From: Chloroflexota bacterium
GTDB lineage: Bacteria > Chloroflexota > Dehalococcoidia > Lucifugimonadales > UBA3495
NCBI GenBank assembly: GCA_028875055.1
Contig: JAPPGG010000014.1
Location: forward strand, 8,722 to 72,721
Direction of reading: 5' to 3'
DNA: 64,000 nt
Shown in pieces: positions 1 to 64,000 of this stretch. Position numbers and translations under genes: made by a program. The notes under the pieces were generated by a model. It saw nothing but the letters and a program-made list of their open reading frames with translations, was not told the DNA's origin and ran no database searches. Every line of letters starts with the position of its first letter. Position 1 is the first letter of the stretch.

Positions 1-218
1 CGCGCCAGATCCCAGTAGAAGTCAGCGAACCGAACGTAAAGGGGACGGTCCAGTCCGAACTTGGCACGCAGAGCATCGATGGTCTCCTGAGACGCATCTT
101 CATCCACCATCAACTCCACCGGGTCTCCCAGAACGTTAATGGCGAGGAACAGTAACCCCATCAGGCCAGCCACAATAAACACTGAGTGGCCGACACGGCG
201 AATCATGTAGTTACGCAA
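1..218 (-). CDS. ABC transporter permease, peptide/nickel (DppB/OppB-like) family, N-terminal fragment; gene continues past the window start
   Basis: My own minus-strand translation is (M)RNYMIRRVGHSVFIVAGLMGLLFLAINVLGDPVELMVDEDASQETIDALRAKFGLDRPLYVRFADFYWDLA, a typical N-terminus of family-5 ABC permeases. TTG at 218 lies 5-6 nt after GGGGGA; an alternative ATG is at 206. It lies downstream of a family-5 binding-protein gene. Confidence 0.7.
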   Translation of the reverse strand, partial: MRNYMIRRVGHSVFIVAGLMGLLFLAINVLGDPVELMVDEDASQETIDALRAKFGLDRPLYVRFADFYWDLA

Positions 219-289
219 TTTCTTCCCCCGTCAGAACAGTTTGGCTGTCAGTAGTAGTAAATGTACATTCCGCTAGGGTTGGTTGAAGG

Positions 290-318
290 ATATTAAAGGC
301 AATTCCCGTTATCGTCAA
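290..318 (-). promoter_or_regulatory. sigma70-like promoter for the permease gene: TTGACG -17 nt- TAATAT
   Basis: Read on the minus strand: -35 at 318..313 and -10 at 295..290. This puts the TSS about 65-80 nt upstream of the permease start. Confidence 0.6.
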
Positions 319-438
319 CTACCTGCGCAATTCTGTAACAGTTCAGAGTTCCTATTCGCGGAGACCTGGAACTCGTCGGTCGGGTGCAGGCCGGAAAAAC
401 CGGCAACGCTGACGCTGCATACAGGTCCAGCGTAGCAA

Positions 439-470
439 GGATTCCTGGATACCGGCTCCAGCCGGTATGG
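439..470. repeat. REP-like GC-rich palindromic element (TACCGGC-TCCA-GCCGGTA flanked by GGATTCCTGG)
   Basis: Read directly. Spurious ORFs across it translate to the ...IPAGAGIQE... type peptides that are typical of such elements. Confidence 0.5.
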
Positions 471-742
471 CGGGGCTGCCTGGCTGGAAAATCCCACCAA
501 ATCTGAACATCTGCGCAAGTCTCGGGCCAGCCTGCTTATGGGATACCCTCACCCTGCCCTTTCACCCTGCATTGAAATACCTGTCTTCGGATTTTACCAA
601 CATTGCTCGTTTAGTCAACGTCAACGTAATAGGTTGCAATAGTTCGGAGCTGTCAAGCATTTTATAGCAGGAAATAGGTGAAGCCAATACGCCAAATGAT
701 TCTGTTCCGAAATCATCAGAATCGACTCTTGAGTAACCGCCT

Positions 743-769
743 GGGAACCGCCCGCGGCCTGCGGCCCGC
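743..769. repeat. REP-like element, degenerate copy (GGGAACCGCCCGCGGCCTGCGGCCCGC)
   Basis: It shares the GGGAACCG...GCGG core with the copies at 10854 and 12680. Confidence 0.4.
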
Positions 770-872
770 AAGTCCTCCGGACCCTGGCAGCCGTGGGCTC
801 CTATGGCAGGGGACCGCAACAGCCCTACCCGCGTTCTTCGAGGCCGGTTGCAATGAGAGTACGCAATTTGCC

Positions 873-903
873 GTGACGTGGATTCCCGGGGCTCCCACCG
901 GCC
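873..903. repeat. REP-like element, degenerate copy (GTGACGTGGATTCCCGGGGCTCCCACCGGCC)
   Basis: GGATTCCCGG core. It translates as ..WIPGAP.. in a spurious ORF. Confidence 0.4.
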
Positions 904-950
904 ACAGTTCTTGTTTGCCCTGCATTGACTCCCTGCGCTGCAGCGTGAGA

Positions 951-1000
951 ATTACAAGAAAGCGCCCCGGCAACCTGTAACAGGCAAACCGGGGCGCGCT
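951..1000 (-). terminator. rho-independent terminator downstream of the binding-protein gene
   Basis: The 9-bp GC stem GCGCCCCGG/CCGGGGCGC (962-970 / 989-997) is followed on the minus strand by TTTCTTGTAAT. Confidence 0.65.
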
Positions 1001-1021
1001 GGAATCAAACCTTGGAATCTG

Positions 1022-2947
1022 TTACTGCGAGAACCTCATGGAGTTCACGCGGGTGCGGGGATCGTACCTGGGTTCCCATTCCAGGTTTGCGGCCATGCCG
1101 TACACCTGTACGGAAACGAAGAAGGGCAGGAACCAGTATTCGTCATGAATAATCTGGGCCATCGCTTCCATCTTGCGAACCCGATCGGGACCAAGCGGGG
1201 TGGAGATAGCATCGTCGATGCTGTCCTCGAAGGACTGCCCGTCAATGCCTGGGACCAGGTTGCAGACGCGGCTGTTTACGTTGAAGCAGCTATTGCGGAG
1301 CACCAGCTGACGCTGCATGTCCAGCGCCTCGTTTGAGGTAGCCGTCTCATAGTAGTGGGTGGAAGCGCCGAAGGGGGCCGGCGGCGTCTGTTCAGCGCAG
1401 GCCAGGGCGCCGGAGCGGTCCTGGCTTCCGTCATCATTGACGACGATGAACTTGCCGCATCCGGACCGGCGAGCTTCGCGCGCCCGGTTGGGCTCCAGCA
1501 CCACCACGTGGGCATTCACGCCCAGGTCGCGCCAGGTTGAAACCACGGACTCGAACATCTCCAGGCCGCGATACACGCGGGCGGCGCGGGTGTGAATCCG
1601 GATCTCTTCGTTTACGTCGAAGTTATTGTCAGCGGGATCGTACTCAGGCTTGTAATATCCCGAGGCGGCCAGCAGTTCGCGGGACTTGTCGGGGTCAAAG
1701 CCGTAGTCGGCATAGTTGCTCTCGTTGATGCCAACCGTACCCCACTGGGAGATATTGCCTATGCATTCCTGGAGGCCATCGTAGAGGACTTCCATCAGGG
1801 TCTGACAGTCCACACCCAGGGCGAGGGCCTGCCTGACTTCCTTCTTCCTCAACTCGGGGTGCCAGATGTTGTCGGCCACCAGGGTGAATACCTCGTTGTT
1901 GGTACCGCTCTTGGCTACAGGGACCGCCTCGATATTCTCGAAGCCGATGTCCACGGCCCAGTCGCCTTCACCGGCCTGGATCACAGCGGCGCGAACCAGG
2001 GGTTCCGGACGCCAGATCTGGAAAGCATACTGGATGGAAGGGGCCTGCGCGTCAAAAGCGGTGTTGGGCTTGTAGTTCTCGTACGCCTCGATCTCCACTT
2101 CTACGCCAGGACGCCATTCGACTATCTTGTAGGGACCGATACCGATGGTGTTGCGTTCCCGCTCGTCTTCACTGGCATTCTGATACCACTCAGGCGCCTG
2201 GAAGACGGTGAAAATGGCCGTGCGGGGGAAAATGGGGCAGACCTTTTCGCAGACTACGTCCACCGTCAGGTCGTCAACGACTTCACCGGTAATGGTTTGA
2301 TGGAAGCTGAATCCGCCCCCAATGTCGGGCCTGCCATTCTGGTCCAGGTTCCAGGCCACGGCCTCGGCGTTCCAGGGTTCTCCGTTGTGGAATTCAACGC
2401 CTTCCCGCAGGTTGAACCGCCACCGGTCCGGGTCAACCTGGGACCAGCTGTCAACGCCGCTCAGGGGCACAACTTCAAAGTTGGTGCTGTCAATCCACGT
2501 GAACGGGTCGGTTGCGATTTCTTCGCAGATCATCGACGGTACGTTTCCGCTGCAACCGTCGCTGAAGGTGCCCAGTGAAGTGGGCTCTTCCTGGGTTACC
2601 AGGTAGATCGTGTCTTTAGCGGAGAAAGCGGCGCCGGGGGTAGGGGTCGGAACCGGCGTCGCGGTGGCAGAAGCTGCCCCGGGCTCGGGAGTGGGAGTAG
2701 ATTCAAACTGCCGGGTCTCCGTCAGGGCACGTGCGTCTGTGGGAACAGCCGGGGCCGGCGCTTCAGCAGCTGGCTCTCCCGCAGCGGCAGGCTCTTGCGG
2801 AGCAGCGGCGGGAGCGGCTGGCTGACTGGCCGGCTCTTGCGCCGGCGCCGGGGCCTCGGAAGCGCCGCAAGCTACCGCGAAAAGAGCCGCAAATATCAGG
2901 AATGTCAGCGAATACCTTCGCCAGGGAACAACCTTGGGAAACCTCAT
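1022..2947 (-). CDS. ABC transporter substrate-binding lipoprotein, family 5 (peptide/nickel type)
   Basis: ORF 1022..3037. I trimmed the start to ATG 2947 (MRFPKVVPW...), which is preceded by AGGAGG 8 nt upstream. It has a signal peptide with a lipobox (LFAVAC), a Pro/Ala-rich linker and then an SBP_bac_5-like body. Confidence 0.85.
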   Translation of the reverse strand: MRFPKVVPWRRYSLTFLIFAALFAVACGASEAPAPAQEPASQPAAPAAAPQEPAAAGEPAAEAPAPAVPTDARALTETRQFESTPTPEPGAASATATPVPTPTPGAAFSAKDTIYLVTQEEPTSLGTFSDGCSGNVPSMICEEIATDPFTWIDSTNFEVVPLSGVDSWSQVDPDRWRFNLREGVEFHNGEPWNAEAVAWNLDQNGRPDIGGGFSFHQTITGEVVDDLTVDVVCEKVCPIFPRTAIFTVFQAPEWYQNASEDERERNTIGIGPYKIVEWRPGVEVEIEAYENYKPNTAFDAQAPSIQYAFQIWRPEPLVRAAVIQAGEGDWAVDIGFENIEAVPVAKSGTNNEVFTLVADNIWHPELRKKEVRQALALGVDCQTLMEVLYDGLQECIGNISQWGTVGINESNYADYGFDPDKSRELLAASGYYKPEYDPADNNFDVNEEIRIHTRAARVYRGLEMFESVVSTWRDLGVNAHVVVLEPNRAREARRSGCGKFIVVNDDGSQDRSGALACAEQTPPAPFGASTHYYETATSNEALDMQRQLVLRNSCFNVNSRVCNLVPGIDGQSFEDSIDDAISTPLGPDRVRKMEAMAQIIHDEYWFLPFFVSVQVYGMAANLEWEPRYDPRTRVNSMRFSQ

Positions 2948-3093
2948 CCTGTGAAACCTCCTGCCATTTTGGATTATATACGGGAACCCATCTTGGATTC
3001 GGACTCCCGAACGCGGAATCAAGCCTGGACCAGGCAATCAAAAAAGTGCAAACCTTGCCGAACCTGAATCAAGCAGGCTATTAGTACGGGAAA

Positions 3094-3122
3094 CTTATAC
3101 AGGCCTGCTATTCTTTTGTCAA
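3094..3122 (-). promoter_or_regulatory. sigma70-like promoter for the binding-protein gene: TTGACA -17 nt- TATAAG
   Basis: Read on the minus strand: -35 at 3122..3117 and -10 at 3099..3094. It sits in an AT-rich intergenic region, about 140 nt upstream of ATG 2947. Confidence 0.65.
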
Positions 3123-3501
3123 TACGTTACAAATTTCACACACCGGCAACGTCGAATATCGTAACAATTATTACTCTTGCCAAAGAAGTTATAGTATAAT
3201 TTTGGCGCATAGTTTCATTACCCGATTGGTTACAGGCATCGGGTCCCGCTGGCGGATATCAGCAGAAGCGCCCGAGTATTGTTAATGGCACGTAACGAAT
3301 TTTTACCTCGCCATACACCAATCATTGATTAAATGGAAATTCCTAGTACCATATATGTTAGGCCAATCGGCAATCACCAACGGAGACTCGATGGGACCTG
3401 TTTCATTTCCCGAGCGTTGGAATCGGGGGACCCGAACTTCCGGCCCGAGAGCGGGCAGTCCATAGTGGGAACTAGTTTGTCAGTTTTAGAGGGTGCAAAG
3501 A

Positions 3502-3951
3502 ATGAATCTGGCTTTGGAAGGCGGAATTTATGGTTACCTGGTGCCTGCCGCGAGAATCATAGCGGGCTTCTTCGTCGGCATGATGCTGGGCATTGTGGGT
3601 GGCTGGGCGGGGCTTACGTTCAATGCAATGGTGGGATATCCCTGGGCTGCCAGCGTGCATTTGTCCATCTACATTTTTGGCATTGGTTTGGGAGCCGGGC
3701 TGGGAGCATACATGGGGTGGATTAACCTCAATCTGCGCTGGTATGTGGTCGTTGCCACCGGCGCCGCAATCGTTCTGGCCGGCATCATTGGCAGCGCTGT
3801 TGGGAACCTATACTGGGAGTTGTTTACCGACGCTACCTACATGGGCGCCAGGGACACCCGGGTGAACATTACTCACTTCGGGGCGGCCGTAGCCGCTTCC
3901 GTGGTTTCCACCGGGCTGGGGCTCTATTTCCATGTCCGCACGCACAATTAG
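3502..3951 (+). CDS. hypothetical integral membrane protein (about 4 TM helices)
   Basis: Gly/Ala-rich hydrophobic ORF. ATG 3502 follows AGAGGG; an alternative GTG is at 3493. A hairpin terminator follows. I recognised no family. Confidence 0.6.
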   Translation: MNLALEGGIYGYLVPAARIIAGFFVGMMLGIVGGWAGLTFNAMVGYPWAASVHLSIYIFGIGLGAGLGAYMGWINLNLRWYVVVATGAAIVLAGIIGSAVGNLYWELFTDATYMGARDTRVNITHFGAAVAASVVSTGLGLYFHVRTHN

Positions 3952-3984
3952 CGCAACTAGAAGAATTGGTTGCCCGCCATTTTG

Positions 3985-4019
3985 CCCCGGAAGCCGTTTT
4001 CGCTTCCGGGGTTAATTTC
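3985..4019 (+). terminator. rho-independent terminator after the 3502..3951 membrane protein gene
   Basis: CCCCGGAAGC / GCTTCCGGGG is a 10-bp stem (3985-3994 / 4002-4011), followed by TTAATTT. Confidence 0.65.
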
Positions 4020-4141
4020 GATTGGGGCCCTGCCTCTCTCTTTTCTCAATACCGGCCCATCTGTAAGCCCAACTGCCTTGTTCCTCAAGATTCAACCGCG
4101 CCCCTGGACTCTGCGAATAGATTATTGGAGAAATTTAACCC

Positions 4142-5536
4142 GTGACTACCACAGATATTACCGGACATCTTGCTCGATACATGGCTGAAGCCAGGAACAG
4201 ACCGCTGCCACCCGAAGTTGCCGTGGCCGGCAAGCACCGGATACTTGATACGCTGGGCGCCGTAATTTCGGGGGCGCGGCTCAAGCCTGGTGAAATGGCC
4301 ATCAACTACATCAGGCTCCAGGGCGGCGCTCCTGAGTCTTCGGTGCTGGCCACCGACATCAGGACCTCGGCGGTAAATGCCGCCCTCGCCAACGGAATGT
4401 TCGGTCACGCCGACGAGACCGACGATTTTGAACCGGTAACCAAGTCGCACCCCGGCTGCTCAGTAGTGCCGGCGGCCTTGGCCATGGCCGAGAGGGCGGG
4501 CAGTTCAGGGGAGGAATTGCTGCGGGGGGTAGCCCTGGGCTACGACCTCTGCTGCCGCTTCCTGCTTGCCCTGGACCCTGACGCCGTGAGGGGCGGCCAC
4601 CGCAGCGCCGAGGGCACCAGCTCAACCATGGGCAGCGTGGGCAGCGCCGCCTCCATGGCCCGGCTGGACGAGGCCGGCATGCGTTATGCCATATCCTATG
4701 CCGCCCAGCAGGTATCCGGGGTCTGGAGTTGGGTTCGCGATGCAGAGCACGTGGAAAAAGCTTTTGACTTCGCAGGTATGGGCGCCCGCAACGGGGTCAC
4801 CGCCGCCACCATGGCGGAGGCCGGCCTGACCGGTGTCTGGGACGTTCTGGAAGGCGAGCACAATGTCCTCCAGGCCTTGTCCCTGGATCCCCGCCCCGAT
4901 GAGATGGTGGACGGCCTGGGCAGCAGGTTCTTCATTACCGAAACCGCTATCAAGCCCTACTCGGTGGGGTATCCGATCCAGGCAGCCCTGGACGCCTTTT
5001 TTGCCTTGCAACGGCAGCACGGCCTTACCGCCGACAACGTGGACTCCATTACCGTCAGGCTGCCCAGGGACGGCGCCGGCGTGGTAAACAACCGCTCAAT
5101 GCCCGACGTTAACTGCCAGCACATGATTGCCGTAGCCCTGATGGACGGTGCGGTGACCTTCCTCTCCACCCACGACTACGAGCGGATGTCGGATCCCGCC
5201 ACCCTGAAGGTAAAGGATCGCGTAACGCTTATACCGGATGAAGACCTGATGGACCCGTCGGCCCCCCGGAGCGGCAAGGTCATCGCAAACCTGAAAGACG
5301 GCTCGACAGTAGAGCATTTCACGCCCCACGCTTACGGCACCAAGGAAAACCCCATGTCCACCGAGGACGTTAACTCCAAGGTGAAGCTGTTGCTTGAGCC
5401 TGTGCTGGGCCCGCGCAAGACCGGGTCGGTCATTGAGATAGTCAACAGCCTGGAGGACTTGCCCGATGTGCGGGAACTGATTCCCTACCTGACTGTTTCA
5501 GCGGCCGAAATGGGGGAAGCAACATTCACACACTAG
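4142..5536 (+). CDS. MmgE/PrpD family protein (2-methylcitrate dehydratase-like)
   Basis: 464 aa. The N-terminus (LARYMAEARNRPLPPEVAVAGKHRILDTLGAVISG) and the overall length match the MmgE/PrpD family. GTG start. Confidence 0.85.
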   Translation: MTTTDITGHLARYMAEARNRPLPPEVAVAGKHRILDTLGAVISGARLKPGEMAINYIRLQGGAPESSVLATDIRTSAVNAALANGMFGHADETDDFEPVTKSHPGCSVVPAALAMAERAGSSGEELLRGVALGYDLCCRFLLALDPDAVRGGHRSAEGTSSTMGSVGSAASMARLDEAGMRYAISYAAQQVSGVWSWVRDAEHVEKAFDFAGMGARNGVTAATMAEAGLTGVWDVLEGEHNVLQALSLDPRPDEMVDGLGSRFFITETAIKPYSVGYPIQAALDAFFALQRQHGLTADNVDSITVRLPRDGAGVVNNRSMPDVNCQHMIAVALMDGAVTFLSTHDYERMSDPATLKVKDRVTLIPDEDLMDPSAPRSGKVIANLKDGSTVEHFTPHAYGTKENPMSTEDVNSKVKLLLEPVLGPRKTGSVIEIVNSLEDLPDVRELIPYLTVSAAEMGEATFTH

Positions 5537-5561
5537 CGGTATGCCGCTTCACCAAAGCGCC

Positions 5562-5609
5562 GAAATAGATAAGGGGGGCGAGCGCCGGGCTCACCCCCTT
5601 ATCTATTTC
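5562..5609. terminator. 16-bp perfect hairpin between the convergent prpD-like gene and dnaN (bidirectional terminator candidate)
   Basis: GAAATAGATAAGGGGG (5562-5577) pairs with CCCCCTTATCTATTTC (5594-5609). A T-rich stretch follows on the plus strand. Confidence 0.6.
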
Positions 5610-5645
5610 TTCGTGACCGTCAGCCGCTGCCGGCAAAAGCCTGAA

Positions 5646-6785
5646 CTACCATTGAACGAACATCGGCATTACAACGTGGACATAGTCCTCCGACCCGATG
5701 GGCTTGAACACGCCGGGACTTGACGAGGTGGTTGTCTCCAGGGCCACCTGCCCCCGGTCCAGTACGGTCAGCACGTCCTGCAGGTACTTGCTGTTAAAGG
5801 CAATCCTCGATTCCCCGCCTTCTATCGCCTCCGTGTCCACCTCTCCCTGGTTTTCTCCCACCTCTTCCGACCGGGCCGAGACTACGGCCTTGCCGGCAAC
5901 ACCCTCCTCCTCGGGCGGCGTCATCTGCAACCGGATAATGTTGCTGCCGTCCCGAGCGAAAATTGCCGCCGTACGGGTGGCGCGGAGCAACTTCTGCAGA
6001 TCAAATACGCTGCGGGTATCGTAATTCTGGGGAATCAACTGGTCGTAATTGGGGAAGGTGCCCTGCAGCAGCTGGGAAACCACCTCCACCCCGGCAACCT
6101 TGAAGAGCACCTGCCCCCTCGCCGGAACCATCATTATTTCGACGGGATCATCCTGCTCCCCCAGCAGGCGATTCAATTCGTTCAGGGTCCTCGCCGGTAC
6201 AATCACCCCAATTTCTTCCACTACCGGCTCCGCAAGGGTGCCGTGCTGCACCGCCAGGCGAAAACCGTCCGCCGCAGCCAGCGTAAACCGGTCCCCGGAC
6301 AGCTTGGCCTCCACCCCCGTCAGGACCGGTCGGGACTCTTCGGTGGCGGCGGCGAATACTACCCGGGTAATCGCAGTCTTCAGGGCCTGGGAGCCTACGC
6401 TGGCCGAAACTCCTTCCTCCACCTGGGGGATAGGGGGGAAATCGTCCGCGCTGGCCCCGTGGATTCGAGCCTCCGCGCGGCCGCACACCAGTTGCATAAC
6501 CCCGCTGCCGGCCTCCAGTTCCAGGTCGATCCGGTCACTGGGCAGCGAATTGACGAACTCGGTCAGCAGTCGAGCCGGCAAGGTGATTGACCCTTCCTCT
6601 TCAATCATCGCCCCAATCCACGTCGTAATGGCAATCTCCAGATTGGTGGCCGAAAGCTTGAGCATCGACCGGTCAGTCTCCAGCAGGACATTCTGGGTTA
6701 TGGGCAATGTGGCGCGGCTGGCAACAGCCCTGCCGACAATGGACAGACCACGACTGAGGTTCTCTTGCAGGCACGAAAGTTTCAT
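5646..6785 (-). CDS. dnaN: DNA polymerase III beta sliding clamp
   Basis: MKLSCLQENLSRGLSIVGRAVASRATLPITQNVLLE... is the typical DnaN N-terminus; 379 aa. Start trimmed to ATG 6785, which follows AGGGGA. Confidence 0.9.
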   Translation of the reverse strand: MKLSCLQENLSRGLSIVGRAVASRATLPITQNVLLETDRSMLKLSATNLEIAITTWIGAMIEEEGSITLPARLLTEFVNSLPSDRIDLELEAGSGVMQLVCGRAEARIHGASADDFPPIPQVEEGVSASVGSQALKTAITRVVFAAATEESRPVLTGVEAKLSGDRFTLAAADGFRLAVQHGTLAEPVVEEIGVIVPARTLNELNRLLGEQDDPVEIMMVPARGQVLFKVAGVEVVSQLLQGTFPNYDQLIPQNYDTRSVFDLQKLLRATRTAAIFARDGSNIIRLQMTPPEEEGVAGKAVVSARSEEVGENQGEVDTEAIEGGESRIAFNSKYLQDVLTVLDRGQVALETTTSSSPGVFKPIGSEDYVHVVMPMFVQW

Positions 6786-7039
6786 TTGGGGTCCCCTGAA
6801 AATGCGCATTCGACTGCGCAAGTTTTGATTTCAAACTCCCAGGAATTTTATGCTATAAATTACGCCAATGCAAAAGCCGTTTGACATCATCTCGCCAAAC
6901 CTTACCAGTTCGCTGGAGGCAGACCCTCCCAGGTCACCCGCGCGGGAGCCCTGACGTCAGCCCTGCTCCCACAGGCGCCATTCCGATGTGTGCCCTCCGG
7001 CGTCTGCTATAATGCTCCGGTGTCTCCAACCCCTGCCGA

Positions 7040-7765
7040 ATGGACAAGATACCAATGACGGAATTGCTCGCTCAGTCAGATGCCTATATGAAGGAATTTT
7101 CCGCAACGGTGGTCGAGGTTGTGGATGGTGGCGTGGTTCTGGACCGCACCGCCTTCTATATCGGCGGCGGCGGCCAGCCCTGCGACACCGGTACTCTGAG
7201 CGACGGCTCCCACACCTACAACGTCACTAAAGTCGGGAGAGTTGACGGTAAGATTGTTCACCAGATGGATGGGCCCACCCCAGCAGTCGGTACCCAGGTC
7301 ACGGGAGTTATTGACTGGGAAACCCGTTACCGCTTGATGCGCACCCACTCTGCCCTCCACATACTCTGCGGGGTTGTCTGGAGGGACTATGGCGCCAAGG
7401 TTACGGGCGGAGACATGCGACCGGGCGAGGCCCGCATGGACTTCGAACTGGAGCAGATGAGCGCCGAGTTTGCCACCGAAGTAGAGGCAAAGGTTAACGC
7501 CGAAGTGGCGGCAGGCCGTCCCATCCACGTCAACGTTCTGACCCGGTCCGAGGCGGAAGAAGTACCCGACCTCATCCGCACCAGGATCAACCTGCTCCCC
7601 GCCAACATCCAGGAGGTTCGCACGATAGACATATCCGGCCTGGACCTTCAGGCCGACGGCGGAACCCACGTGGCCAACACTTCCGAGGTGGGAACTATCC
7701 AGGTTGTGGGTCACGAAAGCAAGGGCAGGATCAACAAGCGGCTGCGCATAGCCCTGGCGGACTAG
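7040..7765 (+). CDS. AlaX-like alanyl-tRNA editing protein (Ser/Gly-tRNA(Ala) deacylase)
   Basis: 241 aa with GGGQPCDTG, HSALHIL and GGTHV motifs, characteristic of the AlaRS second additional/editing domain. Confidence 0.8.
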   Translation: MDKIPMTELLAQSDAYMKEFSATVVEVVDGGVVLDRTAFYIGGGGQPCDTGTLSDGSHTYNVTKVGRVDGKIVHQMDGPTPAVGTQVTGVIDWETRYRLMRTHSALHILCGVVWRDYGAKVTGGDMRPGEARMDFELEQMSAEFATEVEAKVNAEVAAGRPIHVNVLTRSEAEEVPDLIRTRINLLPANIQEVRTIDISGLDLQADGGTHVANTSEVGTIQVVGHESKGRINKRLRIALAD

Positions 7766-7897
7766 CCAGCGAAACCTCGGGCGCCATATGTTCAAGCCGC
7801 CATCCAGGCCAGTCAATCCTTTCAACCCTTTGTTTTTGCCCGACGGGCCGGCGCTTTCTCGCTCAAATAAATCTGGCACATCCTTCTAATAGCGTTC

Positions 7898-9904
7898 ATG
7901 ACACAGACCATCGTTGGCATCGATGTCGGCGGCACTTTTACCGACATAGCTATCCTCAAGGATGGCGTCCTTTCCGTACACAAACTGCCATCCACCCCTG
8001 CGGATCCTTCCCGGGGCGTACGGCAGGGCATCGCTGAAATTGACGTTGGACCGGCCGAGTACGTTCACGGCTCCACCGTCGCTACCAATGCCCTCCTGGA
8101 AGGCAAGGGCGGCAGGACTGCCCTCATAACAACCCTGGGCTTCGAGGACGTGCTGGAAATCGGTCGCCAGAGCCGCTCCGACCTCTACGACCTCAACCTG
8201 GACCGCGCCCCCGCCCTGGCTCCCTGGGAACTCAGGTTCGGCCTCCCCGAGCGGGTGGACTATAGGGGTGAAATCCTGGAGGACCTCCAGGACGACGCTA
8301 TCGCCACTCTCTTGACGCTGATCGCTGAAGCCGATGTGGACGGTGTCGCCGTATCCTTCCTGTTTTCCTTCCTGAATTCGCTCCACGAAGAGAAGCTCCT
8401 GGCGGCCCTCAGGCGGCTTCCCAGTCCTCCCTTCATTTCCATTTCCTCCCAGGTCATCCCCGAGTTCCGGGAATACGAACGCACCAGCACCGTGGTCGTC
8501 AACTCCTACGTGGGACCGGTGATGGCCCGGTACCTTGGCGAACTGGAGCAGTCCCTGGGCAGCGGTCTGCGCATTATGCAGTCCTCGGGCGGCAGCATTA
8601 CCGCTCGGCTGGCCGCGGAGCAACCCGTCCGCACGATCCTGAGCGGCCCGGCCGGCGGCGTGGTTGGCGCGTTCTTCACCGGCCAGCAGGCGGGATACCC
8701 GGACATCATAACCCTGGATATGGGCGGCACCTCCACCGACGTTTCCCTCTGCCCCGGCAGAATCAAGGAGACCACCTCCGCCACCCTGGGCGGCTATCCC
8801 ATCAGCGTTCCCATGATCGAAATCCATACCGTGGGCGCCGGCGGCGGTTCCATTGCCCGGATCGACGCTGGCGGAGCCCTGGTGGTGGGACCCGAGTCGG
8901 CCGGCGCCGACCCGGGCCCGGCCTGCTACGGCAGGGGCGATCGCATCACCGTAACCGACGCCAACCTGGCCCTGGGCCGGCTGCGTCCCGCTCAATTCCT
9001 CGGCGGCCGGCTGACCCTGGACCGGTCTTGGTCAGTGCAGCTGATTGACGAGTTGGCCCGGGAAGTGGGCGCCAGCATGGAAGAGACCGCCCTGGGCATC
9101 ATCCGGGTGGTAAACGCCAACATGGAGCGGGCCATCCGGACCATTTCCCTGGAAAGGGGGTACGATCCGCGCCTGTTTACCCTGGTCCCCTTCGGAGGAG
9201 CCGGCCCAATGCACAGCTGCGAATTGGCCCAGGAACTGGGAATTCCCAGGGTCATGATACCCACCCACCCGGGCATCCTGTCGGCCCTGGGGGTGGCAAT
9301 TGCCGATGTAGTCAAGGACTACTCCCGCACCGTCATGCTACGGGGCGAGGACGTTAACCGAGTCCGGCTGGACGAAGAGTTCCACGGAATGGAGAACCTG
9401 GCCCGGGCTGAAATGCAGACCGAGGGTCTCCCCGTTGACCGGATGACCTCCTCCCGTTACCTTGACGCCAGATACGTCGGACAGTCCTTTGAACTGACCA
9501 TAGACTACCCCTCGTCCACTCGCCGGACCGATCTCCGGCGGGCCATATCCAACAGCTTTTACCGGGCCCATCTTCAGCGCTTTGGGTACGCGGACCGGAA
9601 CGAAGCCGTGGAGATCGTAAACCTGCGCCTCAAACTGGAACTGGCGGTGGAAAAGCCGTCAATCCAGGTACCGGGCGAGGGGAACCACGACGCCAGCCAC
9701 GCCGCAATTGGCCGGGAAGAGGTTGTCTTCAGCAGCGGTACCCTGCCCACCGACCTGTTTGATCGCGACGCGCTAGGGCCCGGAAACAGGATCAGTGGTC
9801 CGGCCCTCCTACTCCAGCTGGACACCACCATAGTTGTGCCACCCGGCTGGGCCGGCACGGTGGATTCATTCGGAAACCTGGTGCTGGAGCCTCAGCAGGC
9901 CTGA
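7898..9904 (+). CDS. hydantoinase/oxoprolinase family protein, A subunit type (HyuA-like)
   Basis: 668 aa. The N-terminus IVGIDVGGTFTDIA is typical of N-methylhydantoinase A, 5-oxoprolinase and acetone carboxylase beta. Confidence 0.85.
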   Translation: MTQTIVGIDVGGTFTDIAILKDGVLSVHKLPSTPADPSRGVRQGIAEIDVGPAEYVHGSTVATNALLEGKGGRTALITTLGFEDVLEIGRQSRSDLYDLNLDRAPALAPWELRFGLPERVDYRGEILEDLQDDAIATLLTLIAEADVDGVAVSFLFSFLNSLHEEKLLAALRRLPSPPFISISSQVIPEFREYERTSTVVVNSYVGPVMARYLGELEQSLGSGLRIMQSSGGSITARLAAEQPVRTILSGPAGGVVGAFFTGQQAGYPDIITLDMGGTSTDVSLCPGRIKETTSATLGGYPISVPMIEIHTVGAGGGSIARIDAGGALVVGPESAGADPGPACYGRGDRITVTDANLALGRLRPAQFLGGRLTLDRSWSVQLIDELAREVGASMEETALGIIRVVNANMERAIRTISLERGYDPRLFTLVPFGGAGPMHSCELAQELGIPRVMIPTHPGILSALGVAIADVVKDYSRTVMLRGEDVNRVRLDEEFHGMENLARAEMQTEGLPVDRMTSSRYLDARYVGQSFELTIDYPSSTRRTDLRRAISNSFYRAHLQRFGYADRNEAVEIVNLRLKLELAVEKPSIQVPGEGNHDASHAAIGREEVVFSSGTLPTDLFDRDALGPGNRISGPALLLQLDTTIVVPPGWAGTVDSFGNLVLEPQQA

Positions 9905-9941
9905 CCGGGCCAAAATGCAACCTTAGTTCGGAGTGTTCCAA

Positions 9942-10805
9942 ATGCCCTTGCCCGACCAGGACCTGACCGATCTGCGCCTGCTGGCCGCCTTTGCCCACCC
10001 TGACGACGAGGGCTTTTGCGCCGGCGGCACCCTGGCCATGCTGGTGGCCCGGGGCGCCCGGGTTACCCTGGTCTGCGGCACCAACGGCGACGTGGGCGAA
10101 ATCAGCGATCCCTCCCTGGCAACCCCGGAAACGCTCGCCCAGGTCCGGCAGCAGGAACTGCGCAGCGCCATGGAGGTTACCGGCGTCAGCGACCTGCGGT
10201 TCCTCAACTATCGCGATTCGGGCATGGCCGGCACCGACGAAAACCAGAACCCTCATTGCCTGCACCAGGCGGATGCAGCGGTTGTGGTGCAGACCCTGGC
10301 GGACATTATTCGTGAAGTCCGACCGCGGGTGGTAGTCACCCACGACCCTTCCGGGGGCTACGGCCACCCGGACCACCGGGCCATGTGCCGCCACACTACC
10401 GAGGCCTTCAAACTGGCCGGCAGCACGAGCAGCGGTGGGAATGCAGTTGGACAATCCCGGGCTGAATGGCAACCCGAGTACCTGTATTACGTGTGCTTCC
10501 CCCGCAGCAACTTTCAGCGGATGTGGCAGACCATGGTGGAAATGGACATTACCCCGCCCTTTGCCAGCCAGGACATCGACCTCGTGGGAACTCCCGACGA
10601 GGAGGTGACGGCGGTGGTGGACGTTGGGCCCTATGTGGACACCAAGATTGCTTCTCTCAACTGCCACCGCACCCAGATTGACCCCAACGGTCCATTCTCC
10701 CAGCTGCCCCAGGAAATGATGCGGGAAATAATGGCCAAAGAGTACTATGCTCTGATAGAACCCGCGGACAAGGCGCCCGGAACCGATTTGCTAGCCAGGC
10801 TCTAG
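9942..10805 (+). CDS. PIG-L/LmbE family deacetylase
   Basis: AHPDDE and HPDH motifs typical of the LmbE-like zinc deacetylases (MshB/Mca/BshB class). ATG 9942 has better spacing from CGGAG than GTG 9933. Confidence 0.8.
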   Translation: MPLPDQDLTDLRLLAAFAHPDDEGFCAGGTLAMLVARGARVTLVCGTNGDVGEISDPSLATPETLAQVRQQELRSAMEVTGVSDLRFLNYRDSGMAGTDENQNPHCLHQADAAVVVQTLADIIREVRPRVVVTHDPSGGYGHPDHRAMCRHTTEAFKLAGSTSSGGNAVGQSRAEWQPEYLYYVCFPRSNFQRMWQTMVEMDITPPFASQDIDLVGTPDEEVTAVVDVGPYVDTKIASLNCHRTQIDPNGPFSQLPQEMMREIMAKEYYALIEPADKAPGTDLLARL

Positions 10806-10853
10806 AGGGTATCGTCAGATTGAAATTAGAGCTTCACAGCCCACCATTTCGTC

Positions 10854-10897
10854 GTTCCCGCCTCCGCGGGAACCTCGCCGGCTGTAGCCAGGATTCC
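10854..10897. repeat. REP-like element: GTTCCCGC-CTCC-GCGGGAAC palindrome followed by CCGGCTGTAGCCAGGATTCC
   Basis: Perfect 8-bp arms. The second half aligns with the copy at 439-470 in reverse orientation. It lies in the 240-bp gap between the PIG-L gene and hyuB. Confidence 0.55.
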
Positions 10898-11044
10898 TCC
10901 AGTTTCAATTATGACAGGCCAATCTGGCGACACTCCCTCGTATCCCTTCCCTGCCTTGCCCGGTAATCCCTTGAAGCACATGCTGCGACCGATCCCCCAT
11001 ACTTGTAGAATCTGACCTGACAGAGGAACCCCGGAGAGTGGACC

Positions 11045-12634
11045 ATGGCCGTTGATGCCATCAGCCTGGAAGTATTCAAGAATATGTTCATCTCGGTTTC
11101 GGAGGAAATGGGGGTGGCGCTGCTCAGGACCGCCTATTCCCCCAATATTAAGGAGAGACGGGACTTCTCCTGCGCCATATTCGACCCCACCGGACAGATG
11201 GTGGCCCAGGCTGCGCATCAACCCGTTCACCTGGGAGCGATGCCGGCGTCGGTGCAGGCGGCCCTGGATACCTTTCCCGACTCCCTGCGCCCCGGCGACA
11301 TGGTTATCCTCAATGATCCCTACCTGGGCGGCACCCACTTGCCCGACATTACCCTGGTTGCCCCCGTGTTTGTGACCAGGGACGACAAGAGTGAACTCGT
11401 CGGCTTCGTTTCCAACCGTGGCCATCACGCCGACGTGGGCGGTATGACGCCGGGTTCCCTCCCCCTGTCCACCGAACTCTACCAGGAGGGCATGATTCTC
11501 CCGCCCATCAAGCTGGCCCGGAGGGGTCGCCTCAACCAGGAAGTGGTGCAGCTCATCTGCCGCAACTCCCGGACCCCCGAGGAGCGGCGGGGCGACCTGG
11601 CTGCCCAGATTGCCTCCATTCGCGTGGGCGAGAAGCGACTGCAGGAAGTGGTGGAACGTTACGGCGTCTCCGAAACCAGGGTGCATATGGATGCGCTGCT
11701 GGACTACTCGGAGCGCGTGACCCGCAGCGCCATCAGCCGGATCCCCGACGGGACCTACCAGGTACTGGACTACATGGACGATGACGGACTGACCGAGGAA
11801 CCCGTTCCTATCGCCGTTGCCATCACCATTGCCGGCGACTCTATGACCATTGATTTCACGGGCACTTCTCCCCAGCGACCCGGCTGCATAAACGCTCCCC
11901 AGGCCGTGACTATGTCTGCCAGCCTGTACATGGTGCGGTGCGTGGTGGGCGATGAAGCGCCGGCCAACCAGGGCTGCCTGAGACCGGTGAATGTCATTAC
12001 CCCCAGGGGTACCCTGGTCAACCCCGAGCCCCAGCGTGGCGTGGCCGGGGGCAACGTGGAGACCTCCCAGAGGATCACCGACGTGCTGCTCACGGCAATG
12101 GCCCAGGCGCTGCCGGAACTGATTCCTGCGGCCAGCCAGGGGACCATGAACAATCTGCTTATCGGCGGCCATGACCTGGACCGGGAACGGCCCTTTGTAT
12201 ATTACGAGACCATTGGCGGCGGCATGGGGGGACGCCCATCCAAGGATGGCGTCTCCGGGATTCACACCCACATGACCAACACCATGAACACCCCCATCGA
12301 GGCCCTGGAATTTGCCTTTCCCCTGCGCCTCAAGCGTTACGCCCTGCGGCGCGGCTCCGGAGGCGACGGGCTGCACCGGGGCGGCGACGGTTTGGTCCGC
12401 GATGTCGAATTTTTGAGCCCCGCGAGGGTGACCATCCTCTCCGAACGTCGAAAGTTTCACCCGCCCGGGTTCCACGGTGGGCACCACGGCGAATCCGGCG
12501 AAAATGTGCTGCTCAAGGGAGGCTACGAAGAGGTCCACCTGGCGGGCAAGGAGACCCTGGACGTGGAGGCAGGGGATATCCTCAGCATCCGCACCCCGGG
12601 CGGCGGCGGATGGGGCGAACCTGCCGGGGAATAG
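11045..12634 (+). CDS. hydantoinase B/oxoprolinase family protein (HyuB-like)
   Basis: 529 aa. The N-terminus AISLEVFKNMFISVSEEMGVALLRTAYSPNIKERRDFSCAIFD matches the HyuB family. Confidence 0.85.
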   Translation: MAVDAISLEVFKNMFISVSEEMGVALLRTAYSPNIKERRDFSCAIFDPTGQMVAQAAHQPVHLGAMPASVQAALDTFPDSLRPGDMVILNDPYLGGTHLPDITLVAPVFVTRDDKSELVGFVSNRGHHADVGGMTPGSLPLSTELYQEGMILPPIKLARRGRLNQEVVQLICRNSRTPEERRGDLAAQIASIRVGEKRLQEVVERYGVSETRVHMDALLDYSERVTRSAISRIPDGTYQVLDYMDDDGLTEEPVPIAVAITIAGDSMTIDFTGTSPQRPGCINAPQAVTMSASLYMVRCVVGDEAPANQGCLRPVNVITPRGTLVNPEPQRGVAGGNVETSQRITDVLLTAMAQALPELIPAASQGTMNNLLIGGHDLDRERPFVYYETIGGGMGGRPSKDGVSGIHTHMTNTMNTPIEALEFAFPLRLKRYALRRGSGGDGLHRGGDGLVRDVEFLSPARVTILSERRKFHPPGFHGGHHGESGENVLLKGGYEEVHLAGKETLDVEAGDILSIRTPGGGGWGEPAGE

Positions 12635-12679
12635 TAGCGGGTCAACGGCATTGCAATGATTGGTTGAACCTTAACCGTA

Positions 12680-12709
12680 CTTCCCGCGCAGGCGGGAACC
12701 GAGCGGCGG
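12680..12709. repeat. REP-like element: CTTCCCGC-GCAG-GCGGGAAC CGAGCGGCGG
   Basis: Nearly identical architecture to 10854-10880. It lies in the 365-bp gap after hyuB. Confidence 0.55.
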
Positions 12710-12822
12710 CTCCTGCCCCCTGGTCCTGGCCGGAGCGACAGTTCAAAGTTTCTGCCCACCACTTTAGTGAAGCCGGCCAATGGCAACAGTTCAGGCTTGA
12801 TATTCACGGAGGCTTGGAACTT

Positions 12823-12850
12823 GTCACTCCGGCCTGCGCCGGCATAACCC
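12823..12850. repeat. REP-like element, variant (GTCACTCCGGC-CTGC-GCCGGCATAACCC)
   Basis: Same stem-loop layout with a different stem sequence. It translates as ..VTPACAGIT.. in a spurious ORF. Confidence 0.45.
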
Positions 12851-12999
12851 ATTCAAGGCCACTGTGACTCGTCCACTCTGACCAGTTATACGTCATGGCC
12901 CAGCATTGACAAGGCTGCTTCCAGTGGTGTATAGATTGCCTACCGCATATAATAGTTCGGCAAAGGGGCCGAATCTCTGGTGACAATGGAGGAGGTATT

Positions 13000-13242
13000 A
13001 TGCCAGACGTTTACTATGTTAGGCCGAGTAATTTCCTGTCCGACTCCCGGGACAAGACCATAATCACGGGTGATTCCGAGGACGATGTTCTGGGCAAGGT
13101 TTATGAATACCTGCGCAGCCCTGAAGCCCGCCAGCGTTATCCTGCGGTTGAAGACCCCACCGAACTGGAAAACAACATTCGCAAGTGTATCTTCGTCAAG
13201 GGACAGAAGGTGTTCGGCACCCGCGCCCCTGAAGGCGAATAA
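13000..13242 (+). CDS. hypothetical small protein (80 aa)
   Basis: GGAGGAGG lies 5 nt before the ATG. The composition is hydrophilic and non-repetitive, and a GC hairpin follows at 13278-13304. I recognised no family. Confidence 0.55.
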   Translation: MPDVYYVRPSNFLSDSRDKTIITGDSEDDVLGKVYEYLRSPEARQRYPAVEDPTELENNIRKCIFVKGQKVFGTRAPEGE

Positions 13243-13277
13243 GTCCTCGACTCCCCCAGCCAATCAGGGACAAACAG

Positions 13278-13304
13278 GGGCCCCGGCGATGTGCGCCGGG
13301 GCCC
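13278..13304 (+). terminator. GC hairpin after the small ORF 13000..13242 (weak U tract)
   Basis: GGGCCCCGGCG / CGCCGGGGCCC is an 11-bp stem with a 5-nt loop, followed by TTGCCTGTG. Confidence 0.45.
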
Positions 13305-13390
13305 TTGCCTGTGGGCTTCCCTGGTCTCTCGGGCGTTTAACTGTGGCGGGGCCCTCCCTGGCGTGACCCCCGCGCCCGTTCCCCCGTCCC

Positions 13391-13735
13391 CTAATTGCCG
13401 TCGTCGAAGCTGACAATTACGATCGCGTTGGCAATCAGCGTGCCATCAGTCCCTTCGCCATTCAACACCTGGAGACCGCCGTGCACCACGTTGATGTGAC
13501 CGGTCCCGTGGGGCAGGGTAGCTATTACTGCATCCCCATCCACTGCGTCCGGCTCCGGTACCCCGATGGTCACGTCAACCCGCATGTCATCGGCCGTCTT
13601 GCCAATCAACCGCTGAAACCCCAGGCTGCTGTGGTGCAGCGCATCGAAAACAGCCCGCTTGGCCGCATTGGTGTAATCCAGCCCGTGGACGTCCACGCCC
13701 ATTCCCATTTCGGTTACGCATCTTACCAGTGCCAT
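13391..13735 (-). CDS. Lin0512-family uncharacterised protein
   Basis: 114 aa. EMGMGVDVHGLDYTNAAKRAVFDAL resembles the remembered Lin0512_fam (TIGR02058) signature E.GMG.D.HGQD.T.AA.RA..DA. Confidence 0.6.
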   Translation of the reverse strand: MALVRCVTEMGMGVDVHGLDYTNAAKRAVFDALHHSSLGFQRLIGKTADDMRVDVTIGVPEPDAVDGDAVIATLPHGTGHINVVHGGLQVLNGEGTDGTLIANAIVIVSFDDGN

Positions 13736-13846
13736 ATCCCTTCTCCTAAGTTAGATGTTCGGGTCCAACGGGACTCAACTGCCAGAACTCCTGCCGGAAC
13801 AAGACGGTCACCTCAGCCCAATCGGCAGCGGGCCGGCATTGCACGC

Positions 13847-15268
13847 CTAGCCGCCACCGCCCCTGACCTCGAGGCTGGGCTTGGTCATCTCCTCCGGGTT
13901 CAGCAGTTCGTCCAGCTGCCCTTCCGTGATCTCCGTCCGCAGCGTGGCCACCTCGCGGATGGTCTGTCCGGTGGAGGCTGCCTCCTTGGCTATGGCTGCG
14001 GCGGCGTCATAGCCAATGGCCGGCGCCAGCGCCGTGCCCAGCATCAATCCCTTCTCCACCATGGCGGGCCCCACGTCGGTGGCCTCGATGCCCTTGACAC
14101 ACTGTTCGGCAAAGTTGTTGGCCGAGGCAGCCAGCAGGGAAATGGACTGCAGGAGATTGTAGGCAGCCACCGGCATCATGGTGTTCAGTTCGAAGTAGCC
14201 GCCCTGGCCGGCCAGGGTTACCGCGGCGTCGTTGCCCACCACGTGGGCCGCCACCTGAATCACCGATTCCGATATCACCGGGTTGACCTTTCCCGGCATT
14301 ATCGAACTTCCCGGTTGCACCTCTGGCACCGTTATTTCGCCTAACCCGGCGCGGGGGCCGCAGGCAATAAAACGAATGTCATTGGCAATCTTGTGCAGGC
14401 TGATGGCGATGGTGCGCAGTTCTCCGCTGGCCTCGACAATGCCGTCCAGGGCAGCCTGGGCCTGAAAGTGATTGTCCGTCTCCCGGATGTTCACCCCGGC
14501 AACCTCAGAAATCGTCCTGCAGGTACGGACCGAGAACTCGGGATGCGTGTTGACGCCGGTTCCGACGGCCGTGCCGCCCAAAGCCACCTCAGCCAGCGCC
14601 TCCTGAGCGCGCCGCAACCGGCGAATACCGTTTTCGGCCTGGCCGGCATAGCCCAGAAACTCCTGCCCCAGCCGGACCGGCGTGGCGTCCTGGAGATGGG
14701 TCCGTCCCGTTTTGATAACCGGCCAGAACTCGTCAGCCTTCTGCTGAAGCTCGTCCCGCAGAAATTCCAGGCCGGGAATCAGGTCTTCCTTGATGGCAAT
14801 CAGAGCTGCCAGGTGAATGGTTGTGGGAATTACGTCATTGGAAGACTGGCCCAGATTGACGTTGTCATTGGGATGCACAATCCTGGAACCCAGGTCTCCA
14901 CCCAGGATTTGCGAAGCCCGGTTGGCGATGACCTCGTTCGCGTTGGTGTTGGTGGATGTACCCGACCCGGTCTGAAAGACGTCCAGTACGAAGTGGTTGT
15001 CCAGCTTACCATCAATCACTTCCTGCGCCGCTTCGATGATGGCGTTTCCGATGGTCTCATCCAGGACTCCCAGGGACATGTTGGTCCTGGCCGCCGACTG
15101 CTTGATCAGGCCCAGGGCCCGGATGAAGGTCCGGGGAAACCTCAAGTCGCTGATGGGGAAATTCAACACGGCCCTCATAGTTGAAGCGCCGTAAAGGGCA
15201 TCGGCAGGGACCTCCATCTGGCCCATAGAGTCTCTTTCTATCCTTACGTCAGGGTTACTCGCTGTCAT
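13847..15268 (-). CDS. class II fumarate hydratase / aspartate ammonia-lyase family enzyme (fumarase-like)
   Basis: 473 aa with the GSSIMPGKVNP signature and QTGSGTSTNTNANEVIANRA. It looks closer to FumC than to AspA, but I cannot assign the substrate. Confidence 0.8.
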   Translation of the reverse strand: MTASNPDVRIERDSMGQMEVPADALYGASTMRAVLNFPISDLRFPRTFIRALGLIKQSAARTNMSLGVLDETIGNAIIEAAQEVIDGKLDNHFVLDVFQTGSGTSTNTNANEVIANRASQILGGDLGSRIVHPNDNVNLGQSSNDVIPTTIHLAALIAIKEDLIPGLEFLRDELQQKADEFWPVIKTGRTHLQDATPVRLGQEFLGYAGQAENGIRRLRRAQEALAEVALGGTAVGTGVNTHPEFSVRTCRTISEVAGVNIRETDNHFQAQAALDGIVEASGELRTIAISLHKIANDIRFIACGPRAGLGEITVPEVQPGSSIMPGKVNPVISESVIQVAAHVVGNDAAVTLAGQGGYFELNTMMPVAAYNLLQSISLLAASANNFAEQCVKGIEATDVGPAMVEKGLMLGTALAPAIGYDAAAAIAKEAASTGQTIREVATLRTEITEGQLDELLNPEEMTKPSLEVRGGGG

Positions 15269-15331
15269 TCTCGATATACCGTCCTGATATTTCTGGCTGG
15301 CCCCCGGCCGAAGGGAGCAATTCTCCCGGGC

Positions 15332-16882
15332 CTACTTTCCTTCCCTTATCCAGTCGGCCACTCTCTCTCCAATCATGATGGTGGTGGCGTTGGTATTGGC
15401 CCGAATAACGTCGGGCATCACCGATGCGTCCACCACCCGCAATCCTTCCATACCGTACACCCGGCAATACTGGTCAACTACCGCCATTGGGTCGTCTGCC
15501 GGTCCCATCTTGCAGGTGCCGGAGGAATGGTGCTGGGTACCCACATTGCGCAGCATCCAGTTGTCCAGGGCCTCGTCCGACTCCAGGTCGGCATCGGTGG
15601 GATTCAGCCGCTCCACGATCACTTCGCTGAATAACGGATGGTCGGCAATGCGAAGGCCGGTCCGGATAGCGCCACGCATGCGCGCCCGGTCATAGGGACT
15701 GGACAGATAGTCATAATTCAAAACCGGTTGGTCCCGGGGGTCCGTGGAAGCCAGCCTCAGGCGTCCGGCGCTTACCGCGTTCTGGATGGCGGCGCTGAAA
15801 CCAAAATGAAAGTCATCACCCTCGATCACCACGTTGGCAGGTCGGTGCTCGCTGTTCATCAGGATAGGCGCCAATTGAATGTCGCCCACAGTAGGCGAAT
15901 CGTCGAGGCTGAAGCGCAAGCCCACCTGGATGCTGGGAGCAAGTTCCTCCGGCGGCTCTCCTGACCCTCGGAAAAGCGTGAAGCAGGAGGGATGGTCCCG
16001 CAAATTCTCGCCCACGCCGGGCAACTCGTGCACCAGGTCGATGCCCAGTTCCCGAAGGTGATCAGCGGGCCCGACTCCCGACAACAGGAGCACCTGGGGA
16101 GAAGCTATGGCGCCACTGCTGACAATAATCTGTTCCCCCTCCAGCACAAAGGACTCGCCGCCGCTCTCCGCCTCAATCCCCACTGCTTTCTTCCCTTCAA
16201 AAGTCACCCGGCGCACGGTTACGTTGCCGCGAACGGTCAGATTCAGGCGGTTTCTCACCGGGTTCAAATAGGTAATGGCTGTGCTCATCCGCACCCCATC
16301 GATGTTATTGAGGGGGCGTGCCGCGATGCCGCTGGAGTCGGGGTGGTTCTGATCGGGGTCCTGCTGGAAACCCAGGTCAACGCAGGCGTCATAAAAGGCG
16401 GTTGCGTGGGGGAGCCACTCCTCGCGCTTGTACCGGCGCACCGGAATGGGCCCGTCGCCGCCGTGAAAGTCATCCCCCGGGAAGTCCAGGTCGGTCTCCA
16501 GCTTGCGGAAATAGGGCAGTACCTTCAGGTATTCCCACTCGTCATTTCCCCACGCCGCCCAGTTGTCGTAGTCTCCGGGCACCCCCCGGAAAAGCACCTG
16601 TCCGTTGATCGATGTTGACCCTCCAATTGCCCGCCCTCGAGGAATTTGTACCGGCTCGGCCTGGAAGGGAGTCCCGGTTGCGGTGTAGCCCCAGTTGTGG
16701 GGGCCGTAAGCCGACCGCCACATGTTGTTGCCTTCCTTCAGGTCCACAGGCAACTGCTCAAAGTCCGGGTAGTCCGGCCCTGCTTCCAGCAGCAATACCG
16801 AACGCTCGGGGTCTTCGGACAGTCGAGCGGCCAGCACGCAGCCCGCCGCACCGGCGCCAATAACTATTACGTCGTATTTCAT
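15332..16882 (-). CDS. GMC family oxidoreductase (choline dehydrogenase-like flavoprotein)
   Basis: MKYDVIVIGAGAAGCVLAARLSEDP... is a Rossmann FAD motif, and the C-terminal GMC signature region includes HHSSGTCKMG. Start trimmed to ATG 16882, which follows GGAAAGGA. Confidence 0.85.
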   Translation of the reverse strand: MKYDVIVIGAGAAGCVLAARLSEDPERSVLLLEAGPDYPDFEQLPVDLKEGNNMWRSAYGPHNWGYTATGTPFQAEPVQIPRGRAIGGSTSINGQVLFRGVPGDYDNWAAWGNDEWEYLKVLPYFRKLETDLDFPGDDFHGGDGPIPVRRYKREEWLPHATAFYDACVDLGFQQDPDQNHPDSSGIAARPLNNIDGVRMSTAITYLNPVRNRLNLTVRGNVTVRRVTFEGKKAVGIEAESGGESFVLEGEQIIVSSGAIASPQVLLLSGVGPADHLRELGIDLVHELPGVGENLRDHPSCFTLFRGSGEPPEELAPSIQVGLRFSLDDSPTVGDIQLAPILMNSEHRPANVVIEGDDFHFGFSAAIQNAVSAGRLRLASTDPRDQPVLNYDYLSSPYDRARMRGAIRTGLRIADHPLFSEVIVERLNPTDADLESDEALDNWMLRNVGTQHHSSGTCKMGPADDPMAVVDQYCRVYGMEGLRVVDASVMPDVIRANTNATTIMIGERVADWIREGK

Positions 16883-17424
16883 TCCGGCTATCCTTTCCGC
16901 CAGTTTCTGGCGGGCATTAAAACACCCAATGTTATACCACAAACACCCTTGCGGCGGTATGCGTCCCCCCGGTCAACCACCGGCTGCGGCTGGCCCATAA
17001 CCCACTGCCTGGTGGAGGCCGAACCTATTGGGCGGGTAACCTATTTCCTGGCCCGTCTCCGTTCCCGAACGGCTGACGCTATCCTATTTCCATACTGCGC
17101 CGGCCCCGCCTATTGTGGAGCAGGCCGGTGGACCTGGGACGTTAGTGGCCCGGCGCCGGCCGTAAGCAATTCCAGGCCATGACCCTTCAGAATGCGACCT
17201 CACACCCCAGCACGAGAGGGCTTTCCCTCGCGAGGGCAGCGTCTAATGCAGTATCAGGTCAGGGGAGATCAGATTGCAGGAGAGTGGGGGTATATCTTTC
17301 TGACTATGCGGTTTCATCCCTTTGGAACGGAGCCTCTGCCCCGGTCAATACTCCACCATTGACATGCACAGCTTCGATTCATCATCATAGCCGCAGATAC
17401 ACTCAGAATTGACCGAGGTGAGCA

Positions 17425-19077
17425 ATGGCAACGATGACCGGGGCCCAGGCATTGATACAGTCCCTGGCCAGGGAAGGCGTAGAGGTGGTCTTTGCGCTGC
17501 CGGGCGTCCAGATCATGGAGGCCTTTGACGCCCTTTACGAACAACCCGGCATCCGGCTCATCACGGTCCGCCACGAGCAGACGGCAGGCTATATGGCGGA
17601 CGGCTACGCCCGCACCACCGGGCGGGTAGGCGTGGCCCTGGTCGTTCCCGGGCCGGGCGCGCTGAATGCTGCGGCGGCGGTGGGAACCGCCTATGCCTCC
17701 TCTTCCCCGGTATTGCTGGTTTCCGGCCAGATAGACAGTTCCAGCCTGGGACAGAACCGGGGCGCGCTGCACGAAATTAACGACCAGCTGGACGTCTTCA
17801 AGCCAATCACCAAGTGGAACGGACGCACCACCCGTCCCGAGGAGATTCCCAACCTGGTGCACATGGCCATGCAGCAGGCGCTTGACGGACGCCCCAGGCC
17901 GGTTGAGATCGAGGTACCCTTCGATATTCTGCCGGCGACAGCCAACATCGAACTGCTGGAACGGGAGGGACCGATCAAGCAGTCACCCGACCCAGCGAAG
18001 GTCAAGGAGGCCGCGGAATTGCTGGCCAAGGCCGAAAGACCCCTAATCTGGGCCGGCGGCGGTTGCCGTGAAGCCGACGTGACCACCGAACTTGCGGAGC
18101 TGGCCGAGGCGCTCAACGCGCCGGTAATAACAACTCCGGAAGGAAAGGGCGCTATCCCCGAGAATCACCCCTTGTCGGTAGGCACCTTCTACTACGGGCA
18201 CGGACCGGCCTACTATACCCTCCCCCAGTCGGACGTGATTCTGGCCATAGGTTCACGGATGAACCTTAACCCGCGCACTCCCTGGTCCCTCCGCCCAGAT
18301 CAAACGGTCATCCGCATAGACGCCGACCCGGAGGAACTGGGGCGCCTGGTGGAGCCTCGGGTGGGCATAGTGGCCGACGCCAGGCTCGGCATCAACGACC
18401 TGGTTACGGAACTGGACGGCGCCCCCAGGGCCAGCCAGTGGAAAACCGAGGAATTGCAGGACATTCGGCAGAAGACTGCGGAAGACCTGCGAGCCCTGGC
18501 TCCACTGCAAATGGAAATAGTACAAACAATACGGGAGGAACTTGAGGACGACGCCATCGTGGTAGCGGGCACCACGGAAGTCGCCTACTGGGGCCACCTG
18601 ACGTTTCCCGTCCTGAAGCCCCGGTCCTACCTGACCTCCAGCTACTTTGCCACCCTGGGTTACGCCTTTCCCACCGCCCTCGGCGCCAAGGTAGGCAACC
18701 CCCACCGGCAGGTAGTGGCCACCATCGGAGATGGGGGTTTCATGTACGCCAACAGCGAGCTTTCCACGGCAGTCCAGGAAGGCATAAACGTCGTAACCCT
18801 GGTCTTCAACAACGGTCTGCTGGGCGCGTCCCGGGCAGACCAGATGAACCGCTATCACGGCCGAACTATAGGCACGGAACTGCACAATCCCGACTTTGCC
18901 CAGCTGGCGGAGGTGTACGGCGCGCTGGGGCTCCGGCTGACCGACCGCCGCGAGTTGGGTCCCGCTCTGCACGATGCGCTGAGGGCCGAAAGGCCGGCGG
19001 TCATAGAAGTTCCCATGCCAAACCTGCGCCCTCCCTTCCAGACTCCGCCCCACGGATTGGATGCGGTGATAGGGTAA
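17425..19077 (+). CDS. thiamine pyrophosphate-binding enzyme (acetolactate synthase large subunit-like)
   Basis: 550 aa. The N-terminus has the TPP pyrimidine-binding pattern (GAQALIQSLAREGVEVVFALPG ... RHEQTAGYMADGYAR) and the C-terminus has a GDGGF motif. Confidence 0.85.
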   Translation: MATMTGAQALIQSLAREGVEVVFALPGVQIMEAFDALYEQPGIRLITVRHEQTAGYMADGYARTTGRVGVALVVPGPGALNAAAAVGTAYASSSPVLLVSGQIDSSSLGQNRGALHEINDQLDVFKPITKWNGRTTRPEEIPNLVHMAMQQALDGRPRPVEIEVPFDILPATANIELLEREGPIKQSPDPAKVKEAAELLAKAERPLIWAGGGCREADVTTELAELAEALNAPVITTPEGKGAIPENHPLSVGTFYYGHGPAYYTLPQSDVILAIGSRMNLNPRTPWSLRPDQTVIRIDADPEELGRLVEPRVGIVADARLGINDLVTELDGAPRASQWKTEELQDIRQKTAEDLRALAPLQMEIVQTIREELEDDAIVVAGTTEVAYWGHLTFPVLKPRSYLTSSYFATLGYAFPTALGAKVGNPHRQVVATIGDGGFMYANSELSTAVQEGINVVTLVFNNGLLGASRADQMNRYHGRTIGTELHNPDFAQLAEVYGALGLRLTDRRELGPALHDALRAERPAVIEVPMPNLRPPFQTPPHGLDAVIG

Positions 19078-19138
19078 AGGGGATGCTAAAATAGTCCCTC
19101 ACTACCCGGTAGCCAGTACAGGACTTGAAAGCCGAAAT

Positions 19139-19552
19139 ATGGTCGCCCACCCGGATCAATCCAGAATAGACCGTTACCGAAGCCAGAGCCTCCGGCTCCT
19201 GGAAAATGCCATGTCCGAACTGCGCGGAGGACGATGGACCCGTTCGGAGGAGATGTTGTGGGGCAGCCTCACCCTTGCCGTCAAGGGGGCGGCCCTGAGC
19301 CGGGGCGACTCCGTCGAAGACGATCAATCAGTCAGAGCTTATGCGCATCAACTCGGCACAGACTTGCGAGACAGGCGAGTGCGCGAGTCCTTTGAACAGC
19401 TGGGGAACCTGGGCACAACGCTGGAACGAGCCCGCGAGTCCCGGCGGCGAGTAGAGGGTGTATTCCGCTCCCTGGACGACATCAGCGGCGCAGTGGAGAG
19501 GTTGTGGGACCTGGTTGACTCCAACCTGGCCAGCCCGGAGGCTGCGGAATAG
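19139..19552 (+). CDS. hypothetical protein, PaREP1/HEPN-like helical protein
   Basis: 137 aa, helical. SEEMLWGSLTLAVKGAALSRG resembles the E..WGA..LA.KA.A motif of archaeal PaREP1-type HEPN-like proteins. There is no clear SD. Confidence 0.45.
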   Translation: MVAHPDQSRIDRYRSQSLRLLENAMSELRGGRWTRSEEMLWGSLTLAVKGAALSRGDSVEDDQSVRAYAHQLGTDLRDRRVRESFEQLGNLGTTLERARESRRRVEGVFRSLDDISGAVERLWDLVDSNLASPEAAE

Positions 19553-19555
19553 CAA

Positions 19556-20959
19556 ATGTCCATTCCATCAAACCCAATGCCACTGGACTTCATCCGGCCG
19601 CAGCAGGGCAGTATCGAGCCGGCCTCCGCGGCCGGCAGGGTGGTAATCCACACCCACGGCTGCAAACTGAATCAGGCCGACAGCAGCGTCCTGGCCCGGC
19701 AGTTTCGCCAGGCCGGTTATGTCCTGGTAAACGACGTCAGGGATGCGGATATCTTCGTTCTCAATACTTGCACCGTGACGTCCACCGCCGATTCCAAGGC
19801 CCGGCGCTCTTTGCGTGCCGCCAGCAGGGCTAATCCGGATGCTGTCGTAGTGGCCGCCGGCTGCTATCCCCAGCGGGCAGCCGAAGAACTGGACCGGATG
19901 GCCGCCGTCTCCCTTGTGATCGGTAATGAGGACAAACACCGGGTGGCTTCCCTGGCCGTTGCCGCGCACCGCCAGAAACTGGGGCTCACTTCTGACCCGG
20001 CGGATATTGGCGGCAGCCAGTCCATCAATATGGACGTCACCGGGAATCTGCCTGGCCGCACCCGGGGAATGGTCAAAATCCAGGAAGGCTGTGACCAGGT
20101 CTGTGCATACTGCATTGTGCCCAAGGTAAGAGGCAGAGAACGCAGCATTCCACCCGAGGAAATAGTCCGCCAGGTCCAACAGAAGATAGAGGAGGGCTGC
20201 CGGGAAGTCACCCTGACCGGCACCCAACTGGGCACCTATGGTTTTGAATTGCACGACATCGACCTCAGGGAACTCATACGGCGGGTGCTGGATGAGACGG
20301 AACTTGCCCGTCTGCGCGTATCGTCCCTGCAGCCCCAGGAGATAAGCAGCGAACTACTGGAACTCTGGCTGGCAGACGCCAGACTTTGCCCCCACTTCCA
20401 CGTACCCCTCCAGAGTGGTTGCGATGCCACCCTCAGTGCGATGCGTCGCCGGTACGACACTGCCCGCTTCGCCGGGACGGTCAACCTGATTCGGCAGGCG
20501 ATACCGGAGGCCGGCATTACGGCGGACTTGATTGTGGGATTTCCCGGCGAGGAAGCGGGGCAGTTCGAGGAGAGCCTTGCCTTCGCAGCGGAAATGGCTT
20601 TCAGCGACATTCACCTCTTCCCCTATTCCAGGCGCCCGGGCACCTCGGCAGTTTACCTGGAAGGCCATGTGGCCGAGACGGAGAAGCGTGAACGGATGGG
20701 GCGGGCCCAGCAGGTCGCCCGACATTCCTTCAACCTGTTCCGCAGGGGACAGCTTGGCGCCACCCGACCAGTACTCTGGGAGGGGGCAGAAAATGGCGAC
20801 AATGGCGGCAGCTGGAAGGGACTGACTGACAACTACATCAGGGTGCTGGCCTCCCCTGCAGATTCGGAAGACTCTCAGCGCATTTTGCCAAATACGATCA
20901 CCCAGGCCAGGCTGACAGAACTCCGGGGTGAGACGGTCGTGGCAGTTCCTGTTTCCTGA
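19556..20959 (+). CDS. mtaB: radical SAM methylthiotransferase, MtaB-like (tRNA ms2t6A37)
   Basis: It has the UPF0004 N-domain (HTHGCKLNQADS), the radical SAM motif CDQVCAYCIVP and a TRAM-like C-terminus. The true start could lie downstream of 19556. Confidence 0.8.
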   Translation: MSIPSNPMPLDFIRPQQGSIEPASAAGRVVIHTHGCKLNQADSSVLARQFRQAGYVLVNDVRDADIFVLNTCTVTSTADSKARRSLRAASRANPDAVVVAAGCYPQRAAEELDRMAAVSLVIGNEDKHRVASLAVAAHRQKLGLTSDPADIGGSQSINMDVTGNLPGRTRGMVKIQEGCDQVCAYCIVPKVRGRERSIPPEEIVRQVQQKIEEGCREVTLTGTQLGTYGFELHDIDLRELIRRVLDETELARLRVSSLQPQEISSELLELWLADARLCPHFHVPLQSGCDATLSAMRRRYDTARFAGTVNLIRQAIPEAGITADLIVGFPGEEAGQFEESLAFAAEMAFSDIHLFPYSRRPGTSAVYLEGHVAETEKRERMGRAQQVARHSFNLFRRGQLGATRPVLWEGAENGDNGGSWKGLTDNYIRVLASPADSEDSQRILPNTITQARLTELRGETVVAVPVS

Positions 20960-21009
20960 TGGTGGGCGCTGCCAGCTTCCTCACGCCGTCCCGAAGAGCG
21001 AAAATTACA

Positions 21010-21060
21010 GGCGGCCCCGGTCAAGACACCGGGGTCGCCAGTTTGTTTTTCCCTTTTTTT
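21010..21060 (+). terminator. rho-independent terminator after mtaB
   Basis: GGCGGCCCCGGT / ACCGGGGTCGCC stem, then GTTTGTTTTTCCCTTTTTTT. Confidence 0.7.
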
Positions 21061-21080
21061 GTAAGGAAAATACCGGAAAA

Positions 21081-21929
21081 CTAGCTTATATTGCCAATCG
21101 TCATATCAACGGGGGTAACGTAAACCATTTCGCCGCGCCTTTCCAGGTACCCATTCTTCACGTCATGACCGTGAGAGAAACCCAGCAGCCAGCCCTGCCT
21201 TTCAGCGTCCAGCAGGATTTCACGTTTTTGTTCCAGGGTGTTCTGGGGTGAATAATCAAATGACGAAATAACTGGCAAATTGAGATGGAACGGAGTAGGC
21301 ACGAGATCCCCCAGGATGACCAGTCTCTCGCCGCCGTGATTGAATAGAATTAGCTGGTGACCCCTGGCCGGTCCGTCGCACTGGATTACCTGCAGTCCCG
21401 GCATTATTTCGGTGTCGCCGTCCAGCAGTTCGAGTTGACCCCGCTCTGCCACCGGCATAAAGTTGTTGGCCCGGTAAGCGTATCTGCCTCGTTCGCTGGG
21501 TTCCTGGGCTTCTTGCCATGAACCCCGCTGCACATAGTAGGTGGCGCGGGTGAAGGTTGGCACTATGGCGCCGGTGCGGTCCATGCGAGTGCAACCGCCG
21601 CTATGCTCAAAATGCATATGGGTCAGGATAACCTTGCTGATGTCTTTGGGGGTGAGTCCGACTGTCTTCAGTTCCTTGAATAGTCGGCTGGGACCCAGCC
21701 CGTAGTGGTCCCGGTCGTGTTCATCGTGATTGGTTCCGGCGCCGGTGTCCACCAGGATCCACTCGTCTGCAACCTGCAGCAGCCAGCAGTTGAGGCCAAG
21801 GGTTACACGGTTCTTTCGGTCCGTAGAGGCCATCGTTTCCCAGACCGTTTTGGCGAGCTGGCCAAACAATGCACCTCCATCTATTTTGAAGGTCCCGTCG
21901 CAAAGTATGTTCGCTCTGGTTAATCCCAT
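21081..21929 (-). CDS. MBL-fold metallo-hydrolase
   Basis: 282 aa with the THMHFEHSGG metallo-beta-lactamase motif. Confidence 0.75.
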   Translation of the reverse strand: MGLTRANILCDGTFKIDGGALFGQLAKTVWETMASTDRKNRVTLGLNCWLLQVADEWILVDTGAGTNHDEHDRDHYGLGPSRLFKELKTVGLTPKDISKVILTHMHFEHSGGCTRMDRTGAIVPTFTRATYYVQRGSWQEAQEPSERGRYAYRANNFMPVAERGQLELLDGDTEIMPGLQVIQCDGPARGHQLILFNHGGERLVILGDLVPTPFHLNLPVISSFDYSPQNTLEQKREILLDAERQGWLLGFSHGHDVKNGYLERRGEMVYVTPVDMTIGNIS

Positions 21930-22550
21930 AAGCCCACCTCACTTCCAAATTCCGTCGAAACCGCTTGCTTCCAGCAATGACCACAGCTATAAATTTCGCT
22001 AATATTTTCCCGTCAATGGCACATATACGGTCACAAGAACGCGGTATCGACCCTTTTTTGAGAAGCAGCTCCAAACCTTGTCAGTATCAGGGTTCGCCCA
22101 TGCCGACCTGGCAAACCTGCTTCCGTAAGAATTTTCCTGGTGAAGCGACCTTCAGAAGGCCACACTCCGTCTGACTTATGGACGGACACCCTTGGATCCT
22201 TGGCTATCGGCCTGTTGAGTTTGTAATCTTGCCTGGCCGGAAAGACGGCCCCGGCCAGTGAGTGACAATCCCACGACAATCACAGGTTAAGAGACCATCC
22301 ATAAGGGCTTGTCAAGGCAGATTTTGAACTCTTTTAAGAAATGAAAAAAATTGCATTCGGTTGCCCATCAATAGCAGGTTATATCCTGTAACGGTCAGCA
22401 CAATCTACTAACTGCTGATCCCGACCAGCGAGGAGATAGAAAATTACTTCCATCTCGAGAATACAGCTCAAAGTTCATCAGCTTCTGGAAGTTGGGCAAT
22501 CCGGGGCCTTCTGGGACAAGGCTCTCGATTTCTTCATTATTTCCCTGATA

Positions 22551-23249
22551 GTGGTCAACACGGCGGCCCAGATCCTGGAAACCGTGGGGCCGGTTTACGA
22601 TGCCATACCCTGGTTCTTTCCAATTCTGGAAATTGCCTCGATGATGATCTTCACAGTGGAATATGTGCTTCGCATCTGGTCCTGCACTGCCGAGCCTCGT
22701 TTTTCCCACCCGGTGTTTGGGCGCCTTCGCTTCGCCGCCACTCCCCTGCTGCTGATAGACCTGCTGGCCCTCGCTCCCTTCTATCTGCCCTTCCTGGGGC
22801 TGGAGGACCTGCGGACCCTTCGGGCCCTCCGATTGCTGGCCTGGGCCGCCCGCCTGGGCAGGTATTTTGAGGGAATACGAACCTTGGGCAAGGTGCTTAA
22901 GAGCAAAGCGCTGGAACTGACAACGGTGGTGCTGGTACTGGCGGTGATGCTTATTCTGGCCTCGGCGATGATGTATTACGCCGAGCACACCGCTCAACCC
23001 GAAGCATTTGCCAGCATTCCGGAGTCGATGTGGTGGAGCATCATCACGCTTACCACCGTCGGGTATGGCGATGTTTCGCCGGTTACGCCAATGGGCAAGT
23101 TGATGGCAGGCGTTATTGCGGTTATGGGCATTGGCATGTTCGCCCTGCCCGCGGGCATCCTGGGTTCCGGCTTCCTGGCGGAGATACAGAAAAGAGACCA
23201 GGCTGCCCGGTTCTGCCCCCATTGCGGGTTGTTGATAGAGGACGACTAA
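22551..23249 (+). CDS. voltage-gated-type (6TM) potassium channel protein
   Basis: It has the TTVGYGD selectivity filter and an S4-like segment, LRTLRALRLLAWAARLGR. The reading frame stays open upstream to 22440 and encodes the missing half of S1, so the real start is probably upstream (see findings). Confidence 0.85.
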   Translation: MVNTAAQILETVGPVYDAIPWFFPILEIASMMIFTVEYVLRIWSCTAEPRFSHPVFGRLRFAATPLLLIDLLALAPFYLPFLGLEDLRTLRALRLLAWAARLGRYFEGIRTLGKVLKSKALELTTVVLVLAVMLILASAMMYYAEHTAQPEAFASIPESMWWSIITLTTVGYGDVSPVTPMGKLMAGVIAVMGIGMFALPAGILGSGFLAEIQKRDQAARFCPHCGLLIEDD

Positions 23250-23358
23250 AGGCGCTGCCGAGGACACAGTGCGAAAGAAAAGAGACATCGCCGGAGCGCT
23301 GCTCTCTGAGAAGGGGAGGGCCACGGAACTGAATGCGATTGTCTCGGGTGTGCCTGCC

Positions 23359-24819
23359 CTAACCCGAAAGTTGCGCCAGAGCCCACTTGAGGCGGGAGAC
23401 GACCCGGTCCCGGCCAAGGACTTCAATAGTTTCAAATAGTGGGGGAGATACGTTGCGTCCCGTCACTGCCCAGCGCAACGTCCCGAAAAAGCGGCGCGGT
23501 GTCAGGCCCAGTTCTTCGCCCAACTCCCTTAGCCTGGCCTCCAGGGTTTCGGTAGTGAAAGGGCAATCTTCCAGGGCCGGAAGAGACTTTTCCAGGGCTG
23601 CAATCGCTTCCTCGTCCGACATTCCCCGCTGTACCAGGTTGGCCGGGTCGTAAACGGGCTGCTCTTCAAAAAAGTATGTGACCATTTCAGGAGCTTCCGT
23701 CAGTACCTTCAGCCTCTCCTGGAGCAGAGGAACAATGCGCAGCAGGTATTCCCGGTCCACGGGCAACAGATCGGAGCTCAGGCCCCTTTCCAGGAATGGC
23801 ATAATCGCGTTAGCAAGGGCATCGGCCGACATGTCCCGAATGTAAACGCCATTCATCCATGAGAGTTTTTCCACATCAAATATGGCGGCCGGCTTGCCTA
23901 CCCGGTCCAGGGTAAAGTACCGCTGGATGGTCTCGATGGGCATTACCTCGGTCTTGTCGTCCAGCGACCACCCCAGCAAAACCATGAAATTGCGCAGCGC
24001 CTCGGGCAGAAAGCCATCATCCCGGTATTCAAGAATCGACGTAGCGCCGTGCCGCTTGGACAGCTTTGCCCGGTCCGGGCCCAGTATCATGGGCAGGTGC
24101 CCGTGCTCGGGCGGGGTGTAGCCCAGGGCACGATAAAGCTGGAGGTGGCGGGGAGCGCTGGAAAGCCACTCTTCCGCTCGCAATACGTGGCTGATCTGCA
24201 TGTAATGGTCGTCGGTGACCACCGCCAGGTGGTAGGTGGGAAAACCGTCGGACTTCAGCAGAACAAAGTCATCCACCAACTCATTCTGCCATTCCACATC
24301 GTCACGGATTAAGTCATGCAAGTGGGTCACACCTGAGTCGGGCATGGAGAATCTCACTACGCAGGGGGCCCCTTCCTCCTCCAGGGTGCGCCGCTCGGCA
24401 TCTCCCAGGCGCTTGCAGTGGCCGTCATAGCCAAGGGACTGTCTGCTCCTTTCCTGCTCCTGCCTTAGCTCGGCCAGCCTCTCCCGCGTGCAGTAACAAC
24501 GATATGCGTCCCCCTGGGCAATTAACCGCTCGGCCTCGGAGTGATAAAGGGGAAGCCGCTCCGACTGGAAATATGATCCGAACTCTCCCCCCACCCGGGG
24601 GCCCTCGTCCCAGTCGATGTCCAGCCATTCCAGGCCGTCCAGAATGCCATCCACGGCCCCGGGCACCAGCCTTTCCTGGTCCGTGTCCTCAATTCGAACA
24701 ACGAACTTTCCGCCGTGGTGGCGCGCAAAAAGCCAGTTGAACATCGCGGTACGAATGTTGCCGATGTGGGGCAGCCCTGTGGGACTGGGCGCATACCTGA
24801 CGCGGACTTCACTGGCCAA
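23359..24819 (-). CDS. gltX: glutamate--tRNA ligase
   Basis: VRYAPSPTGLPHIGNIRTA (HIGH region) and KLSKRHG (KMSKS region); 486 aa. Confidence 0.9.
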   Translation of the reverse strand: MASEVRVRYAPSPTGLPHIGNIRTAMFNWLFARHHGGKFVVRIEDTDQERLVPGAVDGILDGLEWLDIDWDEGPRVGGEFGSYFQSERLPLYHSEAERLIAQGDAYRCYCTRERLAELRQEQERSRQSLGYDGHCKRLGDAERRTLEEEGAPCVVRFSMPDSGVTHLHDLIRDDVEWQNELVDDFVLLKSDGFPTYHLAVVTDDHYMQISHVLRAEEWLSSAPRHLQLYRALGYTPPEHGHLPMILGPDRAKLSKRHGATSILEYRDDGFLPEALRNFMVLLGWSLDDKTEVMPIETIQRYFTLDRVGKPAAIFDVEKLSWMNGVYIRDMSADALANAIMPFLERGLSSDLLPVDREYLLRIVPLLQERLKVLTEAPEMVTYFFEEQPVYDPANLVQRGMSDEEAIAALEKSLPALEDCPFTTETLEARLRELGEELGLTPRRFFGTLRWAVTGRNVSPPLFETIEVLGRDRVVSRLKWALAQLSG

Positions 24820-24939
24820 TTTTTCCTCCCGCGGACTCCTCCGCTCCGTTCAAACTGCCTGGGCGGGCCGCATTTGAAACAGGGATTTCAGCATAGCCTT
24901 ATCGGCTAGAACGATGCTCTTGAACGATACTGCTGTAAC

Positions 24940-26649
24940 CTAGGCAACGCCACTTCTCCCCTGGGACTGCTCAATTCTGGCCCAGGAATCTCTTAGCGAC
25001 ACCGTTCGATTGAATACAGGCGCGCCAGGCTCGGAGTCCAGGCTATCAACGCAGAAATATCCCTGCCTCTCAAACTGGAACCGGTCTCCCCTTCCAGCCT
25101 CAGCCAGGCAGGGCTCTATCCGACATCCCGACAATACCTGAAGGGAGTCCGGGTTCAGGCGCGAGATGAAGTCCCTGCCGTCTTCTTCGCCCTCATCGTT
25201 GGTGTCCATCATCAGGTAATCATACAACCTGACTTCCGCTTCAAGAGAATGGGGAGCGGACACCCAGTGCAGCGTACCCCGCACCCGACGACCATCGGGG
25301 GTAGAGCCACCCACAGACTCAGGATCATAGGTGCAGTGAAGCTCGGTTATTTCCCCGGTCTCGGGGTCCCTGATAACTTCCTGGCACGTTATGTAGCAGG
25401 CATACCTGAGCCTGACCTCCCGACCGGGCGCCAGACGGAAGAAGCGGGATGGCGGGTCTTCCCGAAAGTCGTCCCGTTCTATGTAAACCACGCGGGAGAA
25501 GGGCACTTTCCGGGTTCCCATGGCGGGGTCTTCCGGGTTGTTTACCGCGTCGAACTCCTGGACCTTGTCTTCCGGATAGTTGGTTATGACGACCTTGAGG
25601 GGATTGAGCACAGCCATAACCCTGGGGGCGTGCCGGTTCAGGTCTTCCCGTATGCAATGCTCCAGAAGGGCCATGCTCACCACGGTGTCCCGCTTGGAAA
25701 TGCCAACATGCTCGCAAAAGGTCTTTATGGCCGCGGGAGTGTATCCCCGGCGCCGCAAACCGCTGATGGTGGGCATCCTTGGGTCGTCCCAACCGGAGAC
25801 GTGACCGCCCTCAACCAGTTGCAGCAGCCGCCTCTTGCTCATGACCGTATTGGTCAGATTGAGACGGGCGAACTCGATCTGCTGGGACCGGTAAACATCC
25901 AGCGCCTCAAGGGTCCAGTCATAAAGGGGCCGGTGGTCCTCAAATTCCAGGGTACACAGGGAATGAGTTATGTGCTCAATGGAGTCCGAAAGAGCATGAG
26001 CGTAGTCATACATCGGATAGATGCACCACTTGTCTCCCGTTCGGTGATGGTGCGCCCGCCGGATGCGGTAAATTGTGGGGTCCCGCATGTTCAGGTTAGG
26101 CGATGCCATGTCTATCCTGGCCCGCAGCACGTGGGCGCCGTCTTCAAATTCGCCGTCCCGCATTCGGCGGAACAGGTCCAGATTCTCCTCCACCGGCCGT
26201 TTCCGATAGGGGCTCTCCTTTCCCGGCTCCGTCAGAGTGCCACGGTACTCGCGGATTTCATCGGCGGAAAGGCTGTCCACGTAGGCCTTTCCGTCCGCTA
26301 TCAACTGTTCGGCAAAAGCGTAGAGGGCGTCAAAGTAATCTGAAGCGTAGTAGAGGTGCTGTCCCCAGTCGAACCCCAGCCAGCGCACGTCTTCCTGGAT
26401 AGAGTTTATGTACTCGACGTCCTCCCGCAACGGGTTGGTATCGTCAAAACGCAGGTGGCAGACACCCCCGGAGTACTCTGAGGCTACGCCAAAGTTAAGA
26501 CATATGGACTTGGCGTGACCGATGTGAAGATAGCCATTAGGCTCAGGCGGGAATCGGGTCACCACCCTGCCTTCGTACTTGTTGGATGCCAGGTCTTCCT
26601 GAACTATGGCCCGAATGAAATCGGTCGAGGAGTTTTCCGGGGAGGTCAT
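24940..26649 (-). CDS. glnS: glutamine--tRNA ligase
   Basis: [18 protein letters not shown] and VMSKR motifs, plus the GlnRS-type C-terminal anticodon-binding beta-barrels; 569 aa. Confidence 0.9.
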
Positions 26650-26794
26650 TCTGGTTGATTCCTCTGAACGGCAGTATCTTGGCAGAACCGGTCAACACTG
26701 GGTATAGGCGACAGGGCTATTCTAGCACGCCCCGCTTGCGCCGATAATAGGGAACTCGGCGACTTCTCTACGAAAAGAATCGGTCTATCAAGAA

Positions 26795-27727
26795 TTAATG
26801 GGCCGAACCACTGGGGTGAATCAAGGATTCCATCGCCTCATTCAGGTCCCGGGGCAGGGCTGAATGAAACGACATCCTCTCCCCCGTCCGGGGATGAAGA
26901 AATTCCAGGGCATTGGCATGCAGGAACTGGCGGGACAGGGCTGAACTGCGGCGTCCGTAAACCTCATCGCCGTAGATGGGGTATCCCAGGTAGGCCAGGT
27001 GCACCCGTATCTGGTGCGTCCTGCCTGTTTCCAGCGTCAGCGAAAGCAGGGCATGGCCCTCCAGTTCTTTCACGACACGAAAGTGGGTGCGGGATTCTCT
27101 ACCTCCCAGCACCACCGCCATGCGCTGGCGATGCCTTGGGTCTCGCGCTATAGGGGCATCCACTGTACCCGAGTCCTGGGGCGGCACCCCGACAGTCAAA
27201 GCCATGTAGCCCTTGTGCACTTCCCTGCGCTTGATCTGGGAGGATATGTCGTGGTGCGCTTTTTCCGTCTTGGCCACCACTATCAGGCCCGAGGTATCCT
27301 TGTCCAGCCGGTGGACTATTCCCGGCCGGTGCACCCCGCCAACGCCCTGTATATCCGGGCAACGGGCAAGGAGAGCGTTTACCAACGTCCCATCCGGATG
27401 CCCGGGACCAGGGTGAACGGAAAGGCCGGCGGGTTTATCGATGACCACGATATCGGAGTCCTGGTAAACGACCTCAATCGGAATGTCCTGGGGTACCAGG
27501 TCAGATTCCCGTACCGGGGGTATCGTCAGGATGACCCGGTCCCCGGTCTTTACCTTCTGGGCCGGGCGCGCCACCCGGCCGTTCAATGTGACCAGCCCTT
27601 CCCCTATCAGGGAGTGAATCCGGCTGCGGGTCAATTCCCTTTCCTGTTCAGCGAGGAACCGGTCCAGCCTGGTGGAATCGCCGGACGCAACCAGTTCCCT
27701 GACTCTGGTTTCGGAACTGCTGCTCAT
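26795..27727 (-). CDS. rluD: RluA-family 23S rRNA pseudouridine synthase (RluD-like)
   Basis: It has an S4 domain followed by the HRLDKDTSGLIVVAK catalytic motif; 310 aa. Confidence 0.85.
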   Translation of the reverse strand: MSSSSETRVRELVASGDSTRLDRFLAEQERELTRSRIHSLIGEGLVTLNGRVARPAQKVKTGDRVILTIPPVRESDLVPQDIPIEVVYQDSDIVVIDKPAGLSVHPGPGHPDGTLVNALLARCPDIQGVGGVHRPGIVHRLDKDTSGLIVVAKTEKAHHDISSQIKRREVHKGYMALTVGVPPQDSGTVDAPIARDPRHRQRMAVVLGGRESRTHFRVVKELEGHALLSLTLETGRTHQIRVHLAYLGYPIYGDEVYGRRSSALSRQFLHANALEFLHPRTGERMSFHSALPRDLNEAMESLIHPSGSAH

Positions 27728-27736
27728 GATTTCACT

Positions 27737-28582
27737 TTACCGCCGGAGAGACCGTCTGGACAATCTTCGCCCAACGGTGGCCGGAGCAGCTGCCCGGCAA
27801 CCGCTCCGCCGCCCGGAGTGAAACCGGCCACATCGGATGCAGCGGCCCCTGCGCTTGAGGGTGTAGTCCCGGTCGCCGGCTGTTTCAGCCGTTGAAGTAG
27901 CGCCTCTGCCGCCTGGCCACAGGAGAATCCAGCCCAAGAGGGCGAGGCCTGAGATGATGGAGGCGTCGGCCAGGTTGAAAATGGGCCACGGCCCCACGTC
28001 GATGAAGTCGGTGACGGCTCCCAGCCGGAAACGGTCCAGCAGGTTGCCTATGGCCCCCCCGATCTGCAGGCCCAGACTCAGTCGCAACAGGTTAGTGGGA
28101 CGAGGCTGGCTCTGGTAAATCAAAGCCAGCACAATGATGCCTACGAAGGAAACAAATATGAGCGGAGTGTTGTGCCCCTGCAGAATTCCGAAGGCGCTGC
28201 CGGTATTCTCCGCGTGAGTGAATCGGAAGAAGCCGCGGGCGGGATAGGAATGGCCAAAGGGCAGGTAAGCTCGTACCAGGAACTTGGTCAACTGATCGAG
28301 GAGAAGAAATATCCCCGCCAGTTGCAGCAGGTCGAAGTCAAGAAAAATGGGGCGTTTGCGGTATGGCGCTTCGGCCTCGGGCTGGAGTTCCGCGGCAGGC
28401 GAGGGGGAAGCTATTGCCGAATCTGCGACAGGCGAGGAGGGAATCGTCTCTTCCGATTCCTGTACTGCGCTTCCTTCAGTTTTTTCACTGGGTGAGGGAT
28501 CCGGAACTGTAGCTTCTCCCTCAGCTGGATGGGTATGTGGGCGCCCTTCCCTATTTGATTCGCGGTTCTCCGGGGTCTCCAT
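27737..28582 (-). CDS. lspA: lipoprotein signal peptidase II with N- and C-terminal extensions
   Basis: The core has NTGSAFG and FNLADASII motifs. It carries about 75 extra N-terminal and about 55 Arg-rich C-terminal residues. It lies directly upstream of rluD, a common arrangement. Confidence 0.8.
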   Translation of the reverse strand: METPENRESNREGRPHTHPAEGEATVPDPSPSEKTEGSAVQESEETIPSSPVADSAIASPSPAAELQPEAEAPYRKRPIFLDFDLLQLAGIFLLLDQLTKFLVRAYLPFGHSYPARGFFRFTHAENTGSAFGILQGHNTPLIFVSFVGIIVLALIYQSQPRPTNLLRLSLGLQIGGAIGNLLDRFRLGAVTDFIDVGPWPIFNLADASIISGLALLGWILLWPGGRGATSTAETAGDRDYTLKRRGRCIRCGRFHSGRRSGCRAAAPATVGRRLSRRSLRR

Positions 28583-28589
28583 CGGAAGG

Positions 28590-29231
28590 CTACTTCAGGT
28601 TCTCGGCGAAGAACTCAGCCACAGGGCCGATCAACTTGTTCTCCATCCCGCCCCAGAAGTGGTCCGCGCCGTTAACGACCTCGAACCTGGGCGACCGTTC
28701 AAAGGCATCCAGGTTTTCCTGCAGATTTTCCGCTTCTACCAGCTTGTCGCGACTGCCAGTGATAATCATCGTGGGCGTCTTGGACTTCTTCAGCGGCGTA
28801 TCGGATATGGCGCGTATGTTGGGCGATACCAGGGCAATGGACTTGGCTTTTTTCTGCACGTCCTTGCTGCCCAGGACTACCGAAGTACCGAAGGAATAGC
28901 CGGCCAGGCCCAGCTTGCCACCGTCCACACCATTCCATGCCTTCATCAGGTCAAAGGCGCCCAGAACTTCCTGGTGCTCATTTTCGCCCTTGGAGTGTTC
29001 GCCCTCGCTGTTGCCCACCCCGCGGAAATTGAACCGAATGGTGGCGAATCCCTGTTCTACCAGCGAAAAGGAGAGAGCCAGCACCACGTTGTTATCCATA
29101 TTCCCGCCGAACAGCGGGTGGGGATGACAGATAACCACGCCGGGGACAGGGCTGCCGACGTCGTCAGGCGTGGCCACAATCCCTTCGAAATTCATGCCCT
29201 TGGCCTTGAAACTGACCGCGCTCTGTCTCAT
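28590..29231 (-). CDS. alpha/beta hydrolase (COG2945-like)
   Basis: HPHPLFGGNMDN, a GYSFG nucleophile elbow and a C-terminal GADHFW. Start placed at MRQS (29231); an alternative start is at 29252. Confidence 0.7.
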   Translation of the reverse strand: MRQSAVSFKAKGMNFEGIVATPDDVGSPVPGVVICHPHPLFGGNMDNNVVLALSFSLVEQGFATIRFNFRGVGNSEGEHSKGENEHQEVLGAFDLMKAWNGVDGGKLGLAGYSFGTSVVLGSKDVQKKAKSIALVSPNIRAISDTPLKKSKTPTMIITGSRDKLVEAENLQENLDAFERSPRFEVVNGADHFWGGMENKLIGPVAEFFAENLK

Positions 29232-29502
29232 TTGCCAACCTCCGCCTAGCATTCCGGCAACTCAACCCATATTAGAAGACTGCATAGCGTTTGGCAAGGA
29301 ATCTCGCTGTGCATACCGGGTCCTTCAATAATCCTTTCATACCTTTCTGGCGGGTGGGAGGGCTGGGGCGGAGTGCAATTCTGGCTTGGGGCTCCGCATA
29401 CCCTTGCACGAGGGATTTCTGGTTTCCAGCGGTCTAACTTGCAGCCACATTGTCGAAATGCTGAGCCTTCGGCAGAGCGAGGGGGTACTGCTCTCCTGGT
29501 TG

Positions 29503-29576
29503 CCGCCCATTTCTCTTGACCCAATTCTCCCCACCCCATCTGGTCCTCCCGCTGTAAAACGGGAAGAAATGGGCGG
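29503..29576. other. 12-bp perfect inverted repeat CCGCCCATTTCT ... AGAAATGGGCGG enclosing a 50-nt loop with an inner hairpin
   Basis: The arms are at 29503-29514 and 29565-29576. The inner hairpin is TCCCG-CTGTAAAA-CGGGA (29547-29564). The right arm is followed by a near-duplicate, GAAATGGCGG. Confidence 0.5.
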
Positions 29577-29720
29577 AAATGGCGGCAGGGAAGGTTTTTC
29601 GGCAGGCAGGCTCTGTTGCACTGTCTCGGCAGTAGCGCCCTGCAGGCCCCTCGTTCAGCCGGGCCCTGTAATCGTTGCCTGTGCTAGAATACCGGTCAAC
29701 ATCCATACGAGAGTGAGCCA

Positions 29721-30782
29721 ATGAACGTCATAGATTTGAGAAGCGATACCATCACCCACCCAACGGATGAGATGCGCCGGGCCATGGCCGAAGCCGAGGT
29801 GGGCGACGATGTCTATGGGGAAGACCCCTCCATCAACCTTCTGGAGCAGCGCGCCGCCGACCTGCTGGGCAAAGAGGCGGGACTCCTGACCGCCAGCGGC
29901 ACCATGAGCAACCTGGTGGCGGCTCTGACCTATTGCCACCGGGGCGACGAGATCATCATGGGCGACCAGGCCCACATGTTCTGGAATGAGTCCGCCGGCG
30001 TTTCCGCCCTGGCCGGAGCGCAGGTCAGACTGGTGCCCAACGACGAGCAGGGGCGGATTGATCCCCAGGACCTGTCCGCCGCCATCCGGCCCAGGGGCAA
30101 CGTGCACATGCCGCCAACCACCCTGGTGTGCCTGGAGAATACCCACAACCGCTGCAGCGGGGCCGCCCTGACACCTCAGGACACCAGGCGAGTGGCGGAC
30201 ATCGCCCACGAAGCGGGAGCCAGCGTCCACATGGACGGGGCCCGTATTTTTAATGCCGCCGTGGCCCTGGAAGTGCCTCCCAGCGAACTGGTAAAGGACG
30301 TGGACGACATATCATTCTGCCTGTCCAAGGCGTTGAGCTGCCCGGTAGGTTCTGTCCTTTGCGGCACTGATGAATTCATCGGAGAGGCCCGCAGGTGGCG
30401 CAAGATGATCGGTGGGGGGATGCGCCAGGCCGGGGTATTGGCCTCCGCCGGCCTGGTCGCCCTGGACACAATGATTGATCGCCTGGCCGACGACCACGCC
30501 AATGCCCGTCGCCTTGCCCAGGGCCTTGCCAACATTGAAGGTATTAACGTGGACCCGGACAGTATCCAGACCAACATCGTGATTTTCGAGATCGATCCCT
30601 CCGTAGGCAGCGCCCCCGAAGTGCTGGCTGCCCTGGCCGCCGCGGGCGTGAAGGTTACTCCTTCCCGGACCCAGACTCTCAGAATGGTTACCCACCGTCA
30701 GGTCGGCGGGGCGGAAGTGGAAGAAGCCCTGTCCCGGGTGGCTGAAGTGGTGGCCGATTTGAGGAAAGCCAACGCTCCTTAG
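29721..30782 (+). CDS. ltaE: low-specificity L-threonine aldolase
   Basis: [36 protein letters not shown] is the classic threonine aldolase N-terminus; 353 aa. Confidence 0.85.
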
Positions 30783-30851
30783 CGGATATCCATACCGGGA
30801 ACTCAGCAACACCCGGAACTAAATCATTCCTGAAAGACCGGAGCAACACCT

Positions 30852-31439
30852 ATGGCCGAAATAGCGCTAGACAAGTCCACTACCGCCCTGCTCATTGCCG
30901 ACTTTTACGCCGAAATGATGAGTTCGATCCCCCATGCCATCGACCGAGGCGTTGTATCCAGGACCCAGGCCCTGCAGCAGGCGGCCAGGGATGCGGGAAT
31001 CATGGTTTGCTATTCGGCGACGGTGTTCAGGCCCGGGTACCCGGAAATAAGCGAACGCAACAAGACCTTCAGCCAGCGCAAGGCATCAGGGCAGCCGGCC
31101 ATCAGCGACCCGATTCAGGTGATACACGAATCCGTCAGGCCGATAGAAGGGGAAGTGGTTGCGGGGAAGCACCGGGTCAACGCCATGTTTGGCACCGACC
31201 TGGAAATGTCCCTGAGGGCCAATAACATTGAAACGCTGATAATCCTCGGCTACGCTACCAGCGGCGTGGTGCTGTCCACCACTCGCTATGCTTCGGACGC
31301 CGACTTCCGGCTGATAATCGTTGAGGACTGCTGCTCCGACCAGGACCCGGAAGTCCACGACTTTCTGACCCAGCGCATCTTCCCCAGGCAGGCGGACGTC
31401 GTTCAGTCGGCTGATGTGATTCAGGCCCTTTCGGGCTGA
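30852..31439 (+). CDS. isochorismatase-family cysteine hydrolase
   Basis: 195 aa with an LLIADF start, a GYATSGVVLSTT region and a conserved C (EDCCSD). Confidence 0.7.
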   Translation: MAEIALDKSTTALLIADFYAEMMSSIPHAIDRGVVSRTQALQQAARDAGIMVCYSATVFRPGYPEISERNKTFSQRKASGQPAISDPIQVIHESVRPIEGEVVAGKHRVNAMFGTDLEMSLRANNIETLIILGYATSGVVLSTTRYASDADFRLIIVEDCCSDQDPEVHDFLTQRIFPRQADVVQSADVIQALSG

Positions 31440-32779
31440 TCCGCTCCGCCCTCTTCCCACCACCCGCGAAGACGCTCCTCGATTTCCCTTTCCCTGCCCT
31501 CTGTGGAAGGAAAATAGTAGCGAGCATCCCGCACCGCATCGGGCAGGTACTGCTGCTCGATGAAATGCCCGGGATGGTCATGGGCGTATTGGTAGCCTTT
31601 GCCATAGTCCATTGCCCGCATCATCCCGGTGACGGCATTGCGCAGATGTAGCGGAACCGGGTCGTTGGGCCTCTTACGCACGTCGTCCAGCGCCCGTTCC
31701 AGCGCCATGTAGGCCGTGTTGCTCTTGGGCGCGGTGGCCAGGTAAACGGTGGCCTCGGCCAGGGGAATGCGCCCCTCGGGCATTCCAAGAAAGTGGACCG
31801 CCTGCTGCGCGGCCACTGCGACGGGCAAAGCCTGGGGTTCCGCCAAGCCGATGTCCTCTGAAGCAAGAATCACCAGCCGCCGGGCGATGAATAAGGGGTC
31901 TTCGCCGGATTCCAGCATCCGGGCCAGCCAGTACAGCGCCCCGTCGGGCGATGACCCTCGCACGGACTTGATAAAGGCCGAGATGGTGTCGTAGTGTCCC
32001 TCGCCCGCCTTATCGTATAGCGGTGAACGCCGCTGAAGGGCATCGGAAATGATTTCTACCGTTATGCGGCCCTCGCCGCTGTCCTGCGAACTTACGGCGT
32101 AGGCGGCGGTTTCCAGGGCATTGAGGGCAACACGGGCATCGCCATTGGCAATGTTGACCAGGTGTGCGCGGGCCTGGGAGTCCAGCGCCAGGTGGAGCCC
32201 ATTCAGGCCCCTCTGACTGTCTTCCATTGCTCCATCGACGATGCTCCCTACTTGATCTTCGGTTAAAGCATTCAGGGTGAACACCCGGCAGCGGGACAGA
32301 AGTGGAGCATTGACCTCAAAGGACGGGTTTTCTGTAGTGGCCCCGATGAAAGTGACCGTGCCGTCCTCTACGTGGGGCAGAATCACGTCCTGCTGCGCCT
32401 TGTTGAATCGGTGAATTTCATCAACGAACAGGATAGTCCGCCGTTGATACATCCCCTGGCGTTCTCTGGCCTCAGCCACAATGCGACGCAGGTCGGCGAC
32501 CCCGGACGTAACCGCGCTGACGGGTTCAAAGTGGGCTTCGGTGGCAGTTGCCACCAGGCGAGCCAGGGTGGTTTTGCCACTGCCCGGGGGACCCCAAAGG
32601 ATGAAGGACGGCAGGCGGTCGGCAGCCATTGAACGGCGCAGCACACGGTCCGCGGCCAGTATATGGTCCTGCCCCACAAATTCCTCGAAGGTGCGGGGCC
32701 GCATCCGTTCCGCCAGCGGCGCCGCCGAAACGGACCGCTGCTGCCGCCCAAATTCAAAGAGTGAGTCGGACCTGGTCAA
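31421..32779 (-). CDS. rarA: replication-associated recombination protein A (AAA+ ATPase)
   Basis: [31 protein letters not shown] and a MgsA C-terminal domain; 452 aa. Confidence 0.9.
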
Positions 32780-32785
32780 TGTTGC

Positions 32786-33799
32786 CTACTTGAAGTGGGG
32801 AATTACCTCTTCAGCAAAGAGCCGCATGGATGCGTGGACCTCCTCGTTGGGCACCAACCCACCGGTGGCAAACCAGCACATGATCTCGTCCGCGCCCAGC
32901 ATTTCAATGATTGATTCCAGCTTGTCGATTATTCGCTCGGGGCTGCCGATGGCGGAAAGCTCGGTAGAGACATGCTCGTAGGACAGGTTGCGGGTACGGC
33001 CGGTAATCACCCGCGAGCGGTTGACCTGGAGGTTTGACAGGTAATTTCGCACGCTGCCTTCAAAGCTCCGCGATGAACTTCCTGCCTCATCCCTGGTCGC
33101 ATGGATCAGCACATTGACGTTTACCTTTCTGGCGGCAGGATCGTGTCCGTGGGCCTTAAGCTCGTGCCGGTAGTGGTCCAGACCCGATTTCGCCCCCTCC
33201 AGGCTGACCACGATGGGAGCTATCAGGATATTATGCCCCAGCTCCCCAACCAACGGAAAAGTGTCGACGCTATTGGAAGCAATGTACACGGGAGGATGGG
33301 GTTGCTGGTAGGGCTTGGGCACCACCCGGACACCCGAGACCTGGTAGTATTTTCCCTCGTAGTTCAACTCGTCGCTGGTCCAGGCCTTGAGGACCATATC
33401 GAGGCCCTCGACGAACCGATCCCTGCCTTCCTCGACATCTACGCCGTAGCCCCGATATTGCTGCAGCATGGCGCCACGGCCCGTGCCTAGAATGGCTCGC
33501 CCCCGGGAAATCACGTCAAGGGTGGCAAATTCCTCCGCCAGCCGGACGGGATGGTGGAGCGGCATCAAGTTGACGGCAGTGGCTATCTTCAGGTTCCTGG
33601 TAGTCTGGGCTATCGCGGAACCCAGCAGCAGCGGAGCGGGCAGGACCGAAAACCGTGGATTGAAATGTACTTCCGCCAGCCAGACGGCATCGAAACCCAG
33701 TTCGTCGGCCAGCTGGGCCTGGGATATGGTGTCCGCGTACCGGTCGGCCGGAGACTGTTCATCGGCGCAGGGTAGCTGGTAGAAGATTCCAAATTCCAT
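32786..33799 (-). CDS. LLM-class (luciferase-like) flavin-dependent oxidoreductase
   Basis: MEFGIFYQLP...LADELGFDAVWLAEVHF is typical of the LLM family; 337 aa. Confidence 0.85.
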   Translation of the reverse strand: MEFGIFYQLPCADEQSPADRYADTISQAQLADELGFDAVWLAEVHFNPRFSVLPAPLLLGSAIAQTTRNLKIATAVNLMPLHHPVRLAEEFATLDVISRGRAILGTGRGAMLQQYRGYGVDVEEGRDRFVEGLDMVLKAWTSDELNYEGKYYQVSGVRVVPKPYQQPHPPVYIASNSVDTFPLVGELGHNILIAPIVVSLEGAKSGLDHYRHELKAHGHDPAARKVNVNVLIHATRDEAGSSSRSFEGSVRNYLSNLQVNRSRVITGRTRNLSYEHVSTELSAIGSPERIIDKLESIIEMLGADEIMCWFATGGLVPNEEVHASMRLFAEEVIPHFK

Positions 33800-33902
33800 T
33801 CCTCGCTCCTGGCTGGCTATGGCGGCAAATAGATCCGGCGAGCTTTTGCGCTGGACTCACAAACGACTTCAGGCCAGCTCGGTGTCACACACTTTCCGCA
33901 AG

Positions 33903-35516
33903 TTAAAGGGGAATGTTTCCGTGCTTTTTGGCGGGTACGCTGTCCCGCTTGTTGCGCAGCATTTCCAGGGCCCCAATAATTCTGAACCGGGTTTCGGCGG
34001 GATCAATCACATCGTCCAGAAAGCCCTGTCCCGCCGCGATGTAGGGGTTGGTAAACTTTTCCTGGTAATCTGCTATAAGTTCCGCCCTCCTGGCATCGGC
34101 GTCTTCGGAGCCTGCAATTTCTTCGCGGTAGATGATATTCACGGCGCCGTCCGGGCCCATAACGGCAATTTCCGCCGAGGGCCAGGCCAGGTTGATATCC
34201 GAGCGCAAGTGCTTGCTGCTCATAACGATATAGGCGCCCCCGTAGGCCTTGCGAATTATGACGCTTATCTTGGGAACGGTGGCTTCGGCGTAGGCGTAGA
34301 TCAGCTTGGCCCCATGGCGAATGATTCCCCCATATTCCTGGTCCACACCCGGCATAAACCCTGGCACATCTACCAGAGTTATCAGGGGAATGTTGAAACA
34401 GTCGCAGAAACGCACGAAGCGAGCCGCCTTGGCCGACGCGTCAATGTCCAGCACCCCGGCAAGATAGGAAGGCTGGTTCCCGATTATTCCCGCCGTGCTG
34501 CCATTGAAGCGCCCGAACCCTACCACTACGTTGGGTGCGAAATCGGGCTGCACTTCCATGAACTCTTCGATCGGCACCTCTTCCAGCTCTTCTTCTCCTC
34601 CGATGTCCACAATACGGTAGATAATGTCCCGTATGTCATAGGGCCGATTGGGCTCATCGGGTACCAGATATCGAAGATCAGGGTCAACACGATTCACCGG
34701 ATCGCCCAGGGGCAGCAGCGGCGGGTCGGCCAGGTTGTTGGATGGGAGGAAGCCCAGCAACCGCCTTACCTCTGCCAGGCACTCGTTCTCACTGTCATAA
34801 ACAAAGTGGGCTACCCCGCTGCGCGTCGCGTGAGACACCGCCCCACCCAGTTCTTCATGGGTGACTTCGGCTCCAGTCACTGCCTTGACCACGTCGGGGC
34901 CGGTGATGTACATCTGGCCGGTGCCCTTTACCATGAAAATGAAATCGGTGATGGCGGGAGAATAAACGGCTCCGCCGGCGGAGGGTCCCAAAATCACTGA
35001 AATCTGGGGCACCACACCCGAATAGAGAGTGTTTCGGAGGAATATGTCCCCGTAGGCCCCCAGGCTCATGACGCCTTCCTGGATTCGCGCGCCGCCGGAA
35101 TCGTTGATGCCCACCACCGGACAACCTGTCTTTCCAGCCATGTCCATTACCTTGCAGATTTTCTCGCCCACTACTTCTGAGAGTGAGCCGCCAAAAACGG
35201 TAAAGTCCTGGGCATAGGCGAATATCTGACGGCCATTGACCCTGCCATAGCCGGTGACAACCGCGTCTCCAAGGAACTTGCGATCTGCCAGACCGAAATC
35301 GGTCGTTCGGTGAGTCACAAAGGAGTCGATCTCCTGGAAGGTTCCCTCGTCCATCAGGCGGGTAAGGCGTTCGCGGGCAGTGAGCTTGCCTCGACTGTGC
35401 TGCTGTTCAATCCGCTGCTGCCCGCCCCCCAGACGGGAACGGCCGCGCATCTCCTGCAGGTTCTCAATTTTCTGGTCTATGACCCTCTTTTCGGTCGTCA
35501 CTGGCGCTCCTGGCAA
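33903..35516 (-). CDS. acyl-CoA carboxylase carboxyltransferase (beta) subunit, propionyl-CoA carboxylase/methylmalonyl-CoA carboxyltransferase type
   Basis: 537 aa. GGGQQRIEQQHSRGKLTARERL and two carboxyltransferase domains. Confidence 0.9.
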   Translation of the reverse strand: MPGAPVTTEKRVIDQKIENLQEMRGRSRLGGGQQRIEQQHSRGKLTARERLTRLMDEGTFQEIDSFVTHRTTDFGLADRKFLGDAVVTGYGRVNGRQIFAYAQDFTVFGGSLSEVVGEKICKVMDMAGKTGCPVVGINDSGGARIQEGVMSLGAYGDIFLRNTLYSGVVPQISVILGPSAGGAVYSPAITDFIFMVKGTGQMYITGPDVVKAVTGAEVTHEELGGAVSHATRSGVAHFVYDSENECLAEVRRLLGFLPSNNLADPPLLPLGDPVNRVDPDLRYLVPDEPNRPYDIRDIIYRIVDIGGEEELEEVPIEEFMEVQPDFAPNVVVGFGRFNGSTAGIIGNQPSYLAGVLDIDASAKAARFVRFCDCFNIPLITLVDVPGFMPGVDQEYGGIIRHGAKLIYAYAEATVPKISVIIRKAYGGAYIVMSSKHLRSDINLAWPSAEIAVMGPDGAVNIIYREEIAGSEDADARRAELIADYQEKFTNPYIAAGQGFLDDVIDPAETRFRIIGALEMLRNKRDSVPAKKHGNIPL

Positions 35517-35702
35517 ACTTGGGCATAAGCCGCATTTTCGGTATTTGAAAGGGGCTTCTTCAGGTTTGGCCCATTATAACCCATACCGGGCTATAATATT
35601 TTCCGGGACGGAATCCCCATGTACCCACCCTAGCCGCTGGCTCGAAGGCTCGCCGACTGCGCGCTTTCAGTGATAATTTTGCAGACCGAACCATTGGCCA
35701 GA

Positions 35703-36539
35703 ATGAACGTTGCCCGGGGTGAACCCCTGGTTTGGGGACGCCGGACGTACGTCATGGGCATTATCAACCTGAGCCCTGACTCCTTCTCCGGGGACGGCCT
35801 GGGGACCGATATTCCCGCCATTGTGGAGCAGGCGTTGAGATTCCAGGACGAAGGGGCGGACTTTCTGGACGTGGGAGCGGAATCCACCCGACCCGGCTCC
35901 TCACCCGTCACGCCTGAGGAAGAGATCCGGTTGCTGGCCCCGGCCCTGGAAGCGGTGGCTGAGGTGGCCAGAGTTCCGGTAAGCGTGGATACCTATAAGG
36001 CCCCGGTTGCCCGGTTTGCCGTGGAAGCCGGGGCTTCCATTGTCAACGACGTGTGGGGACTGAAAACAGACCCTGCCCTGGCAGAGGTGGTGGCTGCGGC
36101 CGGGGCTTCGATCGCGCTGATGCACAACCAGGAAGGGCGCCGCTACAACGATCTGGTCCTCGATGTAGCTGACAGCCTGAGAGCCTCGGTGCAGCTGGCG
36201 GTCCAGGCGGGTATTGTGCCCGAGAACATCATACTGGACCCGGGTATTGGATTCGGGAAAACCCCGGATCACAACCTGGAAGTACTGGGCAGGTTGTCCG
36301 AACTCAAGGAACTTGGGTTTCCTTTGCTGATTGGGACCTCCCGCAAGTCCACCATAGGCTTTGTCCTGGACTTGCCAGTGGACCAGAGGGTTGAAGGTAC
36401 CGCCGCCACTGTGGCGCTTTCCATCGCAGGGGGGGCGGACATCGTGAGGGTTCACGACGTGAGGGAAATGGTCCGGGTTTGCCGGATGACGGACTCCATT
36501 GTACGTGGCTGGAGACCCGAAGGTTGGGGACAGGGGTGA
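35703..36539 (+). CDS. folP: dihydropteroate synthase
   Basis: VMGIINLSPDSFSGDG and DVGAESTRPG motifs. The start is uncertain: ATG 35703 versus GTG 35670. Confidence 0.85.
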   Translation: MNVARGEPLVWGRRTYVMGIINLSPDSFSGDGLGTDIPAIVEQALRFQDEGADFLDVGAESTRPGSSPVTPEEEIRLLAPALEAVAEVARVPVSVDTYKAPVARFAVEAGASIVNDVWGLKTDPALAEVVAAAGASIALMHNQEGRRYNDLVLDVADSLRASVQLAVQAGIVPENIILDPGIGFGKTPDHNLEVLGRLSELKELGFPLLIGTSRKSTIGFVLDLPVDQRVEGTAATVALSIAGGADIVRVHDVREMVRVCRMTDSIVRGWRPEGWGQG

Positions 36540-37045
36540 CCCCGGTTACCACCGCCTACCTGGGTCTCGGCGCCAACCTGGGCGACCGCCTGGGAAACCT
36601 CAGGCAAGCTCTCGACATCCTTGGTTCAAACCCCGAGGTGAATGTTGTCGCCATCTCTTCCGTCTATGAGACTGAACCTTGGGGGCCGGTCGATCAGCCC
36701 AACTACTTGAACATTGCCGTCAAAATTCAAACCTCGCTGGACCCCGCCGAGCTGCTGGCAACCGCCAAAGCAATCGAGCAGGACATCGGGCGGATCCCAA
36801 CTGTGCGCTTCGGTCCCCGCTCCATTGACGTCGACATTCTCCTCTATGGCGACCTGGTAATTGACTGGTCAGTACCGGACCTGCAGATACCCCATCCGCG
36901 GATGAGTGAGCGAGCTTTCGTATTGGCTCCGCTGGCAGAGATTGCCGGAGAGATTGTTCACCCAGCCAGCAAATCCCCGATTGCCGACCTGGTAGCGTCA
37001 GTAGATGGGTTGGACGGAGTCTCGGCCTGGCCTGAATCTCTCTGA
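36536..37045 (+). CDS. folK: 2-amino-4-hydroxy-6-hydroxymethyldihydropterin pyrophosphokinase
   Basis: AYLGLGANLGDR and VYETEPWG motifs. GTG 36536 overlaps the folP stop (GTGA). Confidence 0.85.
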   Translation: MTPVTTAYLGLGANLGDRLGNLRQALDILGSNPEVNVVAISSVYETEPWGPVDQPNYLNIAVKIQTSLDPAELLATAKAIEQDIGRIPTVRFGPRSIDVDILLYGDLVIDWSVPDLQIPHPRMSERAFVLAPLAEIAGEIVHPASKSPIADLVASVDGLDGVSAWPESL

Positions 37046-37239
37046 CTTCAGTTCAGGACTTTCCTCGCCCCTGAAGTTGCACGAAATTGAGCGGCCTCCG
37101 GTTTCCCGCAAGCAAATTGGGAAAATTCCCTTTTTTTCCATTCGGCCGTCAATGGGACCAATCGGCTTAAGCCCGCGTGACTGGACCGGCCGGCACGTAA
37201 TTTCCACCAACTCTGAACTCCGATCGCTCAGGCGGGCAG

Positions 37240-37268
37240 TTGACAATCGGCGGGCGCTAAAGCATATT
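37240..37268 (+). promoter_or_regulatory. candidate groEL promoter TTGACA -17 nt- CATATT
   Basis: -35 at 37240-37245 and -10 at 37263-37268, about 120 nt upstream of the groEL ATG. Confidence 0.5.
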
Positions 37269-37284
37269 TGAGTTTGTGCAGAAT

Positions 37285-37301
37285 TCGTCGCAATGCGACG
37301 A
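37285..37301 (+). promoter_or_regulatory. perfect palindrome TCGTCGCA-A-TGCGACGA in the groEL 5' leader (operator or RNA hairpin)
   Basis: The 8-bp arms were read directly. They are flanked by near-direct repeats TTGTGCAGAATT / TTGTGCAATTT. This is not a CIRCE or HAIR consensus. Confidence 0.45.
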
Positions 37302-37389
37302 GCGATTCGTTGTGCAATTTGCTTACCCTAAAGAAAAAGTGTCGCAGCCCAGGGCTGCCGACGCAGTTATAACGGAGGTTAAGACAGGA

Positions 37390-39015
37390 ATGGCAGACAA
37401 ACAGCTTATCTTTGACGACCAGGCCCGGGCCAGCCTGATGCGGGGTGTGGAAGAACTGGGCAGGGTGGTAGGGTTAACCCTTGGACCCAGCGGCCGCAAC
37501 GTCCTCCTCAACCGTATGTGGTCTCTGCCGGTCGTCTGCAGCGACGGCGTAACTATTGCCAAAGAGGTTGAGCTGCCGGACGTTTACGAGAACATGGGCG
37601 CCCAATTGGTAAAGGAAGCCGCCGCCAAGACTAATGACGTGGTTGGCGACGGCACCACTACGTCGGTTGTACTGGCCCAGTCCATGGTAAGGGAAGGCTT
37701 CATGAACATCGCTGCCGGAGCCAATGGCATAAGCCTGAAGTCGGGTATCGACCGGGCAGTGGCAGCGGTGGTAAGCGAGGTCAACGGCATTTCCCTTCCG
37801 GTGGAGAACCGGGAACAGGTCGCCAGAATTGCGGCCCTCTCGGCGCATGAGGAAAGTATCGCGGACCTTATTGCGGAAGCTATGGACAAGGTAGGCCGCG
37901 AGGGAGTAATCACCATCGAGGAATCCAAGAGCATGACCGACGAGCTGGACTTCGTTGAAGGCATGCGCCTGGACCGGGGCTACCTCTCACCTCATTTCGT
38001 AACGGACGCGGAGCGAATGGAAGTGTCGCTGGACCAGCCGCTGGTGTTGATTACCGACACCAAGGTCTCCTCAGTCAACGATATTGTTCCCACGCTGGAA
38101 AAGGTGGCTCAGGCCGGCGGCAGGCCCCTGGCCATCATCGCCGAAGACGTTGACGGTGAGGCGCTGGCCACGCTGGTGGTCAACAAACTGCGCGGCACCA
38201 TCAGTTGCGTAGCCGTCAAGGCTCCCGGCTTTGGCGACCGCCGCAAGGCCCTGCTCGAAGACATTGCCATCATGACCGGCGCCACGGTCATCAGCAACGA
38301 TACCGGCCTCTCCCTGGACGCCGTGGAGTTCGAGCACCTGGGATCCGCTCGTAGAATATTGGCGCTGAAGGACGAAACCACCATCGTTGAGGGGCACGGA
38401 GCGCCGGAGGCCACCGAGTCGCGTGTTGCCCAAATACGGGTCCAGGTGGAAGAGACCACTTCCGATTACGACCGGGAGAAACTGCAGGAGCGCCTGGCCG
38501 CACTGGTAGGCGGGGTGGCCGTTATTCGCGTGGGGGCCGCAACCGAACCGGAGATGAACGAAAGGAAGTCGCGCACCGAAGACGCCCTGTCAGCCACTCG
38601 CGCGGCCGTAGAAGAAGGTATCGTGCCGGGCGGCGGTGTCACCCTTGTTCGCGCTGAGCAGGCTCTCGAGGACCTCCAGAACAGCCTGTCGGGCGACGTG
38701 GCCCTGGGAGTGCGTCTCGTCCGCCATGCCCTCTCGGCCCCGCTGCAGCTGATTTCAGCCAACGCCGGCCACCCCGGCCAGGTGGTGCTGGACAAAGTTC
38801 GGGATGGCGAGGGCGACTGGGGCTTCGACGCCGAGAAGGGTGAATTCACCCACCTGATACAGGCCGGCATTATCGACCCGGCCAAGGTCACTCGCTCGGC
38901 CCTGCAGAACGCGGGCAGCATCGCCGGGATGTTGCTCACCACCCAGGCAGTAGTGGCAGAGATTCCCGAGTTCAAGCCCTTGCCGCCTGACGTGCATGAC
39001 TTCATGCACGATTAG
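37390..39015 (+). CDS. groL: chaperonin GroEL paralog (divergent, no adjacent groES)
   Basis: [20 protein letters not shown] and [13 protein letters not shown] motifs; 541 aa. Start trimmed to ATG 37390, which follows GGAGG. It lacks the usual C-terminal GGM tail. Confidence 0.85.
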
Positions 39016-39078
39016 CGCAGCTGGCTGCCGGCCAACTCTGACAAATAGCCAGGAAAAATAGCCAAATTTGGCAATCGG

Positions 39079-39116
39079 AACGGGGAGCCAGCTTTCGCAG
39101 GGGCTCCCCGTTTCCC
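39079..39116 (+). terminator. rho-independent terminator after groEL
   Basis: AACGGGGAGCC / GGCTCCCCGTT is an 11-bp stem, followed by TCCCTT. Confidence 0.6.
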
Positions 39117-39130
39117 TTACCTGAAGACTC

Positions 39131-39664
39131 ATGCTAAACGGCGCCGTACTTGACCGGGACAACATTCGCCGACTAGTCCTCTCCCCTCCTGAAGGTCAGC
39201 TTCCGCTGGTCGAGGGTTGGGCGTCTCTGGACGAGCAGGTCCAGCCGAGCGGCATCGACTTTCGTATCCTCAGGATTGACCGGCTGTTAACCGCGGGCCG
39301 AATGGGAGTGAATGCCGACGACAGGACTCTTTCGGCAACCGAGACGGTGGGGTTCGGAAGCGACGGCTGGATATTCCTGGAAGCAGGTTCCTACCTGGTT
39401 ACCTGCTGTGAAATAGTGAACATGCCCCTGGACCTGATGGCGCTGGCGCAGCCCCGCTCCAGCCTGTTACGCAGCGGCGTCAGCCTCCCCACTGCGGTTT
39501 GGGACCCGGGTTACCGCGGCCGGTCGCAGGCCCTGCTTATGGTCCAGAATCCCGCCGGTTACCACATCCAACAATACGCCCGCTTTATGCAAATGGTCTT
39601 TTTCCGCCTTTCCAACCCTGCTCCCGAAGGTTACAGCGGCCGCTACCAGGATGAACGGCCATGA
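39131..39664 (+). CDS. dCTP deaminase/dUTPase-family protein (archaeal-type Dut-like)
   Basis: EQVQPSGIDFR, PRSSLLRSG and DPGYRG motifs resemble the trimeric dUTPase/dCTP deaminase fold family; 177 aa. Confidence 0.7.
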   Translation: MLNGAVLDRDNIRRLVLSPPEGQLPLVEGWASLDEQVQPSGIDFRILRIDRLLTAGRMGVNADDRTLSATETVGFGSDGWIFLEAGSYLVTCCEIVNMPLDLMALAQPRSSLLRSGVSLPTAVWDPGYRGRSQALLMVQNPAGYHIQQYARFMQMVFFRLSNPAPEGYSGRYQDERP

Positions 39665-40842
39665 GTGCGGTCGCGGACCCTCGCGCGAAAGCAACGTTTG
39701 TGAAGGAGCGGGCAACCCGGGCTGGGTTCGACCTGGCGCGGATAACGACCGCGGAGGAGTTTGCTTTCGACCGGGAAGCAGCGTTGAATCGGATCGAGCT
39801 GGGCCTGATGGACGGGCTTTCGTGGTACCGCCCGGCAAGAATAAACCGGGGCGCCTCGCCCCGGGAACTTCTTCCAGGGGCGCGGTCAATTATCTGCCTG
39901 GGCCTGAACTATTTCACCGATGAAGAAAATCATGCTGATTCCATTACCGGGGACTATCGTCTCAACGAAGGCGGCCCACCCCTGGCCGGGAAGATAGCCC
40001 GTTACGCCAGGGGCCGGGACTACCACCGGGTAATGAAGCGCAAGATGAGATCCCTGGTGGAGGACCTTTCGCAGCAGCTGGACTCTGAAATCTCGGCCAG
40101 GTGGTACGTAGATGATGGCCCCATGCTGGACCGCGCGGCAGCGGCCAGGGCCGGACTGGGCTGGTTTGGAAAGAACACCAACATCCTGACCAGCCAACTG
40201 GGGTCCTGGATATTGCTGGGACAAATCATCACAGACCTGGAGCTGGAACCTGATGCCCCCGTGAAGAAAAACTGCGGCAACTGTGTCAGCTGCATAGACG
40301 CCTGCCCCACGGGCGCAATCGTGGCCCCTTATGTCATAGATAACGCCCGCTGCATTTCCTACCAGACCATCGAGAATCGGGGAGCGATACCCAGGGAAAT
40401 GAGGCCGCTGATGCTGGACTGGGTATTTGGCTGCGACATTTGCCAGGAAGTATGCCCGGTCAATCGCAAGGAAACTCAGACCCGGGAACCGGAATTTGGA
40501 AGAAGGGGACTGGCCATCGCAGACCTGACCGGGCTGCTGCAGATGACCGAGGATCAGTTTCGCGCCAGGTTTGCCGGCACTCCCATAATGCGCGCCAAAT
40601 ACAGTGGTATGCAGCGCAATGCCTGTGTTGCGCTGGGAAACCTGAAAAACCCTGAGGCTGTCCCAGCGCTGGCTGGAGCCCTGGATTCTGGAAGTCCACT
40701 GGTCAGGGGCCACGCTGCCTGGGCGCTGGGGGAGACAGGCACCAGGGAAGCGGTTGGAGCCCTGCGAGAGGCGCTGGAGGGGGAACAAGACCCTGACGTA
40801 CTGGAAGAAATTTCAGAGGCGCTCGGCAAATGCCATGCATAG
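39661..40842 (+). CDS. queG: tRNA epoxyqueuosine(34) reductase
   Basis: Two 4Fe-4S ferredoxin motifs (CGNCVSCIDACPTGA, CDICQEVCPVN) and C-terminal HEAT-like repeats. Its ATG overlaps the upstream stop (ATGA). Confidence 0.85.
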   Translation: MSAVADPRAKATFVKERATRAGFDLARITTAEEFAFDREAALNRIELGLMDGLSWYRPARINRGASPRELLPGARSIICLGLNYFTDEENHADSITGDYRLNEGGPPLAGKIARYARGRDYHRVMKRKMRSLVEDLSQQLDSEISARWYVDDGPMLDRAAAARAGLGWFGKNTNILTSQLGSWILLGQIITDLELEPDAPVKKNCGNCVSCIDACPTGAIVAPYVIDNARCISYQTIENRGAIPREMRPLMLDWVFGCDICQEVCPVNRKETQTREPEFGRRGLAIADLTGLLQMTEDQFRARFAGTPIMRAKYSGMQRNACVALGNLKNPEAVPALAGALDSGSPLVRGHAAWALGETGTREAVGALREALEGEQDPDVLEEISEALGKCHA

Positions 40843-41036
40843 CACAGCGCGCACTCGGGGTCTCGCACAAGACTTGAGGCTACCGACGCCAGGATACGCT
40901 CGTAGCCACGAATTGTTCCCGGGGGTGCAGGAATTGATGCATTGGCGGCCGCCGCGAGAGTTGCCAGTTAACTGACGGTCCGTTTAAGACGCGCTTCCCA
41001 AGCGAGGCGCCGCGCCCATCCCCTCTGGGCTCCAGC

Positions 41037-41660
41037 TCAGTCAACTTCTCCAGATAACGCTTTTCGGACTTCTCCCGAATTACGACCCCCGGATTGCTCG
41101 TGCTCCTGGTCTGCCTCGCTCCTGGGTTGGGCTTCCCGCCTTCCCCCCGACCGGCGGGACTTGCGGGAACGGGAAGGGGGCGCTGGCTGAGGAGGCGCCT
41201 CGTCCAGGTAAGCGCGTCCAAACTTGAGCTTCTTCATCTCTTCCTCGATCAGGAAGAAGTCGCCCTTGGGCAGGAGATGGAGGTTTCCCTGGAAGGCCAT
41301 GTACCAGTTTTCGGGGGGCCACCGGCGGATATAGTCCAGGCGATGGGCCAGCAGCCCAGCCTCGATGTACTGTTCTTCATCCAGCACCAGTTCGGGCTTG
41401 ATGCCGATGAGGTAGGGCCAGGTGGCGCTTCCCTCGTTCTTCCAGAACCCTGCGTCCTCTTCCTTGTAGGAGACGGTTACAGTAGCCGTGGCGGTAAATT
41501 TACGAATGCCCATCACGTAGAACAGCAGGCGATCGTCCTTCTCTACCCTCTGAACTTTTCTCCGGTATTCGGACTTCAGACCCTGCCTGGTGAAATCCAT
41601 CGAGCGGGTTATGTTGAAGTTCTCTTCGTTGCAGGTAATCATCCAGAAGTTGCGTGGCAT
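41037..41660 (-). CDS. EVE/PUA-like domain protein with basic low-complexity C-terminal tail
   Basis: MPRNFWMITCNEENFNI...DDRLLFYV resembles archaeal/bacterial EVE (UPF0310-like) proteins. The tail is SRSRKSRRSGGRRE. ATG 41660 follows GGTGAGGAAG; an alternative GTG is at 41672. Confidence 0.55.
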   Translation of the reverse strand: MPRNFWMITCNEENFNITRSMDFTRQGLKSEYRRKVQRVEKDDRLLFYVMGIRKFTATATVTVSYKEEDAGFWKNEGSATWPYLIGIKPELVLDEEQYIEAGLLAHRLDYIRRWPPENWYMAFQGNLHLLPKGDFFLIEEEMKKLKFGRAYLDEAPPQPAPPSRSRKSRRSGGRREAQPRSEADQEHEQSGGRNSGEVRKALSGEVD

Positions 41661-41851
41661 ACTCTTCCTCACCTATATGCCTGGGGTCCGGAAAGGTCAC
41701 CCTCCTGCTTGGCAGCCTGGGCAGCGAGAGCAGGAAGTCTATCGTCCACCAGAAGTCTTTTGACATTGTCCATTGTAACTGAATTAGTGTAACATCTTCC
41801 CCAATGTCGCCGCCCTCCAGGTAGAGGGCGGACCAGGAGGAATAGCTCAAC

Positions 41852-43024
41852 ATGACGTCAAGTTCCACCCGAGAAAGAGATATCGCCATAGTCGGCGTGG
41901 CTGAATCGGATGAAATGGGCACCGTCCCCAACAAGTCGTCCCTGCAACACCATGCGGAAGCCGCTTACAACGCGCTGGAAGATGCGGGCATAGCCAAGTC
42001 CGAGGTAAACGGACTTCTGACCGCCGGCTTCTCCACCCTTGCTACAGCCGAGTATATGGGTATCCAGCCAGGGTTTACCGACAATACTTCGGTGGGCGGT
42101 TCTTCTTTTGTTATACACGTTGCCCACGCGGCCGCGGCCATCCGCGCCGGCTACTGCGATACGGTACTGATTACCCATGGGCAGGCAGGCCGTTCGACCC
42201 GGGCCCGCGTACCGGCGGACCCAAACCTTCCCGTTTCCCAGTATGAATCGCCCTACGGCCTGATTGGCCAACCCATAAACTACTCGATGGCTTGCACCCG
42301 CTACATGCACGAGTACGGGGAGGACCGGACCCGCCAGGCCATGGCGGAAATCGCCGTATCCACCCGCAAATGGGCCAATCTCAACCCGAAAGCGGTCATG
42401 CATGAAACGCCCATGTCATTCGACGATTACCACAATTCCCGCTGGGTGTCCTGGCCATTCCACCTTTTTGATTGCTGCCTGGTCACCGATTCCGGAGCCG
42501 CTATTGTCGTCACCACCGCGGAGAAGGCGGCCAACTGCCGGAAGGCCCCGGTCTGGCTGCTGGGCGGCGCCGAAGGACACGACCACAACCTGATCAGCGC
42601 TATGCCTTCCTACACTTCGCTCATTGCGCGGGAGACCGGTCCCAATGCCCTGGCGAGGGCCGGAGTCACCCACGACGACATAGACGTGACCCTTATCTAC
42701 GATTCTTTCACCTACACTGTCATGCTGTCGCTGGAAGGCCTGGGATTTTGCGGCCCAGGAGAGGCGCCCGATTTCGTAGCCGACCAGCGCACTGCGCCTG
42801 GAGGCGATTTCCCTCTCAATACGGCGGGAGGCGGGCTGTCCTATACCCACCCGGGCATGTACGGCAGTTTCCTTCTCGTGGAATCGGTACGGCAATTGCG
42901 CGGGGAATGCGGAGAACGCCAGGTCAAGGCCAAGGACGGCAGTGACTCTCCGAAGATTTCCCTGGTGAACGGCACGGGTGGTTCCCTTTCATCCACGGGC
43001 ACTATAATCCTGGCCAGGGACTAA
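41852..43024 (+). CDS. thiolase-family protein (SCP-x/non-specific lipid-transfer type)
   Basis: 390 aa. IAIVGVAESD...and a C-terminal NTAGGGLS pattern are typical of the DUF35-associated thiolase-like proteins. Confidence 0.8.
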   Translation: MTSSSTRERDIAIVGVAESDEMGTVPNKSSLQHHAEAAYNALEDAGIAKSEVNGLLTAGFSTLATAEYMGIQPGFTDNTSVGGSSFVIHVAHAAAAIRAGYCDTVLITHGQAGRSTRARVPADPNLPVSQYESPYGLIGQPINYSMACTRYMHEYGEDRTRQAMAEIAVSTRKWANLNPKAVMHETPMSFDDYHNSRWVSWPFHLFDCCLVTDSGAAIVVTTAEKAANCRKAPVWLLGGAEGHDHNLISAMPSYTSLIARETGPNALARAGVTHDDIDVTLIYDSFTYTVMLSLEGLGFCGPGEAPDFVADQRTAPGGDFPLNTAGGGLSYTHPGMYGSFLLVESVRQLRGECGERQVKAKDGSDSPKISLVNGTGGSLSSTGTIILARD

Positions 43025-43063
43025 CTCGGCTGCCCAAAAACGTACTTCAGGAATAACTAGCCA

Positions 43064-44155
43064 ATGGACATAGGAATTATCGGTCTTCCCCAGTCGGGAA
43101 AGACCACGGTATTTAACGCATTGACCCGCGGCAATGCCGACACCAGCGGCGCCAGCGGGTCTGCTACTGAAATGCACCTGGGCGTCGTCAAGGTGCCCGA
43201 TTCCAGGCTGGACGTTCTGTCGGGAATGTACAACCCGAAACGGGTGGTGCCGGCGGAGATCAAGTATTGGGACGTACCCGGCCCGGAGTCTCTGGCCAAG
43301 TCCCAGGGGATTGTCGGCAAGTACCGCAACATTCTGCAGGGAGCGGATGCATTCCTGGTTGTGGTGAGGGCCTTTGAAAATCCGGCGGTGGCGCACCCCA
43401 TGACGACAATTGACCCCGGCCGCGACCTGGAGACCATGCTGGGTGAACTGACCTTCGCCGACCTGGAGGTGGTTGACCGGGCCGTGGACCGGCTGGAAGA
43501 CGGGATGAAAAAGGCGAAACCGGCGGAACGTCCCGCCTTGACCCGCCAGCTGGAAACCGTCAGGAAGGTAAAGGCCGGTCTTGAGGATGGAATCCCCCTC
43601 AGGGCGCAACAGGTCACCGACTCAGAGCAGGCCATCCTGGTGAATTACCAACTTCTGACGGGAAAGCCGATAATCGTTGCCTTCAACACCGACGAGGATG
43701 GGCCCGAACCCGGCCTGCGTGATTTTGACCTGGAAATTCCAGGCATGGAGTCGGTGGGGGAAGTTTGCCTCAGCGCCAGGCTGGAGGCGGAACTGGCATT
43801 GATGCCCGAGGAGGAAGCGGAGGAGTTCCGCAATGAACTGGGGCTGGACGAATCCGCTATGACCCGTGTGATCCGCTCCAGCTACAGGACCCTTGGCCTC
43901 ATTTCCTTCCTGACCGTGGGACCCGATGAAGTGCGGGCATGGAGCGTTCGGGACGGGCTGCCGGCCCAGGAAGCAGCGGGGACAATCCACTCCGATTTCG
44001 TAAGGGGGTTCATCCGGGCCGAAGTGGTCCCCTACGACGATCTGTGCCGGTGCGGCAACATTGCCCAGAGCCGGAAAGAGGGGGCCCTGCGTTCAGAGGG
44101 CAAGACCTACCAGGTAAGGGACGGAGACGTAATAAATTTCCTGGTTAACGTTTAA
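43064..44155 (+). CDS. ychF: redox-regulated ATPase YchF
   Basis: IGIIGLPQSGKTTVFNALT and a C-terminal TGS-like domain (VRDGDVINF); 363 aa. Confidence 0.9.
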   Translation: MDIGIIGLPQSGKTTVFNALTRGNADTSGASGSATEMHLGVVKVPDSRLDVLSGMYNPKRVVPAEIKYWDVPGPESLAKSQGIVGKYRNILQGADAFLVVVRAFENPAVAHPMTTIDPGRDLETMLGELTFADLEVVDRAVDRLEDGMKKAKPAERPALTRQLETVRKVKAGLEDGIPLRAQQVTDSEQAILVNYQLLTGKPIIVAFNTDEDGPEPGLRDFDLEIPGMESVGEVCLSARLEAELALMPEEEAEEFRNELGLDESAMTRVIRSSYRTLGLISFLTVGPDEVRAWSVRDGLPAQEAAGTIHSDFVRGFIRAEVVPYDDLCRCGNIAQSRKEGALRSEGKTYQVRDGDVINFLVNV

Positions 44156-44177
44156 GCCCGGCCGCCGCAACTCCTCC

Positions 44178-44696
44178 ATGGTGGCTATAAGGGAATTCGG
44201 GCCCGACGACGCAGAAGATGTCAGGCGCCTCTTTTCGGAAGGGCAGTCCCAGTTTGCCGCCGGGTTTGAGGAAGACTTTGAGGCTTACACCCGGGAAAGC
44301 CTGAAGGCCGACCTGTCAGATATCCAGGGCCACTACATGGACCGGCCTGGAAGCTGTTTCTGGGTGGCGACGGTGAACGGGAAGGTGGTTGGTATGGTGG
44401 GGATTCAACGGCGAGACAGCCATACCGGGGAATTGCGCCGGATGGGAGTCGATATCAACCGGCGGAGGCAGGGAATCGCCCGGATGCTGCTGGAAACCGC
44501 CGAGGAGTATTGCCGGCAGCAGGGTTATTCCCGACTATGCCTTTCCACCGTGACGCCTCTCGTGCCGGCCATACAAATGTACCAGGCCTCCGGATACACC
44601 CAGACCGGTCAGGGCAAGTATGGATCCGTGACGGTCCTTCATTTCAGCAAGGAGCTGGTCAGTGACCAGTGCCGTTCAGGGGTTTGGCGAAGCTGA
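44178..44696 (+). CDS. GNAT family N-acetyltransferase
   Basis: RRQGIARMLL acetyl-CoA binding motif; 172 aa. Confidence 0.75.
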   Translation: MVAIREFGPDDAEDVRRLFSEGQSQFAAGFEEDFEAYTRESLKADLSDIQGHYMDRPGSCFWVATVNGKVVGMVGIQRRDSHTGELRRMGVDINRRRQGIARMLLETAEEYCRQQGYSRLCLSTVTPLVPAIQMYQASGYTQTGQGKYGSVTVLHFSKELVSDQCRSGVWRS

Positions 44697-45024
44697 GTTC
44701 GTGCCCGTCCGGGTCCGTAACGTGGAAATATCGCTCCCCCCACGGTGCATCGGCCGGCTCCGTGTCCGTGTTTATCCCCCCTTCAACCAGCTTTGAATGC
44801 ATCTCATCCACGTCATCTACGTAGAAAATCGACCTTCCCCACCATGCCAGGGGTTTGTCGGTGGCAATCAGATTGAGGTAACCGGCGCCAACCCTGAAGC
44901 TGGTGAAGCCCGCGGCCTCTCCACCGTACAGCATGGGCAGACCAATGCGGTCCCGGTAGAATATTACCGACCTCGCCATGTCGTGGACCGCGAGAGTAAT
45001 GGCGCTAATGTTCTGGACCGTCAC
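44659..45024 (-). CDS. VOC/glyoxalase-bleomycin resistance family protein
   Basis: 121 aa. ITLAVHDMARSVIFY ... HVTDPDGHELSF is the typical paired beta-alpha-beta-beta-beta pattern. Confidence 0.75.
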   Translation of the reverse strand: MTVQNISAITLAVHDMARSVIFYRDRIGLPMLYGGEAAGFTSFRVGAGYLNLIATDKPLAWWGRSIFYVDDVDEMHSKLVEGGINTDTEPADAPWGERYFHVTDPDGHELSFAKPLNGTGH

Positions 45025-45048
45025 TCTTAACTTCCTCCAGAAACTCGC

Positions 45049-45057
45049 TGGTATAAT
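45049..45057 (+). promoter_or_regulatory. extended -10 element TGgTATAAT upstream of larE
   Basis: Read directly, 57 nt upstream of the larE ATG. There is no good -35. Confidence 0.4.
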
Positions 45058-45113
45058 ATCGACAGCGCATTAAGCGAATTCCCTAGTACCATACTAGCAA
45101 ACCGGCCAATTCT

Positions 45114-45989
45114 ATGGCAAAGCTTGAAGCACAGTCAGTCACGTCGCCAGAAACCGCACTAAAGCGGCTGGAAGATATCCTCCGGAAAATGGGTTCGGTG
45201 GTCGTGGCCTATTCCGGCGGCGTTGACAGCGCATTACTGGCGGTTGCGGCCCACCGAGCGCTGGGTGACGGGGCGCTGGCAGTAACGGCTGTTTCCCCCG
45301 CGGTGGCGGAAAGGGAATTGCGGGAGGCGCGGCAACTTGCCGAGGGTTTCGGCTTTGCCCACCGCACCATCGAGACTGCCGAGATGGAATCGGAGGGGTA
45401 CGTTGCCAATCCACCCAACCGGTGCTATTTCTGCAAGACCGAACTCTATGGGGAATTATGTAAACTGGCCGAAACTGAAGGTTTCGCCTGGGTAGCTAAC
45501 GGGGCAAATCTGGACGACCTGGGCGATTACCGGCCGGGCCTGCAGGCCGCCACGGAAAACCGGGTCCGCAGCCCGCTGGTGGAGGCCCAATTCGACAAGG
45601 CGGCAGTCCGGCAGGTTGCCCGGCACCTCGACCTGCCCGTGTGGGACAAGCCGGCCCAGCCCTGCCTCTCTTCCAGGATTCCGTACGGAACGCCGGTAAC
45701 GGTGGAGACGCTCTCCAGGATTGAACAGGCCGAGACCTTGCTGAGGAGCCTGGGGCTGCGCGAGGTTCGGGCCCGCCACCACAACAGCCATTGCCGGATA
45801 GAGGTGGGGGAGTCGGAAATGGAACTGGCCTTTGCCCAGCGGAAAGTTATAGCTGAGAGCCTGAAGCAGATTGGCTATTTGTGGGTGTCGCTTGACCTTT
45901 CCGGCCTCCGCTCCGGCAGCCTGAACGACCAGCTGGAAGCGGAGATCAAGCTCAAGGTTTCAGGGGAGGGGAGTAGCCGGGCGCGATGA
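45114..45989 (+). CDS. larE: ATP-dependent sacrificial sulfur transferase LarE (PP-loop ATPase)
   Basis: VVAYSGGVDSALLA PP-loop and the PCLSSR motif containing the LarE-type cysteine; 291 aa. Confidence 0.8.
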   Translation: MAKLEAQSVTSPETALKRLEDILRKMGSVVVAYSGGVDSALLAVAAHRALGDGALAVTAVSPAVAERELREARQLAEGFGFAHRTIETAEMESEGYVANPPNRCYFCKTELYGELCKLAETEGFAWVANGANLDDLGDYRPGLQAATENRVRSPLVEAQFDKAAVRQVARHLDLPVWDKPAQPCLSSRIPYGTPVTVETLSRIEQAETLLRSLGLREVRARHHNSHCRIEVGESEMELAFAQRKVIAESLKQIGYLWVSLDLSGLRSGSLNDQLEAEIKLKVSGEGSSRAR

Positions 45990-47191
45990 GAGTAGCCTAC
46001 ATTCAGTCCATTGGGGGCGCCAGCGGCGACATGCTGCTTGGCGCCTTGCTTGATTTGGGCCTGCCGCTGGAGGAGTTGCGCCGGTGCCTGGAGCTCCTGG
46101 GTATTGCAGGGGTTGAAGTCTCCGCTTCTACGGAACGCCGCTGCGAGGTTCGTGGAACCAACTTGACCGTCACGTGCAATGCGGGGCGAAGGTATTCACC
46201 CCGGGAAATGTCCGGGGTGGTTTCCGGCAGCGCATTGCCGGACAAGGTCAAGAGCCAGTCGGCCAGGATTCTGGAAAACCTCTGGCGGGCCGAGTCCCGG
46301 GTTCACGGGGAAGAACCGGATGTTCTCGAACTTGAGGAACTGGGTACGGCAGACACCCTGGTGGACGTGGTGGGTTTCGCCTATGGACTTCACTTTCTGG
46401 GTATTGGGGACGTCTATTCGGCGCCCCTGGTTCTGGGCGCGTCGTCGCCTCCCCGCTGGCCGGGCGGGTACTCCAACCCCGCTCCCGCAACCCTGGAACT
46501 GGTCGCCATGGCAGGAGCCCCCGCTGTTTCCGAACTGGCAATTCACGAAGGGGCCGGCGAACTCACCACACCCACCGGAGCCGCCATCATCACCTCCCTG
46601 GCGAAATTCGGCAGGCCACCCATGTCGGTGCAAGCCATTGGCGTGGGGTTGGGCAACAAGAACCCGGAAGCCTTTCCCAACGCGCTGAGAATCTGGCTTG
46701 GTGAGACGGCGGACCTGGCAGCAGGGGAAACCGGTGTTGCCATGAGGCAGCAGGACATCGTGCTGCTGGAAACCAACCTGGACGACGTTACGGGGGAAAT
46801 ACTGGGCTACGCCCAGGAAAGGCTGTTTGCGGTCGGGGCGCTGGATGTGTGGCATACACCCATTCAGATGAAGAAGAACCGGCCCGGGGTAATCCTGTCT
46901 GCGCTGCTTCCCAAGCGCCTGGAGGACGCGGGCGTCGAGGTTATACTGCGGGAGACGCCGACTCTGGGAGTCCGCAGCCGGCCTGTGGAACGATTTGTTG
47001 CCAGGCGGGACATTCAGGAAGTGGAGACGGAATTCGGCGCGGTCAGGGTTAAGCTGAAGTACCTCGCGGGTGAGGTCGTCGCCGCATCTCCGGAATATGA
47101 AGATTGCCGCCGCATTGCCCAGGAAACGGGCCGCCCTCTCCAGGAAGTCTTCCGCAGGGCAGAAGCAGAAGCGCGGGAACTCTACCGGTAG
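45986..47191 (+). CDS. larC: nickel-pincer cofactor biosynthesis protein LarC (nickel insertion, DUF111)
   Basis: MRVAYIQSIGGASGDMLLGALLDLG is the DUF111/LarC N-terminus; 401 aa. It overlaps the larE stop by 4 nt. Confidence 0.8.
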   Translation: MRVAYIQSIGGASGDMLLGALLDLGLPLEELRRCLELLGIAGVEVSASTERRCEVRGTNLTVTCNAGRRYSPREMSGVVSGSALPDKVKSQSARILENLWRAESRVHGEEPDVLELEELGTADTLVDVVGFAYGLHFLGIGDVYSAPLVLGASSPPRWPGGYSNPAPATLELVAMAGAPAVSELAIHEGAGELTTPTGAAIITSLAKFGRPPMSVQAIGVGLGNKNPEAFPNALRIWLGETADLAAGETGVAMRQQDIVLLETNLDDVTGEILGYAQERLFAVGALDVWHTPIQMKKNRPGVILSALLPKRLEDAGVEVILRETPTLGVRSRPVERFVARRDIQEVETEFGAVRVKLKYLAGEVVAASPEYEDCRRIAQETGRPLQEVFRRAEAEARELYR

Positions 47192-47227
47192 CCAGATCAG
47201 CCACAGCCATCCGGTGGCAAATGCCCG

Positions 47228-48373
47228 CTAATAGGACTGGAAGAGTCTTCCCCACTCTGTCTTCAACGCGGCGTTTATTCTCCCCTTTCCGTGGGTGTTC
47301 AACCAGTAACCGTTATGGTAGAGGTTGGATGCCATGTAAGCCCACGATGCCAGGGGACTGCGAAGCAAGAAGTTCTCCAGCGGCTTCAGGGGACCCCAGT
47401 AGATCAGCTTCTGCCCACGGCTGGCAAACGTGTTCTCAGTCCCCGTAAACTTCCAGTTCACCTGGCTGATATCCTCTCCCACCACCTCTATCTGGGAAAT
47501 ATCTCCACACCCCAGGCCTCTTTCGTGGGCCAGGCGAATGAACTTCAGCTTCATGGGGTCAAATCCCATCATGTGGGCCGCCACTGCGTCAATAGCCACC
47601 TGGTCTGCGCTGGCCAGGAGGCGGTCCTTAACGTGCCAGCGCATCGCTCGCGGTCCCGGGCCATCGCCGGCAAATGTGCCGTCCATAACCGCAAAGATGC
47701 CTGGATGGATTTCCTGTTGTATGGCAAGCAGGTCAACCAGGGTTTCATGGATTACGGAGTGCGTCCAGTGCCGTTTTCGATGAAGCAGGCCGCCAAAGGC
47801 GTTTTTCATTGCGCCGGTCATGGTGGTAAAGACGTGGGTCTTCATAGTTGGCAGCTGGATGATGTTCTTGCCTGGAAAGATCTCGGGAATCTGGATGCCC
47901 TCCGGGAAAATGTCGTCCAGCACCAGCATTTCAGCCCGAGGCTTGTAGTCTATCCAGACGTTGGGCGGGGTATCCAGGTGCACGGTTGGCAGGTTGTACT
48001 TGTCCTGAACTGACTTGTGCTTGTTATTCTCCTCTCCCTCAAAGGAGTCCACCACAACTGTGCCGTTATGGGCTGCAATGAGGTCCCGGTGACCTAGCGC
48101 CTGCAGGGCCCTGACCACGCCTTCCAGCTGCCAGGGAGTGGTGGAACAGCCCGGGTACCAATGCTGCCAGGAGATGTTTATCTTCAGCAGCGTCGCCAGG
48201 TCAGGTGATAGAACCTGCTCTACCCCGGCCATTGCCATGGCTCGCCCCACGTCCTCGAGCACAGTTTCCGGGCCGGTTGCCACCACGGCGACTACCGATC
48301 GGCCGGTGGGTCTTGTAGTCCCCGCTCCGGGCTCCTGTGCCGGAACGGTGGTCAAATGTCTCTCATCCTGCAT
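47228..48373 (-). CDS. DUF362 domain-containing protein
   Basis: LKINISW..., PTMKTHVFTTMTGAMKNAFGGL and ASADQVAIDAV resemble the DUF362 (COG2006) pattern. Start trimmed to ATG 48373, which follows AAGAGG. Confidence 0.7.
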   Translation of the reverse strand: MQDERHLTTVPAQEPGAGTTRPTGRSVVAVVATGPETVLEDVGRAMAMAGVEQVLSPDLATLLKINISWQHWYPGCSTTPWQLEGVVRALQALGHRDLIAAHNGTVVVDSFEGEENNKHKSVQDKYNLPTVHLDTPPNVWIDYKPRAEMLVLDDIFPEGIQIPEIFPGKNIIQLPTMKTHVFTTMTGAMKNAFGGLLHRKRHWTHSVIHETLVDLLAIQQEIHPGIFAVMDGTFAGDGPGPRAMRWHVKDRLLASADQVAIDAVAAHMMGFDPMKLKFIRLAHERGLGCGDISQIEVVGEDISQVNWKFTGTENTFASRGQKLIYWGPLKPLENFLLRSPLASWAYMASNLYHNGYWLNTHGKGRINAALKTEWGRLFQSY

Positions 48374-48396
48374 GCCAACCTCTTGGGACCGGTGGT

Positions 48397-49341
48397 TCAA
48401 GCCAAACCGTCTAACACCAGTATCATTCCTGCGGCGGCCAGCCACACAACTATGGATATTACCATGGGCAAGTCCCTGGCAATGAGCAGCTCAGGATATT
48501 CGGCATCGGGACTGGTGTGGACCAGGTAGAGAAACCGAAAAAGACCAAAGGCGACCACGGGAATCGTCAAAAGCATGGCGTCGTTGGCCGGCAGATTGAC
48601 GGCCTCAATCGTATAAAGGGAGTAGCTGACCATGGCCGTGCCGGCGCTGATGTTCAGCAGTTGTCCCACAAGTGCGGCAGGATATTGGCGCAAGACGGGT
48701 CGCTGGTTCTCCGGCGTGTCGGCCGCAAGCCTGACTTCGGCAAACCGCTTGCCCAGGACAATGAACAAAGCGGCGGCTCCGGTAGTGGTGTAGAGCCAGG
48801 GTGATGGCACCACGCCGATAACCAGGGCTCCGGCGACCGTCCTTATGACATAGCCGCTGGCAACCAGCAATACGTCAACAATCACGACTCTCTTCAGCCC
48901 CAGCGAATACCCCAGGTTCAAAGCCAGGTAAAGCGCGCATATTCCGGCGATCAGAGGGTCAATCAGGGCGGGCAGCACGAGACCCACAAACGCGAAGATA
49001 GCCAATGCCCCTACAGCGAGGCGGGTTCCCACCTGACCTGACGCCAGGGGTCTGAAACGTTTTGTCGGGTGATTTCGGTCCGCCTCGATATCCCGCATGT
49101 CATTCAAAAGGTAAACCGAGGCAGACAGGGCGCAAAAGGCTACCGCCATCAATAGAAGCCTGAAAAGGGGTTCCTGAATGGTGGTCGGGTCCCCTGGCGT
49201 CCAGGCCAGGTCAACCGCGAAAAGGAAGGGGAGAAACACCAGGCCATTCTTGATCCACTGACGAGGCCTCAATGCGCGAAAGAGGGCAGTCAGGGACGAG
49301 CCCGATGGGGGCGAGGGAAAAGCGCTCTCCGAATTAGCCAT
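48397..49341 (-). CDS. UbiA-family prenyl-phosphate phosphoribosyltransferase (decaprenyl-phosphate 5-phosphoribosyltransferase-like)
   Basis: LRPRQWIKNGLVFLP and NDMRDIEADRNHPTKRFRPLASG motifs. Start trimmed to ATG 49341 (MANSES...), overlapping the upstream gene by 8 nt. Confidence 0.75.
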   Translation of the reverse strand: MANSESAFPSPPSGSSLTALFRALRPRQWIKNGLVFLPFLFAVDLAWTPGDPTTIQEPLFRLLLMAVAFCALSASVYLLNDMRDIEADRNHPTKRFRPLASGQVGTRLAVGALAIFAFVGLVLPALIDPLIAGICALYLALNLGYSLGLKRVVIVDVLLVASGYVIRTVAGALVIGVVPSPWLYTTTGAAALFIVLGKRFAEVRLAADTPENQRPVLRQYPAALVGQLLNISAGTAMVSYSLYTIEAVNLPANDAMLLTIPVVAFGLFRFLYLVHTSPDAEYPELLIARDLPMVISIVVWLAAAGMILVLDGLA

Positions 49342-50329
49342 CTGCGGGGCCTTTTTCAAAGGGAACGGACGCCGGCGGATCCACCCTGTCGGAAGCCGGT
49401 TCTGCTGCATTGTCCCCGGGAAGCAGCCAGTGGAACCAGGCCAGGGCCGACAAACCCACCGCCACAGCAAACCACAGGGTCGCAACCCGAACCAGCAGGG
49501 TACCGGTGGCAGCCACGTCCCTCGCCGACCCGCTCTGCTGCAGGAAAACCACCATCGCGCCTTCCGTACCCAGCAGGCCTCCCGGGAGCGTTGTTGCCGC
49601 TCCTGCCAGCACCGACCCCGCATAGATGGGCATGGAGAGAATGATGCTTATGTCTGCGTCCAGTCCCTTCAGCACAATCCACAGGGCTACTCCCTCGCTG
49701 ATCCAGGAAACCAGCCCCAGGGTCACGGCGACAAGCAGGGGCATTGGCCGGGACAAGACCTTCATCCCATCCCTGGCCTCCAGGGCCTGGTCCGCCCACT
49801 TCCTGATGACGGGCAACCGAATCAGGCGGTCGGTGTGCCGGGTGGTGAGAAAGTAGAGTGCCCCGCCAAGTACCACTAATGCGGCTGCCGATGCAATGGA
49901 AACCAGCGGGGGAAGCAAGGCGACGCCGATGAGCCCCATTAGGACAACCGACAGCAGGTCGGTCAGCCTTTCCATCAGGACAACCGGAACCGTGAGGGTT
50001 ACGGGCACTCCGCTCCGGCCCTTCAGGAGATAGCACTTGACCAACTCTCCCACCTTTCCGGGCGTAATGGTCATCGCCAGGCCGCTCAGGAAGACCAGAA
50101 GACTGACGGCAAAGGGAACGTCTATTCCCAGGGCTCTCAGATAATAAACCCACCGGAAAAATCGCAAAGAATAGTTGATCAGCGCCAGGGCCAGCGCAGC
50201 CAGCAAATACTTTACGGGAAACTCAACCAGCAGGCTGCCCACCTCCTGAAAGTCCCCGTAGCCAACCAGAGCAGCAAACACCAGGCAGGACAGGAGCCCC
50301 ACCAGGAAGAGCTTCCTGCCAATACCCAT
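49334..50329 (-). CDS. UPF0104 / lysylphosphatidylglycerol-synthase-TM-region (flippase-like) membrane protein
   Basis: 331 aa, polytopic. YSLRFFRWVYYLRALG and TPGKVGE motifs are typical of TIGR00374-type proteins. Confidence 0.7.
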   Translation of the reverse strand: MGIGRKLFLVGLLSCLVFAALVGYGDFQEVGSLLVEFPVKYLLAALALALINYSLRFFRWVYYLRALGIDVPFAVSLLVFLSGLAMTITPGKVGELVKCYLLKGRSGVPVTLTVPVVLMERLTDLLSVVLMGLIGVALLPPLVSIASAAALVVLGGALYFLTTRHTDRLIRLPVIRKWADQALEARDGMKVLSRPMPLLVAVTLGLVSWISEGVALWIVLKGLDADISIILSMPIYAGSVLAGAATTLPGGLLGTEGAMVVFLQQSGSARDVAATGTLLVRVATLWFAVAVGLSALAWFHWLLPGDNAAEPASDRVDPPASVPFEKGPADG

Positions 50330-50330
50330 T

Positions 50331-51083
50331 TCAGCTACCCATCAGGTTGATCTGGGCGGCCAGGTAGCCCGCCCCGAATCCGTTGTCGATGTTGACTGTC
50401 GCCACGCCCGGAGCGCAACTGTTCAGCATTCCCAGCAGGGCCGAAAGACCCTCAAAGCTTGCCCCATATCCCACACTGGTGGGAACCGCCACCACGGGAA
50501 CGGACACCAGACCCGCAATCACGCTGGCCAGCGCAGCCTCCATTCCGGCAACAACTACAATCACCCTGGCCTGCCGCAAATGTTCCAGGGAGCCCAGCAG
50601 GCGATGAAGCCCGGCAACACCCACGTCGCTGACTATCTGGGCAGGACAACCCATCAGCGTGGCAGTAATCCGGGCCTCTTCGGCTATTGGGAGATCGGCC
50701 GTACCGGCGGTCACGATCAGTACGCCTTCGGTGGCCGGCAAGGGGTTCTCGGTGGGAACTACGATTGTGCCGGACAAGGGATAATAGGCGGCCCGGGGAG
50801 TCCCTTCCAGTACGGCCAGGTGGGTTGACTCAGTGGTCTTGGTTACCAGAACCGGGTTTTCCCGGCCAGCCAGGGACTCGACGATGGCCGCCACTTGCTG
50901 CGGGGTTTTACCTCGCCCCAGCACGACTTCAGGGAATCCGGTTCGCAGCGGCCGGTGATGATCAATCTTGGCGAAGTCCAGGTCCTGATAGGGATAGTCC
51001 CGCAGATATTCCAGAAGGTCATCTACGCTGCTGTCACCCTGCCTCAGTTCTTCAAGCTTTCTGCGCAGTTCAAATACGGTCAT
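50331..51083 (-). CDS. larB: nickel-pincer cofactor biosynthesis protein LarB (PurE-like carboxylase/hydrolase)
   Basis: 250 aa. DLDFAKIDHHRPLRTGFPEVV and an AIR-carboxylase-like C-domain (GTADLPIAEEA...DVGVAGLHRL). Confidence 0.8.
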   Translation of the reverse strand: MTVFELRRKLEELRQGDSSVDDLLEYLRDYPYQDLDFAKIDHHRPLRTGFPEVVLGRGKTPQQVAAIVESLAGRENPVLVTKTTESTHLAVLEGTPRAAYYPLSGTIVVPTENPLPATEGVLIVTAGTADLPIAEEARITATLMGCPAQIVSDVGVAGLHRLLGSLEHLRQARVIVVVAGMEAALASVIAGLVSVPVVAVPTSVGYGASFEGLSALLGMLNSCAPGVATVNIDNGFGAGYLAAQINLMGS

Positions 51084-51190
51084 ATCAATTCATTGCAGAA
51101 CTCAGGAAATCGGGGTGAAGTTCAGGGGCTTGTCTTGATGTCGGAGAGACAAGACTATCCACCTCTTGAATGGGCCGGACTAAGAACAAG

Positions 51191-51952
51191 CTAGACCCCG
51201 TGGACCAGCAGCCTGGGCAGCACTACTTCCTCGATGGCAACCGCCAGTCCGTCATCCTCCACCCTGGGGGCTATATAGTGTGCCATGGCCTTCATTTCCT
51301 GTGGGGCCGAGGCCATGGCTATGCGGTAACCGGAGACCTCCAGCATGGGGAAGTCGTTGAAGCTGTCGCCGGCAGCAATAAAGTCGCTGGTATCCACGCG
51401 CATCAGGTCGGCCAGTTTCTGCGCCGAACGCCCCTTGTGGACACCCGAGGCAGTGAAATCCACGGCCCACCAGCCATTGTAGTGCAAATATACCTTGACG
51501 ATGTATATATCGTCGCAACCGTCAAATGCTTCTACGATTTCATCGGCCTTCGATTCGGGAATATCCATACCCGAAATCCTGGTCAGGTCCCAGTGGGAGA
51601 TGGCTGCAATGGACTCGGCGTCTCCCTGGGGATGGGTGGCGATGAATGGTATGCCATTCCGGTCCAGCAAATCTATTATGGCCCTGGCGCGCGCTTCGGG
51701 CATATGACTGTTCCAGATGTGCTGTCCGGAAACCGGATCCAGGATGGTTGCGCCGCCATTGCAAATCTGCGGCGCCTTCAGGCCCAGGCAGTTGGCATAG
51801 CGCCGTACATCCGAGGCACGACGTCCGGTCGCGATGGACACCGGGACGAACCGCTCAACCTTTCTGATGGCGCCCGCAACCCTTTCCGAAATAGTGTCGG
51901 TGGCCATCAGAGTGCCATCCAGGTCCACCAGCATTGCCGAATATTGGGACAT
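51191..51952 (-). CDS. Cof-type HAD-IIB family hydrolase
   Basis: LVDLDGTL motif I, SIATGR motif II and a C-terminal GDSFND motif; 253 aa. Confidence 0.75.
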   Translation of the reverse strand: MSQYSAMLVDLDGTLMATDTISERVAGAIRKVERFVPVSIATGRRASDVRRYANCLGLKAPQICNGGATILDPVSGQHIWNSHMPEARARAIIDLLDRNGIPFIATHPQGDAESIAAISHWDLTRISGMDIPESKADEIVEAFDGCDDIYIVKVYLHYNGWWAVDFTASGVHKGRSAQKLADLMRVDTSDFIAAGDSFNDFPMLEVSGYRIAMASAPQEMKAMAHYIAPRVEDDGLAVAIEEVVLPRLLVHGV

Positions 51953-52030
51953 ACAGCTACGTTATTCCCATCCGTCAGTGATGTGGTTCGAACCGCATTC
52001 GCCGCCGAGACCGGTACGTTGAAACACCGG

Positions 52031-52468
52031 CTAGTTGCCCTCCTGCGGTTGCCCCTCAGCAGCCTGCTGTGCCCGCTGCTGTTCCTTCAGGGCGTAGAAC
52101 ATGGCTCCCATGGTGCCCATGCTCCCAGTATAGAGGGTGAAAACCCCCGCTCCCAGCCAGGCCAAAACGGCAACCCTGGAATCGTCGAACATGGAGGTAA
52201 GGAGAAAGGCAACGACTGACAGCAACAAGCCCATGAGCAGGCCCAGCAGGCACCCAAACATGAGGCCGTGAAGCGCGTAGTGACGCCCCGGGTTGGGCGC
52301 GTACTGAATACCCCAGTAGCCCGCAATGAATGGCCCCGCTGGCGCCAGCACGAAATGGGCAATGGGGATGAGGAAACACCCCACCATAATGGCCAGCCCG
52401 ATCAATACTCCAACCAGCATGAATCCTCTATTTGAGCGCGTTTGGTCAAACGGTAGGAATTCTAACAC
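52031..52468 (-). CDS. hypothetical membrane protein
   Basis: Hydrophobic with about 4 TM helices. The start is uncertain: GTG 52468 or ATG 52420. I recognised no family. Confidence 0.5.
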   Translation of the reverse strand: MLEFLPFDQTRSNRGFMLVGVLIGLAIMVGCFLIPIAHFVLAPAGPFIAGYWGIQYAPNPGRHYALHGLMFGCLLGLLMGLLLSVVAFLLTSMFDDSRVAVLAWLGAGVFTLYTGSMGTMGAMFYALKEQQRAQQAAEGQPQEGN

Positions 52469-52560
52469 AGCTATAGGGACTTGTAATGGAAGCCATTACT
52501 TTTCCCCTGTGTGGGATGGTGCTATAATCCAATACGCTAAAAGGGTAGGAGGTAAACGTC

Positions 52561-52989
52561 ATGAAAATCCCCATGAAAGTGGACTATGGCGTGCGTGCCC
52601 TGGTGGAATTGGCGATGCGCTACGGGGAAGGGCAATTGCAGACCTCCGAAATTGCGTCCAAGCAGGGAATTCCTGAGTCCTACCTTGTCCAGCTGATGAC
52701 GACGCTCAACCGCTGCGGGCTCGTTCAGAGTCGAAGGGGGCCGCAGGGTGGCCACAAGCTGGCGATGGATCCCTCAACCATAGACCTGCACATGATAATG
52801 ACTACCCTGGACGGCAACATTTCTCCCCTGGACTGCCTCACTTACACTACCGACTGCATTTTTGCTGACTGCTGCGCCCAGCAGGAAATATGGAAGTCGG
52901 TAGAGGAAGCCATAGAAAACGTTCTCGCCAACATTACTCTCGAGCACCTGGCACAGAGGCAGAGGTATCTCTCGGCGCAGAACGTATAA
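52561..52989 (+). CDS. Rrf2-family transcriptional regulator (CymR/IscR-like)
   Basis: MKVDYGVRALVELA...SEIASKQGIPESYLVQLM...GPQGGHKL is the typical Rrf2 wHTH. C-terminal Cys residues are present (DCLTYTTDCIFADCC). Confidence 0.85.
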   Translation: MKIPMKVDYGVRALVELAMRYGEGQLQTSEIASKQGIPESYLVQLMTTLNRCGLVQSRRGPQGGHKLAMDPSTIDLHMIMTTLDGNISPLDCLTYTTDCIFADCCAQQEIWKSVEEAIENVLANITLEHLAQRQRYLSAQNV

Positions 52990-53084
52990 GCGCCTCTGAA
53001 ACCGACAGGGGTCTGGTGGCCTGATTACGGGCAATGCAAGGGGCCCGGAATCTGCGTGGATTGATCGTTCCCGTTTGTGACTGG

Positions 53085-53113
53085 TTGACAACAGATTCGC
53101 CCCGGAATAGACT
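53085..53113 (+). promoter_or_regulatory. candidate promoter TTGACA -17 nt- TAGACT driving the Cys leader / moeB-cysM transcript
   Basis: -35 at 53085-53090 and -10 at 53108-53113. The leader ATG is at 53125. Confidence 0.55.
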
Positions 53114-53124
53114 CTAGCTCAGCA

Positions 53125-53178
53125 ATGTATCGTATTCGACAAGAACGATTTTGCACGTGTACCTGTCCCCGCACATAG
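53125..53178 (+). CDS. putative Cys-codon leader peptide MYRIRQERFCTCTCPRT (attenuator leader ORF)
   Basis: I read it directly. ATG 53125 lies 12 nt after a TAGACT -10 box. There are three Cys codons within five positions (53152, 53158, 53164). The TAG stop overlaps the first G of a G-run that takes part in alternative hairpins ending in a U6 terminator. Confidence 0.5.
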   Translation: MYRIRQERFCTCTCPRT

Positions 53179-53205
53179 GGGGCTGGCTTACGGTAATTAA
53201 CGAGG

Positions 53206-53252
53206 CCTGCACCCGCCCAAGACGGGCAACCCACCAGGGGTGCGGGTTTTTT
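53206..53252 (+). terminator. attenuator terminator: CCUGCACCC / GGGUGCGGG stem followed by UUUUUU
   Basis: 53206-53214 pairs with 53238-53246 (9 bp including one G-U). An inner hairpin GCCC-AAGAC-GGGC sits in the loop, and T6 is at 53247-53252. It lies 137 nt upstream of the moeB-like ATG. Confidence 0.6.
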
Positions 53253-53340
53253 CTTGGCCCGCCTTGAAACGCCGACAGGCAGGGCAAAACGCCGCAGCGG
53301 ACGGCGGGTTTGCCAGCACCAAGTGGAATCGACTAAATGT

Positions 53341-53374
53341 CCGAATCCCTACAACAGCCGAATCCCTACAACAG
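53341..53374 (+). repeat. perfect tandem duplication 2 x 17 bp CCGAATCCCTACAACAG abutting the moeB-like SD
   Basis: Read directly at 53341-53357 and 53358-53374. The last G of the second unit starts AGGAGG. Confidence 0.9.
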
Positions 53375-53389
53375 GAGGATAGAGTCCTT

Positions 53390-54232
53390 ATGGCTCAGCA
53401 ACCGCTTGCATTGACTCCCGAACAGGTGAAACGTTACAGCCGCCACATAATCATGGGAGACGTGGGCAGCTCCGGACAGCGCCGACTGATGCAGTCCAAG
53501 GCCCTTATAGTTGGCGCCGGTGGACTAGGCTCTCCGTCAGCCATTTATCTGGCCCTGGCGGGCGTGGGAACGATCGGAATAGTGGATTTTGACGTGGTAG
53601 AGATTTCCAATCTGCAGCGGCAGATTCTCCACCACACCAGCGATATCGGCCGGCCAAAGCTCCAGTCGGCTATTGACAACATTCACGCCTACAACCCCGA
53701 CGTCAACGTCATTCCCCATGAGGAACGGCTGGAGTCGGACAACGCGATGGATATCATCGGCCAGTACGACCTGGTGATAAACGGCGCAGACAACTTCGCC
53801 ACCCGGTATCTGGTCAACGATGCCTGCTACCTGCTGAACAAGACGCTGGTGGACGGCAGCATCCTCATATTTGACGGTCAGGCGACCGTGTTCCAGCCTG
53901 GCCTGGGCTGCTACCGCTGCCTGTTCCCGTCTCCGCCTCCTCCGGGGATGGTACCCAACTGCGCGGAAGCCGGTGTACTCGGCGCCCTTACGGGCCTGGT
54001 TGGCAGCATCCAGGCTACGGAGGCCCTCAAGCACTTCCTGGGCATCGGAGAGAGCCTGACCTCCAGGCTGCTGCTGGTGGACGCCCTGAGCATGACCTTC
54101 CGCGAGGTCAAGCTCAAGCGCAATCCGGCCTGCCCCCTGTGCGGAGACAACCCTACGGTTACCGAATTGATTGACTACGAGATCTTCTGCGGACTGGAAG
54201 CGCCGGAAGTTGCGTTGATGGCCGACAACTAA
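53390..54232 (+). CDS. ThiF/MoeB/HesA-family E1-like adenylyltransferase
   Basis: RYSRHIIMGDVGSSGQRRLMQSKALIVGAGGLGSP, CYRCLFP, NCAEAGVLG and a C-terminal CPLCG. Start trimmed to ATG 53390, which follows AGGAGG. There is no rhodanese domain. Confidence 0.85.
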   Translation: MAQQPLALTPEQVKRYSRHIIMGDVGSSGQRRLMQSKALIVGAGGLGSPSAIYLALAGVGTIGIVDFDVVEISNLQRQILHHTSDIGRPKLQSAIDNIHAYNPDVNVIPHEERLESDNAMDIIGQYDLVINGADNFATRYLVNDACYLLNKTLVDGSILIFDGQATVFQPGLGCYRCLFPSPPPPGMVPNCAEAGVLGALTGLVGSIQATEALKHFLGIGESLTSRLLLVDALSMTFREVKLKRNPACPLCGDNPTVTELIDYEIFCGLEAPEVALMADN

Positions 54233-54285
54233 AGCTCGGCTGCTCACCTTAACAGCGCGGTAGAAGGCAGGAAAAAGCAAGGCAT

Positions 54286-55236
54286 ATGGTCACTCGCCTG
54301 GCATACAAGGGCATCCTGGCAACCATTGGAAATACGCCAATGGTAGAGCTGCAGCACCTCAGTCCCAAACCTGAGGTGCGTATCTTTGCCAAGCTGGAAG
54401 GCCAGAATCCCACCGGCAGCGTCAAGGACCGGATCGCCCTTAAAATGATTGAGCGGGCCGAGGCCGACGGGGAGATATCCCCGGACCGTACCATCCTTGA
54501 ACCCACCAGCGGCAACACCGGCATTTCGCTGGCCATGATCGGACGCCTGAAGGGCTACAAGGTCAAAGTGGTGATGCCCGAAAATGTCAGCGAGGAGCGC
54601 AGCCAATTGCTGCATGCCTACGGCGCGGAGATAGTTTTTTCCGACGGCGAGAAGGGCAGCAACGGGTCCATCGAAGTTGCCCAGGAAATGGCCGCTCAGA
54701 ATCCCCATGACTACCTGTTGATGTACCAGTACGGCAACCGGGGCAACCCTGACGCCCACTATGAAACGACGGGTCCGGAGATTATCGAAACCGTTCCGGA
54801 AGTCACCACTTTCGTAGCTGGCCTGGGTACCGGGGGAACTCTTATGGGGGTCGCCCGAAGCCTGCGGGAGCATAACCCGGACGTTCGTATAGTGGCGGTC
54901 GCCCCCGAGCCCGACGACTTCATATCCGGACTGCGCAGGTTGGAAGACGGTTATATCCCACCTATCCTGGATATCAATGTTCTGGATTCCAGACTGCTGG
55001 TGGGCAGCATGCCTGCCTTTCGCACAACCAAGGAACTGCTGCACCAGGAAGGCATATTTGCCGGCATTTCGTCCGGCTCAGTGGTTTACGGAGCGATGCG
55101 GCAGGCCGAACGAATGGACAGCGGCAACATAGTCTGCCTGCTGGCCGATGGCGGCTGGAAATACCTGAGCACCAGTTTGTGGACCAAGGAATACGAACAG
55201 CTGGAGGATGAAGTCCAGGGCAAGATCTGGTGGTAG
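54286..55236 (+). CDS. cysM: PLP-dependent cysteine synthase, CysM type
   Basis: IGNTPMVEL, NPTGSVKDR and EPTSGNTGISLA. The C-terminal tail DGGWKYLST...QGKIWW resembles, from memory, the actinobacterial CysO-thiocarboxylate/O-phosphoserine-dependent CysM. Confidence 0.85.
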   Translation: MVTRLAYKGILATIGNTPMVELQHLSPKPEVRIFAKLEGQNPTGSVKDRIALKMIERAEADGEISPDRTILEPTSGNTGISLAMIGRLKGYKVKVVMPENVSEERSQLLHAYGAEIVFSDGEKGSNGSIEVAQEMAAQNPHDYLLMYQYGNRGNPDAHYETTGPEIIETVPEVTTFVAGLGTGGTLMGVARSLREHNPDVRIVAVAPEPDDFISGLRRLEDGYIPPILDINVLDSRLLVGSMPAFRTTKELLHQEGIFAGISSGSVVYGAMRQAERMDSGNIVCLLADGGWKYLSTSLWTKEYEQLEDEVQGKIWW

Positions 55237-55336
55237 CTGGGATTGCCCATAGGAACGGCTCAGGTACATTAGCGCGGCCGAAATAACTGAAGAACGCAGC
55301 CATACAAAGGCTGGACAATATGATGCCAGGCAGGAT

Positions 55337-55377
55337 GAGCAGGTGCGGGTTACCAATTCGCACCTGCTCTGTTTTTT
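55337..55377 (+). terminator. rho-independent terminator after cysM
   Basis: GAGCAGGTGCG / CGCACCTGCTC is an 11-bp stem, followed by TGTTTTTT. Confidence 0.8.
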
Positions 55378-55456
55378 CCCCTCAACCGATGCAACCCTAC
55401 GGTCGTAATTTGGGTCCATAAACGGGTGTGCATATCTCACACCAACAGCTATTAAG

Positions 55457-55485
55457 TTGAAAGGGAAATCGGTCAATGTTATACT
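55457..55485 (+). promoter_or_regulatory. candidate nusA operon promoter TTGAAA -17 nt- TATACT
   Basis: -35 at 55457-55462 and -10 at 55480-55485. Confidence 0.6.
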
Positions 55486-55507
55486 GCCTCTGTGCTTTTT
55501 TGCGGGG

Positions 55508-55530
55508 AGCGGGTAATACCCGCTTTCTTG
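55508..55530 (+). terminator. short hairpin plus U-rich tract in the nusA leader (possible autoregulatory attenuator)
   Basis: AGCGGGT-AAT-ACCCGCT followed by TTCTTGC, about 20 nt downstream of the predicted TSS. Confidence 0.4.
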
Positions 55531-55592
55531 CTAGTTGGCACAGTGTTTATTTGTTCAGACTTTGAAATTCAGATTGAATTCAGCTTGGGAGG

Positions 55593-57203
55593 GTGGCAGT
55601 GAAAAGCGACTTTTTGATTGCATTAACACAGTTGGCCGCCGAACGTCATTTGCCCAAGGAGCAGGTGCTTCAGGCCATAGAAGTTGCCCTGGCCTCCGCC
55701 TTCAAGAAAGACAATCCGGTGGCTGGCCAGAATATTACCGTTACTCTCAACCCGAATACGGGAGATGTTAGCGTTTTTGCACTCAAGACCGTTGTTGAAT
55801 CGGTCGAAGACCCGGCCAGGGAAATATCCCTCCAGGAAGCGGTGGCCATCCGGAGGAATGCCGAACTGGGTGAAGAGGTTGCGGCGGCAGAACCCCTGCC
55901 GCACAACGCCAGCCGTATAGCTGCGCAGACAGCCAAACAGGTGGTGCTGCAGCGCCTGCGGGAGGCCGAGCGGGAACTCCTTTACGAAGAGTTTCTGCAG
56001 CACCGGCAGGATATCATCACCGGCGTGGTGGAGCAGCTGGAGTCCAACAGGACGATTACGCTGGATATGGGGCGAGCCCAGGCAATAATGCCCTACGACG
56101 AGCAGGTCCCGACGGAGCGTTACAAGAAGGGGCAGCGTATCAAGGTATTCGTCCTCGACGTGCGAAACGGGCCCAAGGGCCCGGAAATCCTTGTTTCCCG
56201 CAGTGACCGCGATATGCTGAAGCGGTTGTTCGAAATCGAGGTCCCCGAAGTCTATAACGGCACCGTGGAAATCAAGGCCATTTCAAGGGACGCCGGTTTT
56301 CGCAGCAAGGTTGCCGTCCATTCCACCCAGGACGGCGTGGACCCGGTAGGCGCCTGCATCGGCCTGCGCGGCAATCGCATTCAGAGCATAGTGAATGAAT
56401 TGCAGGGCGAGAAAATCGACGTTGTACCCTGGGACCCTGATCCCAAGGGATTCATCGCCCGAGCCATCAGCCCCTCGGAAGTTGTAGAGGTTGAACTCAG
56501 CCAGCAGGATCAGACCGCCATCGTTGTGGTGCCGGACCGGCAATTGTCCCTGGCCATAGGCAAGGAAGGCCAAAACGCCCGCCTGGCGGCCAGGCTGGTT
56601 GGCTGGCGCCTGGACATCAAGGGTCTGTCCGAGTGGGAAGAAATCAAGGAAACCAGGCTGCGCGAACTCGAGGAGCAGCGGCGGCTGGCAGCTTTGGAGG
56701 CGGCCAACGTAGCCGCCGAACCCGCGGCCTCTGAAGCCGAGGTCCTTGAAGCGGTGGCCGAAGCCGAAGCCATCGTCGCTGACCAGACACAGATCGAGGA
56801 AACGGCCCCAGCTACGGCCGAAGTCGCGGAACCCGCGGTTTCTGAAGCCGACAACGCAGCGGTCGCCGAGGCTGAGGCCATCGACGAAGAAGCGCTGCTC
56901 GAAGCAATGATCCGGAATGAGGAAGAGGCCCAGCAGCCCGACACTGAAGCCGAAGACAGTCTCAGCGTTGACGACCTCGCGTCCTTTACCCTGGATGACG
57001 TACTAGACGAAGACGAAGAAGAGGAAGAGGAACTCTTCCCCGAATTGCCTGAAGTTCCCATTCTTACTCCTGACGCCGGAAAGATTCGATTCGCCGAAGA
57101 TCTGGTTGGTGAAACCCGTGGCGGTGGACGCGGCGGACGCCGTGCCCGGCGCAACACGGGCGGCGGCGCCGGCAGGGGCGCCCGAAGGGGTGGAGGCAGG
57201 TAG
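55593..57203 (+). CDS. nusA: transcription termination/antitermination factor NusA with long acidic plus RGG C-terminal extension
   Basis: It has the N-terminal domain, S1 and two KH domains ([30 protein letters not shown]). The start is GTG 55593 or, better spaced from GGGAGGG, GTG 55599. Confidence 0.9.
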
Positions 57204-57258
57204 CGGCGACCTCTTTCCTTAATTTCTTGTCCCCTCACCGGGGAAGGAGGCGCGCAGG

Positions 57259-57555
57259 TTGGCCAAGGCCCGACATGTCCCCGAACGCAGGTGTGTAGCC
57301 TGCGGACAGAGGGCGCCCAAGAAACAGTTCACCCGCATCGTACGCACCCCTGAGGGCACGGTCCTGGCAGATGCCACGGGAAAGGCTTCAGGGCGTGGCG
57401 GCTACCTGTGCAGTTCCGTTGATTGCTGGAAAAAAGGTATCGGCAAGGGAAGCCTGGAGCGCAACCTGCAGGTAACTATTTCCCGTGAAGACCGCGCCAG
57501 GTTGCTCGACTATTACCGGTCCCAGGTGGCACAGGCAGCCCAGGTGGAGGCATGA
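57259..57555 (+). CDS. ylxR: YlxR/RnpM family (DUF448) RNA-binding protein
   Basis: [20 protein letters not shown] motif. TTG start 8 nt after GGAGG. It occupies the canonical position between nusA and infB. Confidence 0.8.
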
Positions 57556-57556
57556 T

Positions 57557-59362
57557 ATGACTACAGAAGGACAGACACGAAGCGGCCGTCGCGGCCCTTC
57601 TCGAACGCTGGTATTGCCCCAGACTCTTACCGTCAAGCACCTTTCCGAACTGGTTGACCAGAGCCCCGTGGATGTCATCAAGCAGTTGATGCGAAACGGC
57701 ATAATGGTCTCAATGAACCAGATGATAGACCATGAGGTGGCTTCGCTGGTTACCGCCGCCTACGGCATCCGGACTCGGGTGGCCGAGCAAGTGGCGGAGA
57801 CGGGCGCCCTGCAGAGCGCGGGCGTTGACCAGGGAGCTGCTCCCGAATCTACCGAAGACCTTGAGCTGCGTCCTCCGGTGGTAACAATCCTGGGCCATGT
57901 TGACCACGGCAAGACCAGCCTGTTGGATTCCATACGAAACGCCCATGTGGCCGACCGGGAAGTTGGAGGCATCACCCAGCACATTGGCGCCTACCAGGTG
58001 GAGCACGAAGGACAGAAAATTACCTTCCTGGACACCCCGGGACACGAAGCTTTCACTTCCATCCGCTCCAGGGGAGCTCGAGTAACTGACATTGCCATCC
58101 TGGTTGTCGCGGCTGACGACGGCATAATGCCTCAGACCGAAGAGGCTATAGACCACGCCCGTGCCGCCGAGGTGCCTATCGTTATAGCGATTAACAAGAT
58201 GGACCTGCCCGGCGCCGATCCTGAGCGGGTAAAGCGGCAGTTGAGCCAACACAACTTGCTGGTTGAGGACTGGGGTGGCGACATTATTTCAGTCCCGGTT
58301 TCGGCCCGCACCGGCGAGGGAATAGACGACCTGCTGGAGAACATCCTGATTCTGTCGGAGGTGTCGGAATTCAGGGCAAATCCCAACCGGCCCGCTTCCG
58401 GCGTGGTAATTGAGGCCAAGCTGGACCGGAAACGTGGACCGGTGGCTACCGTATTGATCCAGAGCGGTACGCTCAATGTGGGCGACTATGTGGTGGCCGG
58501 TACCGCCTGGGGCAGGGTTAAAGCCATCGCGGACGACCGGGGCAAGGCCATCAGGGAAGTCGTACCTGGCGCGCCGGCGGAGCTACTCGCCTTTGGCGCA
58601 ATACCCGAGGCGGGCGACCTGATGAGCGCTATGCCTAACGAGAGGGCTGCCCGGGCCATGGCCCACGAAAGGGAGAGGGACAAGTCCATCCAGCAGTCCC
58701 AGGTGCGGGCGCTTACGCTGGAGGAAGTGGTAAAGCAGATCGACGCCGGCGACGTCAAGGAACTGAACCTGGTGTTGAAGGCCGATGTTCAGGGAAGCGT
58801 GGAAGCTGTCAGGCAGTCCCTGGAGCGATTGACTGAGGCCGAAGCCAGGGTGCGCATTCTGCACGCGGGCAGCGGAAACGTCACGGAATCGGACATTCTC
58901 CTGGCCAGCGCATCCGACGCCATCATAGTAGCTTTCGCCGTTGGAGACGAGATTGGCGTTGAACGAGTCGCCGAACGAATGGGCGTTGAAATACGCCACT
59001 ACGACATCATCTACCAGATGATTGACGACATTGAGCAGGCCCTCCACGGTATGCTGGAGCCCGCCTTTACCGACGTGGTAATTGGCGAAGCAGAAATCAG
59101 GGAAATATTCCCCTCCAGGCGCAGCATCAACATTGCCGGTTGTCGCGTAACCAGCGGCAGGATGACCAGGGGCGCCTCAATCCGGGTGATGAGAGAAGGC
59201 GAACTGCTGGGAGAGACCAGCCTGGCCAGCCTGCGTCATTTCCGCGATGAAGTCAACGAAGTAACTAACGGAATGGACTGTGGAATTCTGCTGGATGACT
59301 TTAACGACTTCGAACTTGGAGACGTCCTGCAGGCCCATCGCCAGGAGCGGGCTCAACGTTAG
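57557..59362 (+). CDS. infB: translation initiation factor IF-2 (short N-terminal region)
   Basis: [20 protein letters not shown] and NKMD G-domain motifs. Start trimmed to ATG 57557, which follows GGAGG, right after the ylxR stop. Confidence 0.9.
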
Positions 59363-59457
59363 CAGTCTACTGATTTCATTCCCTGGCTCCGGCTGTTCTT
59401 GCCTGCAGGCCGGCCCCAGTCTGATTCTCACGAGACCCTGGTTTTCCGGAGTTTGCC

Positions 59458-59871
59458 ATGAGCCGCCGCGGGGACCGCATAAATGTACTCTTGCGCCAGG
59501 AAATCAGCCTGCTTTTGTCCCGTGAAATCAAGGACCCGCGGCTCAATGGCGTAATCAGCATAACCAAGGTGGAAACCACTGCAGACCTGCGCAACGCCAG
59601 GGTTTATGTGAGCGTAATGGGAGAGCAGGATGCCAAGGATGCAGCCCTGGAGGGTATCCAATCAGCGGCTACCTTCCTCCGGCGCTCCCTGCGCGACAGG
59701 CTGAAGCTGCGGTATGTTCCTTTTCTCAAGTTTGCCCTCGATGAGAGCATGGAGGATGCCGACGCCGTTCTCCGCCTTATGGACCAATTCCAGGAACCCT
59801 TGCCTGAGCCGGCGGACCGCGAGACTCTTCCCACGTACTCGGGCCCCCTTTCCTTTCCCCGTCGGAGTTGA
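59458..59871 (+). CDS. rbfA: ribosome-binding factor A
   Basis: RINVLLRQEISLLLSREIKDPRL...ARVYVSV matches the RbfA pattern; 137 aa. Confidence 0.85.
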   Translation: MSRRGDRINVLLRQEISLLLSREIKDPRLNGVISITKVETTADLRNARVYVSVMGEQDAKDAALEGIQSAATFLRRSLRDRLKLRYVPFLKFALDESMEDADAVLRLMDQFQEPLPEPADRETLPTYSGPLSFPRRS

Positions 59872-59876
59872 ACTCC

Positions 59877-60902
59877 ATGCCTCGTGGCAGGTCAAATTCC
59901 AGCCAACCCCATGCGCCAACTGTCAACGGCTTCCTGAACCTCTACAAGCCGCTGGGAATCACTTCCATGGACGCCCTGCGCCAGGTCAAGCGCATTACCG
60001 GCATACGCAGGAAAGTCGGTCACGCGGGCACCATGGACCCACTGGCCCGCGGGGTATTGCCGGTGTGCTTCGGTCAGGCTACCAGGCTAATGGAATACGT
60101 GGTGGACGGGACCAAGCGGTACCGCATGGTGGTCAGGCTGGGCGCTACTACGCAGACCTACGACTCTGAAGGCGAAGTTACGCCGGTACGGGAACCCGGC
60201 TACGTCACGCCGGAGATGGTGACGGACGCCTGCCAGCCGTTCATCGGCTCAATTGACCAGAAGCCCCCCATGTTCAGCGCCGTGAAGGTTGACGGACAGA
60301 GGCTTTACAAACTGGCTCGCGCGGGACTGGAAGTGGAGCGTGAGGCCAGGCCGGTGGAAATCTTTGGTATTGAACTGCTGGATTTCAGCCTTCCGGAGAT
60401 TACCCTTAATGTGGAGTGCGGCCGGGGCGTGTACATGCGTTCCCTGGCCCACGACCTGGGCCAGGCCCTGGGCTGCGGGGGGTATGTCACTGACCTGGAG
60501 CGCCGGTATTGCGCCGGATTCAGCTCTGCTGACGGAATTACCCCTTCAGACCTGGAATCCGCCGTAAGTCAATCAGACGGCGACAATGCCTGGCTGGACT
60601 ATATCCACCCAATTGACCACGCGCTCCGAGGCTTCCGGGCGGTCAAGCTGGGAGAGGCGGCTGAAAGACTAATCGCCAATGGTCAGGCCGTTTCGGCGGG
60701 GCGAATTCCGTTCCAGGGTGGATATCTGGAACAATTTCGGGCATACGGGAACGACGGCAGGTTTATCGCCCTGGTCGGGTATGACCGGCAGGAGAATACC
60801 TGGCAGCCAGTTAAAGTGTTTCAAATGGATGTCCCATCACCCTTCGCCGCTGACTCCTTCGACGGCGCTGCCGGGAACGCCGGGGCCCACACTCGGCCAT
60901 AA
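59877..60902 (+). CDS. truB: tRNA pseudouridine(55) synthase
   Basis: GFLNLYKPLGITS and GHAGTMDPLARGVLPV motifs. ATG 59877; an alternative TTG 59868 overlaps the rbfA stop. Confidence 0.85.
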   Translation: MPRGRSNSSQPHAPTVNGFLNLYKPLGITSMDALRQVKRITGIRRKVGHAGTMDPLARGVLPVCFGQATRLMEYVVDGTKRYRMVVRLGATTQTYDSEGEVTPVREPGYVTPEMVTDACQPFIGSIDQKPPMFSAVKVDGQRLYKLARAGLEVEREARPVEIFGIELLDFSLPEITLNVECGRGVYMRSLAHDLGQALGCGGYVTDLERRYCAGFSSADGITPSDLESAVSQSDGDNAWLDYIHPIDHALRGFRAVKLGEAAERLIANGQAVSAGRIPFQGGYLEQFRAYGNDGRFIALVGYDRQENTWQPVKVFQMDVPSPFAADSFDGAAGNAGAHTRP

Positions 60903-61000
60903 AGTCGCCACTGTAGGGAGCAACCACCCGGTTTTTCGCCACTTGCGCCATAGATTTTGCCATTTCCGGCTCAATTTGCCAGATAGAGACCCTATCTGCC

Positions 61001-61030
61001 TTGACAAACCCCGCCGGGTTTTTGTATTAC
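61001..61030 (+). promoter_or_regulatory. candidate promoter TTGACA -18 nt- TATTAC upstream of the DUF5679 gene
   Basis: -35 at 61001-61006 and a weak -10 at 61025-61030. This implies a leader of about 180 nt. Confidence 0.4.
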
Positions 61031-61215
61031 ATAATGCAGCAGAAACCCTTGCCCCATTTGCCCGTACCATAAAGAGACTTTATATGGGCACGCGATCAAG
61101 GGGCGCGGCTGACAGCTTCACCTTAGCAGGGTCCAATCTGGGCTGGAAAATCAATCGAACCACAATGGGCTCTCGAGAATCTGATAAAGAAACTTTTTTA
61201 CGGAGGGAGAGGAGG

Positions 61216-61359
61216 ATGGAAGCTTATTGCTTCAAATGCCGCAGCAAGCAGGAGATCAATAACCCGGAAGAAGTAACGTTGAAGAACGGCCGACCGGCCA
61301 CGCATGGAACTTGCCCCGTGTGTGGCACCAAGGTGTTTCGTATCGGCAAGTCCAGCTAG
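61216..61359 (+). CDS. DUF5679-like small zinc-ribbon protein (47 aa)
   Basis: MEAYCFKCRSKQEINNPEEVTLKNGRPATHGTCPVCGTKVFRIGKSS has a CxxC...CxxC ribbon. GGAGGGAGAGGAGG lies immediately upstream of the ATG. It is the 3' end of a much longer spurious ORF (60679..61359). Confidence 0.6.
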   Translation: MEAYCFKCRSKQEINNPEEVTLKNGRPATHGTCPVCGTKVFRIGKSS

Positions 61360-61611
61360 TTCGCTGGGAGTTCGGGGTAAACGACAGGTCGGTTTACCCA
61401 CCGAAGTAAACGATCCCTTGCAAAGACAAACAAGAAACTTGTGAAGCTAAGAGCGGTCAGCCATTTCTGTGAAGGCGCAACATCCAATCTGGATGGTTGC
61501 GCCTTCGGCCTTTCGGGCCCCGCCAGACCCGGACGTTGCGCCCAAGCCTTGCAACTTCAGGGTCATCCGACACAATGGAGCGTTCATTGATTTAGATTTG
61601 GAAGCTGCCTC

Positions 61612-61959
61612 ATGACTACAAACAATGAAGCAGTCATCTGCGGGCGGTGTGGCAAGGGCTTGCAGGGAGCCCTGTCCTTTGCATTCCGGCCGCCCAGGCG
61701 AACACAGGACCACCCAGGAGGAGCGGGCGAAGCTTCAGCCGCAACCAAGTGCCTGGCGTGTTCTCTGCTGCACCGGCCGATGCTGAAACGATCTGCCATG
61801 GCGGCCCTGGTGGTTGGAAGCATCCTGACCGCCCTTAACCAGGGTGATCTTCTGCTATCTGGGCAGGTCAATAGCTCCCTGTACTGGAAGATTCCGCTCA
61901 CTTACTGCGTTCCATTCCTGGTAGCCACCTATGGCGCCCTGAGCAACAGCCGGAGATAA
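61612..61959 (+). CDS. NrtS-family (putative nitrate/nitrite transporter-like) small membrane protein with N-terminal CxxC...CxxC extension
   Basis: The C-terminal half, RSAMAALVVGSILTALNQGD...LTYCVPFLVATYGAL, resembles the NrtS family pattern from memory. The N-terminus has CGRCG...CLAC. Confidence 0.5.
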   Translation: MTTNNEAVICGRCGKGLQGALSFAFRPPRRTQDHPGGAGEASAATKCLACSLLHRPMLKRSAMAALVVGSILTALNQGDLLLSGQVNSSLYWKIPLTYCVPFLVATYGALSNSRR

Positions 61960-61993
61960 AAAAACGCTCGACCCCTGAATGAGGTCGAGCGTT
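61956..61993 (-). terminator. rho-independent terminator of lexA (hairpin shared with the convergent nrtS-like gene)
   Basis: AACGCTCGACC / GGTCGAGCGTT is an 11-bp stem (61963-61973 / 61983-61993). On the minus strand it is followed by TTTTTTT. Confidence 0.75.
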
Positions 61994-62022
61994 GTTCAGG
62001 CTTCAGATGGCATCCGGACCCG

Positions 62023-62676
62023 CTAACCGAACTTCCGGATCACACTCACCACCTTGCCGCGAATCTCCACGTTTCCGGCGGAGCAACGGATGGGATCCAT
62101 GCTGCTGTTGGCCGGTTGCAGCCTTACCTGATCTCCTTCCGGATAGAATTTCTTCAGGGTGGCCTCTTCTTCATCCTTCAGCCATGCCACCACCATTTCA
62201 CCAGGTTCGGCCAGATGAGACGGCTTGATGACCACAACGTCGCCATCGTCTATCAGTGCATCAATCATGGACTGACCCTGGACCTCCAGGGCAAACAGGC
62301 GGCCATGTCTCTTGGGCAGGTCCGGCGCAACCTCGATGCTCTCAAACTCCTGGCTGGCGGCATTGCCTTCGGCCGAGAAGACAGGCAGTGGTGAGCCTGC
62401 GGCAATTCGACCTACGATCTGCACACGGGGCACTGCCCCCACGGGTTGACCTGCATCGTCCAGCAGCTCAATGCCCCGGGCCACATCCGGACGGCGATTC
62501 AGAAATCCATCCCGGTCCAGAATTCTGAGGTTGTAATCAACCACCGACGTCGAGCTGATTTCGCAGGCCTTTTGAATGTCTCGCACCGTTGGTGGCAGGC
62601 CATTATCTTCAATGAACGTCTGGATAAAGTCCAGGATTCGCTGCCTGCGGGCCGGCATCTTCTTGTTGAGCGTCAT
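62023..62676 (-). CDS. lexA: LexA repressor
   Basis: It has an N-terminal wHTH (RRQRILDFIQTFIEDNGLPPTVRDIQKA), an AG cleavage-region context and S24 peptidase motifs (GQSMIDALIDDGD ... TLKKF). AAGGTG is the SD. Confidence 0.9.
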   Translation of the reverse strand: MTLNKKMPARRQRILDFIQTFIEDNGLPPTVRDIQKACEISSTSVVDYNLRILDRDGFLNRRPDVARGIELLDDAGQPVGAVPRVQIVGRIAAGSPLPVFSAEGNAASQEFESIEVAPDLPKRHGRLFALEVQGQSMIDALIDDGDVVVIKPSHLAEPGEMVVAWLKDEEEATLKKFYPEGDQVRLQPANSSMDPIRCSAGNVEIRGKVVSVIRKFG

Positions 62677-62686
62677 TACACACCTT

Positions 62687-62734
62687 TAAAACTAATGTTC
62701 TCAGAAGGGTATCAAATGAGAACATTTATGTCAA
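62687..62734 (-). promoter_or_regulatory. lexA promoter (TTGACA -17 nt- TACCCT) overlapped by a 10-bp inverted repeat AATGTTCTCA-N13-TGAGAACATT and a near-consensus AGAAC-N4-GTTTT box
   Basis: Minus strand: -35 at 62734..62729 and -10 at 62711..62706. The IR arms are at 62694-62703 and 62717-62726. AAAACTAATGTTCT at 62687-62700 is one mismatch from AGAAC-N4-GTTCT. Confidence 0.6.
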
Positions 62735-62821
62735 TTTGTCGCTGTCATCCAAGAGCGATGCTCATCAGTGGCGGCTAACTGACGTTGCAGCCCCCTGAGA
62801 GGTTTGCCTGAAGGACATGGC

Positions 62822-62851
62822 ACAATGAAAAGCCGGGCCAAATGGCCCGGC
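62822..62851 (-). terminator. rho-independent terminator of rpsT
   Basis: GCCGGGCC-AAAT-GGCCCGGC hairpin, followed on the minus strand by TTTTCATT. Confidence 0.75.
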
Positions 62852-62879
62852 GCTGACAATGGCTGAGGGGTTGGCGAAA

Positions 62880-63134
62880 TCAATTGGTAAGCCGATTCAA
62901 GCGTGCGGCCAGCCTCGACTTCCGGCGAGAAGCGTTGTTCTTGTGAAGAATACCTTTCTTGACCGCCTTGTCCAGCAAGCTGATGGCGCGGCGAATAGCA
63001 GGCTCGGCAACCTCGACGTCACCGGACACTACTGCGCGGCGGGCGCCGGCGATGGCGGTGCGGGTGGTCCTGCGGACACTCTGGTTGCGCTGGGCGCGTT
63101 TTACAGACTGGCGAGCGGCCTTTTTGGCTGGCAA
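62880..63134 (-). CDS. rpsT: 30S ribosomal protein S20
   Basis: MPAKKAARQSVKRAQRNQSVRR...HKNNASRRKSRLA is typical of bS20; 84 aa. Confidence 0.9.
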   Translation of the reverse strand: MPAKKAARQSVKRAQRNQSVRRTTRTAIAGARRAVVSGDVEVAEPAIRRAISLLDKAVKKGILHKNNASRRKSRLAARLNRLTN

Positions 63135-63265
63135 CTGATTCCTCCGTCAACAATGAACTATGTGGTGTCTCCGTTTGTAGAGACGCCATTATAAGGCATT
63201 GGCGTCGTTTTTCCAAATATGGCAACCGGTGCGACGGGCAATTCACGCGAAGTACGCCGCCGAAC

Positions 63266-64000
<735 letters not shown>

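Follow-up and report, generated by a model that had tools for sequence, protein, structure and literature searches.

A cysteine-codon leader ORF upstream of a moeB-like/cysM operon in SAR202 bacteria is predicted to act as a transcription attenuator

In the window, by which we mean the whole 64-kb stretch of Chloroflexota DNA that was analyzed, an intergenic stretch of 400 nt (52990-53389) lies between a gene for an Rrf2-family regulator and a pair of genes resembling moeB and cysM. It contains a promoter, a short ORF with clustered Cys codons, and GC-rich repeats that end in a run of T. The question raised by this locus is whether these parts form one regulatory element and, if so, which signal it reads and how it acts on the genes behind it. 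Based on their arrangement and conservation, we propose that they probably constitute a leader-peptide attenuator of transcription, in which the ribosome senses how much charged tRNA-Cys is available.

Results

Promoter, leader ORF, and flanking genes

The following features were located upstream of and within the operon.

53085 to 53090, + strand: -35 box, TTGACA (read directly; the promoter scan lists the same site)
53108 to 53113, + strand: -10 box, TAGACT (read directly and in the promoter scan)
53125 to 53178, + strand: leader ORF MYRIRQERFCTCTCPRT, 17 codons plus TAG at 53176-53178 (read directly; kept in 60 elements)
53152 to 53166, + strand: putative regulatory Cys codons in the order C-x-C-x-C, TGC 53152-54, TGT 53158-60, and TGT 53164-66
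52561 to 52989, + strand: Rrf2-family regulator, the upstream neighbor, outside the attenuator (Pfam Rrf2, 1.5e-35)
53390 to 54232, + strand: ThiF/MoeB/MoeZ-type E1-like adenylyltransferase, first putatively regulated gene (Pfam ThiF, 1.4e-80)
54286 to 55236, + strand: CysK/CysM-family cysteine synthase, second putatively regulated gene (TIGR01136 cysKM, 360.5 bits, cut-off 344)

An earlier sequence-only reading had named the promoter, ORF, Cys codons, pairing segments, U6, and the 400-nt gap, all of which were found by direct reading exactly where it had placed them. Its assignment of the flanking genes to the Rrf2, ThiF/MoeB, and CysK/M families was likewise borne out by Pfam and NCBIfam.

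The two promoter boxes are separated by a 17-nt spacer and reached 10 of 12 matches in the promoter scan. Three such matches were found in 4 kb against 2.0 expected, so that the site is not unusual by itself. Within the family described below, TTGAC(A) occupies an equal position in essentially all members, and the -10 consensus reads TA[G/C]ACT, followed mostly by C. The -10 box of the window ends 11 nt before ATG 53125, which would place the transcription start at about 53120-53122; the 5' UTR would then measure about 3-5 nt, and the leader ORF lacks a Shine-Dalgarno sequence. The ORF had been described as almost leaderless before, and the family agrees: in 56 of 60 elements, 7-11 nt separate the -10 box from the start codon, which implies a predicted 5' UTR of 0-5 nt. 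Initiation on the leader is thus putatively of the leaderless type.

The E1-like protein scored under the equivalog cut-offs of all NCBIfam MoeB, MoeZ, and SAMP-E1 models, and a strong terminator (55337-55369) marks the end of the operon. No ThiS/CysO-like carrier gene was found within the operon in the window or at loci L040 and L072. The best specific NCBIfam model for the Rrf2 gene is CymR (91 bits, under the cut-off of 195). This gene is syntenic in most loci, while 11 moeB loci carry the attenuator without it, and the regulator possibly provides a second layer of control.

Pairing segments of the leader RNA

Four segments with alternative partners follow from the end of the leader ORF onwards.

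53162 to 53170, + strand: segment 1 (CCUGUCCCC), overlapping the Cys(-4) and Pro codons; pairs with segment 2
53178 to 53187, + strand: segment 2 (GGGGGCUGGC), whose first base is the G of the stop codon; partner is segment 1 or segment 3
53205 to 53214, + strand: segment 3 (GCCUGCACCC); pairs with segment 2 or segment 4
53215 to 53227, + strand: small inner hairpin GCCC-AAGAC-GGGC within the terminator loop (folding, alignment)
53238 to 53246, + strand: segment 4 (GGGUGCGGG), 3' arm of the predicted terminator; pairs with segment 3
53247 to 53252, + strand: U-tract, T6 (read directly)

The hairpin formed by segments 1 and 2 joins GUCCCC (53165-53170) to GGGGGC (53178-53183) across a 7-nt loop. 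This pairing had been predicted correctly, but with too short a stem: past a U.U mismatch it is lengthened by CC 53162-63 with GG 53185-86, giving a full extent of CCUGUCCCC : GGGGGCUGG. Similarly, the proposed antiterminator between segments 2 and 3 (53178-53187 with 53205-53214) does pair at 8 of 10 positions, and extends beyond the limits first given to it by additional pairs of the GGCUU:GAGCC type. Segments 3 and 4 form 9 bp (53206-53214 with 53238-53246), directly followed by T6. Folding gave -14.2 kcal/mol for the 1:2 hairpin (53160-53189), -18.2 kcal/mol for the 2:3 antiterminator of the window, and -22.2 kcal/mol for the 3:4 terminator (53206-53246).

On its own, the window exceeds chance only to a modest degree: the region 53118-53260 folded with z = -1.94, and 10 of 200 shuffles were equally stable. 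The element stands far above chance because it is conserved across related genomes. Close relatives retain the inner hairpin at 53215-53227, and distant ones have different inner hairpins in its place.

Conservation of the element among SAR202 genomes

Searches with a covariance model detected the element (47-96 bits) in 64 of 80 species genomes of SAR202/Dehalococcoidia, each time with one match at the orthologous position ahead of the moeB-like/cysM pair; loci outside the seed (L009, L017, L020, L036, L042, and L055) were among them. The 64-kb window contains exactly one strong match, at 88.9 bits, which is a seed member; no further copies were found in it, the next best match having E = 0.13. 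All records of the element belong to SAR202/Dehalococcoidia/Chloroflexota. Their common parts are a consensus promoter, a 14-19-codon ORF with its own start codon (60 elements), four pairing segments, and a U-tract at the end. The sequence-only reading had proposed such a comparison as a check, and it came out in favor: short ORF, Cys codons, and stems are all retained in the orthologous leaders, the stems with compensatory changes.

Several properties indicate that the ORF is maintained as a reading frame. None of the 60 elements has a stop in the leader frame, compared to 21 and 15 of 60 in the other two frames. The start codon is ATG, with TTG in three cases. The N-terminal part of the peptide is about 30% identical among members and essentially random in sequence, whereas the C-terminus is fixed as Cys-x-Cys-Pro-x-Thr-UAG, with the last six residues and UAG almost invariant. 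Cys occurs at positions -6 and -4 from the C-terminus in all 59 distinct peptides. The codon for Cys(-6) is TGT in 34 and TGC in 26 elements and never anything else, while that for Cys(-4) is invariant. A third in-frame Cys is found at -8 in 16-18 members, corresponding to a peak of TGY in frame 6 nt upstream (18 of 62, against 0-5 at adjacent offsets). Across the variable part as a whole, additional Cys codons showed no in-frame excess (TGY 24/28/13 by frame), and this idea was rejected. Consecutive Cys codons occur in few members only, for example L009, L031, and L092, and locus L020 has a single Cys codon. The Thr codon is ACA in 47 of 60 elements, with almost no synonymous ACC, ACG, or ACT, and the stop codon is UAG in 59 of 60.

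The helices of the terminator state are supported by covariation. Helix 1 (1:2) is paired in 83-86% of alignment cells, with three pairs changed on both sides, and helix 2 (3:4) in 85-88%, with four to five pairs changed on both sides (for example A-U to G-C at alignment columns 74/114). For both helices jointly, 85-86% of cells are paired and seven to eight pairs are changed on both sides; no observed measure was reached by more than 13 of 500 shuffles, and the covariation score was reached by none. The 2:3 pairing is found in 89-93% of cells (93.2% over 85 elements), compared to 29-62% with slid partners. Its covariation is modest, amounting to three pairs and 7-11 cells with compensatory change, which were matched by 13 of 500 shuffles on alignment A1 and by 0 of 500 on alignment A2. 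At one position, G-C is replaced by A-U in four to five sequences, and segments 1 and 4 absorb the change by wobble, so that only the 2:3 pairing requires it.

By our own reading of the alignment, a T-rich run follows straight after segment 4 in about 81 of 85 elements; the hairpins of L009 and L017 lack a U-tract. The logic of the element is unchanged at locus L046, where the segments are unrelated in sequence (CCUCC / GGAGGGU / ACCCUCC / GGAGGGUG followed by U4).

Folding with a stalled ribosome

In the attenuator that we propose, the RNA would start a few nucleotides 5' of ATG 53125 and the 17-codon ORF would be translated from a leaderless or near-leaderless mRNA. With ample Cys-tRNA, the ribosome would reach UAG 53176 and mask segment 2, so that segment 3 could join segment 4; the resulting hairpin, together with U6, would stop the RNA at about 53247-53252. 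Zero translation should lead to termination as well, with both 1:2 and 3:4 formed. With Cys-tRNA in short supply, the ribosome would stall with the Cys codon at 53152, 53158, or 53164 in its A site and mask segment 1 while leaving segment 2 exposed. The latter could then join segment 3 before segment 4 is transcribed; the terminator would be blocked, and RNA polymerase would continue into the moeB-like and cysM genes. The predicted parts of this scheme are the position of the transcription start, translation of the leader, termination of the RNA at the U-tract, and a cysteine response.

We modeled the ribosome as a mask reaching 12 nt beyond the A site, an assumed footprint. Under this footprint the geometry of the window suits the mechanism, as a stalled ribosome masks segment 1 only and segment 2 begins at the G of UAG. 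The probability of the terminator in the window was 0.00 with the masked ribosome on the Cys codons and 0.99 with the ribosome on the stop codon, which is the outcome predicted for the two states from the sequence. Folding of the family before segment 4 is transcribed paired segment 3 with segment 2 at a mean probability of 0.79 with the ribosome on Cys, compared to 0.09 with the ribosome on the stop codon, and this co-transcriptional switch works in 53 of 57 elements. A control with shuffled segment 2 still yielded a 2:3 probability of 0.53, since G-rich and C-rich sequences form pairs easily, and the 2:3 signal is thus in part an effect of composition.

At equilibrium, about half of the family, including the window, lose the terminator upon masking of segment 1. 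An equilibrium switch was thus rejected as a universal property, and the remaining half or so would need kinetic antitermination.

A second operon carrying the element

The element had been linked to the moeB-like/cysM pair alone. We found that it is not confined to this position, since a paralogous copy precedes an operon for a NIR_SIR sulfite reductase and HemD. The terminator arm of the sulfite-reductase copies occupies a shifted position, which leaves the CCCUG half of segment 3 out of the terminator stem. This half is nevertheless conserved, which only the 2:3 pairing explains. The contigs of L025 and L106 are both 3,922,041 nt long; apparently, a sulfite-reductase/hemD copy and one moeB-type copy reside on one chromosome. 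A tblastx comparison of the sulfite-reductase loci with the window detected no shared genes, and the lineage given for these loci, which we took from the protein names of homologues and from the contig of identical length, is presumptive. Both putatively regulated operons serve sulfur assimilation and cysteine synthesis. The pair of elements therefore points to a small cysteine regulon in SAR202, as predicted from the genes that they precede.

Discussion

Alternative outputs and signals

Masked folding, the orthologous leaders, and the comparison with Rfam all support the attenuator interpretation. The strongest of the competing explanations shares its sensor. It holds that the Cys leader ORF acts on downstream translation initiation, Rho-dependent termination, or mRNA stability, the 3:4 hairpin being a structural or stability element. 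There is precedent, in that the only experimentally studied Cys sORF system acts by sequestration of a Shine-Dalgarno sequence (10.1101/834739). A non-terminating output would also suit the two hairpins without a U-tract, as well as L072, L075, and the sulfite-reductase copies, in which the hairpin ends just 10-30 nt 5' of a Shine-Dalgarno sequence. Canonical terminators are not in excess in the window, where a crude scan for intrinsic terminators gave no excess over shuffles. On the other hand, nearly all elements place a U-tract right after segment 4. The Shine-Dalgarno sequence of the window (53375-53380) lies 120 nt past the hairpin, the intervening sequence is unconserved even in the closest relatives, and the hairpin-to-gene distance ranges among members between about 15 and 250 nt, all of which argue against an output through the ribosome binding site. 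We therefore consider this explanation unlikely.

The attenuator model leaves the invariant ACA-UAG unaccounted for. One extension of it would be that the near-invariant end of the leader (Cys-x-Cys-Pro-x-Thr, ACA, UAG, G) is more than a by-product of hairpin 1:2 and makes the terminating ribosome pause in a manner that depends on the peptide or on the codon context, adding a second signal to Cys-tRNA supply, such as free cysteine, a thiol or metal on the nascent Cys-x-Cys, or RF1 activity. If true, this would amount to a TnaC-like nascent-peptide sensor inside a trp-type attenuator; we regard it as very unlikely.

Selection could instead act on Cys-x-Cys-Pro-x-Thr-stop as a peptide, either as a TnaC-like arrest peptide or sensor of free cysteine, thiol, or metal, or as a free micropeptide. 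The near-invariance of the last six residues and UAG speaks for this, and so does the Pro close to the stop codon, a known context of slow termination. Some leader peptides moreover have functions in trans, for example peTrpL (PMC7298713). However, Pro, Thr, and the stop are conserved as nucleotides and not as amino acids, as the codon usage of Thr and the stop shows, and their bases sit in segment 1 or the hairpin loop. The remaining peptide is random, and a ribosome held at the stop codon would have the same outcome, termination, as a departing one, so that no regulation is added. Selection on the peptide thus appears most improbable.

Finally, the conserved repeats might be bound by a ligand or protein, as a riboswitch or as the operator of the adjacent Rrf2 regulator, with the ORF incidental; two GC-rich inverted repeats alike in sequence, a CymR-like Rrf2 gene adjoining most loci, and a -10 region conserved to an unusual degree (ATAGACTC) speak for it, but an incidental ORF would leave the open frame, the synonymous Cys codons, and the fixed start position unexplained, and we find this scarcely credible. 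The absence of a known riboswitch, which had been proposed as a check, was confirmed: Rfam 15 at gathering score had no match in the whole window (SAM-I, SAM-IV, SAM-I/IV, T-box, and all other families), and a search of 52900-53500 with E up to 10 returned chance-level matches only (isrK at 16.5 bits vs. 50, a snoRNA, and D12-methyl), far below thresholds. A riboswitch is also disfavored by the missing conserved unpaired core, as the spacer, the N-terminal region, and the terminator loop vary freely. An Rrf2 operator was rejected since no extended palindrome is common to the family and the element occurs without an adjoining Rrf2 gene, namely at the 11 moeB loci mentioned above and at all sulfite-reductase loci; furthermore, the repeats lie 40-130 nt 3' of the promoter and have a U-tract at their end.

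Relation to known attenuators

The proposed cysteine attenuator follows a textbook trp-type mechanism, and the finding is incremental rather than surprising. As in the classical attenuators (trpL, hisL, leuL, thrL, ilvL, and pheL of Proteobacteria, trp and ilvB of Actinobacteria), a leader ORF carries codons of its own pathway near its end, the stop codon lies just 5' of segment 2, the segments can pair as 1:2, 2:3, and 3:4, and an intrinsic terminator with U-tract, a predicted one in SAR202, precedes biosynthetic genes for the same amino acid. Unlike in those systems, cysteine would be sensed, the Cys codons take every second position (C-x-C or C-x-C-x-C) and do not form a run, a Shine-Dalgarno sequence is missing with the start 7-11 nt past the -10 box, and the phylum is Chloroflexota (SAR202). 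The element shows no sequence or covariance-model similarity to any leader family in Rfam.

The sequence-only reading had taken Cys-sensing attenuation to be at most sparsely described, which overstated its novelty. Cys leader ORFs near a stop codon were predicted in 2005 upstream of cys or cbs operons of Actinobacteria, “without obvious terminators,” and Rho-dependent termination was suggested (Seliverstov et al., PMC1262725). Compared to these candidates, the predicted terminator and antiterminator of SAR202 are explicit and conserved.

In mycobacteria, polycysteine leaderless sORFs are translational attenuators, in which, in the case studied, an RNA duplex hides the Shine-Dalgarno sequence of the next gene, a type that the authors explicitly contrast with terminator-type attenuators (Canestrari et al. 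2020, 10.1101/834739; Mol Microbiol 114:93). Like the SAR202 leaders, these sORFs have C-terminal Cys codons and form the first cistron of cysteine-metabolism operons. They are leaderless or nearly so, act on several operons in parallel (a “ribulon”), and sense charged tRNA-Cys by ribosome stalling, all of which is predicted for the SAR202 leaders as well. They differ in having at least two consecutive Cys codons, while one codon separates those of SAR202 (C-[T/A]-C), and in their output, since the conserved 3' element of SAR202 is a GC hairpin with a U-tract that does not involve a Shine-Dalgarno sequence. No homology was detectable between the two.

A further related system is uORFC-8-2 of Rhodobacterales cysS, a predicted ribosome-mediated attenuator of the terminator type in which low Cys-tRNA is proposed to give read-through (Brewer et al. 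2021, PMC8632094). Like the SAR202 element, it has a conserved AUG and two stems, the first of which holds two Cys codons (UGC/UGU), and it ends in a run of U. It controls a tRNA synthetase gene, whereas the SAR202 element precedes biosynthetic operons (moeB-like/cysM and sir/hemD), and its Cys codons are tandem at positions 14-15, in contrast to the alternating ones of SAR202. The alpha-proteobacterial leader, which is likewise predicted only, represents a different sequence family, the two being set apart by description.

Cys leader attenuation is hence already known, and the SAR202 element is a well-supported, though predicted, addition. We found no prior description of a terminator-type Cys attenuator in SAR202; a mention in the cross-phylum attenuator literature is possible. 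With it, a terminator-type cysteine attenuator of biosynthetic operons would join the trp/his/leu/thr/ilv/phe set.

The SAR202 lineage, which is uncultured, ranks among the most abundant bacteria in the dark ocean, and almost nothing is known about its gene regulation. The element provides a clean example of family-wide cis-regulation by RNA in this group, and it predicts both leaderless-type translation and coupling of transcription and translation in SAR202. The proposed cysteine regulon also helps to place the moeB-like gene in sulfur-carrier-dependent cysteine synthesis, and not in molybdopterin or thiamin synthesis. For the annotation of metagenomes, the covariance model can be used together with the peptide signature, C-x-C-P-x-T followed by UAG-GGGG.

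The leader element in the window and its relatives

The sequence-only reading had placed a Cys-codon leader peptide and a four-segment transcription attenuator upstream of the moeB-like/cysM pair, and direct reading of 52700-53600 reproduced every coordinate. Segments 1 and 2 would form a leader hairpin, 2 and 3 an antiterminator, and 3 and 4 the terminator.

Features of the element and its neighbourhood (window positions)
52561-52989, Rrf2-family regulator; best specific model CymR (cysteine metabolism), under its cut-off
53085-53090, -35 box TTGACA, read from the sequence; 17-nt spacer to the -10 box
53108-53113, -10 box TAGACT, read from the sequence
ATG 53125 to TAG 53176-53178, leader ORF MYRIRQERFCTCTCPRT, read from the sequence
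53152, 53158 and 53164, Cys codons of the leader ORF, read from the sequence
53162-53170, segment 1, extended in this analysis to CCUGUCCCC
53178-53187, segment 2
53205-53214, segment 3
53238-53246, segment 4
53247-53252, T6 U-tract directly after segment 4
53390-54232, ThiF/MoeB/MoeZ-type E1-like enzyme
54286-55236, CysK/M-family cysteine synthase
55337-55369, strong intrinsic terminator ending the cysM operon; 15-bp stem, then TGTTTTTT
55457-55485, promoter-like site TTGAAA-17-TATACT with TG upstream, preceding nusA (55593-57203)

Taken alone, the window stands out just slightly: z for the fold of 53118-53260 is -1.94, and the promoter is one of three matches in 4 kb, where 2.0 are expected. 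A protein-guided scan with one genome per species yielded 80 loci (L-numbers), all from SAR202/Dehalococcoidia/Chloroflexota MAGs, with MoeB-like proteins 97-74% identical to that of the window and, in most, the same gene order Rrf2-moeB-cysM. Conservation among the ten closest intergenic regions is confined to a few blocks: the promoter and the ATG; the final seven leader codons together with the hairpin; segments 3 and 4 and the U-tract after them; and the moeB-like Shine-Dalgarno. The remainder has diverged freely, including all sequence from the U-tract to that Shine-Dalgarno.

A covariance model built from 59 elements (alignment A1) matched 64 of the 80 loci, with one copy per locus, always directly upstream of the moeB-like gene; six of these lie outside the seed and scored 52-66 bits. 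Within the 64-kb window it had one strong match and no second copy. The element is also found in 11 loci without an upstream Rrf2 gene. The 16 unmatched loci are the most distant ones, several without cysM or with a very short intergenic region. The feature proposed from the sequence is real and strongly conserved, and the interpretation given with it is supported.

Individual members deviate. L020:2845-2954 has Ser instead of Cys at -4 from the peptide C-terminus, and in L007:2765-2873 a CAG replaces the stop, which lengthens the ORF by four codons. A 2-nt deletion frameshifts the ORF of L042:2798-2912, a long-read assembly, and may be an assembly error. Six distant Dehalococcoidia loci (L070, L071, L074, about 100 nt before the gene at 3001, and L078-L080) carry other conserved moeB-like leaders without a Cys ORF, for example TTGAAA-N17-TATTAT followed by the hairpin GUCUGCGCCC...GGGCGCAGC; these may be a different regulatory element.

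Conserved cysteine codons in the leader ORF

The ORF starts with ATG in 57 of 60 elements and with TTG in three; in 56 the start lies 7-11 nt past the -10 hexamer. This fixed distance is independent evidence for the reading frame. ORF length is tightly held at 14-19 codons, most commonly 16 or 17. In-frame stops are absent from the variable part (0/60, versus 21/60 and 15/60 in the other frames), a count that is partly circular since starts were picked as in-frame codons.

Cys occupies positions -6 and -4 in all 59 distinct peptides. The Cys(-6) codon, outside the hairpin or at its edge, is always TGT (34 elements) or TGC (26); Cys(-4) is UGU in 57/60, though UGC would pair better with segment 2. 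A third Cys stands at -8 in 16-18 members, and TGY peaks sharply in frame 6 nt upstream (18/62 versus 0-5 at neighbouring offsets). Summed over the whole variable part, TGY has no in-frame excess (24/28/13 by frame), so that this test does not support coding.

It is very unlikely that the peptide itself is selected, as a nascent-chain sensor or micropeptide, since conservation is at the nucleotide level. Over roughly the first ten codons, members share about 30% identity, the random level, and the Pro codon (CCN), the last codon (ACA, 47/60) and the stop (UAG, 59/60, always followed by G; ACA-UAG at 53173-53178 of the window and in the same columns of the family) are conserved as nucleotides, not amino acids. 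We attribute the latter to segment 1 and the hairpin loop; no pairing partner of the ACAUAG loop was identified. A riboswitch or protein operator is also very unlikely, as it would leave the coding signature unexplained. The sequence-only reading had named known riboswitches as competitors, and none was found: no Rfam family matched the window at gathering thresholds, and matches at E up to 10 (52900-53500) were at chance level only.

Mutually exclusive pairings are conserved

In A1, the terminator-state helices (1:2 and 3:4) are paired in 85.4% of cells, compared with 36-52% for slid partners, with seven pairs changed on both sides and a covariation score reached by none of 500 shuffles. The antiterminator 2:3 is paired in 89.2% of cells (slid partners, 29-51%). 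We also examined it on 85 elements aligned by a covariance model fitted to the terminator state, an alignment therefore without bias towards 2:3. Here, 93.2% of cells are paired (slid partners, 29-62%), and the compensatory change, 11 cells, was reached in 0/500 shuffles. The most telling position is G37-C73, replaced by A-U in L054, L056, L062, L063 and L087: this double change is required by 2:3 alone, because segment 1 (U) and segment 4 (G) accept either base by wobble.

The AT-rich locus L046:2823-2970 (ATG 2868), missed by the covariance model, has the same promoter and spacing, a 15-codon ORF (MKQISVICACMNLQT) and the segments CCUCC / GGAGGGU / ACCCUCC / GGAGGGUG followed by U4, that is, unrelated sequence with the same pairing logic. 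This natural variant strengthens the case for the alternative structures, as do the sulfite-reductase copies below. An inner hairpin is also present inside the terminator loop of the element.

Ribosome position and terminator formation

We masked on the assumption that a ribosome covers the RNA to 12 nt past the first base of the A-site codon, a generally accepted footprint. In the window, the energies of 1:2, 2:3 and 3:4 are -14.2, -18.2 and -22.2 kcal/mol. Placing any one of the three Cys codons in the A site gives a minimum-energy structure with 2:3 and without a terminator; placing UAG there hides segment 2 and lets the terminator form, both as predicted from the sequence. The terminator forms in the window with probability 0.64 when unmasked, 0.00 with the ribosome on Cys and 0.99 with it on the stop. 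Across the family, the median equilibrium values for the two Cys codons are 0.41 and 0.29, against 0.95 without a mask and 0.99 for the stop, and therefore only about half of the members switch thermodynamically. In folds made before segment 4 has been transcribed, segments 2 and 3 pair with a mean probability of 0.79 (Cys) versus 0.09 (stop); the control with segment 2 shuffled reaches 0.53 all the same, since G-rich and C-rich sequences pair readily.

On the favoured explanation, the element would probably act by classical ribosome-mediated transcription attenuation, reading charged tRNA-Cys through a (nearly) leaderless ORF. The same sensor could instead act on translation, Rho or RNA stability, a reading suggested by a mycobacterial precedent and by L009:2806-2924 and L017:2776-2894, which have the hairpin without a U-tract; we consider this unlikely, given that the U-tract is otherwise conserved and the spacer to the gene is non-conserved and variable in length.

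A second operon, sulfite reductase, carries the element

Scanning metagenome contigs for the exact pattern of the ORF end plus segment 3 returned 25 loci, 15 in rrf2/moeB/cysM context and ten without a match to these genes (L082, L086, L088, L090, L092-L094, L096, L097, L099). All ten have the moeB-type promoter and spacing, and their leader ORFs contain 3-4 Cys codons (for example, MTTRINLFCRCTCTCPPT and MKLHPSIFCCCTCPPT). In the two loci with typed downstream ORFs, L093 and L097, the element precedes a sulfite/nitrite reductase of the NIR_SIR family (609-637 aa); in L097 a gene for uroporphyrinogen-III synthase (HemD) comes next. Reductase homologues are named as Chloroflexota, Dehalococcoidia and SAR202. 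One of these homologues (locus L106) has an upstream element at 2371-2472 (49 bits, ORF MICTAVSACFCTCPPT) and lies on a contig of 3,922,041 nt, equal in length to the chromosome with the moeB-type copy L025 and apparently the same one. The same arrangement occurs in a named SAR202 MAG (Io17-Chloro-G9) and another complete chromosome. Besides that of L106, copies in this context are L107:2359-2476 and L109:2353-2454.

In the sulfite-reductase copies the 5' arm of the terminator is displaced by about 6 nt, which leaves the CCCUG half of segment 3 outside the stem, yet still conserved; this is accounted for by pairing with segment 2 alone. At least two sulfur-assimilation/cysteine operons therefore stand under the same kind of leader, and together the two types of copy would form a small cysteine attenuation regulon in SAR202.

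Relation to known systems

The element would work like the trp, his, leu, thr, ilv and phe leaders and shares every defining feature that can be checked in silico. Assignment to the mycobacterial polycysteine leaderless-sORF class was rejected, as the Cys codons here are non-consecutive, there is no SD-sequestering duplex, and the authors of that class themselves contrast their translational mechanism with terminator-type attenuation. A terminator-type Cys uORF upstream of cysS in Rhodobacterales was described in 2021 (PMC8632094), so that Cys-sensing attenuation by way of an intrinsic terminator is no new idea. Our literature search, outside which one relevant survey fell, found no report for Chloroflexota/SAR202 and none of a Cys attenuator of the terminator type acting on cysteine-biosynthesis operons. 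The mechanism is a textbook one; the element would bring it to the synthesis of cysteine in a lineage that is abundant and uncultured.

The moeB-like/cysM operon

The putative role of the E1-like enzyme in carrier-dependent cysteine synthesis rests on shared regulation and analogy with Mycobacterium CysO/MoeZ/CysM, because no ThiS/CysO-like sulfur-carrier gene lies in or adjoining the operon (window 53390-55236; L040:3001-5101; L072:734-3070). Between the moeB-like gene and cysM, L072 encodes a repeat-rich membrane protein of 172 aa.

The Rrf2-family regulator contains a Cys cluster (DCLTYTTDCIFADCC) of the kind binding Fe-S in IscR-type proteins, and may add a second, protein-based control layer; no operator for it was identified. 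Directly 5' of the moeB-like Shine-Dalgarno, the window carries an exact 17-nt tandem duplication (53341-53374, two copies of CCGAATCCCTACAACAG) that is absent from the closest relative, L001, and is therefore recent.
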